Assembly (NCBI GenBank): GCA_977020255.1
Contig: CDROCS010002540.1
Coordinates: 496,001-560,000, forward strand
Origin: Obrimoposthia wandeli
Taxonomy: Eukaryota
Reading direction: 5' to 3'
Length of the DNA stretch: 64,000 nt
Made by a program: the position numbers and the translations under genes
Shown: positions 1 through 64,000 of the stretch, piece by piece
How positions within the stretch are numbered: position 1 is the first letter of the stretch
Layout of the letters: the number at the start of each line of letters is the position of its first letter
The notes under the pieces: generated by a model
The model's input: only the letters and a program-made list of their open reading frames with translations
What the model was told of the DNA's origin: nothing
Databases searched by the model: none

Positions 1-565
1 TTTTTAGGGTTTCGAAAGCTTCTTTTGCTGATTTAGGTAGTCCTTCGAAAGTAATTGAATTTCTAGAATTAGTAAGCTCCAATGTGAATGTTGAACAGTT
101 TGGAATCCATTTTGTATAGTAAGCGAATAGTCTAACAATTCTATCTAATTCTTTTATAGATGTTGGTTCAGGTAATTTCAAAAGCTCGCTATATCTATTT
201 GGATCCGGTCTCATAGTGCCGTTTTTATTAAGTAACCCAAAAATTCAATACGCTTTGACGAAAATTTACACTTCTTATCGTTAATGATTATTTGATATTT
301 CTTTGAAGCATCCATAAATTGTTTCAGATTTCTGTTATGTTCAGTCGCATCTTTGCCTGCAATGATAATAGCATCTAAATATGCATACGTTTTCTCTAAA
401 TAATTAGTTCTGATAAATTCATCCATAGTTCTCTGGAATATTAGAACTGCGTTTGTACATCCGAGTGGTAAACGTTTAAATTTGTACAGGCGACCGTTAG
501 TTTCGAATGCTGTTAACATATATTCATCGGGCCTTATTTTAAGTTGATGATATGCCTTGAAATTT
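1..565 (-). pseudogene. Ty3/gypsy reverse transcriptase fragment (decayed)
   Basis: Reads KAYHQL...TAF...YKFKRLPLGCTNA...FQRTMD...YAYLDA...KCKF...IEFLGY. The catalytic YLDD appears as YLDA. The RT thumb-like sequence continues, with stops, to the window start. Confidence 0.85.
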
Positions 566-639
566 TAATTGTACCACAAATTAGTATTCATGATCCACCA
601 CATTTTTCATCACATATACGTTCAACATTTAAATTTACG

Positions 640-1010
640 TCACAAATCTTAAGTAATTTTTGGCAATAGTAACTTCTTTTATTCTTCTATTTTTGTTGAT
701 ACCATATTTTATATTGTATTTATTCTATTAAACAAATAGTTCGCCTAGATATTATTTGATGGGTAAGTACTTGTGGACTTTATTTCATTCGAATTTTTAA
801 ACGGGTCATTTTTACACACCAATACAAATAGCTAGTCTTTCTCTCACTTTTTTTGTGGGCACTCTTTTCACAGGATTTCTAATTTCATCTGAATCCTGGT
901 ACTTAATCAAAACTTTCTTAATGGTGTTTCTTCAGCTACACGATAAACAGTTTTTCCGCTGATAATTTCATCAATTACTTTTTATCTTATGTTGTCTTTA
1001 ATTATAGGCA
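640..1010 (-). mobile_element. Possible Tc1-like transposase N-terminal relic
   Basis: Manual translation gives VKNDPFKNSNEI...ISRRTI, resembling the Tc1 HTH segment (VKKDPF.T..EI...VSRRTI). Heavily disrupted. Confidence 0.3.
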
Positions 1011-1039
1011 TACAAATTTGTGCAAATAATTGTTGGTGC

Positions 1040-1215
1040 TATTCCAATATGTGATCTACCGAGTTGTTTCTAATCCAACATGTGATCTATCGAATTGTTT
1101 ACATTCCAATATGTGATCTACCCATTAACTATCCATTATTTCCCCATTAAACTAGCAAACTACATAGTTGTTAAACTACGTAGTTGTTTACATTCTAATA
1201 TGTGAACTACAAGTT
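1040..1215. repeat. Degenerate short repeats, core aatatgtgatctac
   Basis: Four imperfect copies: three about 31 bp apart and a fourth near 1197. Confidence 0.6.
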
Positions 1216-2399
1216 GTAACTAGTAGGCAACCAAACAATCGATAAAAGTAAAATACATCCTAAAAGTCTAAATACAAATAATAGTTAAAATTGATGTTCA
1301 AAATAATTAGTACTCACCTTAAAACTTAAAATTTCGAAATAATCAAATAAAACAATTATTTTATAAAAAAAAAGATAAATGATTATTTAATTGCATATCA
1401 AGAAAAAAAATTATGTAAAAAATAATATAGCTCTAATATCTAATAAATCTGATTTATTAACTGAAAAGCGCTTCATATTTTTCAATTTCTTTCACAATAT
1501 TTTCTGGATAGTAAAGTCTTCAGCTGCTTCTGGAATTTTTTAATATTATTACAGATTCTTATATTCATAGGGCAGATTGTTGTAAAGATTCAAAACATAA
1601 AATCCAAATATTCCATCACTCTGTTTGTTATTTGAGAATTTCTTAACCCTTTACGTACGATGCATAGACCTAAATGAGGTATGAATATGAAATTTATGTA
1701 GTGTGCCTATTTTGGTCTAACTAAGAATAATAATAAAAAAAAATGTTTTCCTATATTTTAGGCATGTTCCCAAAATGGGGTCTTTAGGGGGTAAAAATTA
1801 CACATTATTTTACAAAATTTTATATTAGGTTCCAAATGTAAAATAAAATGAATTGTTTCTAAAAAAACATAATAAATATTCACATAAAATAACTTATTTA
1901 GTAATAAAAAACAATTTCAATATTCCATAATTATATTCAAATTATCTCATGTCTGGGATATTCTCTTCTGGTTCCCTTGGTGCTTGCTCACTGATTCACC
2001 ACTACTGTTTTTTCTGCCTTTGTGGTTGTCCTCATGACTATGGTAGTTACGTGTCTTGCTGCTTATAAAACTATATGGCTGTGGTGTTGCCTCGCAATGA
2101 CCCCCTCTTTTATGTGGCCTGCTTAACTTAAGTGATGCCACTATTAATAGCTTTTAGGTCACCTGAGTTTAACTAATTTTTTAACTTCTATTTTCTTTTC
2201 CCTAATCTCCTTAATTTAATTTTAACTCAAGGGCCCTAAAATATCATTGGCCAGGACTATACATATTAGCCATTTATATATTAAATTGTTTTCTATTACA
2301 AAGTTGTTTCAAGAGCCTGATCTAAAATTTTGACATAATTTCGTGCAGTTTAAAATTAGAAAGTTATAAAATGTCGCTCGATTATTTCGGTTCAATATT

Positions 2400-2620
2400 T
2401 TTATCGAAAAAAAAAAATTTCATATCTTGGGTAGTACCAAAATATCGATTAACATCTGGAACATCGATAATAAAGTCTTCAACGTAAAAAATAATTTGCT
2501 TTAATTTCGATTCTTCTAATTCTATTAGAATGTTTGAAAATTCAATGCGTCTTTTGTGTTTGGATGTTAATTTAATTTTTCATTGTAAGATATTTGGTAC
2601 TGCTAAAATTCGTGCATTGA
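2400..2620 (-). mobile_element. Tc1-like transposase relic
   Basis: SKHKRRIEF...KQIIFYVEDFIIDVPDVNRYF resembles the Tc1 pattern (K..R.EF...VIFSDE..F.LDGPDG..YYW). Confidence 0.4.
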
Positions 2621-3540
2621 AAAGCAACCAATCAAAAAGAAAAAAGTAATTGTATTTTCTGATACACAAATGCTTTATAAAGCATAACCAATCCAGGCCC
2701 CATTGAAAAATTCAACTCGATGTAAATAAAAAGGATTTTCCCCAAGTTGAATGTACGAGACTGCTCTGCAAGCATCTTTTGAGTTATTATGATATCTTTT
2801 CTAGTATGAATTTACAAATTGTCACACACTTACGTGCCACCACTCCGGCTCTAGCTTTAATTCTACCATCAGACACTATGCTTCTTTTTCTGCATTGATG
2901 AAGTTCAGGCTATTGTCCTTTTATGTAGACTAAGCCATTTGTAAATCTTCTTGATTATCTTCTGCATTCATTGGAGACTAACTGCGCCAGGAATGAGGAC
3001 ACGTTTATGACAGTTAGATTAAACGGAATCCTTCAATATTTGTTATTTTTGTATCAAACGCTTCATAAAGTTATTTCTTACGAACCCAACAGCAAAAATT
3101 GCAGTTGTCTGCTTTTCAATGTTTTATATTTTCCTATGTTTAAAAGGGTCTAAAATGTTTAATATAAAATTTGAGATTGAATAATGGTGTCTTTTGATTT
3201 TACGACTGATTTAGCGAAATAAATATATCTTTTCCGTAATTACACATTTTAATTTTTTATCAATATTTTCTCTTAGTGTAGAACTATTGTAGAAAATATT
3301 TTATCTAATTTAATGGCTGAAGGCCTATGTTGCCATAGTTTGTTTATATTTTTAAAAACAACAGCTGTTAAATTCATTTAATTTCGTTGTGTTTAGTAAC
3401 CTACATGTTTATATAATTTATTCTTTTAACAAATCAACTATCGAGAATTTGTAAGTAAACTATTGTATTACTTAATTACTTAAATTATTATTCATAAATA
3501 TATTTATTAATTATGAAAAAACTATTATTAACAAAAACTA

Positions 3541-3543
<3 letters not shown>

Positions 3544-3582
<39 letters not shown>
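3544..3582. repeat. (AT)n microsatellite
   Basis: About 19 uninterrupted AT units. Confidence 0.95.
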
Positions 3583-3590
<8 letters not shown>

Positions 3591-3782
3591 ATTTCGAAAC
3601 ATCGAGAGCAGTCCACAGAACTTCTTAGAATTTTTTGCAAAGCTGCCTGTCTTGGTAATTTTTTGTGCTTTAAAAGCCACATTTTTGCCAAGAGATATTC
3701 TGGAACAAATTTTCGGCGAACACCACCTTGGCGCAGACCATCCTTGAGAACCTTTAAAATCATAAAGTAAAAATAAATATAG

Positions 3783-4450
3783 CTTTACCTTCCACGTTGA
3801 TTCAATATGGTTTGTGCAGGCTCCAGTGTTCGGATCCACAAAATTTCGGATATGATTCACTGTTAAGTGACGGTAGCCAAGATTTTTAACATTATTATAA
3901 CCACCATGGCAATCTGTAATGATGGTGGTTTCTTGTCTAACATATCTGTAACATATTGCATTAAAAAAAGGAAAAAATCTAAAATACCTTTGTATTAAAC
4001 AATTACGCCGTTTTACTACTTTTAAATTTTTTTTGGAGTGGTTCAGAGTCTCGAACTACTCCAACGATCCACATCTCTTTCTTCAATCGACCGCGATTGT
4101 ATTTCCTTTTTCCAAAAAGTGACTCGTCGATTTCTACGATGGTCCCATGACCACCGATCATTCTGTTGGTTGTCTCCAACAAATCATGAATGACATGCAG
4201 TCTTATCCTATGATACCTAAATTAATTTAATTACCAGAACTGCACTGTGTGTCGATGGATGCCTAACATTTCGGATGTTTGAATTGATGTTAGCCTGCAA
4301 AGCCACCCGTACACTAGGGCCATACCCTTGCAAACTTCCAGCTGCATGCCTTCAAAAAATGTTATTTCGTGCTGTTTGCTACACATCTATCGGACAGAAT
4401 CTCTGTCAGCTCTATACTTTAATTTCATCTTTTCTATGCATTTTCTGCAG
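3783..4450 (-). mobile_element. Merlin (ISXO2/IS1595-like) transposase pseudogene
   Basis: Across frameshifts: TFFEGMQL...YGW; [29 protein letters not shown]; TTIITDCHGGYNNV...HLTVNHIRNFVDPNTGACTNHIESTW. Confidence 0.9.
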
Positions 4451-4942
4451 GTTTTTTCCTTATGAATAAACTCTAAATTGTCAAATTTGATAAATTAAAA
4501 TATTAAAAATACTATAATTTTGTAGCTCTTCGCATATTTTCAAATTCTTCTTCTTAAATATATCATAATTAAATATTATGAGCTCCATTCCAATATAATT
4601 CAATTTTTAAATAAATTAAAATTCTATAAATTATAAAAGTTTGAATAAATTATATCTTTAAAACTTGTTTAATATTTTAATAATATTTCTATATATTTCT
4701 TATCTAATAATTAGGATTTAATTTTTTAACATTATTCAATTAATTATGTAAATTAAATTTTATTATTATAATACAAAATTGTTCAAAACGTTTTATATTA
4801 ATTGAGAACTCTAATGTATTTTAAAATAATTTTTATTGAATTTAATATAATATAATATCATTGTTTTCTTTAATTAGTTTTTATTAACAGCTTCGCTGCT
4901 GCCAAAATTTTACCCATTTGCACATATACGCTGAACAAATAT

Positions 4943-5098
4943 TTTTTTAATCCGATGTTGTATTACAATTCATTAACATATAATTATAATGATTATTAGG
5001 TACTACACAAGATGCTTATAATGATTTTTTAATCCGATGTTGTATTACAATTCATTAACATATAATTATAATGATTATTAGGTACTACACAAGATGCT
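4943..5098. repeat. Tandem duplication (74-bp identical unit, 82-bp period)
   Basis: 4943-5016 matches 5025-5098. Confidence 0.9.
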
Positions 5099-5179
5099 GA
5101 TATAGAAATATAAAATTAATTGCAATAGTAATAATATTAAACAATTATAACAGTTTGTACTAAAAGTTGGGCTCATATA

Positions 5180-5560
5180 TCATTCTGGAAATCTTTCACT
5201 GTGTGGTATATTTTCAAACAGTCAATGCACAGACCTGGCTGTGTTGGGCACTGTATACAGTAATTAGTGGTCTTCGTTATAATAATTCCATTGTGGTTAT
5301 ACCGTGCACACATTTTGCAGGGTTTTGTCTTTCCAGCTGAATTGAGGAAAATTCTGGAAATAAAATATTGTACTAAACGAACTTAGTCATCTGTATTTCC
5401 AAAGTGGTTTGCCACTTCATTTTGTAACATAGAAAGCAGCGCTTGAATAATGAGTTGCATGTGTATCTGCTTCACACAAGGCTTTGTACAGAAATTGAGC
5501 ATCTATATATTTATTGGCAAAAATCAAATAACAGCCACATGTTTGATACAAAAGTTCCAT
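5180..5560 (-). mobile_element. piggyBac transposase C-terminal relic (cysteine-rich domain)
   Basis: KPCKMCARY...KTTNYCIQCPTQPGLCIDCLKIYH-stop fits the piggyBac CRD pattern. Confidence 0.75.
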
Positions 5561-6099
5561 TAGTTATTGAAGGTGTTGGAGCTAGAGTTGTTGCACTACT
5601 TAAGGAAGCCTAAAGCTCGTGAGTTCTTAACGTGTAAGACCTATCAATGTTATTCTCAAATTTGAATGTAAATTAATTTATGGACAAACTTTTGTATGAA
5701 CAATTTATTATACCAGCGTATGATTGCCTAACTTACGATACAATGATAAATGCATCTACTCCGAGTCTACTTCTGGTTACCGTTACTGGTCACATAGAAA
5801 GTAATATCGATTATGTTAGAGAATGCTAGGACGTGACGGGTTCGTGATTTTGTTGAGATAGGAAAATAAGATTTGAATTAAAGCGGAGGTTTATTTTTAT
5901 AAACTATGACAAAGTACCGAATCGATAATTACTGCGAATGAGGCTCTCGTTCGAATCAGTTGTCATAAAGTTGAGGCTCCAGTTTGATAGTTTCTGATTT
6001 TTTAAACAATGAGGGATGGAGTCTATCTGCTCTCTTCTTTTTTCTAGTTATTACAATTGTGTTTCTGATTCACTAGTTGTCCTTTTTTTTCTACCAAAT

Positions 6100-6760
6100 T
6101 TCGGTATATAAATTACCTGCAACTTTTTAAATTTTACGCCATAACTCGTCTTTCGTTTCATAATGGTGGCGATCGTTCACTTGGTTTGTCATGATCTTCC
6201 ATAAATTATGTAGATATCAGGACTGTGCGATGACCATTTAAGACTTATTTGATTGTCTTCTAACATGTTTCCATGTTCAAGTGTTTTAAGTTTTTTTTAT
6301 CATTTAGAGTTCTATACATTTTAAGATTTAAAATATAACCTAGCGTGTTTATGACATCATTTACCATAACTGGCAGTATAGCCATTCGAAAGCTGTTTTC
6401 CTCATTACTAAGTAACAGTTTCTGAAAACCTGGCTTCGTCTGAATTATTATATTACATATTTGAAGTCAATTCGCTCCTTAAGCCATTCTGAATTTATTA
6501 AATTAAGTTGCATTTTCATTTGATTGTTTTTTTTGTAATTCTACGTTTATTTACAAATGCAAATTTCTGTTATTTTCGGATAACTTTTTGTAGCGTTCTT
6601 AATGATACATTATCTGGGATATCTGTCAAAATCTTTTCCTCTTTCGAATCTTTTTGATTGATGCTCTGATTTGAGTGTCCAATTGTTTAGCATGATACAT
6701 AAGTGTTCTATTTTTGATTCTCTATACTAAAACATATACGCTAAACATAATTTATGTGAC
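6100..6760 (-). mobile_element. Tc1-like transposase relic
   Basis: ...NSDEARF... and KWSSHSPDI..(LWKIM)...HYETKDELW, a degenerate WPS.SPDLN.IENLW motif. Confidence 0.55.
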
Positions 6761-6849
6761 ATAAATGATATTATTTAAAACATTTACATTTTAAACATAG
6801 TTAATTTTATAATCTATTATGTAAAAATAGAAATATAAAACTTACGTAT

Positions 6850-7330
6850 TAATATATATATAGCAATATAAAAATGTCCGATAATATTGATTCAATTTTT
6901 ATAAAAATTTGATATTGAACTTTATTCTGAACTTTAGGGAGAGAGTCGTCACAATAAAATATAAAATTCATAAGATATAAACTTTTATTTTTCCTCAATG
7001 CCGTCTCCATAACATAAGCCATAACATACGCCATCAATCAAATCTTCCATATCGATTAACATTCAAATTTTATGAAACATTTTATTCAACTTCACAACAT
7101 CAATACTTTCATCAATTTCTCCATGAACAACGTTTTTTATCTCTTTCAAGGTAAAAAAGGTCATATTTTTAAACAACTACTTTTTAAAGACCTTCACCAC
7201 TATTTTCATGCCTACCCATCATCGTCATCATAATTATTACTATTATTTTAATATTTATTTTATTATTTAAGATATTTTAATATTTAACTTTATTTTATTA
7301 GATAATCACATGCTTACTTTTATTATTATG
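6850..7330 (-). repeat. Dispersed repeat, paralogue of about 10060-10360 (probable piggyBac/PGBD-like relic)
   Basis: 7170-7330 aligns by eye with 10190-10360. Both translate to KxKSLYL...FYCD. Confidence 0.55.
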
Positions 7331-7589
7331 TATGTAAATATCTTCATCAATTAATTCCGTTCCAAAACCGACATTGTTTGCACAAATTATAATATTTGTT
7401 ATTATTCAGTGAAAAATGATTACATACTGACTGCTGTATCATACAAATGTTCGCTGGGATAAATTCTGAAAATGGTATGAGAATATTATCAAAGTGGATA
7501 TAATCACATCACGACTAAAATATGTGGTGGTAGGTTAGAGTGATTTGAAAGGTCATGAATTAAAGACTTTTTTTAAAACATAAACTATA

Positions 7590-8200
7590 AAATTTACACT
7601 AAGTGTGCTTTACAATTCTAACAAGTATACACAAGCCTCAGTAAATGTCGTCAGATGCTGAGACTTTTGTGCTAATTTGGTAAAATGCATCCGTTAAATC
7701 GATCTGGGCTGCTGGCAACGGGGTGAGTTTGCTAGACAAGATAGGAATTCTCATATGCAGCTTTGGTAAATGATACGTTGTATGTTTAAAGTCTACAATG
7801 AGGCGCCTCAACTGTATATTTGGCACCATTCTTATTTGAAAACCAAAAATGCTTTTCTTGCCTGTTTGTACAATTCCCATCGCAAGGAGAGCATTGGCAC
7901 AGGATCGTATATGACGTTTCTCCGTATCAATCTTTGTGCATTTTGACTGTCAGGATGTGATTATACTGGCGAACGGCGCATAACTGTTGTGTGCAATGGA
8001 GAAACACTGCCTTCATCTGGTACTCTAAATGTGGAGTTTTGCATGCTGTTTGTATAAGCTTCAGTCAGAATTGGTTAACAGTTGGGAGAACACCGCGCCG
8101 TGTGTTCAGTATCTCATGCCAACCTGCTGAGTCGTTGAAAAACTCCATCTGGTTCTCATGTGGCACTCTTGGACTGTAACTCCACCAACTGTTCTAGGGT
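7590..8200 (-). pseudogene. DIRS-like (protease-less) reverse transcriptase fragment, copy 1
   Basis: GVLPTVNQF*LKL (G-x-L-x6-W with TGA at W); LLAMGIV...QIRMVP...RRLIVDFKH...LPKLHMRIP...IDLTDAFYQI; then a frameshift to SQHLTTF. Truncated before YxDD. Confidence 0.65.
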
Positions 8201-8339
8201 TTAATCAAAGTTCGCAATTGTTGTGAACATCGTTATAATAATAATCTCTTCTTGTGGTTTCGTAGATACTTGATAACTAGATTCTAGATTAAAGCATACA
8301 TTTACAATAATCTTAATATGAAAGTCATCTTTTGTTACT

Positions 8340-8620
8340 TTTCAAAGGAAATGTGAAGTAACAAATGGGTTTCAGATTTTGCATTTGCTGTAGACATCAT
8401 GCAAAAGCTGAATGAGCTGATCACAAAGCTACAAGGCAAATGGATATCTGCTCATGAATTGTACCTGAAAGTTAAAGCCGTTTAATCAAACTTAAGCTCT
8501 TTGAGTACCTGAGTGAGCAAAACACGAGCAGTTTCACAATCATTATCAGACAGTTTGCTTTAACAAAGGAATTTGTCATACTTCAACAGCTATGAGATTC
8601 ACAGGACAACTTATATGATT
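8340..8620 (+). mobile_element. Decayed hAT fragment of the same family as 23909-25398
   Basis: WVSDFAFAVDIMQKLNELITKLQGKWISAHELYLKVK matches WVCDFEFAVDIMQKLNELNTKLQGKGLFAHELYLEVK. Confidence 0.85.
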
Positions 8621-9039
8621 AGTCACTTTTGAAAGGAGAAATTCATTGAGTTCTTGTTATTTAACAAAAAATAAACAACAAAAATTATAAAACATATTAC
8701 CTTTAACATTCATTTGTTTTTTCTGAAGTTGAGCAAACTTGAAAAGATGTATTTGAAAAAGTTGACAAGTACAAAATTAAGATTTGTGCACAAAATATTA
8801 TACGATATAAGTTATCTTATATTGTTGTTGAAACTAGTCATTACTTGTCATTTACATAATCATATAAGAATCATGTTCAAACTTCAGTTTCTGTTCTATC
8901 TTCCGTCAGTACAAGTATTTTTCTTCTGAGGATCTAATAAAATGCCTAGTGGTGTTATGCTAAAACAATATCCCTTTGAAAAGTTGAAAATTTAAGTAAA
9001 ACATAGTAACTTAATTATATAAATAAAAATTCAACACAT

Positions 9040-10360
9040 CGGGAAATTTGTTGTACCTGATTCTTTTGATGATTTGACGACACTGCCTTTTCTTGATCAT
9101 TTTGTCCAATGATCAAATCTTGATTACCGGTATCTACAATTTGTTAAATAATATATAATTAATATTTTAATACCGGTTTTGAATGTTTTGAAAAAATGCT
9201 GAGTTTTTAATTGCCTTCAACAAAATCTGTGATCCTTAAGATTTTGTTGTTGCATCATTACATTAATATATCATTTTAAATGATATCACACATGTTTAAA
9301 ATATTTTTTGAATACAAAAAAAGAAGCAAATTAAAATATGTGAAAGTTGGTATTTGCGCTTAAACACAACACAGACATTGAGCTGATTCAATTCTTTGAT
9401 GTTTAGATTAGCAGTATGATGAAGGACAATGTACTTGGCATATTTGCAAAATTGTATTAAAATGTTTTTTTATATAGTTCCGAGGTTAATTCCCATGCAG
9501 ATTTTTGCTTCTGTGTTTGGTATGCCGATTATCTTCAGTCAATTACATTATCAATTCTATGTTTATAATGGCAAAAAATATTTATCAAATGACGAATAGT
9601 CGATTTGACGTTTGGAATACATGCTGAGTAATAAAATCCTATACTATTTTGGCAGTGTAGAAAACACGTTTCATTTTTCTAGGTGTGATCATTTCAACAA
9701 CAAAAAATTCACGAATTTATAGTTTACTGTTTATTTTTTATTCATTAATTCAATTCATAAACATACTTGATATTTTACTTTTTCTTACATTCATCGTTGC
9801 ATATTTATAGCCCCACAGCACATGTAAAGATGTCTACACATTCAACCACAAACACTTAAAAGGGCATAAATCAACATCGGTTTCTGATTGGTTCATTTAA
9901 ATTAACTGAATTATGAAAATTTGCTTTATTAGCAATTAATTTCCAAAATTTTCTTGAAATTGATTCTTCAGTCTGTTCTTGTTTTTGAAGATACCTACCC
10001 ATCATTTTAAATTTTATACTTGGGATTGGTTCTATTAAACATAAAAATATGAGTGTTTGGGAAGGTGTTTGATCACAATAAAATAAAGAGCAATTGAGAT
10101 ATAAACTTTTATTCATCTTGTGCAAACTTTTTTTATCGATCACACTTTCAAACATTTTTTTAATTCCATAACAGCTTCAATACATTATTTTTATAACTCC
10201 ACCACCACCAAGTTCATTTCTTTTTAAACAATTACTTTTTTAAGACCTTCATCACTATTTTCATTACCTACCCATCATCGTCATCCTAATTTTTACTATA
10301 ATTATTACTATTTAATTTAATATTTTATTAGATAATCATATGCTTACTTTTTTTATTCAG
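9040..10360 (-). mobile_element. Probable piggyBac/PGBD-like transposase relic
   Basis: Weak motifs in the expected order: SRKFWKLIANKANFHNS (cf. SRNRF..I...LHF.DN), VLWGYKY (cf. KWGYK), and a C-terminal DHW...KRQCR. Confidence 0.35.
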
Positions 10361-11399
10361 CGTGTGATTATCTACATAAATTATTTCCATTCCAAAACAA
10401 TAACATATTTACTTTCTCATTTTGTTTTCATTCACCAGTTTAGGTTTCACAATTAGTTTATTCGGCATTTATTAGTTTTACACAGAAAAAAGAGGGTAAA
10501 TGAAAATAAAGTGTTTGAAAAACAATTTAAATATTACTTAAATATTCAAATTGATATATGATATTTCAATTTTTGCATTCCCAAATTAAAGCAGGCAGAT
10601 CTAGATCTTCGCAAACATAAACAAAAGAACCGAATGAAGAAACGTAAAACCCATTTTTCAATTACCTCAGTCTTGTATGGTTCTATAATGTCGCATTCTC
10701 CAAAAAAGACATTATCATGTTCCGTTAACCTCTTGAATATGCGATTTTTTTCGTGTAATTTTATCAATTAAAATATTTGGACACAAATGGGCATATTTTA
10801 CATGCTATTATGAAATGTTACAAGAGTAGTACTTTAGGTATTATAAATCCATTATATAATTAAAACTAATAAAGCACTTATGAAGCTATTCAATTGACAT
10901 ACTCAGAAAATTTCCCAGTAACTCCAGAAAATTATCCTTCTTTTATTCAATCTATCCGTGCTGGATATATGATACTGGGTCCTGGATTGTTTTTTTTATA
11001 ATATTTAGTATTATTATCAATTTACTTGTCATAAAACTCATAAAAAACGTGTGTGCATAAGTTATAGAAAAATCAAATTTAAAGTGATTGTAACAAAATA
11101 ACCTATCCGCATAAAGAATAGGACATTGACCTTTGCTTATGGTATTTCGGTTAAATTAAATAAACAGTTGAATTCCTGGTGATTTCCCAAACTTATAATG
11201 TAATTGTTGCAATTTTGTTTCTGCAGTTTCTAAATAAATACAACTAAACTTAAAAATACATTATATTCAAGTCTTCATAATGTGCTGTCTAGTATAAGAA
11301 ATTTTCTCTCAGGATTTGACCTAATACTTTATTAAGTTTTTACTATTGTTGTCTGAAGCGACCAAAGAAAGAATGGAACCTTTGAAAAATATTCAATAA

Positions 11400-11870
11400 T
11401 AGCTGATCGCTAGTCACAGATAATAAAAAGCTTGAAAATAGTCGTCCGTCAGAAAATGATTTCATCCAATATTTTGACTATCTGGAAAACGAACAAGTAT
11501 GATATGTTCACAGGCTTATAATACATCAAAAATACCGCGTATTGTTCGGGCAATGTTTCAAGAATTCGGAAATTCTTCGAACCTAATCTTTCAATTTGCG
11601 ATTATCTGTGCACAATACTAACGTATCATCAGCAATTTTCTCTTATCAGCAAAACACAAATTACACTTTCAGCAATACTGATCTCTGAAATACATCATAA
11701 TTAACAATTGCAATTTACAACCTTATTATAGCTGCACATGCAAATCCTCTGTAACAACCAAATAATTGCCACTGCAGCAATATTCCCAAGAGGTGCATTG
11801 TGTTGCTTCAAATAATTATCTAACATTTGTTAGCTGCGATTGGACTATCCATACTAGCCGTTTAAAAATA
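11400..11870 (-). mobile_element. hAT (Buster/ZBED8-SCAND3-like) transposase relic
   Basis: DNYLKQHNAPLGNIAAVA...GCYRGF matches this clade's YLKQHNIPL.NI.AVATDGAPAM.GRYRGF segment. Confidence 0.55.
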
Positions 11871-12339
11871 ATTCAAATACTTTTCTAAATTCAAAACTTT
11901 TTTATTTACAATATTTAAACAAAGTTTGAGAAACTTCTACTTTGTATATTCTAGCCCACATATATTATAATCTCTAATTCAAATGTCATGTGAATAATGT
12001 TTTATATATTTAAATTTTAGTTATCAAAAATTACATTCTTCTCAACCTCCTTACAACATTCACATGATTTTGTTTGACAAACTGCTATAAATAATCCTTA
12101 GTAGTTTTATAGAGAAAATATTAACGGTTAGTTTATATTTTAAAAATATTGTAGTGGTTTATGTTTGGGGTAACTCAGTTACTTCAAAATAATATTCACT
12201 AAAATTTATGTTATATTTACTTTTATTTTTCAATATAATTACAATATATACGTCAGGAAAACTTATTTTTTACAATTTATGTATTTTTTGATAAATATTA
12301 TAAATTAAATTTTAATTTATCAACCAATTTTACGAAAAA

Positions 12340-12900
12340 TTAACAAATAACAATGATAAACATATTAATGACATGACAAGAACACACATTCCTTTTTAGA
12401 ATGTTGTCCACATGTAAATTGCATACATATTTTACATTTTGGGTGTGTTTCTGGTCTTTTTTCTCGACACAAAGATGACAACACCCATATCTAGTCACCA
12501 TCTGATAGTTATATTTTAAAATATCCATTGAATATCCTAAAACAGAAAGAGAATATGTCGCTGACTTTGATAAGGAGGTACTATTAATTTTTTAATATGA
12601 TTAGGGAGTATCCGACTTCTAAAATGAATGAATAACGTGAGACCAGTTTCTCCTCTTGAGATAAATTTCTGAATAATGTGAAGCTATTTAAAGCCACCAT
12701 TATGTTAAAGAAAAATACATAACTCCATCGAAAATATTTTCTCCGATAAATATAGAAATTCAACATATAATTTATAATATCAGTTCCATTGTAGGACGCT
12801 ACTGCTTCTGGTAGGTCATGCAAGGATTACATGATTAATTTTATTTAATTATATATTACAAAAATTATAGAATATATATAATTAGTGTTGTTAATTAAAA
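12340..12900 (-). mobile_element. piggyBac transposase C-terminal relic
   Basis: LPEAVASYN..DIINYMLNFYIYRRKYFRWSYVFFFNIM.VALNSFTLF...SRYSFILEVG, then GCCHLC..K..KYVC..H (CRD). Confidence 0.85.
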
Positions 12901-14399
12901 TAATAACACCTGTAAAATGAACAAATTTATAAATTTAACTACTCATGCATCCAAACTGTAAAATATTTATTGTCATTTTCTGTCAGACCATCCCACTCTT
13001 TCTGTATTACGTATTCAATTATTTAATTAAATTGCTTCCAATTTCTAAACGTTTTTTTCTTTAAAGGTGGTTTCAACTTTGTTAATTCTAAATTTGTACG
13101 TTTATGGCTCTCCAAACTGCGGGTCTTAAATTCAAATCATTGACTGCTACATCGTTTTTTCTAAGTACATTCGGCCATTTTTAAACACATTTTCACTTGT
13201 AGATTAATTATAAAAGAAATGCATTGACCTGACTCTTCTTGTATCCCATTTTGATATCAATATTGAAATATTTATAGAAATATTTTATATCATAAGTAAT
13301 ACCTGTATTTAAATTTTTTTTTGTTTTGTATAAAAATTAACCAGTTATTTTAATCTCATAAAATTGTGATGTTCTTATTTATTTGAACAACGATATCAAC
13401 AAAATTATCCAAATAACAAATACTCTAGCGGATATTGTTGGCATTTTAATTAGCAATCGTCGTTGTGCTTACTAGAAATGTGACATTAAACCGTATTTTT
13501 GGGAAAATTTTCAGAATGATCTAAAATTACATAATTTACCTACTCTTAATATTTCAGAAACCTTTCTGCTAAATTCCAAATAAAGAATGTGTGTAATTTC
13601 TAAAACACTATCTATTCTCTACTTATTTATAGTGCTGGGATTTTTTTAAAACTTTGATGTTGTCTAATTTTTATCTAAAAGTGTTTTAATTCAAATTCAG
13701 TTTTATAATAAATTTTATTAAAAACTATTTATCTATAGTTATACAACATAAAATATTTTATATTTTTAAAGCAACTAAAATTTTTAATGGTACAAGTCAA
13801 AGAATTTTTTTCTTGTTTATATAAACAGTCATAAAAGGTAAATCTTTCTTTCCAGTGACGGGGCATCAAAATTAAATTTCTTATTTCTATTTCACATCAA
13901 CAACCAACTGACTGTCTACATCAGATGGCGACTTCTATATAGCTCACTATCTCTACAGATAATCAGTTAGCCCACACAAACACAGGCAGTCCACACACTA
14001 CCAATCACTTAGAACTAGCATCCACAAACTAGGTACACCAGCTCGTGTGCAGAAACCACAAAACTGGCTCAATTATATTGGCAAAAATTCAAATTGTTAG
14101 CCGAATCACATCTAATCGTACTTTATTTAGCGTTTAAAATGCATTTTAATATTTTAACAAAGGCTTTTCTCCGTTGTGCAAAAGGCTTAGACGTTTCAGT
14201 TGAGAAAATTGTATATATTTTTTGAATAAAACACTACTAATTGGAAATGAAATTATTTACTACTAATTTAAGCACACAAATGATATTTTATTAAAAAGAA
14301 TATAACTCAAAAGAAAATATTATTAAAAAAAATTTGAATCGCCAAAATGTGATTTTTTACAAACAAGCTGAATAGTTTTAGTTGGTTGTTTTTTAAAAT

Positions 14400-15520
14400 A
14401 AAAATATGAAATTTCGCAACTATCATCAAGCTCAGTGAGTTTAGTTTTCCACTTTTTAAATTCTGAAATCGCATAAACTTCTGCGTTTGTGGTTGTCATT
14501 TCGTCTTCCCTGGTGATATCAAAATCTTTTTGTCAAGAATATCTTTAGTTAATACATCATTTTGTAGGTAAATTACAATTTCTACTCCGAACAATGCAAT
14601 AAAATCATTTATGTCTTGGCTCAAATTTGATTTGAAAGCTATGTATTCTCTTAAGTTCGTCTTTGCTGTAAGTTATCAATATCAATCGCACCCATCTTTA
14701 AAATGTTCAAAACATTTTTCTTCATCTTTTATATCAGATTTTTTTTCCAATCAATGTTTAAAATCAACATCTGCTGTAGAAAGGAATGTAAATTATCTTT
14801 TTTAGTTTTCTTTTGAACTAATTCCATAGATTTCGAACGCTTTTTGATGGTTTGAAACTTTTGTGTTCCCATATTTAGTTTGTTTGCTGTTTTAATGACT
14901 CCTACATCTAGTGGTCGTAATAACCCAGTAAGTTTTGAGTGCACAATTGCAGTATGATATTTTATTTCTCCAAAGTCTTACGTTATTTTAATTTCACATG
15001 ATATCTGTATGAATCAATAATTAGCAATACATGATATCTTTTAAAAACAGTTTGTCGACGTTTCTTTACGACGTCATCAATGCAATCTCTTAATATCTGA
15101 TCGTTAAACGTAACTAAAATATTGATATCAACTGGACATTCTGGATTAAATGATGTCTTCAGATCTTCAAATAAAAGATTTCCTTACTCTGTAATAATGA
15201 AGGTAGTAGAATTTGCCTACTTTTCGCATGAAGACTTCTCGTGTACCTTTTTGTTATTGTTGACTTTGGCTCACTTTCAAAGAACTTGATTCGAATAGAT
15301 TATAATTTCATCTTTAATCTTATGTTTTTCAATGATATTATGGATTTCATGTAGAAAACTCCAGGTGATTTCATTCACATTCTGGTTTTTTGTTGTTGCG
15401 TGTCGTCGAGAAATGACATAGTGATGTTTAAATCTATTGACCCACCCACTTGATGCTTTGAAAATATCGTGGTTTAGATCGCTGTCTGATTGTTGTAATT
15501 AGGCATAAAAATATTTTCTA
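14400..15520 (-). mobile_element. pogo/Tc5-like (CENP-B HTH plus DDE_1) transposase relic
   Basis: FKASSGWVNRFKHHYVISRRHATT; KGTREVFMRKVG; LTGLLRPLDVGVIKT. Confidence 0.85.
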
Positions 15521-15769
15521 TCTATACATATTTATTCATCATTCACAATTTTTTAAATTTCTTTCCATGACCCCACTAATTACTTTAAATTCAATATCTT
15601 CAAACTGCGACTTTAATCTTTAATTGAAATAAGACTGGCAAATTCTGTATTTGCTTACCAGCTTATATATAAAACACAGATCAATCACATCACGCCTGGA
15701 ATCCGTAGATGGTAGGCTTAGAGAGGGATGTGACTGATCTGCAAAGAACATCTAACAGTGATAAAAAGT

Positions 15770-16207
15770 TACCCAAACGAGACAAAAAATACGAGAACAC
15801 AAAATTGTAAAAACATGTCATGTGATGGCCTGGTGCATTTCGTAGGATAACAAAATCCCCAGTCTTCTTGTGGCAGCTCCTGTGTTTCTGGCGCTCTTGT
15901 TGGCGCGTCTGCCGGATTGTCTTCTGTCCTCGTAAATCTATTCGTATCGCTCTTCTGACTTCTGGGATTTTCTCAAGTTTATAGAAGATGTTGGAAATCT
16001 TCATGTGAAGTTTCGGAAGATGTGGCGTTAAATGTTTGAAATCCACGATTAGCCTACTTAGCTGTGAGTTGGCCTTCGGAACCATCCTCACTTGTGAGCA
16101 AAAGGGGCCTTTCGTAGACTTTTCCACAATGCCGACTTTGATTAGACCTTGTACACATGCGTAAATATAAACACTTTCCTGAGGATCGATGACTTTGCGT
16201 TTTCTCT
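15770..16207 (-). pseudogene. DIRS-like RT fragment, copy 2, apparently fused to an RNase H C-terminal motif
   Basis: GLIKVGIVEKSTKGPFCSQVRMVPKANSQLSRLIVDFKHLTPHLPKLHMK...IRIDL, then in a shifted frame RTEDNPADAPTR. The 5' side is cut by a hAT end at 16216. Confidence 0.65.
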
Positions 16208-16215
16208 GTCTAGAG

Positions 16216-16440
16216 CAGTGCCCGGGAAACTTTTCATTCAACGCTCGGGGCCAGAAATGCGAAAAAAAAACCTTCTAAATTATCTTCTTTCCTTAATTGA
16301 ACTTCTCTTCTTAATTGAACTTATTTTCCTTTTCTTGGCTAACTTTTTTTTGGGGCCCTTTTCAATAGATTTAATATATTTATTTACCTACGCATTAAAC
16401 ATGACCTTCATGGTCCTAAATATTTAAAATTTTAATTTTA
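16216..16440 (+). mobile_element. hAT-type terminal fragment
   Basis: Begins CAGTGCCCGGGAAACTTTT immediately after GTCTAGAG, similar to the 23909 terminus and its target site. The opposite end was not found. Confidence 0.55.
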
Positions 16441-16946
16441 TAATTAATTTTATTCCATATTTAACCTTGCTTTCAAGGATTTTATTTTGATAAAAAACAA
16501 TTAATTTCTTCTAAAATTATTCAAAACCTTATCCTAACACTGGTATTAAATATGTATTAAGCCAGCTTCCAAAATGTCTTGGACCTTGAAGGCGAGGCAG
16601 CTAAAAATGTAAGGTCAAGGTGCAAATTGTATCTCGTAAAAAGTGTAAAGCGCAACATATGAAACAAATGGTACCGTTACTAAAATTCCGACGAAAACGG
16701 AGCATTTGGAAATGGTATATCGATTGAATACAGATACATTTCTAAGATTTTTCAAGCGCTTTTTTAAGAAGATTAGATATACCAGTAATCATTATTTTCG
16801 ATAACGGAACCAATTTCGTGGTTTCTGTTAGAGACATCAAAGATAATAAGATTAATTGTTATGCTGTAAAGAGAGAATTTGTGAGAAGCCCAATCAGCTG
16901 GATTTTTAACCCCTATTATTTCGGTAGAGATTTTGAGATAGTATAA

Positions 16947-17367
16947 AATATCAAGTTTTTGCAATGAAAACATTCTAATTAGCCGCGGCTTGTTAACATG
17001 GTGCGGTTTATTGTATGGAATATCAAGGTTTTGCAATGAAAACATTCTAATTAGCCGCGGCTTGTTAACATGGTGCGGTTTATTGTATGGAATATCAAGG
17101 TTTTGCAATGAAAACATTCTAATTAGCCGCGGCTTGCTAACATGGTGCGGTTTATTGTATGGAATATCAAGGTTTTGCAATGAAAACAATCTAATTAGCC
17201 GCGGCTTGTTAACATGGTGCGGTTTATTGTATGGAATATCAAGGTTTTGCAATGAAAACATTCTAATTAGCCGCGGCTTGCTAACATGGTGCGGTTTATT
17301 GTATGGAATATCAAGGTTTTGCAATGAAAACAATCTAATTAGCCGCGGCTTGTTAACGTGGTGCGGA
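16947..17367. repeat. 72-bp tandem minisatellite, about 5.8 copies
   Basis: tcaag recurs at 16951, 17023, 17095, 17167, 17239 and 17311. Each unit contains the palindrome AGCCGCGGCT. Confidence 0.97.
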
Positions 17368-17551
17368 TAGTAGCGCGAAAACAGGGTAGGCGAATACGAG
17401 TGTGTCTATTTCGGTAAAAGTATCGTGATTTGGCGAATAGAGGCTGGAACTCCGTCGCCATCAAAGAAGTTTAATTTCATTAGTGGTATATAAAATATAA
17501 TTTCTAAATAGATAACAAAATTTTGAATTTAACGAATGTTACTAAAATTTA

Positions 17552-17971
17552 TTAATCAAGCTCTTCTTCATTCACCAACATATTGACAATGCCATTCATT
17601 ATTTTAAACTCTCGGTTGGTTTCCGGACAAACAAGACATCCTTCAATAATTTCTATTTCCATCATTGCAATATGGGCCAGCTTCAAAAGTTCTTCATTTT
17701 CTTTATAATCATCTGGTAGAATACTTGGCAGAAGTTTCACTGATTCGTCCTCTATCTAAAGCTATATAAATTTGGAAAATTACTAAATCACTTGATTCAA
17801 GGCAGAAATCAAAACATCCCAATCAATTCTGTCGATTAATTTGGCAATAAAATCCTTATTGAAATCTACATTAACATGTTCGATTTTTGTGGATTGGATA
17901 CTAAGAGGGTAACCAACCTTTACGCCTTTCACAAAAGAGGAACTTAGCATATTATGGGTAAAAAGTTTCAT
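17552..17971 (-). CDS. TRM112: TRM112 methyltransferase activator subunit, 127 aa, two exons (17971-17792 and 17755-17552)
   Basis: MKLFTHNMLSS...GYPL...IDW.VL / ...YKENEELLKLAHIAMMEIEIIEGCLVCPETNREF.I.NGIVNML. A phase-0 36-bp intron (17791-17756, GTGATT...CTTTAG) joins the two listed ORFs in frame. Confidence 0.95.
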
Positions 17972-18546
17972 AGTAGATATTTTCAAAAATAAAGTAAAAT
18001 TCGAAAATATTTTAACAAATTTAAAATATAAGCCGAAATTTTTGAGAAATAATCAAGTACCAAAGTGAACCATAAAGTATATTTAAGCTATAAAATTTCA
18101 TGAGTTCTAAATAGTTTTAATTTAGGATTTGATTTCTAACACACAAAAAATCTAAAAATTACTTAAAAAATGAAATAATTTTATTTCATTTTCCAATAGC
18201 ATAAATTTAATGTATTTATATTACCTTTAGTCAGATTAATAGATTTACAAAATAAATATCTACATTTTCGAAATGAAAACTTGATGTAACTTTTTATGAA
18301 AATAAATAAGAAACGAAACCACTATTATCCTCAAATGTTTGTAAACAAATAAAATTTAACTACAATCTAACTATTTATACTAATGCAAAAAAATTACAAT
18401 ACTACTGTGATTTAAAATTTAATACGTTAAAAACACAAAGAGTAACGTTCTTATTTGAACAAAAGTTGTTAATATTTTACTAATATAACACGTAGGCATT
18501 ATGATCGAATAAAGTGCCTATGGGATATTTTATTCCTTTACAATTA

Positions 18547-18900
18547 CAGTGAAACCTCGATATATTGAATTTTAATAAATTGAGCAAATCGTTTCGTTAA
18601 AACGGGGTTTCCTTCACCAGTAATTCAAGAAAATAAAACGATATAAAGATATGAGTTGAATAAAAAGTAGATCTTCGTCGATTGCTTTGACTGAATTTTC
18701 TCTCCAATCAATACAGACTCTAACTTTTGAAGAACAACAGCTTTCAGTAGACCTTGACCAAATGGCAATTGCTCGGGTTACTGACTCAGGTGGTTGCTCT
18801 TCATCACATGGCTGTATTACGCTTCTAACATTTGACTGTTTCAAGCTAAATTCAATCAATTAAACACCTGTAGGTGTGAAGTGACACGCGGATATATTAA
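18547..18900 (-). mobile_element. Tigger/pogo-like terminal relic
   Basis: TA-CAGTGAAACCTCGATATA terminus at 18547, typical of pogo/Tigger TIRs. The adjacent minus-strand ORF is weakly Tigger C-terminus-like. Confidence 0.4.
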
Positions 18901-20358
18901 TCTTCTTTTTCCCTTTTCCACTACTATAATTTTGATTTTTCTAGATATTGCGAAAATGAAATTATTTTAGACATTTTTGGCAATATCTTAAATAAAAAAT
19001 AGTTTTTTTATTGTACAAAGAAATTTTGATATAACAAAATTTATGTGATGTGATAGTCTGTAGGAGTTTCAGTGGAAGAATATATTGTGGGTGCTATATT
19101 TGAAATATTTGATTGGTATTGAAAAAATGATCGTAATTATGCATATAAGGTTTGCAGACCTAGATGGCCATTTTATTATTTGAATACTTTTTTTCTGGTT
19201 TGAGGTTTGCTGTAGCATTTGATAAAATAATTAGTTAGAACAATCTTAAAATATCAGCTTTTAAAAAATTAATAAGATATAAACATACTATTGTTTAAAT
19301 ATTATGTTTCTAAGTCTTTCAGAAATTTATACATTTAAAAGCAATTTAAAATGAAAATAAATCTACTTAATAAAATATGTTAGATGTTAAGTTGAGTTTA
19401 TATATAGAACCTCAAAAATTACTGAGGATTAAATAATTGTCAAGAAATATTTTTTAGGTAATTAATAGTAATCAATATTTTGAATTAAAGAAAATGTTAC
19501 TATTTTTACTTAAACAACAATAAAGTAAACATAAATATATTTTTTAAATACAAAATTTGTGTTCCAAATATTTTGACAAATAATAAGTAAGTCGGGAATT
19601 TCTACATTCGATAACCAATATCCCAACGTCACAATATTGACCATTATTAGTTAGATATCTAACTTTGCACTGTATCTAAAATATATACTTTCTCAGAATT
19701 GGTGTGCTGTCTCTCAATAAATATTCGGTAATTATTTCATATTGACTTTTATATGCTTCTAAACACTTAAGCTTAAAATACGCACAAAAAATGATATGGA
19801 GATTTTTTAATGCTCAGTTTTGTTAAAATAATTAATTTTAAAAAAGTTAAATTACATCATATCAAATACTACAGACTATTATACACTGATACACAGTCCT
19901 ACAAAGTTTTTGGAGTTTTAAAAGCTCTAACAAGACAATGCATTACTTGTTGAACATATCAAATTAGTCGATAACTTCAAACTAATCATGTCTGAGGTAC
20001 AGTATCCGACATAAAAGTTAACTCTATTTGATAGTTGATGTATTAACCATCTTTTGGTTATGTCCAAAACATTTACTATTTGATTTTGCGAAAATACGAT
20101 ACATTACAACAAACATTAACACTTAAACTTGATATCTAAAGATTGAAACTTAGTGTCTTCTTCACCAAAACGATTATATTTTTATTTACAGGAATATTTG
20201 TTACAATCGTTACATAATTCCTCATTATCCATACTTTATTTCCTAAATTAATAATACTTTTTCATCATTCATTTATATAATCAATCCCACTTCATACTCA
20301 TAAACTTTAAAATTCATCATAATTAACAATGGCTATTTATAGACTGATTATGTAACTA

Positions 20359-21635
20359 CAGGGTGGTCCGTAGAAAACCAAAGGATTTAAATAAATTTAT
20401 TTACATTTATAATAAATGTTCAAAATGTTTTCCTTCATTATCCCGACATGTTTGAAGACGTTTTATCCATGATGATGTAGCTTTTCGTATGGTATCCAGA
20501 CTAATATTATCCCAAGCTTGCGTTAAAAATAGTTTGAGTTCATCGATTGTGGAAACCTCTTCGCGTACTAACTGCAATTCATGTAGCACTATTCCCCAAA
20601 TAGCATAGTCCATAACATTTAAGTCTGGACTTTTTGAGGGCCAATCAAGTGGCATAATTAAACTTGGTACATTCTCTTGAAGCCATGAAATAGTCGCATT
20701 GGCTGTGTGTGCTGTAGCTCCATCTTGTTGCCAAATCCACGATTCACCATCCATTACGTTGATTATGTCTTGGAACATTGGGGGGCACATCTCATTACGA
20801 TACACATGCTGATTAACTGTTTTCTTTTTTCTTTTTGAAGAACCAACATTATTCGGTACTTCAGCGAAGCCTTCAATAAATCTTAGTTGTGATTTTCCAT
20901 GCCACGATACTGCACCATAAATCATTATTGATGGCTGCTGTCGATCAACTTCAACAATTAATTCTTCGTTTGGAATATCGGTTTTCACCGTAACTTCTCT
21001 GTATATGCGTTCATTTTGACTATTTATTGGAGGAGAGATATTGAATGAGGCTTCATCAGAGAACCAAACTTTTTTCCATAAATCCTCATGTTGGAAACGT
21101 TCTAGCAAGTTAATTGATTTCAAGTTTCGAGCTTCTTTGTGACGTTCTGTCAGTTTGTGACATTGTATACGTTTATAACATTTTAGAGAACATATTCGTA
21201 ATTCTCTAATTTTTTAGCAATTTGTCTTTGGCTGCTATGCCTATGACGAGGACTGCTTACAGGGGTTACAGCCAGTGCTTTTATTTCCTGCTTCATTGGA
21301 GTAGTTATTATTTTTAAACTTCCTGATCCTTTCTTTCTTTTTTTAGCCATCGCTGCGCCTTCCGTCTTCAACCGAACACATGCTGCATAAAACTGATTTT
21401 CAGTTATTTTACTAAAAAACTGGGGTAAAATGCTTTTACATTTTTCAAGTCCCCACTTAGGATTTTCTTCTTTAAATAAAATAATTACTTGCCTTTGAAA
21501 ATTAGAAATTTGTGGCGTCATAATTTAAATCTAATAAAATTTTAATATTTTATAATATTTAAAACTTACATTTATTGAAAATAGATAAAAATAATTCTTT
21601 TAAACAAATCCTTTGGTTTTCTACGGACCACCCTG
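20359..21635 (-). mobile_element. Full-length Tc1/mariner element, maT (DD37D) family
   Basis: Perfect 30-bp TIRs (CAGGGTGGTCCGTAGAAAACCAAAGGATTT) at 20359-20388 and 21606-21635, TA on both sides. Motifs WFSDE, QQDGATAH and WPSKSPDLNVMDY, with 37 residues between D2 and D3. Confidence 0.97.
20407..21521 (-). pseudogene. maT transposase with one frameshift near 21190-21210
   Basis: ORF 21521-21183 (HTH). A second frame opens as LKCYKRIQCHKLTERHKEAR and runs into ORF 21123-20407. A short deletion in the second helix region is likely. Confidence 0.9.
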
Positions 21636-22734
21636 TACATACAAAGCTACATGCAACAAATCACAAGAAAGCGCATTCATACATATGGGGGCACCGATTA
21701 GTCAGTTTGAATTTGAAATATTATGATTCAGCAAATGCTGTCGACACCCAACCGCTTCTGATGATTGTTAATTCCATGGTTCCAGTCCTCGCTTCTAAGT
21801 CTTGTGAAATTCTTAGATATGATAGAATATGGAATAAACTTTTGAGCTTAAAATCAGTCGATATTTTGCTAGTATTGCTAAAGATTATTTCCATAGCTCT
21901 TTTCTCTTATTTTCCGTTATTTTTATAACGTCTACTTTTAATAATAATTTGCATCAAACCAAGTAACATATTTTATTTCTACTATTTCTTTATTCTCTCA
22001 CTGTACGGATGATTGATTGTCGTAGGGGTCCAGTTAGTTTATACTTGGCGTTGGAGTTGTTTTTCAATCTGTAGAATTTGCCTTCAAAATGGTCATCGGC
22101 TATTGTCTTAGTATTTTTTTAACAGTTTGGAGTTATTAAAGTCTTTAATTTTAATATTTACATTTAATTGTTAACTTGGACAATGGCCTTGGCCAGAACT
22201 ATTAATATCAGCTGTTTACTTTTCATTATTTTATTTGTCTTTCGGAACTCAACGTGTACACACTATAGGTCATTATAGTATTGCATAATTTATGTTTTAC
22301 TTTTCCAACGATACGATTTAAATAATATTTTCTCGAAACTACAAGCTTTACATTTTTAAACTATTATAAAATTTCGAAATTCATAGAGTTTCCCGTAATT
22401 CTAAACATTTTTGGGATATGTAAATCAGTATAAACTGATTGTTTTTGATTAAAAGTAAACTAAGGTTATATATGTGCATATTTTATAGCACATCTATGTT
22501 TATTTTTGTTATTCTTTTGACGTTTGTATTTTTGACCCGAATTTCTACAAACCAATATTTTTTACAATTTTTATTAAAATTCATATAATAAGAGAATAAA
22601 TTTTGACAGAAATTTACAATTCAGTGATTATATATAATTTCCTGAGTTATTTGATTGTATTAGTTTTCTTTCATCAACTTACAATGGTGACTAATTAAAA
22701 TACTACAATTATTAACTTCTTCATTCATATTTAG

Positions 22735-23180
22735 AGACGGAGAGGGTTGATGAAGTTCCAAATAATGTGCATTTTCTAGCAGCAGCTGCATCGAAAAATT
22801 CGAGAACTTCGCTGGCTCCCATTATACAATCCAATATACCATCCGAACCAGCTTCAAAAAATAAGTCCAAGAAACCCTCCTCAAAGTCGAAAATTGATCC
22901 AAGATACAAACTCATCAAAGATGTTGAGTACATGATAAAGACACATTTCAAGAATGCCAGTCTACAGCTAGGTCGAGATTATGAAGTGTGTGTGGAGGCT
23001 AACATTAGAGGGGAAGTTGAGTCTAGCTTCAATTGTCTAATTTGCGCAAAGAAGATCTATATACCCATTAACAAAAGAGGAAAACCTGATTTAAGCAAAG
23101 TTACTAGTCATAATGTTGCTCATTTCGAACAGCGCGTACCGAAAAGCAAAAAACGTGGCTCAAGGATGAGCATTGACTAG
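22735..23180 (+). CDS. Orphan zinc-finger-containing ORF, probably the terminal exon of an unknown gene
   Basis: The frame is open from 22716 to 23180, with a candidate acceptor ATTTAG at 22734. C-x2-C-x21-H-x3-H (CLIC...HNVAH), basic stretches, and GC visibly above the flanks. Confidence 0.5.
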
Positions 23181-23861
23181 ATTTAATGTTAAGATAGATT
23201 ATTTTGCTAAAGATCCACTTATATTTACAGATTTGCTGTATATATGATCCCCGCTAATTTATTCCTAACTATTTTCTTAGCCCGCTTTAGGTTGTTTGTA
23301 TTTGGAAACTGCGTAGTAAATATACATTTCATTTATTTCGAATTTTATGGGTTTTCTGTTGGATTAAGCGCATAATCGTCATCAACATTTCATTCCCTAA
23401 AATAATCGTTCTTTACTAAGCTATTTAAACCCTAGAAATGTATCTGAGTGACACCAAAAATATTTATTGACAATTAAACAATTTCAGAAAACACGTAAAA
23501 TGAAAAAAGTTGTGATCACGAAAATTCTGTAAATTTCTGTTTCTATTATTATCCTTCGCCTATTCTTAGAAATCAAAAATATATTATTTAGTAATTATGA
23601 ATTCCCTATTGTGTAATTCAACTGGCTTTGTAGCAAAAGAAAATGGTCATAAATTATTTTCCGCAAAAATTTGATTTCATATACTAAAATATTAACACCC
23701 TATTCCGGTCTTAATTCTTTTACAAGTTCCTTAGATCTATTGTCATTGCATCAAATAATTTCAAATTGTATTTTTGAGATTTAAAATTTGTTGTAGCCTC
23801 TACTCAAATGGGGTCAACATTCAGTGTTTTTTATCTGAAAAATGACTGCATATATTCAATG

Positions 23862-23906
23862 AATATATTCTACATATATTCTACATATATTCTACATATA
23901 TTCTAG
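23862..23906. repeat. 11-bp tandem repeat (atatattctac), about 4 copies
   Basis: Directly visible; the last unit ends in the hAT target site. Confidence 0.9.
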
Positions 23907-23908
23907 AC

Positions 23909-25398
23909 CAGGGGTGGGCAAACTTTTCAGTTCAAGGGCTACATTCAGAAATTTCAAAAATTTAAAGGGTCGCTATAACTATAATAGTATATTTAGTTAA
24001 AATGAAATAAAAGGTTTTTAAAGAAAAAAATATACATTTTTTTTATTAATATTTTAAAGTAGAAACTTCACATGAAGTACATTTATTTGAAAAACAAAGT
24101 AACTCAATAAGTAACAAAACAATGTCAATGAGAATGATGCATCTGACTGCAGTCTTTTACCAGTTTGTTAAAATCAGGTGTCAAGTTGGTTGTGCTGATC
24201 CTTAACACTGACTTAAGATTTGAATCGGTGAGAAGAGATCTGTTCTTTGACTTGTTAACTTTCATTATAGAGAAAGTCTGCTCACAAATGTAAGTTGATG
24301 TAAACAACACAAGCATCTTTCTTGCAAATTTATTCAGAGTTTGAAATTTTTCTGAGGACAGAGATGCATAAAACTCGACCAGTGTTTTACTTTCAAACAT
24401 CCTCTTTAAAGAGTTGTCAGCTAGTAAATCAATCAGTTCCATCTGCAGTTCTTCAGTAGCTGTTTCAATGTCACAGGTAAAAGGTGAACTGAGCAAATCG
24501 AACTGTTCTTCAATTGCCTTGAAATCAGCAAATCTTCTGATAAATTCCTCTTTTAAAGCCATCATCTGGGAAGAGTACTTGTCTGATAATGCTTGCGTAA
24601 CCGCTCGTGTTTTCAACAGAGGAAAATGAACAAAGTTTTGCTCATTCAGCTGCTTGGCTAAAAGTTTAAGTTTCAATTGAAAGACTTTCACTTCCAGGTA
24701 TAATTCATGAGCAAATAAACCTTTGCCTTGTAGTTTTGTGTTTAACTCATTCAGCTTTTGCATTATGTCCACAGCAAATTCAAAATCACAAACCCATTCG
24801 TCACTCCATTTCCTTTGAAAAGTCACAAGAGATTTCTTTCATAGTAAAAAACATGACAATCTCTTCTTTTAGGTCCCACACCCTCTTTAGTACCTTTCCC
24901 ATGCTTAACCAGCGGACATTTGTGTGGTAAGCACATCAGTAAAATCTGCCTCGTTGTCTTCCAAGAAACTTCGGAATTGCCTGTATTTCAGTCCCCGCGC
25001 TCTTATTGAACCACTGGATCCATAACATGTTTTAGTTCTAAAGAAGACTTACAGAGGTTTTCTTGATGTATAATACAATGAAAAGACAACGCACTGTGCA
25101 GTGGAAAATCTTCTTTGATTTGATAATTCATCAACTTTACAAGGCCAGAATGTTTACCTGTGAGTGAAGGAGCACCATCAGTTGTAATACTTGCTAGTTT
25201 GTACAGGCTTAATCCAGACCTTCAATAAAAGTTAAAAGAAAACAGTTTATAACATTAAAAAAATTTCAAAAATAAAAAATCTCAAGATCATCATTTATTC
25301 AATTTCTTCACAATTTATTTTTGTCCCAAAATAACATGCGTATATAACTTGGCGGGCCGCATAAAAACCTTTGGCGGGCCGTAGTTTGCCCACCTCTG
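23909..25398 (-). mobile_element. hAT element (Buster clade, SPIN/OC1/GTF2IRD2-like), internally deleted
   Basis: 16-bp TIRs CAGGGGTGGGCAAACT and AGTTTGCCCACCTCTG (1 mismatch); 8-bp TSD ttctagac/atctagac. SITTDGAPSLTG, FHCIIHQENLC, VRWLSMGKVL, and STYICEQTFS dimerisation domain. Several frameshifts; N-terminal half absent. Confidence 0.95.
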
Positions 25399-26168
25399 AT
25401 CTAGACGGTAGGAACAGGCAGGAATTTTGTTTTTAAGACTAGCGAATTTTATTCCATTTAAATATTTTCTCGATTGCTTCAGGGGATGAAATTAGCTTGA
25501 TTTCTTCTTTACAAGGATATATTGGCTGATATTCATAGTTCTGGCCAAGGACATAGCAAAGGTTAAAAAGAAAATGAGAAGATTTTACTAAGACTATATA
25601 ATTCAGTCACCTGATGCATTTGTGCGCTGTATTTTTGAGTTTCAGAGTCACAAATTAAGAGACACACAAGCAGTTTACGAGTGTTTCAGCGGGGACTCCA
25701 GTGGAGGAATAGTCTCAGAATCAACTATTAAAGACAATTACAGCAATTGAGAATAATAGTTAACGAGTTTGTCTTCTACAAAAATCCTAATTGAATTTGC
25801 GATGTCTATTGAAGAACTACGGAATGATTGTAGTGGAGGAAGAAGACCAAGTTACGAATATACATTGAGCTAACAATAGTACCAATCAGCAAACCAAATA
25901 CATTCGACTGGAGAAATTAAGTGATACGTACATGTATAAGCAAATAAAAATCATTACCTTTAAAGTTAACCTGACTTTGTATTTTAAATCTGCATATCCA
26001 ACATATATAAGAATTTTATAAATGGGAAAGTTATGGGATTATTATTTTAATATGATCGTGTTTTGATGTATTAATATTTATGACATACTTGTCTACTGAT
26101 ATCTTATTGTTAAATTGTTTTCGAATATTTTAATGGTTTGGTACTGAATATATTGTGCTTGAATAGAT

Positions 26169-26825
26169 CTCGAACAGAATAAGATCTATCGTTCAATTTT
26201 GAGACAAACCATTTTAAAATCTTTAGATTGAGACAAATTAAATTAGGGCTGTCCGCCAACTCGCCTATAGGCCTATAATAATATTATTATTTTCAATGTT
26301 TTTTTACAAAAATTTACAATGGCATTGACATATATCATCATGTTTCAACTTGTTTTTTGCATTTGTTTGGTTTTTAATATATTTTTAGTGCAAACTAACA
26401 TATTAAAAATTTATGTTAAAATTTACCCCAGGCGAGTTGGCGGATCAGATACCCAGTCGAGTTTCCGCCAACTCGCCTATAGGCCTATAATAATATTATT
26501 ATTTTCAATGTTTTTTTACAAAAATTTACAATAATATTATTATTTTCAATGTTTTTTTACAAAAATTTACAATGGCATTGACATATATCATCATGTTTCC
26601 CCCTAACCCTAACCCTAACCCTAACCCAAACCCTAACCCTAACCCTAACCCTAACCCTAACCCCTAAATTTACCCCAGGCGAGTTGGTGGATCAGATACC
26701 CAGTCGAGTTTCCGCCAACTCGCCTATAGGCGAGTTGGCGGACACTGCTCGAACAGAATAAGATCTATCGTTCAATTTTGAGACAAACCATTTTAAAATC
26801 TTTAGATTGAGACAAATTAAATTAG
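26169..26825. repeat. Composite repeat: 78-bp direct repeats (26169-26246, 26748-26825) around a 501-bp MITE-like insert
   Basis: The direct repeats are identical by inspection. The insert carries ccgccaactcgcc in both orientations and a duplicated internal subunit. Confidence 0.9.
26601..26667. repeat. Interstitial telomeric repeat (CCCTAA)11
   Basis: 11 units, including one CCCAAA variant and one CCCCTAA. Confidence 0.95.
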
Positions 26826-27372
26826 ACCCTTCATTAAGATCTATACTTTTAAGAACTCATGCGTCAAAGGCTTCCCGAATATATACGCGAACTCTTACTT
26901 CAACAGATAAAATGGAATATAAACGACATATAATTTTTAATTTCAAGTGTTGCTGTAATTGTCGCATGCGCTAGTGTTGTAGTATCTGAGTTAAATATTA
27001 CATTTGTATGTAGTCGTTGTCATAAAATAAATGTGATTTGAGTATTTAGTTTTAGTTTCAAATTAATTATGGATTTTGGGAACAAAAATAAAATTATTCT
27101 GTGTATTATCTGTCTTATAGATTCATTCCATAAAACAGAATATCACGATATTTTGTCTCATATTTTTGACTAAATTGTCGAATGACAACATGGGGCCATT
27201 CATTCAGAAACAAAGAATACAATAAATTACCCATTTTAGTATTTTGTGAAACTTTGGGATGATTTTATAAGAAGAAAACATGCACTTTTTCGTTTCCGGG
27301 ACTCCATAATAAAACATTTAAATTATTATATTATTTGTTTAATTAACAAGCTAGGTCATGTTCGTTGTTGAA

Positions 27373-27879
27373 ATGACATTTCCGAGTGTCTCAAATGTAA
27401 ATAGACGTGAGTTAACATCAACTCCTCGGAATGTTATTGTTTTTTTACAAAACCATGGATTATTACATACTCAAAGAACTTGACTGGTGAAATCAGGAAA
27501 TTTACTAAGGACTTACACCCTAAAGATGGACACCTGTGGAACAGCAGACACACTTATTGTCGTCTTTTAACGAAATGTGTTGCCTGATACAACAGTGATT
27601 AGTGATCTATGGGCTGGCTACAATACAATTAATTTACTAGAGTACCAACATTTGACAGTGAATCACAGTCTACATTTTGTAGACCCTGTAACATAAGCAT
27701 GCCCCAATCACATCGAAGCATTGTGGAACCACGCTAAAAGACGAAATAAACGCGATCCTGGTACACATCGTACACAATTAGATTCATATTTAATTGAATT
27801 TATGAGGAGATATTGCCATCCAAATGATGGATTTGAACAGCTCTTTAAAGACATCCGTTCAGTGTATCCTTGTCAATAA
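27373..27879 (+). mobile_element. Merlin (ISXO2-like) transposase relic, internally deleted
   Basis: VLPDTTVISDLWAGYNTI...HLTVNHSLHFVDPVT*ACPNHIEALWNHAK...GTHRTQLDSYLIEFMRR. Confidence 0.9.
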
Positions 27880-28044
27880 TTAATTCAATTATTATTTTTA
27901 GTTTATCTATTATATTTTTTCTTTGTTTTAATCATTTTTATATTTTTTATTATGGGACATCGGAAACGAAAAAGTGCCGAAAAACATTGGATCATATTTA
28001 GATATGAAAAAATTATGAAGGTTACTTGTATCATGAAATTTTGA

Positions 28045-28245
28045 AAGTAATAGCTAAAGCTGGAAAATCCATAGTATTGGAGAAATTGTTATTTTTCCAG
28101 CAGTATCTGCTATGATGAACGACAATGCAAAATAAATCATAATTGTGATTCCTTGGAGTAAGTCATCGGTATCAAGACATATTGACGAAATTGTTGATGA
28201 CGTGGAGAAGCAATTACTTGCCCAATTGCAAGTGAGACAGTTTGG
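28045..28245 (+). mobile_element. hAT (Buster/ZBED5-SCAND3-like) fragment
   Basis: IAKAGK(P)HSIGEIVIFPAV...IPWSKSSVSRHIDEIVDDVEKQL. Confidence 0.8.
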
Positions 28246-28829
28246 AAAACTAAATATCCTAAATAAACAGTTACAAGGTGAACAGTGAGTTCTAATTTCT
28301 TCATAAAGATTTCGGAAAGCTTAGTATGTTTAAGATGAATGTTGGAAGTTGTTCGTCAGAACATTTTCCATATCTGTACTATATTGGAAGCGAATTGGGT
28401 TTCTGTCTACGTCCTTAGCAGGATTATCTTTTTATTTTACTTATGTCTTCTAAAGCTAACTCTCCTAGGAATCCTCTCGTGAATTCTTGAACTCCTCTCT
28501 TCATTAAAAAACTGGTAGTTAGGTATATATTTATTTTTATTATATTAGTGATGGGTTATACAACAATTCATTAAAATTAGAATGTGAAGTAAATATAATT
28601 ACATACATATATATATATTTAATATAATAGGTTAGTCGCTCCTAAGCTAACTGGTAACTCAATTATTATGTGTGAATTTTTAAAAAATATTTATTTTATT
28701 CCCTATTATTATTGTTGAATGTAATTATATACAGAATTTAGTATATTCAATAAGTACTAATAGATCTCTGTTTCTCAATGTTTTTATATAATCTATACTT
28801 TTTGGTTGTCAATTTACAAAAAAAGATTC

Positions 28830-29090
28830 TTTGTACTGCATGATTACACTTGATGCAACCAATAGAAGCTACAGCAGTCTCGGTGGGTAATTATTTGCTT
28901 TCACGTAGATTTTGCTTCCAAAAATATGGCTTGTGAGCAACTCGTTATTGTGAATATTGAGTTTTACAAAAATGTCAGCAAGATAACTTACCGTGGTTTT
29001 GTGAATGACGACACAAGAATTTCAGGATCATAGTCTGCATGGAAAGATAACAGATAGCCACCGAACTGCTGTATAAAGCAGTAATTGCTC
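28830..29090 (-). mobile_element. hAT (Buster-like) fragment
   Basis: HEQLLLYTAVRWLS and YLADIFVKLN motifs. Confidence 0.65.
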
Positions 29091-30479
29091 ATGTGACTAA
29101 TGCTAAATTAATCAAATATATATTTTAATACACAAATCCATATTTTCTTTATTCTGTAAATTAGTATTGCATAAAATGACAACTACACATAAACTTCCAC
29201 TTCATCAATACTGATTTCTGAACTATACACTGAGTCAACCTGAATATCATAGCCTATAATAAAGTGAAATTAACGATAAACACACACTAATAAAAACTTG
29301 CCATTCAAAATAAATGAATAACATAATGAAAATCGAATTCCATAAACATATGGACGCATACACACACGAACATGCATGAGTACATGAATGTTTTGTGTGA
29401 TTTTATAAAAATAGGACAGAGACAAAATGAATACCATAACCAAAAATGAATATCAACATCGAAAATTATTAAAACGCAGTTTTTTACGTGTTATATGACC
29501 TTTCAGACGAATCTATAGGTACCGAAAGGTAATTTAAGTAATATATTTCTAAGTTTTATATATAAATAGAGCAAAATATAATCAGAAGGCAAAGTAAAAA
29601 CAAAATCAATCATGAAAAAAAATCGAATAGTAAAAGTTTTAAGGTACATTTTGCTAATTTCAATGTTTTTAGGATATCTATAAAGTACAAGTTAAGACTA
29701 GTGAACGCATATTTGAATGGAAATCGTAATTTCCTTTTGGCATCGGCAATTGGGAATCAACAAACAGAAAACGAGATATATCAAATTTATTTACAGGCAA
29801 ACAAATGAAATTAGAAGTCTCCGAAACGGATCCAAGCGCCAGATCATGGAGGCAGCATGAAACTTGTCATTGAACATCCTATATCGAAATTGTTATAAAT
29901 AATTACTTCATTACTTTTGTTTTCGATTTGACTTTTGAAATATTTCCTAAAATGTATCCAAAAAGTTTCAACAAAGCATTATTATCAAAGAAATCAAATT
30001 CATAATCATATATTTTTTGTTGACTTTCATCTTTTTCCTTGTACAAATTGATATCCAGTTGTTGCAGTACATATGTTTACACTGTGATAATCAATTTGAT
30101 TGGTGTTTTACGCACATGATCACACATACATACACTCAAAAGTGCAACAAACCCTCGGCTTCCAATCGGTCTATTCAATTCGAATACAAATTGATTGCAC
30201 TCGATATTCAACAACATTCATTGGTGTAGTTCTTGGTGAGCAAATAATTTATAAAACAATGAAATGATTTTCGATTTAATAAATATTAATTTTAAAATGG
30301 GTGAGGACAATAAAAAGTGTGTATTTTTGAAATTTTTCATTCTTTTAAAAAGCAAAGTGAGATAGTATTGAAACTTAGCAAAGTCACAAAATCTATTAGA
30401 TAGGACTTAAAACTTTTCCACAATATGCTTATTTTGTTAAATATATGCTTTTATTGTAACACGTTTCTATAAATTCTTT

Positions 30480-30650
30480 CTAGACCCCGTATTTACTGTC
30501 TAATCATCCAAGTGTGACATCATATGATTCTGTATTAATCCCAACGGTTCTTTTCCCAGATATTGTTACTACATTATTTATTAAAGCGTAAAATGTGGCT
30601 TTCCAACTCTCGAATTCATAAGAATTTCCATTAAAACTAGGAAGAGTCTA
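30480..30650 (-). mobile_element. BEL/Pao gag (DUF1759-like) relic
   Basis: PSFNGNSYEFESWKATFYALI...ESYDVTLG*LDSKYG. Confidence 0.6.
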
Positions 30651-31337
30651 CCTGTTTAATTGTCCACAAGCTCTATGTACACAGGGGTCAAAATATTTCT
30701 TGCGAGTAGTTATAAGTCTCAACTTTTATGGTTAAAAATGTTTAACTTAATTTTTTACTTGAAAATATTAATTATTGGAGTGTACATTTGAAGTTAAGTA
30801 AAATATTAACATATTTGGAGTTATAAATGATTTTATTTTAATTTTGATAAACATCTTAACAATTTAAATTATAAAATTATAAAATTATAAAATAACTAGA
30901 GTGCTTTAGAAATATTTATGAAAAAAATTATTATATTTATTAATTAATTTTTAATGAATTTAGAAGATTAGACGATTTAGTAGGGAATTATAAATATTTC
31001 ATCGTAGACCTTCAATACTGTATTGCTCGCCAACCTCGGATTAACTTAATTTCGTTGTAGATTTTTCTACCGAAAGTCATTTTTATTTCTTATTAAGTTC
31101 ATCATATAAGGTGGTTACTTCACAGACATCATTTCACAACTTCAAATTACAACGTTTTTAATAAATAGATTTAAATACAAATATCTTGTAATATATCAAT
31201 TTAAAACATGTTATTAGTTTAATATGTTACTCAATAAAAATGAAGCTATTTTTCATTTTTTTAAATGTTGTATTTTTTAAGGGTTGCTTAACTTTAAAGC
31301 CAAAATGTTATTTTGTAATAAATAATAGCATACAATC

Positions 31338-31900
31338 AGGCCCGGTTCTAGAACTTTTATGTGTGTAGGCGAGATGTATATTTGCGCCCAAAAAAATTCA
31401 ATTATTTTAAAATTGAAGAAAAATAGAAAAACAATATAACCTAAACTTAATTATGTATATATATTTATTTAATTAGAAACATTATATAAAAACAAAAATA
31501 AACATAAATAAATTCAATTTATACCAAAATAAAACATAACGCAAACAAATCATAATTAAAAGTGAATTTTCCTTGCTTTTAATTCTGCAAAATCTTTGAC
31601 TAATTCTTCCATGGATTTACATGGATTTTGAAATTTATTTCGTTTCGTTGTATGATACAATATATATTATCTATGAAAACGATCATTGCTCTTTAAAACA
31701 TTTCTCAACAGCGAGATTATTATAGATTAGCTTTTCAAGTGCTGCAAGTTAAACGATAACTGATCCTACTATAAATGTGAATCTGCAGACACCAGTTACA
31801 ATTGCAACACAAATAATTAATTCGCTATTTACTGCAATTTTGAACTACCAAGTTTTAAAAATCAACATTATACTATTTTATTACATTTTTATGCAAATTG
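31338..31900 (-). mobile_element. hAT (ZMYM1/Tip100-like) terminal relic
   Basis: C-terminus MEELVKDFAELKARKIHF-stop, with a CAGGCCCGG terminus at about 31338. Confidence 0.6.
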
Positions 31901-33097
31901 ATTTTATTATTCACTTAAGCCATACAAATATAATTGTTATCGGATTATTATTTATAAAATGCAACAATTTGGACTCTATATTGGATTGAAAATCTCTTCA
32001 ATTTTTTTTTCAAAATTTAATTTTGCATTTTTTGAGAATATTTAAAATATAAAATCAAAATTTATCAAAAAATATTTATATATGTATGTATAAAATTTCA
32101 TAACACGGAACTCTGCACTAGGTAATAACTGGTTAGTATCACTTTGAGCCTGTAGAAAATATACAGGGCCAAACATAGTAAAAACACTATCCAACACTAG
32201 ATTGGATACTAAATCATAATAGGATTTTATAACCGATTTTAAGTTTAAAAAAGTATTTTGTAGAGTATATAATGTGAAACAAAATTATTTTGCAGATATT
32301 AAAAAATTTATAAAATATATGAATGTTGTTGATACAAAGAAGCCTCTCAAATATGGTAGAGTGAGTTAAATAAATTTACCTTTATTTAGATATGAGTTAT
32401 TTATTTTACCTTTTCAAATGATGATAAATCATTTAATTAATATTGATCTTTTGTTGGGGTTTCTAATTGAAACTCTTATTCAAGTAGATCCTCGTATAGA
32501 GGCCCCCAACGTGAGTTCTGTAGCGATAGGGATTAGAGATAGATGTGGCCTGCCTATTGGTGTCCTACTTAATTCTAATCTCAATCTGAAGGTTTCATGT
32601 CTTATTGTTTTGTGGTGTGTTCAAGGAGTTGTGTTCACAGAATAGCTAGTAGGGCCCCAAAGCTAGTGTGGTGTGATGTAAATCAGGGTTGATAGTTTAT
32701 CAACTGAGTTAGCTTTTAGGTCAGAGAGTCTGGCAACACCAAGACCGAATATCGATGAAACAGAGCCAGGATCAATCGACATAGACAATACTCCTTTGAA
32801 TCTGTAAGCACATAGAATATTGTCTCGTTGGTTGTCCCTCTGCTAATCTATATGTTAGGGGGCACACGAATTTCACAAAGAATCTAACTCGGAATGAATC
32901 TTCTATCGATTTTTCTAAAATAACTATATTTAACTTAACACACTTAAAACTTCCTAAAATTGTTACAAAATACACAATATGGTTGACACCTTTCTATGCA
33001 TATACTTTTGTGTACCTTCTGCTATAACCACCCTTCAAATTACCCGTCTATGTAAATTTTTAATTTAATATGTTATTGCCGAATAATTCAATAATGT

Positions 33098-33221
33098 CGT
33101 TTTACTTGAAATATACTTAAAATTCAACTCGTCTTTACTCAAAAATGTACTTAAAAATTCAATTCTTCTTTACTCAAAAATGTACTTCAAATAAAATTCG
33201 TATTTACTCAAAATGTACCTT
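33098..33221. repeat. Degenerate ~35-bp repeats (core ttactcaaaaatgtactt)
   Basis: Three to four copies visible. Confidence 0.75.
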
Positions 33222-33251
33222 ATGTAAGTTATGTTTTTTGCTCACCAGTTC

Positions 33252-33461
33252 AATTTAAATATCAGTAGTTCCGAATTTGCCAATTTGAATATATTTAGTT
33301 CCGAATTTGTTAATTTGAATATCTGTAGTTCTAAATTTACTAACATGAATATCTGTAGTTCCGAATTTGCTAATTTGAATATATGTAGTTCCAAATTTAC
33401 TAACTTCAATATCTGTAGTTCCGAATTTTCCAATTTGAATATCTGTAGTTCCGAATTTTTC
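33252..33461. repeat. 30-bp minisatellite, 7 diverged copies
   Basis: Consensus approximately aatttgaatatctgtagttccgaatttgct. Confidence 0.92.
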
Positions 33462-33598
33462 TGCTATTCTAATTTTTTTTTGCAATGACTGAAAATTAAT
33501 TTATCTTTATATGTAAAATTTACTCACCTCTCACTTCTCGCTTCTCGTGGTCTCTGAAGATGGGAGATGCCGGCTGCGTCTCGAAGTATTCCTGTCTA

Positions 33599-33709
33599 AG
33601 TGCTTCTTCACGAACTAATGGACTCTGAGTGCTTCTTCGCAAACTAATGGAATTTGAGTGCTTCTAAATAATGGAGTCTGACTGCTTTTTCGCGAACTAA
33701 TGAAGTCTG
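33599..33709. repeat. 29-bp degenerate tandem repeat, 4 copies
   Basis: Consensus approximately agtgcttcttcgcgaactaatggactctg; the third copy is shortened. Confidence 0.85.
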
Positions 33710-34105
33710 AGTTCCGTGACTAATAGGTTCCCCTTTTTCTTACTTAACTAAATCTCAACTTCCTTTTCGAAATCCACTCATCCTCCCCTACTAGATGTAT
33801 CTTCCTCGGCTCATTCTCATTCTTTTTTACTCATTCCACACACATTTCCCCATGACCTTTTCAAGGTCCTAATTTATTTTAATTCGATATTTTATCCTAA
33901 AATCAATTTATTTTTAATTTTCTATTTAAATTCATTTTGACCTTTGTTTTTAAAGTTAAATTTTTTTAATATAAATAATTATTTTATTTATCTTATTCAA
34001 TTTTCCTTAATCTAAGATATTTTTTTCGTGAGTTCTTAACAGCACATGACTTGCATGTAAAGACCTATTCTATGTAGTCTCAAAATCTGGTTAATTTTTT
34101 TTAAT

Positions 34106-34428
34106 GTATAAAACATCTTTTTACGAAACACAAGGTCGAAAAGAGTTCAAATTTAATTTATTACAAAATAAACATATCAACAATCAGATTTGAGCTGTAA
34201 ATTTAAACAAACGTATACGAAATATAAAGATCTGTCATCTATGTAAACGTGGCTTTAATTTGAGCTATAAACGGACTCAAGACCTGTCTTGGTTGAAAAG
34301 GTATTCCAGGCCAAAGTTCGAATGACTGACATCATCCGAGGAAGGTATAGTAACCTTCGATGCGATATTGATCATGAAACCCATATCCATATCAGATCGA
34401 GTGATAGCTTAAATCAAAGCTAACAGTT
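34106..34428 (-). mobile_element. Possible solo LTR
   Basis: Reads TGTTAG...AATAAA...TATACA on the minus strand. No matching TSD found. Confidence 0.3.
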
Positions 34429-37149
34429 CATAGATTATGGCTATATAGAAATAATTTGACTATCGCAATATTTACAGAACACTTTACACCGAAATTCGGT
34501 GAAAAATCTATTTTTAGAATCTTTGCACTCAAATTGCTACATGAAGGAAATGTCGCATTGAAACGGTTAAGGTCTCAAATTAAAGGTAAATTTACTTTAA
34601 CACTAGAACTACCAAGCAGTCAAAATGACTGCTTTTTATTTTTCAGACATTTGTAGCTCATAAATTACTATTGCTGGATACTTGAAATTTATTGACTTTT
34701 AATATAATGAGACACTTAATGATGGTTTCAAATATAATTTAAATCGATTTCATAGTGTTAGAGATAGAGCTTTCCCTTACAGCTTACACGAACCCTTTGA
34801 CTGCCTGGTAGTTTTAGTAGTTTAAAATGCGTTTATTAGCTTAATAACTTTATTTACTTTACAAAAATAGTTTGAGTAAAAAATAAGATTGAAACTTTAT
34901 TCCGAAATGAAAGCTGCCACTTTTCTATGTTGTAAAGTGGTCTTAAAATAGAAAAAGTAATAAATCAGATAATTTATGCTACAATATAAATTGGCAAAAA
35001 ATTAAGATAATCAATTACGTACTGTTGACAAAGAAAGGTAATACATAAAGATACTTTCAATAAATATTATTATAAATAGGTGAAAATGTTGTGAATCGAG
35101 CTTTTCAAAACGAACAATATATAACAAGTCGATAGAATAATCAATAGTTAATTTTGCCACTTCATTGAAATTGGACTAGGACGGACTAATCAAATAGGGT
35201 GGGAAGCACGACCACGGATCTCAGAAGGCGGACAAGACCCTGCAAGGAAATGGTGTATTTCGTGAATATGAATTTGTAGTAAAAGAATCCAAAACTTTCA
35301 TATGAACAAAATTTCAAAATCGATTAATGTAAATATTAATAAATTTCAAATATATGAAATCAATTATTTCTCACATTCGATTTTTCATGATCAGTTTTTG
35401 TTATACAGTTTTATTATGACTATGGATTACTATTAATTTACTATTAATACGGAAAACGTTGTAAATCAAACAAATTATTGACACATTTTTGTTCATCTAA
35501 AGCAAAAATTTATTTAATGTTAATTTACTGATTTGTGTCGTTAAATTTATCAATTTTAACTAAAATAAATCTGAAATACAATTTTAAAATAAATATTTTC
35601 TAAATTTTCATTTTTAAACTTAAATGAAATAGTAAAAATACAGGATACAATTAAAAGTATAAATTACTTAGATTAGAGGATATAGAGGTAATAAAAGGAA
35701 ATTGTGCACCTATCATCACAGTGTCAATATTAAGAATAATATCAATATTAAAATTAAAAAAGAGATCATCGATCAATAATTATACATACAGTTTGAATAT
35801 TAAAAAAAAAATTATTGCAATAAAATAAAAATTCGATTTATAACGAAAAATATACAACATTTCCTTTATTTTTAACTTGAATGCATATAAACCTTTAAAT
35901 AATTTATTTAGATATATATTTTACTTATCAAATGATACAGTCGCTCTGTTTCTTTCATTGATAATCTAATGCAAAACTAGTCCTGGTTTAAAAGCATAAA
36001 AGTTTAGATTAAATAGTAGTGTTTCAAATAATAAATTTAAAATGTGTGATACAAATTATTAAGAAACTTTTTCAGAAGTTTCGAATGTTGTTAAATATAA
36101 ATCTCTCAGTTTATTAAACTAATAAAGTATCTTATATTTAAAAACATAATATGCTTTACTACTTTTAATTAAAGGTACACGTAAATATGAACCAAAAGTT
36201 AAATTTTAAATTGAAAAGTAATTTTATCAAAATTAACTATTAAAACCAAAAATCTCTTCTCGAACTGGAAATCGTAAAATCCAGTTGAGTATCCCACCAA
36301 ATGTATGGTTTATTCACCATTTGTTTAATTTATTGCTTAAAACAAAAAATGTAACATTTTAAAAGTTGAATATATATATTGTTTATACAGTTTATTCTAA
36401 AATAGTATTACTCAGGCAAAATAAGTTTAGTTATAATTAAAGTTGTGAAAAATAATAATTTATACAAAATGGCTATTTTTATTATTTAGATCGACATAAT
36501 TATACTAATGCCTTAATTGAGGTTATTCTTATTTAAGCCCTGTGAATAAACTATCCTGAGACAAATCATGTAAATTCGTAGCTAGATACCAGAATTATTC
36601 ACCAGTATTAGCCCATCTTGTGCCCAATACCATCCAAGCTGGAGCTGAGACCTTGCCTTTTATTTAAGAAGTGAGATCTCACAGACTTTCGACATACAAA
36701 ACTAATATACAAAAAAGAATGGGCTCAGTCACTCTATTTGTACTGAAGAAGCAGAACGTAACATTCCCGAAAGGATTTGAGAGATAGGAAGTGTCTGCGA
36801 TACCCAGGAATTGATATATAATAAATCCCAGTAGTTATTAAATATAAATATGCTGTTTTTGAAAATTTATACTTCATAAAAAACCTTTACGTTTCAAAAA
36901 CATTCGTAACGATTTTATAACATATTCGTACTATAATAAAATAAATAATAAACTGCAAAGTGGCACCAGCAATATACTAAAATAATAAAAATATGGATAA
37001 GAAAATAACGCAATAATTTTAAGTGAATTTCAAGTCATATTCAACTGAGATATTTCTAATAATTAGGATAAATTTGTATAATTAATAGAATTAATAAAAA
37101 TTTGTCATATTATGAAAGAAATACATTATATACGCATATATTTCAAGTA

Positions 37150-37560
37150 ATTTAACTGGAAAATGCTCTAATTTTTTGTGCTCTATGTTTCTGATTTCTT
37201 TCTATGAGACATTGATTTTATAAGTTTACAGCGTTTCCTGGACACTGACGTCATATGAGCTGCTATTTTGTTACACGAATTCCAAGGTCAGTCCAGCAAT
37301 TTTACAATATACTTTTCTCGATTGCGTGGTAGAAAAATCGATCATGCACAAATATGCCATTTTATTATTGATATTACTATACTATCTGTTTGTTTCGTGT
37401 CACTTCCAAAGCTATAGTAGTGCTCTTTTCTCATAGTACCTTCTATCGAGTGGACGAAAATGAGTGCTTGTCTCCATCTATTTTGCCCATATTGCAACAT
37501 TTTTTCTTGGTACATTCTTACATTTCTAATCAAATTGATTTTCTGTAGTTTCCTTACTTA
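37150..37560 (-). mobile_element. Probable piggyBac C-terminal relic
   Basis: NRWRQALIFVH (cf. RRW..A.FF) followed by RKRCKL...RKKSET. Confidence 0.4.
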
Positions 37561-38469
37561 CCAATATTTTTATGAATTTTTAATTAAAATTTATCATAAG
37601 TATGAAGCACACAATTGACATAAGTCATTGAAATTTGACGCATAAAGATTCTCCTGGAATTTTCCCAATCGATTTCACTGCATAAATTGATCGATTCTTG
37701 GGTGTAAATGAAGCTTACCAGTTGGAGATGAGAGACTTAGACAAGAACCAGCCGTCAAAAGATACGAGACAACGGCTTTTTCAGGCGGTCTAATTCCGTC
37801 AGTAAGCCAATTGGTAGGTGAGGGTAATCCATACATTCATTGTAGAGAGCTTGAGACGGAAATAAAGGGTAACAGAGAAGATAAAAGGGGATTAAATTGT
37901 CGACCAGAAATTTCAAAGTTTTGAGCTCCAAAGTAAATATATTTCTACGAGAAACCTTTTAGTGAATTTATTAAATTATTACTAAAACGTGGAATAAATT
38001 TAAGTGTGTTTCATTAATTACATTAGTACAAATGCAAGCTAATCATTTCAAAAACCAGCTAGCTGACGACTTTTTAATTTTTATTTTTCCAATAGAAAAT
38101 TAAACTTTTCAATATCTCATCACCAAATTGAAACAGACATTTTGTATTATACGTTTTTACGAGCTTTTCATTTTCATACCCCTTTCTATGTTTATCAATA
38201 ATAGAAACATTTCTACTCGATTAAATATAAACATATAATTGTTTTCTAAACTTCTCTTTTATAATCACAACAACGTTTATACTGATAAAATCTTTAAATA
38301 AATAGCTTTATTTCAATGTAATTAATAGTAAATGATTTTCGTAAATTTTTATATATCTTTTTCAGCTCGCAAATTAAACAAAATTCAAAATTGATGGTTT
38401 TTATTATAACATATTCATTCCTGAAAGTAAATACAGTAGAAAATGGTAATTAAAAATATAATGTATTGG

Positions 38470-38650
38470 GAATAATTTTCAAAATGTCCACACAACTCCA
38501 ATCGGTGTTTCATATCTGCATATTTTTTCACAAAGTTGAAAGTAAATCTCATTGATGCTTTCGGTAATCGCTCCATTTAATTGTAGGATGAATTGGGGAT
38601 TCAGTGCATAAACCTTGTTCTTTAAGAACCTCCTCGTAACAATTTTTTTA
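38470..38650 (-). mobile_element. mariner/Tc1-like transposase C-terminal relic
   Basis: FLKNKVYALNPQ...LNGAITESINEI...CEKI...GHFE. Confidence 0.55.
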
Positions 38651-39369
38651 AAAGAAAATAGTTATTTTATGATTTTAATCCACCTACAAGTTTTATTTTT
38701 ACTAAAATGTCCGCAATAATAATATAAATCTTCCTCACTAAAATAACTTGAACATTTCGTTAATTTTGTACCATAAAAACTTAGAAACGCGAATAAGTAA
38801 AATTGATGTTCATAGAACCTTTCAGTGATGTTTACTTTGCGTTAATCTATAACCAATTTGCATCAAAGTTGGAATCGGTCCAGACAAGTTTTACAGGCGA
38901 ATATCGGACGGTAAAGAAAAATTGAATAAAAATATATATATATATATATATTTAGATTTTTTAAAAAATAATTTCTTTAAGAAGCAATTTTTGAAAATCA
39001 TTGATTTAAATAAATAGTTTTATTCATTTAATATTATTTTTTGATATAGCATTTTTTGAATTTTATGCACAATATTGAAAAGTTAAACTTAAATTTACAG
39101 CCGTAGAAAAATGTAAGTTATTAATATGATAATAGACAATATCAGATGTATTCAAAGCCAAAATGTTTTATAACAGTATTCAGATAGAAATGCATTTAAA
39201 ATATTCTAGTTTTTCTTACAGTAATCGCAAATATTTTATTTATCAGTATTATTTGAAATATTTGACTAACACTCAAAGAAATAAACTAGAAATTATTTAC
39301 GAAAGTTCATTCAAGCTAAACATTTATTATACTACATAGAACATATATATTAATATTTTAAACTGTCAC

Positions 39370-40125
39370 CTTTGGTATTTATTTCCATTTAGACACCCAG
39401 ATTTCGATTCCTAAACTTATCAAATGTAATCCGGATGAATGTTGTAGAATTCTTCATGAATCACATAACAAAAAACATTCGCATCATATGAAACATTATT
39501 TTCAAAATGGCTTCTAATGTTTCAATAATATTTAAGTCAGGATATTTTGAAAGTCACTCACTAAGGGTATGTCTCAATTTGTCCTCTAGATGTTTTTAGG
39601 TTGACCTTGATTTATAACAACTGGCATTGTCTTGTATAAAAATATAATGGTTTTCATACACGACCGCAGGCCATCCAAAATCTTTTAATAATCTAACGAA
39701 TTCAATCTGTTTGGATTCTTCAATATTATCTTACTACCATCGCCTCTAATTTGCTCCAAAGCATACATTGAAACTTAGAATATTTAACTGATTTGATTAT
39801 GTTTCTTCCAACGAGTCTTCTAACATATTTACGTATATAAGAATGTCATTGAATCTTTCATTCGTCACTAAATATAACTGTTTTCCATTGATATGAAGGC
39901 CAATCTTTATAAAGATAACAATCGATAAAGAATTATTTTGCTGCAGATATATGACTAAAAACCTCAGTTTTATTAATATTATTCCTTACTGTTCTTGTTG
40001 ATATCAGATTTCTCAAATAAACTGAATTGCAGATTATAGCAGAGCTTATAAATATATTCTCTTTTGATGTCCATATTTTTGAGTTTCTTCCTCTTTGGGA
40101 AGTTTTTGATGATCTTCCCATTTTG
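39370..40125 (-). mobile_element. Tc1 (DD34E-like) transposase pseudogene
   Basis: WKTVIFSDERFN; YIFIQDNASCYKSRST...SKYPDLNIIE. Multiple stops. Confidence 0.85.
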
Positions 40126-42778
40126 AGCCGATTTTTAATAGAACTTCTAGTATAAATTTTGCCGTACTGGTCGCCTTACATCTCTAAAACAAATAAAATT
40201 TAACTTTATAATTTAACAATTTCATTAATAAATTATTATAAGAGATTCAAAAACTTTAAAAAATTAAATTTGAAATTATGTGATAATTCTCAATAAACAA
40301 TTATCAAAATTTGAACAATATTATATTAATCTAAATTGTATTTTTATGTTATGTTTTATCAATAGAAATATTTTTTAGACTCTTCTTTATTGAATTTAGT
40401 TCTTTACAAGATAGTTAACATACATAAATGAAAAAGAAGTGCTGTTAACATACTTTTTCCACAACTGTATTACTTATAAATTAAAGCAGTACATAAAACA
40501 TAATAAATATTTAAACATTTAGATTTCGTTAATTTACTGGGCTTTGTGGCTTTGGTTTAGTACCGACACTATATACTACTTAAATGCATAACCAATAGTA
40601 TAGATTTAGACTTCAGCTTTGAATGAAATCTGGTTAAAAAGACTGTATTTCAGCGCATATTTGAGTTACTAATTGATAATATGATAGCAAATTTTAATTC
40701 AACTATTATTATTAAAATCATATTTTGATAAAATTGAAGATACTAATTTGTTTTGTGACAAAGAAAAGAAAGGATTTTTCAAAAATACAAAAATATCATA
40801 AACTTTATTTTCTTAGAATACTGGAAGAACTTTTATTATTCAAAATCCTAAGGCAATATTTTAGTAAAATGAAATGGTATTAAAAAAAATTACAAATTAC
40901 AGCAATCGAACTAACTTGAATTATTTTACAGATTAAATAAATTAATATGAAACTTTTGTTAAAAAGCAATGGAATTTAAATCTTCAGAATTTTCAAAAAT
41001 TTTAAACAAATTTTGAAAATTTCTTAACTTTAAATGTTATTTTAATAAAGTATAATTAAAATAAGTATTTATACAAACCTTTGATTTTTATATGAAAACT
41101 ATATGATCTGAACATTTGAAATTATATTTATGCTAATTTTTACGTTTAACTGATTTTTTCCTGGATTTTAGTTTTCTAAATATAATTCCGAACTGAGAAA
41201 TAAATTTAAAGTAAAATATAACGGGAAAAATGATAAATATCCCGAATTTCTATACATTTTTATGCAACATTAGATGGTTTTGTAACTTTTAGATGAAAAT
41301 TGATCTAATTTAACAATTTTACAACATAATATTTTACTTAGGAATTTATTTCTATTCGAGTATCAAAACAGTACAGTGACATTAGTGTACAAATAATTTG
41401 TTTAAATTTCATTTTGTGTAATAAACGTAAATTAAGCATATAAGAATTTTATTGATTTATTTTACTTTGTAAAATATTTTTTTCAATAATTTCAAGCAAA
41501 CATTAATATTTATGGAAACTTTCGTAAAAATTAATCATATTTGTTATATTTGTAACAAAACCAAAAATCTATCGAAAATCTTTCTGAAAAGTTAAAATCT
41601 ATCGAATCATTATAAATATTTCAAAACGATTCATATAATGTTAAATAATGTTAAGTAATTGACTTCAATGCATAAATTTTTGAACTCACCAAAGACGATG
41701 ACAAAATAGTAAATAAAAATTATTGACAATTTATCAACAAATTGAAAGTTTAGCTAAATTTTCGTCATCGTTTTTGGAAATATAATATTTTGGTTAAGCT
41801 TGCAGTTTATGGTACCAAAGTTCTTTACTGTTACTAATTTTTGAAACTTTATTTAGAAATCCACTTATATTTTATTCAACCCTATTAAAATTGAAATTGT
41901 TTAAAACTAAATAGCCTTCATAATAATAAATAATAAGCTAATATAATTTTGTATTTTAAAACATTAAAAAATATAATTATTGTAAGTGTAAATAAATTTA
42001 GATAATATATTAAAAAAATGTCTTAAATCTTACAAGGAAATAATCCTCTAAATTCTAAAATAATCTATTTTAAATAAAGTAAATATTTACAAGATATCAT
42101 TTTTATCATTCATTACTACTAAATATGTGTAAAAAACTGAAATTATGAACAAAGCCAAAAAATAATTTTAAGTGATATAAGTCAAATAAAGTCAAAATTT
42201 TAAACAAAACTAGATTTAGAAGAATTTTTTGAGGATTATGAGTAGGTTTAATTAATAAATAAGTTATATCAATTAAATTAAAGTTAAAAATCTGTTTGCT
42301 TGTGAAATATTTTGAAATTAAAATTAATTTTTAGAACAAAAATAGTTAATATTAGAAAGTAAAACCTTTTAAAAATTAAATGTCAAAGAAACTTAAAAAA
42401 GGATATAATTTTAAATATTACAAACTTAAAAATATACTTTTAATCATTTTCAATTATTGATTTTCTCATACAATATATATATATATAGCAAATATGAGCT
42501 ATAATTAAAAATTATTGATTTAAAAAATAAATATGAATAAGATTAAAGGACCCACATTGGTATTATTCCTCTGTCAATGTTGGTTACGTAGGAGATTTAA
42601 ATTCAAGTATTAAATTTTGTAACATTATCAAAGAAAATACTTAAATATTAATTTTTCATATAATAAGCTGTTTATTTAGGTTACATGATCAAAGTGCTTT
42701 ACAACATCTTTTAATGAATATCATTATTGCAATATGTATTATAAACCACTATTTTATGATTTATGAATAGGTATAAAA

Positions 42779-44549
42779 TAGGGTGATGCAAAAAACATGA
42801 CTATCGAAAAATTTTCGGGATACCCAAATATTATTTTTAAATTGTCAAAAAAACAACGTGTAAAAAATTTCAGGTCAATCAACAAATATTCAAATGTTGC
42901 GACCGCCAGTTAAAAATTTGAAAATTTTTAAAAAATCAGATAAAAATAATTTCCAGATTTCTTTAGAGTAGATAATTATAAATAAATATAACATTATATT
43001 GATTTATTTTCTTAATATAGAGAAACTTAATAGTGTATTGTGTAATAGTGTGCAACTAGCGGTGACTGGGAGTGGCTACAACAACAACGCTTCCTATATC
43101 TGTTCTTGTAAGCTATTTGTGACAAAAATTACCACAAGGAGCTCAACAGATATCTGGCTGGTTGGTCAACAAATAAATAAGTTGACTAAAAGTAGACCTC
43201 CATTAAAGAAAGAAGTAATTTCTTTATTAATTAACTATAAAAATAGAAGACAGAAAACCCTCAGAGAAACCTTAACTTATACTGTTAATGATGTTTTAGA
43301 AGTGTGGCTGCGAACAGCAATACCAACAACTCAGAAATGCAATATTGTTAAGAGGTTAAATAAACTTAATGATGAATGGCGAAGGTTGAAGAAGAACAAT
43401 GGAAAAAAATGTGTATGTTTCTCAAAGAGAAAGAAAATACATGGAAAGAAAAATTGAATGAATTCTTCGATATTGCACATGAAAATGCTGATACGTTAAT
43501 AACTGTTGAAGAAGAAAAAGATTTTTTACGACTACAAAGGAATGGTAGAAAGGGTTGGATGGCTAAAGTACTCTATTCAATTAAATTCTGGATATTCAAA
43601 AACTAGAAGCACAAGAAGAAATACATTTAAAAGAAAAAGGGTGTTTTCTGTTTCAATATATATTAAACATAGGTTCTCAGCTCGATTAGCAGTAACTGAC
43701 CCATTCAATGATCTCAGTCTTCTTAAAACTCTACAGAACTAAAAAGTACAATCGAAAAATTATCTAATGCTGCTCTGGGAAAAATAAAGAATCATTTGTG
43801 GTACCTATCGGAAGAATTGATTGCATTGGCGTTCTTCAACGAAAACGTCAACTTCGACACCAAAAGAAAGATGAAGGAGCCTCTTGTTAGACATTCAGAG
43901 CCAGATCCTCCTAAAAACACAAATAGATGTAGATAATATTGGAGATAAACAACTTGAAAATTTTGTAACTGTCAACACAAAATCCTTCTCTGATATATTT
44001 GGACTCTTCTCACGTTTCCTCAGCAAACCAGTGGAAGATTGGCCCCTAGAGGATAGTTTTTGGATTGCAAAGAATGTAGTACATCTGTAGTACATAAAGT
44101 TGTGAATGATATTGCAGAAAGAGTAGTTAAGTTGATTGAAGATTACAATAAATTGATCACTAATGATGTACAACAGAAGCAGTTTCTAGTTATTGGAAGA
44201 AGATCCAAACCACAAAACAATATTATATCTTTGACACAAAAGTAACCATTCAATAAACTATTGTAAATAATTAGGTTAATACATTATTAAATTGTATATA
44301 TTTTGTAAATAAATAATAAAAGAAAGGTGGTACAATAGCCTATGAGGGAACTTCCACTCTAAAAAAGAAATGTGGCGGTTGCTGTTGGGAGTCATAGAAA
44401 TCATAAAAGTTTCAATTGGAGGTCGCAACCTCTAAATATAAAAAAATTTATATGAAAATTTTACGCAATCATTTTTATCAATATAAATCATATAAGAGGG
44501 TATCTCCAAAAATAGATAGGGGATTAAATGCCCATTTTGCATCACCCTA
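42779..44549 (+). mobile_element. hATm-type element, internally deleted
   Basis: Perfect 15-bp TIRs (TAGGGTGATGCAAAA); 8-bp TSD gtataaaa/gtatataa. TRSSTDIWLVG, W..TAIPT, FDIAH, HLWYLSEELIALAFF and VVNDIAERVVKLIEDYN motifs. Confidence 0.92.
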
Positions 44550-46399
44550 GTATATAATCTATTCTCTATAGTGCGGAACATAAATATATTAAAATTATTT
44601 CTTTCATTAGCTTTCAGTTTAAATAAAATTTCAAATTTTTATAACCAGTAAACAATTTGTTAGTGCTATAATCTGCAAGAATACCAATTTTTGAATAAAA
44701 AAACGTTTGCGTTGTGCAAATAAAAATAACTGTCGGTGAATAAAGGATACAAGTTAACACCCAAAAACAACATTAGAATCAGAAACACTCACTTTCTTTC
44801 ATTTCCTTATTCCTATAAAATTGAAATGTCAATTCACATTTTTGCTGTGAGTGAACAAAAATAAATAAATATTTCTCCTTCTTTCGTACCCCTTTTTTAA
44901 ATAGATATTAATAGAAATTTATTTACTTTTTCATGTGTATAAAAACATTATTTAAATTTCCCTGCTACTTTGAAGAACATATGTCTATTCATGTCCAACC
45001 CCTTGTCCATTATGCTAGTGTTAATTGAGTAGGTCAATTGTATTCGGAATTTGGTTAATTTACAAAAATTATGAAATATTCAAGTGCAGGTCCTGTTACT
45101 CGGACTTAGAAAAGATGCAGAACACTGGCATATTAAACAATTCAATGGGACGATAACGCTTAACGATAAATACTTAGAATGACAGGCAAGGCATTATGCG
45201 ATAGTGAGCAGGGAGCATACGTATTTGTTTGTTGTCGACAGCAGTTAGCAGCTGGGGATGGTGTACGGCAACGTGTTCCAGCTTCCTCAATACCAACGTC
45301 GATGGTCAACTCTACTACTCATGGCTGCCGTCCTGGGATAAGCAGGCGCTAGTTCCTCATTCGATACACCCTTGATTCAGTGTATTTTTAGTTTTGCAAG
45401 AAAAGTCAATTATTTCTTTAAATTGTTCCTAAATTATTCCGGTAATTATCTTCTAATCTAAATTAAATGTATTTAATCCATATTATTTTTATTTAAATGT
45501 CCGTTCTTAATAAGCTGGAAATTTAAGTTAAGTACCTTGTTCAACAAAATGTTTATACATTTAAATTATGGTAATGATTTTTTACAGCAAAAATTACCAG
45601 TAAAAATGGTTAGAATAATAAACTTTTTTAATCTATTGACGATGTAAAAATTTCTTCATACAACTTTAAAAAAATTTGAAAAACAAGTTTTGAATTAGGT
45701 ACAAGATAATTGAAGATGAATGAATAACATAAACAGTATAAAAAAGGAGTGTCATACATGTCAGTAAAATATTATTAATTCTTAAAATTTCATGATTTTT
45801 TTGATAAAATGTAAGATATACCCAAATATATATATACCTGATATACCTATAACAAACAAATATTTTGGACAAATTAGAGTTTACAGTCACTAATGACATA
45901 AATAAATGTCTTATAAATTCTTTTTTGATAGAAATTTAATTACTTTTTTTGAGAAAATCTTTATTTAATAATTTACTTTACATAATAAAAATTTGAATAT
46001 TTAAACAAAACAATGACCAATAAACATTACATATATATTTCAACCGGTACATTTAGAAATATCTAGTATATTATTAATGTTACTTATGCGTAATTGAACT
46101 ACTTGGTGATTAATTAATAGAACAAAGTGTTGGTGTGCATTTAGTGGAACTCCATCAACATTTAAATTCAAGACAATCCGGTGAAATCAACATACTAAAA
46201 ACAAAGGGTCGGCAACATATAACCCGAGAATACCTCGTCACATAATCAATACATTTACCGATTGTTAGGATCTAACATTATTTAAGAAAGTAATTTGAAA
46301 TGCGATTTTAAGAAATCTAAAAAGTTACGCCTACATTTATCTGTTTTCATAAATCCCTTTGAGACAGATGTAGCACCAAAATGGAACTTGGAACTTGGT

Positions 46400-46930
46400 A
46401 CGCTAAAATTGAGAAAGTCACATGTCAGTTATGCATGATAAAGAATCTACATCATTGAGGTAGCAGTTCTTCGTAATGTGATAAATTATTCTACAAATGT
46501 GAGGTTGATCACCTAACCTACACGATCCTGACCAATAGCATGATTTGATGCTTGAGCTCATTGTTACATGTGTTGGCTTCATCCAGATAAAATAAGAGCT
46601 ATTTTTCAATATAAAACAATCTATTGTTGAATAAAGTCACATTTACGAAAATTGGATAAAATTGTTTAAAGCAGATAACTTTGATGTGGTAGAAAAGGCA
46701 TTCGTCCACACCCACGATAAAGATAGCACGAACGTCTGTCGTACAAAAATATGGCCAAATCTGAAGTACATAACTTGTAATTGATGTTCTACAGCCGACC
46801 CAATAGACAACAGAGAAAGCATTTGCGAAGAACTGATACATATGTAGAGAAATAACAATTAGAAAATAACCGTATTTGAGTTTTAAAGTGGCTTGGGAAC
46901 ACACCAACTCAGATTGTTAAGCAAATCAGT
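46400..46930 (-). mobile_element. Probable third Merlin relic
   Basis: KLKYGYF...VYW...IVGVDECLF in the expected order (cf. SIR.GSFF...IYLW...IVEIDESLF). Confidence 0.4.
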
Positions 46931-47730
46931 ATGACTAAAATGAAGGGACTTGGCCTTTGTCTTTAGGGATAGAAAAGGAGTCGTCACAAAATCATAGGAG
47001 TCATTAGGAAACACTACTAAAGAATGAAATTAGCGTCTGAAAGGTTGAAGGATTAATTGAGAGAAAAGTGACTAAGAAAATCGTTGAGATGATTAAACAG
47101 TTTTTCCCGTACAAAACACGACCTCACTGATCTTACCTAACACAATAATTTATCATACACCCATTATTCACCTAAAATAATCATTGAAATGAGAAAATTA
47201 ATCAATGCAATTAATGGTGCCATTAAATATTGGTTTGGAAATATGTCAAAGGAGTTTTTTTGACAAAGATATCAAATAACTATTAAAAATATGTAAAGAA
47301 TCAAAGAAACTATTTTACTTGTTAAAGAAATTCTGATGATGAACAAATGTGGCCGTTGTTGTTTTTTTGTACGTTTAAATCGTCGAAAAACATACAAAGC
47401 CAGCCTATATTTTAAGGCTAAAAATATAACTATTATATTCGGAAGAAAATTAGTCGATGCAACCAAGAATTGAATATTTTATCACTAAATAATCATGGTT
47501 CGTAATTTTTTCATAACATATTTAATAATTTTAGAACATAATTTTTCGTTTATAATTGTCAGTAGTTGAATTTTGTCAAATGTTTATATTATTATATCTG
47601 TGAATCGCCTCATATTAAATAGCCTGACACATCGGAAAGTTTGCCGACCCTTGCTACAAATGCTCACCAAAAATCATACGACACAACATCCATTAGGGAC
47701 AACATTCCCGACGGGAAAATAAGCCGAATC

Positions 47731-47829
47731 TCACTGGTCAGACTTGTGTCGAGCAAAAGACATGTCTTCGTAGTACCTTTCCTCACCCAGCCTCACAAAG
47801 TTCATCGTTGAGCAGCAGAGCATCTTAAC
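47731..47829 (-). CDS. M6: M6 terminal exon
   Basis: CTACAG acceptor, phase 0. VKMLCCSTMNFVRLGEERYYEDMSFARHKSDQ-stop, with NF in the same register as PLP LTFMIAATYNF. Confidence 0.85.
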   Translation of the reverse strand, partial: VKMLCCSTMNFVRLGEERYYEDMSFARHKSDQ

Positions 47830-50800
47830 CTGTAGCAACAAATACAATTTAGAACAATCACTCTGTACAACTTGGTCACTTTACTTAAAAACTTAATGAA
47901 CATTCAGAACTACGTAAAAAGATATTTCCTCCTAAGTCTAAAAATTTTAAAACCAGTTCCAATAAATTGTTCGACTACAAATTCTACTGGTATAAATGCT
48001 CCATTTACGTCTTAATACAAATGCATTGTTTTTTAATTTAATATGTGTGAGTTAAAAAATGAAGTATTATTTCCCTGTGAAATCATTAAAAAAGTCCGTC
48101 TATTATGCATTCACTTTTACACAGATGTAACTTCAAATGTGTTCGAAGATAATTCAGGCATAATTCTATTGATAAATAAACACCACTCATTGTTGTGCAG
48201 AGGATATATATATAGGTCATTATTGAAAAATGTAAACATACCACACAATCACACATTCACCAGCTTGCTGATTACCTAAAGACCCGTAGGTCCGTAAACC
48301 ACAGTTTACACAATCTATTACAAAATGGGAAAAAGTATATAAGGGGACTCAAATTTAAATCTAAAGGTTTTGATCACCTTGTTAATCATAAGGTGCATTT
48401 GTATATAAAGTAATAGTCTGTACAAGATGCAATTTTTAGCCACTTAAGCAGACATAAATCCAGGGGTCTACTTTTTATGTTTTTTAAAATTTATGTGGGG
48501 TTGAATACTGAATAAACGTCATATTTAATATATTAGAACCACATGATATTAATTTTAAAAAAACAATTATTTCTTGAAAATAATTTTATATAATGAATTA
48601 CAAAACAATTTTAGCGTACCGCAGTTTTGAAAGCTGCTTTTTAGATCATTTATTATTTATAATTAGTATAATTAGTGCTCATAAAATAAGATGTAACAAT
48701 TTTGAAATCATAAAATAAAAAATAATTTTTTTAAAACTTCTCAGAAATAAACCTGGCTTTGAAATAATTAAATATTGGGTGTATTTTTGGTTATAAGAGC
48801 TATTATTATGTTACATTTTCAAATCGGCTATTTACATAAATTTACCTGCATTATAGTTCTCTATAGATTAAGGGATTCTACTTGAATAATCCCAAACGGA
48901 AATATTATTGACTTTTAACCATTCTTGTGTAGATTTTGAAGTTCAATTGTCATGCTGAAAAATATGCTTTTCATTTTTTTATTTCTCAACAAGTCTTGAT
49001 AATCTGTGTTTCAAAATTTTGATGTTGATAATTTAGTCAGGTTGCAAGAAATTATGTTATTTTTCTTTGACAATATTGCTTCAAAGGAAATTTAAATGAT
49101 TGCAGTCGATAAGGAGTAAAGTTGATAATTACATTCACACGCAGTCCCTTATTCATTTAATCCTTCAAATGAGAAGGTAAAAATTGTTACTGGTGCAGAT
49201 CAATTATTTCATTTAAATTTTGAAACTCAACAAAATCGTTTCCCATGCAGTCTTAGTTAAATATTCCAACCCACTCTCGTAACACAACAAAACGATTGAC
49301 AATTATAATCGAGTATTATTCAAATACGAAAGGAAATTAAAGAAAATTGCACCCTACAAAGGTAATATTCAAATGAAGAAAAATATATTTTACCACAAGC
49401 TAACAGAAAAATAGAACACCGAAAATTCAATGTTGAAATATACTTCTGACGTTACTGTTGTTACATTGACATAATATAGCATACAAGGTTATGCAATTCC
49501 TTCAAAAGAAGATAAACAGTTGCGTTAAAATTACTTGGCGTTCATTGAGCAAAAATTATTTACTATTAATATTAATTTACTTTCGATACATAATTTGGAC
49601 ACAATGTAGATTTCTATTTGAAACGTGTTTAAGTTGTGAAAGTTTGGGAGTGTGGAAATAAACGTTACTCACAAATCCCAATATAGCCGTTATTGATCCT
49701 CCTAGAGCGACACCGGCCAAAATAATTTCAGTATTGTCTGTATTGTCTGTATAGTCACCAACAGTTATGTTAACGTTGACAACTGCATAACAAAGTGTGG
49801 CCAAACTAAAAGAGGTAATTGAATAATTCAAAAACTTTTACTTCGTATTAAACTTAAATTTTGTGTAAACATAGTAAAACTTTATCACAATCAGAAATAA
49901 TGCACTTATTCAGACGTTTTTCAAAATTGGAAAATATTTTCTTAAGAATGTCAGGAGTTACATCATTAAAGACTTCGGCAATGAATTTCTTTGGTTCATT
50001 TCTGTTGTTGGGATTTCGACGGAATACATTTTAGCGACTTCATTAGGAAAGGAGTTAGGGAAAATAGAATTATTTTCCTTAATTTTTTCCGTAAGCTATT
50101 TTACAAATGTTCCTTAAATAAATCTCCAAATGAAATTTAATAAATTTATCTTTGGTATTCATAAACTGTCCCTATCTAAGGCAATTACTTATAACATATT
50201 TTTAATGAAAACGTTAAGGGAACAATGAAGCTATTTGGAGATGGTAATAATTTTAAGTTAGATATATTTATTTAATTGTGATTTATTTCAATAAGTTTAA
50301 TTAATCGTTATAATGATAATATGTCGTATAAAAATTATATAAGTTTCCTTAATTAAAGAAGACAATTTGGAAATCTAAACATTATTATTCTAAAACATTA
50401 TAAGCCAAACATAATTGAATTCTACAATATCTTAGGAATAAACTAGAACATAGTATTCAAATCAATTAAAATAACACAAAACATGAAAATCTTATCACAA
50501 CGGAAAACACAAAAATTGTAATTAGATTAATTATCTTAATTTTAATTCTGTCAACGAAATATACTTTTTGTTTCAAAATATATTTCATTTCTGGTTCTAA
50601 ATTGACTGCTTTCAATATAATTTAAAAATAATAAAATAATTAATAAAAAATGAACTGTATAACAAAATTAGACAAACATTATATTAATGTATTTTTATAT
50701 AATAATTTAATACATCTTATTTCAAAATATGATATTTTGATGGGGGTTTATTTTGATTAATTTAAAATCAGATAAACTCAATGTTTAATTGAAATCCAAT

Positions 50801-53800
50801 TATCAGTTTTGAGAACAATATTGAAAATTGTATTATTTTTACCTTTTTGTTGGGATTTTGAGTCTGAGTTGTTTTGTTTTCTGAAATTTCTTTACAGTTT
50901 CCATAGATTAAAAATACACCTTTTATTTTCGAAACAGACTTAAAGAAAACGTCAAGGACAATGTATATTACTTGAATGTGGCCCTATGTATCTCTAAAGA
51001 AAATGTCTACTATGGCCAAATTAAGCTATTGGTCCAGTATGTCCAATTCAGTATCTTAGAAATAAAGTGTCCTACAGCTGTTGTACTTATCAAAACTTTC
51101 CGTATATATTTCGGTAAAACATAAACACTGCTTGACCGGAGAATAGCCTTGAATGATTAACCAATGACATTCTCTTCAAGGGCCAAATAACATCCCTCGT
51201 AATTTAAACACACACATTTGTTTAATCGACCATTAAGCTTAACAGCTGCTTCATCTGAGAAACAATCATATTACATAAAAGCTGGATTATTGAAATTAAT
51301 TGCTGTATATCCCCACCAAAGCTCTTTCCTGCCAGGTAATCATAATCTGAAAGTTGGGGTAATGGTATCTCATGATATGTCTTAATTTTTGAAGTATATT
51401 TCAGGGTGTTTTGTACTGTTGGGTTTTTCTATTTGAAGCTCTAATTCATAATATCATTTTCCATAATAATCTATTCAGTGTCTACCCCGCGATATAGTTT
51501 TGTTGCACGCAATGTTGCATAAAAATTATTATTAATCAGGATAAAAAACTGTCCCTAAAAACTTATTTTCTGTACATGGAAAATTTGCATGCTAGATTGT
51601 GTTATTCAGGATAAATTTAAAAAGAATTTATAATAAAACCGTATCAAATTTAGTTGAGCACTCCGTTATAGTTTTGTATTTTACATTTTTCAAATACAAA
51701 GAGAAAGTAAATATATTATAGTAAAACTTGCCCGATAGCACATCCGGGTAGGCGGAAAACAGAATGATTCCAAAGCAGAAGCTCATGAAACATGTCACGA
51801 GAATCCACAAATAACTGGCCAGAGTCAGACACATAATATTCTGGAAGAGAAAAAAAACAATTAAAAAAAAGTACTAATAAAATTGAACATTTAATGAAGC
51901 CCCATCTGCTACCAATCAATACCAGAATTGAATTCAATATCCTATTTGTTATCAAAAAATGAATTCTCACAGAGAAGCCCAACTGCTTATATGATACACT
52001 CGAGCCGTGTGCAGTGAGCATTTAAACTGTGTTTCTTCTCATAAACACTCCCTGGAAATGTGTAAACGTTTATAAATGCCTTAGCTCTAATAAACACCTT
52101 TCCTAAAATCCATTATATATGGGTATGCGATTATAGTTAGGTAGTTATAAAATTGTATGGCTCCTTTTATAAAGTGAAAATTGTACTTCCATATAGATTT
52201 AAACAATAACAAATTTTAATATAATATCTCATTCAACTGGTGCTTTCTAATTTGTTTCTGTCAAATAACGTAACATAAAAAGAGTTAACTATACGATCCA
52301 AGTAAAATTAACAGCATGAGATTACTTAAAGGCACACAAAAAGTTAAATGAGATAGCATGAACCTTCAAAGTTGTTCGTAAACGTATAATAAATTGGAGG
52401 AGTAAAGTTGAAAATTTAATAAAGCAGGGAACAAGTTGCGGTGAATTCACAAAAATGAATTACCAGAGGAGGCAAAACAGTTCTTTCAAATCAAATAGAA
52501 CAATGGTTAAGAAATTGAATTTGCCCTGCGAGAGAAGAGATTACCAGTTTACAGAAAAACAATTCAACTAATGGCAATGAATTGATCACTAACGATGATG
52601 AGGAAAATGGAGATACCAAAAAAGTTCAAATCAAGTAATAGATAGTTGAATAAATTCATAAGTCATGGAGGATTTGCTGTACATAGACACACAACTGTCT
52701 CACAACAAAACAAATTTGATTTACTACATTCCAAAATTAGTAAACTTTATTTGCTATCTTGAACGATAGAGAAATATGCAACATTTGACATTTTTGTATT
52801 GGATGAAACTTCAGTATGAATAGACCAATCGCCGAAATTACTGTTGAAAAAAGGTGTAAAATCAGTTCCGAGAAAGTCAATGGGACACGAGAAAGTCTGC
52901 CTAACTTTTATTCTTACAGCCAAAGCTGTTACAACTTAAATGAAGCCCTTTGTCGTCATTCTACAACAAAAACTGAACATCAAAGAATCACCAATAGAAT
53001 GTCATGAATGATATGGTATTTACAAGCACACAAAAAAGAATTATGGATGATGATACAACAAATGATTACCTTAAAAATCTCTTTTTCTAAAATACTTTTA
53101 GTTTGGGACTATGGGAATATGCTCACAACGTTCCTAATATTGCCAATTGAACCAGAGATGCTTGGAACAACATTCCAACAAATAAATAATATCTTCAATG
53201 AAGACATAGAAGATGATTCCGATAACCACAAAATTGAATGTTTTAAGTCTGATGAGAATAAGTTTGGGTTAACACTTCTCAATGAAAACAGAAGCGCAGC
53301 TGCTGTAACTATCACACTAACTGAATAGGATAATGAATTTGAAGTTGATGACGACAGAGAGAGGGAGACTAAATATGGCTAAGATTGTGAAAAGTAGGAT
53401 TCAGATGAATCAAATTGAGCACTATTTGACATTGTTTGTAATTAGGTAAATGTTATTTGGTTATGTACCAGATATTTGTACGTAGGTTTGTAGGTACCGA
53501 GTTAGCTAAGAATCTATATCAAAGATTTGTGTTATTCTTAAACAATTTTTTTTCTTCAAATTTTTATTTGGATGGACGATAGCTAGGCAACCTAGATTGA
53601 AAATTAAATAAAAAATAGGTTAAAAACATATTAAATAAATAAATAATTTACCTCTAATAAACACCTTAAAAATTTATAAATGTTAAAAAACGACGAGATG
53701 TTTGTTATAAGAAATGCGGTATACATCTTTGGAGCAACGGTGATGACTGCGATTGGCCAAGAAATTCTCAAATAACAAACAGAGTTGTGGAATATTTGAA

Positions 53801-56800
53801 ATTTATGCTCCGATTTTTTACGACAATTTACTGATGAATTTTAAAGAAGTTCAAAAATTCAATAGCAGCTTAAGACTTTACAATTTAGGAAATATTACAA
53901 CGAATAATGGAAAACAAAAAGCGCTTTTGAACAATAAATAATAGATCTATTAGATAATAGAGCAATATTAAAATGTATTACTGTATTGTTATAAATTAAA
54001 ATAAGTTAACAGAAAAATTATCTTAACACAATTGTTTGACATATTTTTATTTAATGTTAAATATATGTCAAATTGATCATTAAAAGTTAATCCAATAACA
54101 TAGAAACATAAAAAACTCATTAACAAAATTCATATTACATCAGATAATAACATACTTTAATAACATTTTACGAATGGATTTACGAATATGAACTGTATTA
54201 TTTTATGAAAGTCACATTGATGAAGGAAAATTACAATGCGTTCCATAAAAATGGCATTTTTAAATCTATTTTACAACACAAATTAATAATCTAAATATTG
54301 CAAATTTATAATTTAGTTTCACTTTTCGATGTGATTTACCTTATTGGAAATTACAGGTTCAAGTCTTTTTGGTACCGAATTTACCACTTTTTGAAGCAAG
54401 CCTTGATTAATATTTTAACACATTATTTTATCGTCGATTTTAATGAATCTAGAGTATCTATTGATTTCATGTTTACTTTATATTTCAGTTAACCTCAAAA
54501 GAAAAAATTCATTTGGGTTGAACTCTGGGGAATGAGGTGACCACGAGAATCAGAATGATTACTTAAAATGTAACTATTTGAAAATATCTTCTTTTATAAT
54601 CCAATGGCTTCTTGTTGAAAAGTGAATAATTTCTAAGTCAGATATGATATTACATAGTTCATTAGCATTTTAAGATATTTGAATCCATTTAAAGTTCCAT
54701 TAAAATAAGTCTTATGTGAACCCACACCAATCCAATACCTTCTCTTCATGTAACGCTTTTCGTACAGTAACATTAGATCAAACACTACCTCGGATAGATT
54801 TAACTTCTCATTTTATACTGAAGTAGGCTTCATCTGTCCATAAAACATTATTCAGATGTAAATGTTGCAACGCCTATTCAGCAAACATAAAACGAGATTC
54901 ATAATCATGTGGTAATAATTCTTGATCTGTACAGTTTGAACATTTTGCGACGGAAAACCAAAGTTTTACTACAGACAACATCACTTGCAATTAATTATAT
55001 TTATGTCCAACCATTATGATTATTAATAGTTTGTAGTTTAACCACATCTTTAATTTTATCGCCAATACTTTCAATTTTAAGGAGTCTGCTACTACCGTAT
55101 GCCTGTCAAATTTCCCTAGTCCCTCATCAAACTTTTTCATAGTTCTAATGGTATGTTATTGTTGAAGCAATGTTTAGTAGAGAAATGTAAGCAGAAATTG
55201 TCTCACATGAGTAAAATATAAATGGGCAGGTTTATGTGCGGTTTCTGGAAATCATGCAACTGAAATTCAGCCATATCCAACCCCATGGGATGGAGAAGGA
55301 GCTGAATGGTTCATGATGAAGCTGGGCTTCAATTAAGAACTCCATTTCTGGATTCAAAGGAACAAAGAAACAAACATGCTTCTTATTTGCCCAAATTTCA
55401 TCTTAGACCAGGTTACTTAGAAAGTTAGATAACTTGCGTAGTCAATACAGTTTTTGTTGATAAAGATAAATTTTGTATTTCCCTTTTAGTACATTGTGCT
55501 ACATTAATCAACCAAAGGAATGACGTATATTTCATGAAATAAAACTTAGTTTTCATGTGTTATAGATGTATTATATATCTTGATTCGACTCTTTTTAGTT
55601 CCGGGAAACCCATTATCAAAATTTCTGGACATAAATTCTTATCTATACAATTTATTTACATATGTTAAAATCGATGAAGAAGATTCTTGATAATTTCATT
55701 CCGAGTTGGAATCGACCGGAATTTTTAAAATATTTCTTATACAAAAAGTAATACTTTTAATTTTAAGTAGTAAATTTAGATAACTTTTCATTATTTGTAC
55801 AAATTATAAAATAAAAAAAAATAAAAATTATTGCCAGAGATTAAATAAATATTTTACAAAATCTTATGAAAAAATTTACATTATTTTAATTTTTTAAATT
55901 TACTGGTAGAGCAATTTTATTTTAAATTAATATATGCAAAAGTAAAAAACTCACAAATACGGTGCAGCATCTTCCAATTTTAGTTTTCCGAGATCCTTCG
56001 AAGAACCGTTTGCGGTTGTAACCAGTGGAAAAGGCAGCCAGAAAATATGACATGAGGATGAAAATGACACTGGAAATGATGATGCCATAGACCGCATAGC
56101 TGATGAGATGGTTGTACTGTTTGCTGCACAGAATCATGGACAACTCCCATCATAATGACGATGATTTCTTCATACACAACAATTTTTATTTACACGTTTT
56201 CATAAGAATTAACGTGTAGAGCATCAATCTATATTTTATCAAATGAAATCGACCAAAATTGATTAAATTATGTAAATCTTGTGAAGATTTTCGGTACCAA
56301 CTTCCAAATATGTCTCATTCAACATTAGAGAGCACGAAGTGAACAATTTAATTGACAGATAAATGGTGATCACAAAGTAGTTGAAGGGGTTTAAATTTCA
56401 AAAAAGATAATGGATGGAGGCAAATGATTTATTTGTCAACATTTTTAGCATTTAAAACATTTATACATTTCTGCAGACGTTCTTGAAAAGTTAAAGTGGC
56501 ATTTACGCATATTTTTGCTGTGATATTTTGTGATTCTGATGAAATGAAATCTTTCGGCTCTTGAATGATTTTCGGTTTATGTCGGTAAATCATTGTAATA
56601 AGATATCCACACGCGGAAATGTTCAAATGAAACAGGTCAAGGTACCTTACAACCTAAATCATTGAATCACCTCTCCCGAACTAGTGTTTATGAAATGTGA
56701 TGTTAAAAATATATTACTACGAGTGCAAAATAAGCAAAACTTATCTTATTGGAAAACAGCACAGTTGATGGTATGATCAAATAAACAACGTTGTAATATG

Positions 56801-59800
56801 TTCAGATATTTGGATACATTGACATTTTCTTAAAAAGCGAAAGGGCCATAAACTCTTGTGCTCGACATCACCATCCTCACATAAACGTTTGGAAATGAAT
56901 TATACTTCTGGTATGTCTCACTTGCTTTTTCAGTGCCCCAAATTGGACAGGTGTGTCAATGGACAGCACCATCTAACCGGAATCTTCATTCATCAGGAAA
57001 AATTAAGTTTTGAAAATTTACTTGTGTTTGATAACAATTTGAACTGGAAGTGTTTTTCATGCAGTTCTTGTGTGATCTAAAGTTTGCATGTAATAGAACG
57101 TCTGAACAAAAATTTTGAGAACTCTGAATCCATTTCTTATCGATGCTTTTGGGGTAATTTTGGAGGTTCTCGTACATTTATTCTTTTATTTCGTCGTCAA
57201 TTGAGGAACATATTCATATTAATGTCACATGAAATAGTACGGAATTGTCCGAAACTTTGTCATTGATGTAGTTTTACTTTATGAAAACGTATATAAAAAT
57301 ATTAGAGCAACAACCTTGTTTCTCAGATGGTTTAGATCAGCGGTTGCCAAGCCTTTTGAAAGGCGTTCAGTAAAAAAGGAAAACTTTCGATCCAACCTTT
57401 AAAAAAATTAGTAACACATTTATATTTATTAATTCAAAAGCTTATTTTAATAAACAGTAAAGTCGTCGGCTGCTTATTGAATTTTTCAACATTGCTAAAG
57501 TTTTTATATCAATCAATAAATTGTTATAAATATTTATTGTAATACATTTTTTGATATTATGTAGGACCTTGAATTCAATTCTGGCATTGATCAGTAACTA
57601 ATGGAGCTTTATTAAATGTTACTTTTACTGTCAATAGGAAATTCACATGTATATGAAAAGGGAAGCGGTAAATTGAAAAATATGAATGTCTTTTAAGATT
57701 CAGATTCTGAGCGTGTTGATACATTGTTAATATTGCTAAGAATAAAATTGAAAATGGTTATAATAAATATTGTTCAAGGCTCCGCTGAAATTCGATATAT
57801 AGTTAATCGTCACTTTAACAAATCTATTCGTTCCAAGTGCTTGTTCGTTAAGTGGGAGTTTAATTTACATAGACGCACTGTAAAAACCGTGGTTACGTTT
57901 TCGCTGATGAAATTTGACATTAAAAATATTAATAAATGTTAAATAAGGGCAATAAAACTATAATAGAGGCATAAAAGTATTTAATACATCATAGAAATAA
58001 CAGTAAAGCAAAATATAATAATCATAGATATAAAATATATTTCCAAAATATTTACCATGCATAATAAGAATACAAATTATATGCTTCTCATTGCAGTTTC
58101 ACATTCGTCATTCGACTTCTTTCTCGTTTGTATTCTGTTCTTTTGACGTCGATGGAGTAGATATCGCATCTATTTTCTTTATGAAAAATTCATCAAGAGC
58201 TTTTTGTTTAAAATACTTTTTTATCTCTTTTTAAATTTCACGATAGCAAACTATTTATTAGTTTAAATCTGCAGCAACCTTTCTACTTCTACTTAATTAT
58301 ATATGTTTATCATTTTTTCTAATTATTTTGGAAACAACTTTGCTGCTTCATGATCGGTTCTCGCTGCTTCCCTTTGAATTTTTATATTGTGCCAACCAAC
58401 TTGGTTTTTATATTGATAAAACCAGCCATTGCTTGCAACAAATGTTTCTTCATATTTACCTTCACATTTAAATTTTAGTGTCCTTAAAAGCGATTAGGCT
58501 TTCGCGGAAATAACAGAATGTGTATGTTTAAACGTTGGGTTTGATCTGCTATCCATGCTGACAAAAATTTTTCCAATCTAGAAATTAGACTCGACACAGC
58601 TTGATTTTTGACTCTCGTAGATCGCAGGGGACAGGCCTTTGTAACTTCTTTTAGAATTTTTTGTTTATCTTTTATGATCGTACAAATCGTTGATTTTCCC
58701 ATAGAATATTTTGATGCAAGTGCTGTATTTGTTACGGCTTCTTATTCAGTTATAATATCATATTTCATTTGTAATGTTATTGATTTTTGTTTCTTTCTAC
58801 TGCGTACCGCCGCTTTTTGGGACGTTTGGGTCGTCTATTTTCTTTTTGTAAAATCTTATTTTTACTATTTTGATTATTTAAACAACTTTCAAATTCAATT
58901 TTATTTGAATTACTTTTGCGCATTTTTCTATTTTGTTTGTTAATGCGGCAGTTCATTAAGCGGGAGTTCGTTAAGTGAGGTATTGCTGTATACGAAATCT
59001 ATTTCGTTCAAAAGAGATATACATTGTAAGTTGCAGTAGAGTTTTTCACATACGTCAATCTGCGGTCAGAAAAAATAATAGGCAAATATCAAGACTGGTA
59101 TGAAATGCAATAAGTCAAAAAATGGAAAGTCTCCAAAATAAAGCTTAAAAGAACTAAGAAAATAATAAAAGAGATCCGACAAAATATCCTTAAAGTACCA
59201 TTTCAACAAGATTTGAATCTATCTTTATCTAAATATCTGTACTTGTTGAAATTTTAACAAAAGAGTATACTGCTGGAGTAATTTCATTTTTATGTTAGAA
59301 ACCAAAGAAAATTACAAGTACAAAGATATGATATTAATCGTATGAATATGGCCGCGTTGAGAAATCTGTAACTAAGGTAAATGGTTTAAAGTTCTAGGAA
59401 ACTATCGAAGATCATTCTGAAATATAATTAAATAGATTAATCATAGGAGAAAATAGATGAACAAACTTTCAGATGCAAATGTCATACAGTTGGTGACTTG
59501 AAAATAATTTCTACGAGGTATCGTTATGATGTGTTGGTACATAAATTTTATGTCCTCATAGAAATGAAAAAATATGTTTTCATAAAAACATTACCAATGC
59601 AATCATTGAATCGGTAGTTCGGGATATTCTAAAATTAGTAGTTAATATTTCGTTTGGGAATAAAAATAATGATAATAATATACTGACATTTCACAATAAC
59701 AAACATAGAATTAGGGACTAATTTAATTGTTCTCTGAAAATGGACAAATGGCGTAATAGCTGTAGTGGTCATTGAAAGTTGAGTATGACCTTGTGGAGTT

Positions 59801-60487
59801 TGTGCTATCGAAAATCAGTTACAAGTCAGTCAATCCTGATTTTCCCTAATCAATGACATAAATTGTTTACTTCATATCGACGTTGATTACTAGTTAACTA
59901 GTGTTTCGTTTGTTTATGTTATTTTGTAGATATATAAAGAAAGTTAAAACCCGATAATCACACGTACATGAAAACACCGAAATTATCAAGACGCGAATCG
60001 ACCGAAACACTGCTGGACGACCAAATGTAATTGGTGAAAATAAATAAAATAATATTTTATCATAATATTGAAAATAATTTTGTTAATTTTTCCAGGTACC
60101 TTTTTGGGTTAGTTATATTACAGATTATACACCTTACAGCGGAAAATTACGGAAACATTATATAAGTTTTTCTATGCCAAACTCTTTTAACTTTTAAGTG
60201 AAAACATTGTTCCAACTTCATTGTCTAATCTTAAAGAAAGTGAACCCTGATTTGAAAAGGTGTTCTAAACATCATGATCGGGAACAAACTGTTTGACATG
60301 ATAAACTCATTGTTTGTCTTCAGGATACAGTTGTGTCTGTGCATACTTACAGACTGCTCAGCTTCTTGGATAGCAAAATGTTGCCGCTACTGAAGGCGCC
60401 CACCCCAATCATCACAATGATCATCCCCAACAGCGAGGCAACAGGTGAGTTCCGCAAGCAGCCGGTACAGCCTTTTTCTGCAGACAT
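47731..60487 (-). CDS. M6: Proteolipid protein family (PLP/DM20/M6) tetraspan gene; at least 6 exons: 60487-60351, 56123-55955, 51840-51732, 50919-50843, 49805(or 49834)-49673, 47829-47731
   Basis: CxxCLxxxPxASL-x8-GVxxF in TM1; YAVYG...STG...GRCC; LWILVTCF; a Cys-containing second loop; NF motif after TM4. Phases agree at four of five junctions; exon 4 to 5 is unresolved. Confidence 0.85.
49673..49805 (-). CDS. M6: M6 exon 5
   Basis: LATLCYAVV...EIILAGVALGGSITAILGF, then GTGAGT donor (phase 0). Confidence 0.8.
49880..50050 (-). mobile_element. mariner-like C-terminal relic inside an M6 intron
   Basis: FIAEVFNDVTPDILKKIFSNFEKRLNKCII. Confidence 0.55.
50843..50919 (-). CDS. M6: M6 exon 4 (candidate)
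   Basis: Phase-1 start gives GVFLIYGNCKEISENKTTQTQNPNKK, ending AAG|GTAAAA. Weak A-rich acceptor and lower GC than the other exons. Confidence 0.55.
50950..51580 (-). mobile_element. mariner/Tc1-like relic filling M6 intron 3
   Basis: HYPNFQIM; FSDEAAVKLNG; EENVIG motifs. Confidence 0.55.
51732..51840 (-). CDS. M6: M6 exon 3
   Basis: Strong polypyrimidine-CAG acceptor; NIMCLTLASYLWILVTCFMSFCFGIILFSAYPDVLS; ends G|GCAAGT. Confidence 0.85.
52300..53400 (+). mobile_element. pogo (DDE_1) transposase relic inside M6 intron 2
   Basis: LDETSV...KGVKSVPRKSMGHEKVCLTFILTAKA...KPFVV; ILLVWD. Confidence 0.8.
54470..55150 (-). mobile_element. mariner/Tc1-like relic inside M6 intron 2
   Basis: LLPHDYESRFMFAE...NVLWTDEAYF...WCGFT...FQQE...WSPHSPEFNPNEFFL. 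Confidence 0.75.
55955..56123 (-). CDS. M6: M6 exon 2
   Basis: TGTGCAG acceptor fits phase 2. KQYNHLISYAVYGIIISSVIFILMSYFLAAFSTGYNRKRFFEGSRKTKIGRCCTVF, then GTGAGT donor. The 5' boundary is less certain. Confidence 0.88.
56430..57280 (-). mobile_element. mariner/Tc1-like relic inside M6 intron 1
   Basis: NLIFPDE*RFRLDGAVH*HTCPIWG; C-terminal FQERLQKCI. Confidence 0.7.
57338..57560 (+). mobile_element. hAT-type terminal fragment
   Basis: CAGCGGTTGCCAAGCC terminus preceded by GTTTAGAT. Confidence 0.4.
58130..58990 (-). mobile_element. Tigger-like pogo element, internally deleted, inside M6 intron 1
   Basis: TA-CAGCAATACCTCACTTAACGAA terminus; GKSTICTIIKDKQKI...LEKFLSAWIADQTQR; C-terminal KQKALDEFF. 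Confidence 0.8.
59690..60030 (+). mobile_element. Possible piggyBac relic
   Basis: Weak similarity only (..LSRRES.ETL..). Confidence 0.25.
60351..60487 (-). CDS. M6: M6 exon 1
   Basis: MSAEKGCTGCLRNSPVASLLGMIIVMIGVGAFSSGNILLSKKLSS, then CT|GTAAGT donor (phase 2). Confidence 0.88.
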
Positions 60488-61129
60488 TCGGCAACGTCAA
60501 CGTAAACTAATAGACCCTTCCTAATCGGCAATAGCAGATTCAAGTAATTTTATCATTCAAATTTTGTATGTTTAAAGTTATTCAAGATATAGCTAAATAA
60601 ATACACAACCATATAAATTGAGGCTGTCAAACTGGACATTTATTTTTGTTACCCACGAAAACTTATAAAATGAATTAAACAAGTGGTCGTAACTAATGGA
60701 TATAAATCTTTCTGCTATAATGAATGTTCACAATCAATAAATCTTAATCTTGAGATATTAGTCGGAGGCAAACGATCGCAAACGATGGTAAAAGTGTATT
60801 AAACCAGTCCTGTATAAAATTTACTAATTCATATTTTATCTCTATATTGTTATTGTCATTGTAAATTATAATATCTGGACTTTCATTATTATTTCTATGC
60901 ATTTTAATTGTATTATTTATCATCCATATATTTTAGTTTGATTATAATTTCGTACAAGCGAAGGAAGAAGCTACGTTTTATCGCGATTCATTTTAAAGCA
61001 CTCTTTTTATAGTGATACATTTTATAGCGAATTTCATTTTATAGTGGTTGATGTGGTAACGATTTATTTCAATGCGTAATTTTAAATTTATTTTATATTT
61101 ATTTTTAAAACTATTAATTGTATACTTAT

Positions 61130-62621
61130 CAATGATACGCACACGAGAAAAGAAGATGCCGCACACGGTCTTTTATTTTAGCGCACACACTTAAAATTCT
61201 TTTTGTACCAGGCACATCATTCTTTTGTTTTGGGATTTAAAATATGTAAATGATTGGTCATTTATTAAAGATTATAATTTTGTTTACTATTTATATTAAA
61301 AAATTATATTATATTATTAGATTTTATTTTTGTTTAAATAATGAACATTACTAAAAAATTATTTTTTCAAATTCTTTACTCATTATATGCCTGCCGATAA
61401 GAAACGTAGAAAAACAGCTTCGACATTCAAAGAAGATTGGCTAAAAGTAAGTGTTAAAACCGCGACACCCAAATCACATGAAGAAATAGATGTGCTATAA
61501 AAAGAAATCTTCGAATATAATGAAAGAAAAGGAATTAAATGTTATTATTGTTGTGAAGCTCAGGTTGACGGAGAATTTTCATATGGAAAAAGAGGTAATG
61601 ATGATGTATGGAAGCTTGATTTTTTGAAAAGACATTTGAAAAGTAGAGCACACTTAAATGGTGTACAAAAACTTAGAAACCAAAATCCTTTATTATCTCC
61701 TCGTGGATTAATGAAAATAATATACGAGTCTTCTGAAGTAAAAAAGAGAAATGATACTCGAGTGGATGATATTTTAATTCTTATTGACAACGTTTTGTTG
61801 GCTGTAAAAATGAATAATTCTATGCTTTCCGTACAACATATTAATGACCACATGGCTAAATATGTTCATGTGCCGGAAAATTGGCGCAGTAAAAATTATG
61901 CTTATGATTTTTTGGAATGTATTGATATTGTGATTAAGAAGGAAGTTATGGATGAAATAGCTTCTGCCAATTTTCACACGCTCACAGTGGATGAAAGCAC
62001 AGACATATCCGTGAGAAAATGTCTAATTTTATATTTTAAGTACAGAGACAATACTAACGAAACACTCTGTGAATATAAGACTCGATTTGGAGGAATAATT
62101 CAACTAAAATTATGTGACGCTACATCAATTGTTGAAGCTATAAGAGAATTTTCAGACATGGTAGATTTTGTATTTCAATATGAACAATTTTCAGAGTTGT
62201 CTAAGCTGATGGACATCGGCGGGACTTTCTTGGCCTCAAGTGTTGACTGTGAACGTGGATTCAGTTTGATGAATTCCATTAAAACCAAGCTTAGGAGTAG
62301 TTTAGGAGAAGAACATTTGGACATTCTTATGAGGACAAAGTCCTATTTACAAGATGGGTATGAAGTAGACAAGGCAAAAGTTTACAAAGCGTGGATAAGT
62401 AGGAAAGATCGACGAGAAAAGAACTAAGAAAAATGTTTTTTAAATATAAATTGGATAATGTTTATTTCTGTTATATTAAAGTATGTAGTTATATTAGTAA
62501 TATTAAAAATTGGTGTCAAAAATTTTATAAAATATAGCGCACAAAAATTTTAATTTTTTGAAAACAGCGCACAAATCTCAAGTTTTCCGCACACGAGTAA
62601 AAAGAATTAGCGGGAGCCCTG
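61130..62621 (+). mobile_element. hAT element (ZNF862/C17orf113-like transposase), internally deleted
   Basis: The right end is GCGGGAGCCCTG with gcacac subterminal motifs. The left TIR was not found. Confidence 0.8.
61387..62427 (+). pseudogene. hAT transposase reading frame with one nonsense codon (61498-61500) and an in-frame internal deletion
   Basis: ATG at 61387 is in frame with ORF 61624. TTF-type finger KCYYC...LKRHLKSRAH; LTVDESTD; SSVDCERGFSLMNSIKTKLRSSL. Confidence 0.85.
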
Positions 62622-62778
62622 CTGATAGATATTTAAAATTTTAATTTATAAACAGAAATTTTTAATTTTTAATTATTATATAAAAAATAACCTCTACGAA
62701 CACTTCGGAACAATAAGCTTACAGAATTTAAAACATAGAACCCTGCAAATAAAAACTAAACAATGTTATTATAATTAT

Positions 62779-64000
62779 TTAAATATTTAATGAAATTCCA
62801 GTTAAATACACTATATAATTTACATCTCTTAAATTTGACACAATATTGAATATATTTATATTTCTAATGACCACATAAGGCTTTCTATAAGGAAATTCTC
62901 CTCCTAGCGTGCGATTATATATTCCCTTTTGGTATACTTCTTCCTTTTTTAAGTTAGTAATTAAAGTAAAGACTGTAGGATGGCTCATTTGTAGCATCTG
63001 CTGAAAAGACCCATGCCATGATTCAATGGCGTTATTGGAAGTTGGTATACCACTTAAGACAGCATCGCAGGAATTCCAAGAAGGGATCGAGTATCTTGGT
63101 ATTCTCCTTTCTTGGCTTATCCCATTAATTCTTCCAATATAGTTATCCTCGAAATAATCATAGATTTCTAGTGCATTGGTTGGAAATCCATCATTATTTT
63201 TTAAATATTCGAATCCTTGCACAACTTCTTCAATTGGCAGATATGACAAGCATGTCAATAATTTAATATATAAGCGAAAATTGTTAGTATTGTTCACGTA
63301 ATCAGATTTCATTCCAATGCTGCACACTTTTCGAAAAACTGATTGGCATAGATGGAAAAACATCCTCGAATTTGTGTTTCTGGGAACACAATTCTTATGC
63401 TTGACCTAAAAGCAACTTCAAACTCGCTCATTATTGTTAATGGGTTTAAATTTGGATTTAATGTTTTAATGATTGTTAAAATTTTGGTATATGTTCTTGC
63501 ATTTTTGTTTGTGCATAGTACGTACAATGCAGGTATTACAGTTTGATTGAATAGTATATGTATGGTATAAAGCTGGTAGAAAATTATTGGAACCACCTTG
63601 AACGTGCCATCACAAAACCAATGCCTGCATGTTTCAAGCCACGTTAAGCTATCATTTGTACCGAAAATTAGAATGCGTTCATTGGAAAATACAGTATCGG
63701 AAAGAAGAAAATTTTGTGACGATAAGGATAATTTATAAGATTCGGGTAATACCAAATCCAATGCCGAACTTGGATTTACTGGGTGTTGGTTTAGTGAACG
63801 TCTTTTTCTATTGATAACTTGTTTCATATTTTTTGATCTCATAATCTTAAATTGTGCTTCTGTACTTGTAATCACTAGAGAGTTTGCTATGATTTCTCTT
63901 GGTGTCATTTGATAAGAAGTTGCTTCAATTTTAATATCATTTTTCGTTTTTAAAAATTCGATTTTAACATTATCGGGTAAGTGATAATGTTCCCCTGATA
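62779..64000 (-). mobile_element. Mutator/MULE transposase, frameshifted, running off the window end
   Basis: HYHLPD; WFCDGTFKVVP..FYQLYTIH; GCF/FHLCQ; TSNNAIESWH. The two ORFs are offset by one missing T near 63360. Confidence 0.93.

Follow-up and report, generated by a model that had tools for sequence, protein, structure and literature searches.

Exons and repeat-filled introns of the locus

The minus strand of the window, which is the whole 64,000-nucleotide stretch of DNA analyzed here, carries between positions 47731 and 60487 a multi-exon gene that sequence comparison confirms as a member of the PLP/DM20/M6 family (Myelin_PLP, PF01275). A preliminary description of this DNA had proposed a hidden proteolipid gene split over scattered exons, and this proposal is borne out: exons 1 and 2 are the top family-profile matches, and five exons are collinear with the family. 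The limits proposed earlier are also exact, with the ATG at 60487 to 60485 and the stop codon TGA at 47733 to 47731. The simplest phase-consistent model that uses GT-AG introns would have five exons and 226 codons (Table 1). TM1, TM2, and TM3 are predicted to lie in exons 1, 2, and 3, respectively, and TM4 would be divided between the penultimate and last exons. There are four hydrophobic segments, one for each expected exon, with TM4 across the last two, and their Kyte-Doolittle means over 15 residues are 2.2 to 2.6.

Table 1. Predicted features of the window gene (a slash marks the boundary between exon and intron)
Feature	Position	Strand	Splice sites and phase	Contents
Exon 1	60487-60351	-	donor CT/GTAAGT, phase 2	ATG, cytoplasmic Cys pair C7/C10, TM1, start of small outer loop
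Intron 1	56124-60350	-	phase 2	4,227 nt; pogo/Tigger-type relic at ~58326-58741
Exon 2	56123-55955	-	acceptor ...tgtgcag/C; donor TTT/GTGAGT, phase 0	remaining small outer loop, TM2, cytoplasmic loop with STGYNR...IGR motifs
Intron 2	51841-55954	-	phase 0	4,114 nt; 5 residues past R of GR
Exon 3	51840-51698	-		TM3, invariant Trp as 12th residue, start of large outer loop
Stretch between exon 3 and penultimate exon	49806-51697	-		one intron, or intron plus small loop exon(s)
Penultimate exon	49805-49673	-	acceptor ...acctcttttag/; donor TTT/GTGAGT, phase 0	end of large outer loop, first half of TM4
Last intron	47830-49672	-	phase 0	1,843 nt; 9 residues ahead of NF motif
Last exon	47829-47731	-		second half of TM4, NF motif, charged cytoplasmic tail, stop TGA

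The exon 1 ATG is preceded, 9 nt upstream, by an in-frame TGA, and the codon that spans the junction of exons 1 and 2 is CT+C, which is Leu. The start of exon 3 at 51840 is firm, with a strong acceptor (...ttttttttctcttccag/) and a long pyrimidine tract ahead of it. This tract, read as Phe and Leu, accounts for a second candidate for TM3, a frame-0 reading at ~51960 to 51719, which we rejected for its incompatible phases. In the simplest model, exon 3 ends at 51698 (donor TT/GTATTT, phase 2); other candidate ends are 51742, 51732, ~51686, and 51640, and the exon 3 donor is weak in all models. The acceptor of the penultimate exon is likewise strong. All five recognized exon frames are open, and the 45x DNA contigs contain no indels.

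The introns had also been described as transposon filled, and in this respect too our results agree, with high-copy repeats in the introns and single-copy exons. Three sequencing runs were found to contain the locus, all of them DNA contigs from one sample and none of them RNA. Depth from these contigs is ~45x over exon 3 and the penultimate and last exons, compared with ~67,000x at 48182 to 48375 in the last intron, ~12,500x at 51868 to 52061 in intron 2, and 400 to 2,200x at 50122 to 50897 and 51286 to 51479. Exon 2 is single copy in the assembly. The pogo/Tigger-like relic in intron 1 is decayed, has at least 40 copies elsewhere in the assembly at 80 to 88% identity, and gives weak collinear matches to CENP-B_N (16.3 bits) and HTH_Tnp_Tc5 (14.3 bits).

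Similarity to the M6/PLP family

We built a family hidden Markov model (HMM) from 24 family proteins and ran it on 3,542 segments from the six frames of the window. Exons 1 and 2 rank first and second among these segments, at 18.7 and 13.3 bits. The exon 1 score (18.7 to 19.0 bits) and the exon 2 score (11.6 to 13.3 bits, positions 62 to 111) are each reached by 0 of 500 shuffles. The last exon is placed correctly on the profile (positions 213 to 238) with 2.9 bits, a value reached by 1 of 500 shuffles, and exon 3 and the penultimate exon score no higher than shuffled controls. When PF01275 was searched exon by exon, exon 1 gave 15.7 bits (E value of 0.013, profile positions 3 to 31), compared with a gathering cutoff of 23.8, and no other exon gave a match. 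The window locus is absent at an E value of ≤1 from a genome-wide six-frame profile search, so its significance depends on the evidence found locally, taken together. Lookups of exons 2 and 3 in the ESM Atlas returned nothing usable.

Each exon was also aligned separately by hhalign with an alignment of 20 family proteins. Exon 1 aligns with columns 2 to 32 (E value of 5.9e-8), exon 2 with columns 77 to 105 (2.8e-4), exon 3 with columns 115 to 166 (4.7e-3), with its W on the invariant W120, the penultimate exon with columns 196 to 210 (0.023), and the last exon with columns 214 to 228 (0.037). The end of the penultimate exon alignment coincides with a Lottia exon end (...VLGL/). The five exons are thus collinear with the family, with a Fisher combined P value of 6e-12, which is optimistic for the three exons that the earlier reader had chosen.

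Intron positions were compared with the exon structure of Lottia gigantea M6, mapped on locus L018. The Lottia introns are in phase 2 ahead of TM2, in phase 0 at 5 residues past GGR, and in phase 0 at 9 residues ahead of NY. The phases of the window gene (2, 0, ..., 0) are those of Lottia; the positions of the second and last introns are exact, and the first intron is within ~3 residues of the Lottia phase 2 intron, in a loop of variable length. Intron 2 and the last intron recur at identical place and phase in one of the canonical paralogues of this assembly (contig C141), and arthropod gene fragments that run on into the intron point to the intron 2 place and phase as well. The human PLP1 gene presumably has introns at the same places, one ahead of FVGITYALTVVW and one 9 residues ahead of NF.

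Three motif features had been pointed out in the preliminary description, and all of them hold. The exon 1 motif CxxCL...PxASL-x8-GVxxF agrees with the family consensus, the distance from R of GR to W is the 16 residues seen in every one of 20 family members, and NF lies 9 residues past the last intron. The spacings P to G (12), T to G (13), R to W (16), and L to N (9), which are fixed in 18 to 20 of the 20 members, are all kept. The P, G, GR, W, and N of the family-invariant set are present, as is a juxtamembrane cysteine cluster (C7 and C10, in GCTGCL) directly ahead of TM1. Invariant T88 is replaced by N and L216 by F, and the near-invariant residues G81, Y114, and L223 are replaced by A, T, and S, respectively.

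The window gene shares with invertebrate M6 (Drosophila M6/CG7540, Lottia XP_009060825.1 "neuronal membrane glycoprotein M6-b," and Priapulus, tardigrade, nematode, and arachnid M6-like proteins) the four hydrophobic segments, the Cys cluster, PxASL-x8-GVxxF, TG..R, GR followed by W at 16, and N[YF] at 9 residues past the last intron. In contrast, local identity is only ~25 to 35%, there are two N-terminal cysteines rather than three, the invariant T of ATGATR is N, the Lottia intron just ahead of TM4 is missing, the large outer loop is shorter (~43 amino acids in the simplest model), and the introns are repeat filled and 1.8 to 4.2 kb long. In Drosophila M6, the three N-terminal juxtamembrane cysteines form a palmitoylated cluster, and the protein is found at tricellular junctions (PMC11698045).

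Vertebrate PLP1/DM20, GPM6A, and GPM6B have the same Pfam family and topology as the window gene (PMC7396582, which also covers the role of the loop cysteines). The window gene lacks the PLP-specific 35-residue cytoplasmic insert, and the vertebrate four-cysteine large outer loop is not recognizable in it. A link to myelin is not expected in a flatworm.

The assembly contains at least three more canonical M6 genes (contigs C663, C141, and C4750), and flatworm proteins are the nearest relatives of its other M6-like genes. In a word-index protein search, the paralogue on contig C663 gave no matches. Flatworm M6-like proteins of the same family as the window gene include Macrostomum lignano PAA61759.1, Dicrocoelium CAH8486079.1, Echinostoma VDP20110.1, Paragonimus KAF5397510.1 ("M6-b"), and Cichlidogyrus KAL3314558.1. 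The three paralogues and the window gene have in common the intron past GGxxxxxx and the intron inside TM4. The paralogues retain the loop cysteines (a W-to-C spacing of 20 residues was counted in the gene on contig C4750), the Cys ahead of TM4, and an NLT.YG motif, whereas the window gene lacks NLT and both cysteines but keeps the CxxC N terminus that is missing in the paralogues. Two other candidates were rejected. A second gene at window positions 30627 to 30776 on the plus strand gave recurrent weak tblastn matches with no consistent frame (4.8 bits), and a locus on contig C759 (L007) that weakly resembles exons 2 and 3 has a genome-wide E value of 1.7, with no DNA similarity or family-profile match, and was treated as a chance match or a decayed scrap and left out of the comparisons.

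The large outer loop and alternative readings of the gene

Among the family-invariant loop cysteines, C141 is 20 residues past W120 and C192 is ~23 residues ahead of the end of the TM4 exon. Neither is at its canonical position in the present exon models: W+21 is Asp, and the only nearby loop Cys (in LATLC) is 38 residues ahead of the exon end. Since the invariant cysteines are off their canonical positions, the large outer loop, which is usually the partner-binding part of these proteins, is either remodeled or misassembled from exons. The absence of cysteines from these positions may be a fault of the gene model. The loop part of the penultimate exon has one Cys, an NIT glycosylation motif, and a DNT-rich insert.

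One possible explanation, which we put forward tentatively, is that the gene codes for a functional M6 paralogue whose large outer loop is canonical and Cys bearing, that the small exon or exons for this loop (between 51742 and 49806) have been misidentified, and that the aberrant loop is an artifact of the model. This is consistent with the fall in GC from 0.42 to 0.27 past 51742 and with a single-copy, GC-richer island (50898 to 51285, GC up to 0.41) that has Cys-rich frames and lies between the repeats at 50122 to 50897 and 51286 to 51479. There are two candidate small loop exons. The first, at 51257 to 51162, is part of a phase-consistent chain that runs from 51840 to 51732 (donor G/GCAAGT) through this exon to 49782, which is an alternative acceptor for the penultimate exon. 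The second, a 41-nt exon at 51127 to 51087, would place a Cys at W+22. Weak donors and very short introns do occur in this genome. However, none of the 44 phase-compatible candidate exons enumerated in 49806 to 51697 has good splice sites, and no candidate restores either the exact W-to-C spacing of 20 residues or the ~23 residues that separate C from the TM4 exon end. The Cys richness of the island comes partly from a TG microsatellite, and the exon 3 frame runs on past 51742 for another 33 codons without a stop.

A reading about as likely is that the locus is a pseudogene, a decaying M6 duplicate in which the outer exons look intact, the loop-coding middle has been lost to repeat insertions, and no functional protein is made. 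The loss of both invariant loop cysteines from their canonical spacing and the replacement of T88 would fit such decay, as would an exon 3 without a good donor, the lack of a convincing loop exon, and the repeats inside 49806 to 51697. The comparison with the paralogues points the same way: with the same HMM, the three paralogues score 12 to 64 bits per exon, compared with 19, 12, 3, -1, and 3 bits here, and at least one of them has an intron of ~48 nt, whereas the window gene introns are kilobases long. Against decay, the frames are open over ~217 codons of AT-rich DNA, in which we estimate a stop about every 12 codons; 7 of 8 splice sites are canonical and phase compatible; exon GC (0.39 to 0.53) is well above that of the introns (~0.28); and the five-exon model closes its frame with no repair needed.

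A chance set of hydrophobic frames unrelated to PLP/M6 is very improbable, for although AT-rich, T-rich DNA easily gives TM-like frames rich in Phe, Leu, and Ile (as in the rejected TM3 candidate), per-exon Pfam scores are low, and weak TM-type matches to EMC6 and FecCD were found too, the two best profile matches of the window are adjacent, collinear, linked by phase-matched consensus splice sites, and never equaled in score by shuffles, and two intron positions with their phases and four fixed or near-fixed spacings are exact to the family.

Based on the gene structure and the family comparisons, we consider it probable that the window gene belongs to the nuclear genome of a flatworm-type animal and codes for a protein, a divergent paralogue among the M6/PLP ("lipophilin") four-pass membrane proteolipids. 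A more specific form of this reading, which the sequence makes conceivable but which we regard as unlikely, is that the gene is a functional flatworm M6 paralogue that lacks both invariant loop cysteines and their disulfide, in a genome with at least three canonical M6 genes. Its loop would have been shortened and remade as a DNT-rich, glycosylated insert, and its introns would be kilobase-long and repeat filled, in contrast to the ~48-nt sister intron.

The host animal and the meaning of the gene

The 1.35-Gb assembly is a mixture of an animal and many bacteria. It has 98 COX1 matches. Most of these have open frames without an internal stop, which makes a bacterial source most likely, and two animal mitochondrial types are also present. 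In a mitochondrial-type COX1 on an AT-rich contig, the code assigns Asn to AAA, Ile to ATA, and Trp to TGA. For COX1, no named relative is close (66% identity at most), and a transposase ORF reaches no more than 65% identity, to metagenome proteins. Judging by the mitochondrial code and by the flatworm affinity of the other M6-like genes, the animal is most probably a rhabditophoran flatworm. The suggestion that the gene persists in a transposon-eroded, apparently reduced parasite genome is not supported: the animal part of the assembly is large and repeat rich, and nothing observed here points to parasitism or reduction. The proposed value of the gene as a bilaterian marker holds, in that all named relatives are bilaterian, but it adds little with flatworm M6 already in public databases. 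Since the animal is bilaterian and such proteins are already known from flatworms, the gene has no bearing on the origin of the family.

By analogy with M6/GPM6a, the product would insert in the membrane with both its N and C termini in the cytoplasm, an orientation taken from the family. C7 and C10, in their N-terminal juxtamembrane position, are likely palmitoylation sites, as known from Drosophila M6 and mouse GPM6a. The likely role of the protein is that of a membrane-organizing scaffold at cell junctions or in neuronal membranes.

The window gene is a new, unusually divergent member of an already known family. Because the M6/PLP family is already annotated in flatworms, the find is ordinary except for its odd outer loop, and it is of practical use chiefly to annotation. 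With per-exon scores too low to be picked up by six-frame or Pfam scans, the locus would probably escape gene finders. A single M6 gene is reported for Drosophila (PMC3095610); the window gene is a fourth, very divergent M6 gene in one flatworm. If it does function without both invariant cysteines, it would be the first lipophilin to work without the disulfide-braced loop that is reported to be essential for the folding and function of GPM6a and PLP, and if it is expressed, it would provide a natural test of whether lipophilins can do without the loop disulfide.

Exon-intron structure and similarity to the M6 family

The minus strand contains, from 60487 to 47731, five short open frames bordered by splice signals. 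The preliminary description had given these gene coordinates, and they are exact to the base, from the ATG to the TGA. The GC content of the exons is 0.39 to 0.53, compared with ~0.28 for the introns, and exons 1 and 2 each occur once in the assembly.

Features of the window and of other loci in assembly G000 (window positions unless a contig is named)
Feature	Position	Strand	Remarks
Window gene	60487-47731 (contig C2540:543731-556487)	-	Five exons in the simplest model
Exon 1	60487-60351	-	ATG start; in-frame TGA 9 nt upstream; end CT/GTAAGT, phase 2
Exon 2	56123-55955	-	Acceptor ...tgtgcag, one base completing Leu codon; end TTT/GTGAGT, phase 0
Exon 3	start 51840	-	Preceded by the region's best pyrimidine tract
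Penultimate exon	49805-49673	-	Acceptor ...acctcttttag; end TTT/GTGAGT, phase 0
Last exon	47829-47731	-	Acceptor ...gttgctacag; stop TGA
Tc1/mariner-type transposase ORF	20407-21123 and 21183-21521	-	Apparently intact; 238 aa, weak DDE_3 match
ORF with hAT dimerisation domain	24125-24826	-	
MULE transposase ORF	63309-63908	-	40 bits
194-aa ORF adjoining MULE transposase ORF	62779-63363	-	No Pfam match
267-aa hAT-looking ORF	61624-62427	+	No Pfam match
Tandem repeat	16773-17370	both open	~31-aa repeated unit (MFSLQNLDIPYNKPHHV...)
Canonical flatworm-type M6 genes	L019 (C141:118500-127500); L001/L013 (C663); L002/L014 (C4750)		Compact exons
Mitochondrial-type block (ND1 piece, COX1, COX3)	L016 (C109:113500-117500)		Flatworm/echinoderm code (AAA=Asn, ATA=Ile, AGG=Ser, TGA=Trp)
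Second animal mitochondrial COX1	L015 (C5352:6000-10500; contig 26.9 kb)		Ordinary invertebrate code (AAA=Lys, ATA=Met)

All similarity tests on this gene were made with single exons. When the exons were compared one by one with Pfam, the sole match was that of exon 1 to Myelin_PLP (PF01275), at 15.7 bits (cut-off, 23.8 bits) and an E value of 0.013 over profile positions 3 to 31. A six-frame PF01275 scan of the whole assembly found other loci, and the window gene was not among them. With the best of those loci (contig C663, 53 bits) as the query, 72 family members were gathered from a library of 1.84 billion proteins, and the 24 full-length ones were used to build an HMM. Among the 3,542 stop-free six-frame segments of the window, this HMM ranks exon 1 first (18.7 bits, profile 3 to 31) and exon 2 second (13.3 bits, profile 62 to 111), and all other segments score ≤6.4 bits. 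Neither score is attained by any of 500 composition-preserving shuffles per exon. For the last exon the score is 2.9 bits, at the right profile position, and 1 of 500 shuffles attains it. Exon 3 and the penultimate exon score no better than their composition-preserving shuffles (500 each).

Individual exons were also aligned by hhalign to A1, a 20-protein family alignment. Exon 1 matches columns 2 to 32 (E = 5.9e-8), exon 2 columns 77 to 105 (E = 2.8e-4), exon 3 columns 115 to 166 (E = 4.7e-3), the penultimate exon columns 196 to 210 (E = 0.023), and the last exon columns 214 to 228 (E = 0.037); each aligned alone, the five fall on family columns in the correct order. Four spacings (P-to-G 12, T-to-G 13, R-to-W 16, and L-to-N 9) are fixed in 18 to 20 of the 20 A1 members, and the window gene keeps all four. 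The 16 residues from GR to W that had been likened to Drosophila M6 are indeed present, but because this spacing is fixed across the family alignment, it is common to the whole family and not to Drosophila alone. The sequence of the window gene is clearly more divergent than those of its paralogues, with N in place of T88, A in place of G81, T in place of Y114, and S in place of L223.

For comparison of intron positions, the Lottia gigantea M6 protein was mapped onto its own genomic locus. In Lottia M6, TM2 is preceded by a phase-2 intron. A second intron, of phase 0, falls exactly 5 residues past the R of GGR, which makes the invariant Trp residue 12 of the exon that follows, and a third, also of phase 0, interrupts TM4 9 residues before NY. 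Three introns of the window gene are like these in phase; the second and third are at exactly matching positions, and the first is ~3 residues off at most, in a loop of variable length. Both phase-0 introns are also present in the canonical paralogue on contig C141, and numerous arthropod gene fragments run on into the first of them (after GGR). Gene structure is independent evidence for family membership.

The large outer loop

As modelled here, the stretch between TM3 and TM4 departs from the family. All 20 A1 members have a Cys 20 residues past the TM3 Trp, where the window gene has Asp. All 20 also have a second Cys, ~23 residues ahead of the point where the exon with the first half of TM4 ends, and the lone nearby Cys of the window gene sits 38 residues before the end of the penultimate exon. 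The canonical paralogues (C141, C663, and C4750) have retained the NLT.YG motif as well as the loop cysteines.

No good donor was found for exon 3, and 44 candidate exons were considered for the loop between it and the penultimate exon. The simplest model ends exon 3 at 51698 (TT/GTATTT, phase 2) and splices it to the strong acceptor at 49805, giving a product of 226 codons with a predicted loop of ~43 residues and one Cys. In the hhalign alignment, this donor is about one codon from the one that Lottia and the C141 paralogue have after NLT.[FY]G. The model is favored by a further 33 codons that are open past 51742 (estimated chance, ~0.05), but GC falls to 0.27 beyond the same position, which speaks against it. 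Alternative phase-consistent chains pass through a single-copy island, by way of 51257-51162 or 51127-51087, and in one of them the donor, at 51732, is of a perfect GC-AG type. The family loop spacing is restored by none of these chains, and such fits are expected by chance because there were 44 candidates.

Contigs from three DNA runs on one sample match window positions 47600-53400 with no indels at ~45x, so a sequencing frameshift between exon 3 and the penultimate exon is unlikely. DNA depth is ~45-60x over the last two exons, ~100x in the bin containing exon 3, and 47x across the 390-nt island at 50898-51285, and it rises to 400-2,200x at 50122-50897 and 51286-51479 and to ~12,500x at 51868-52061. 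Depth at 48182-48375 is ~67,000x, compared with ~45x for single-copy DNA, which corresponds to roughly 1,500 copies of this repeat. Four bases set most copies apart from the window version. The absence of the loop cysteines has one of three explanations: the loop was re-made with other partners, the exon model is wrong, or the gene is on its way out.

Genomic surroundings and source of the contig

The window is mostly transposon debris, and intron 1 contains a decayed pogo/Tigger-type relic. The best relatives of the Tc1/mariner-type ORF are metagenome proteins at ≤65% identity; one named relative, from Perkinsus, is 47% identical. Elsewhere in the assembly, two stretches of locus L007 (C759:634-3771), at ~1638-1480 and 1102-1034 on the minus strand, weakly resemble exons 2 and 3 and follow each other in the same order (FFEGSR; CF..FCF...FY.NI..F). 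With no DNA-level similarity to the window gene and no family-profile match, the locus was set aside as either a coincidence or a decayed remnant.

The 1.35-Gb assembly (6,912 contigs) is mixed, so its length does not give the size of a single genome. It has 98 COX1 matches to PF00115 (contigs C506, C6384, C3914, C253, and others); since most are full-length frames that no internal stop interrupts, the majority are most likely bacterial. Two animal mitochondrial COX1 types are also present. In the COX1 on AT-rich contigs such as C109, AAA stands at the Asn of relatives, ATA at their Ile or Val, AGG at their Ser, and TGA at their Trp, which is the code of flatworms and echinoderms. Large AT-rich contigs carry at least 8 copies of the block to which this COX1 belongs, and its frames are intact under this code. 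Equal-scoring copies are on C652, C736, C2590, C2533, C3456, C5570, and C626; the copies could be nuclear, concatemers, or joins made in assembly. Since the COX1 on C5352 uses the ordinary invertebrate code, the sample contains a second animal (prey, host, or contaminant), whose COX1 looks mollusc-like. On composition alone, we tentatively assign the window contig to the animal with the flatworm-type code. The reduced parasite genome proposed in the preliminary description is not borne out, as nothing indicates a parasite or genome reduction.

The canonical M6 genes are located in AT-rich DNA, and their nearest proteins are those of Macrostomum, Dicrocoelium, Echinostoma, Paragonimus, and Cichlidogyrus. 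The C141 copy has one intron of ~48 nt with a GTCTGT donor. These three genes together with the window gene make at least four M6-family genes in one animal. Adjoining the C663 gene, positions 1-1000 of L001 are a GC-rich tandem repeat with several frames open (MDEDGGRWMKMEGAGGRW...), in sharp contrast to its AT-rich surroundings.

Predicted function and standing of the gene

By homology, the window gene product would be a proteolipid that crosses the membrane four times and has both ends in the cytoplasm (PMC7396582), and its juxtamembrane C7 and C10 are probably palmitoylated. Palmitoylation promotes both the placement of Drosophila M6 at cell vertices and, at tricellular junctions, its binding to Anakonda; mouse GPM6a is palmitoylated on the same juxtamembrane cysteines (PMC11698045). 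The large-outer-loop cysteines of GPM6a are reported, in work cited in PMC7396582, to be essential for folding and for filopodium induction.

We favor, with some reservation, the reading that the window gene is a functional divergent paralogue, whichever kind of loop it has. That it is a pseudogene, in keeping with the missing loop cysteines and set against five open frames, seems unlikely but deserves to be kept in mind. Chance assembly of the exons we regard as excluded. The named relatives are all bilaterian (molluscs, priapulids, nematomorphs, nematodes, tardigrades, arachnids, and flatworms), and M6 names are already on flatworm database entries. The window gene adds to this known family a new member that is unusually divergent.
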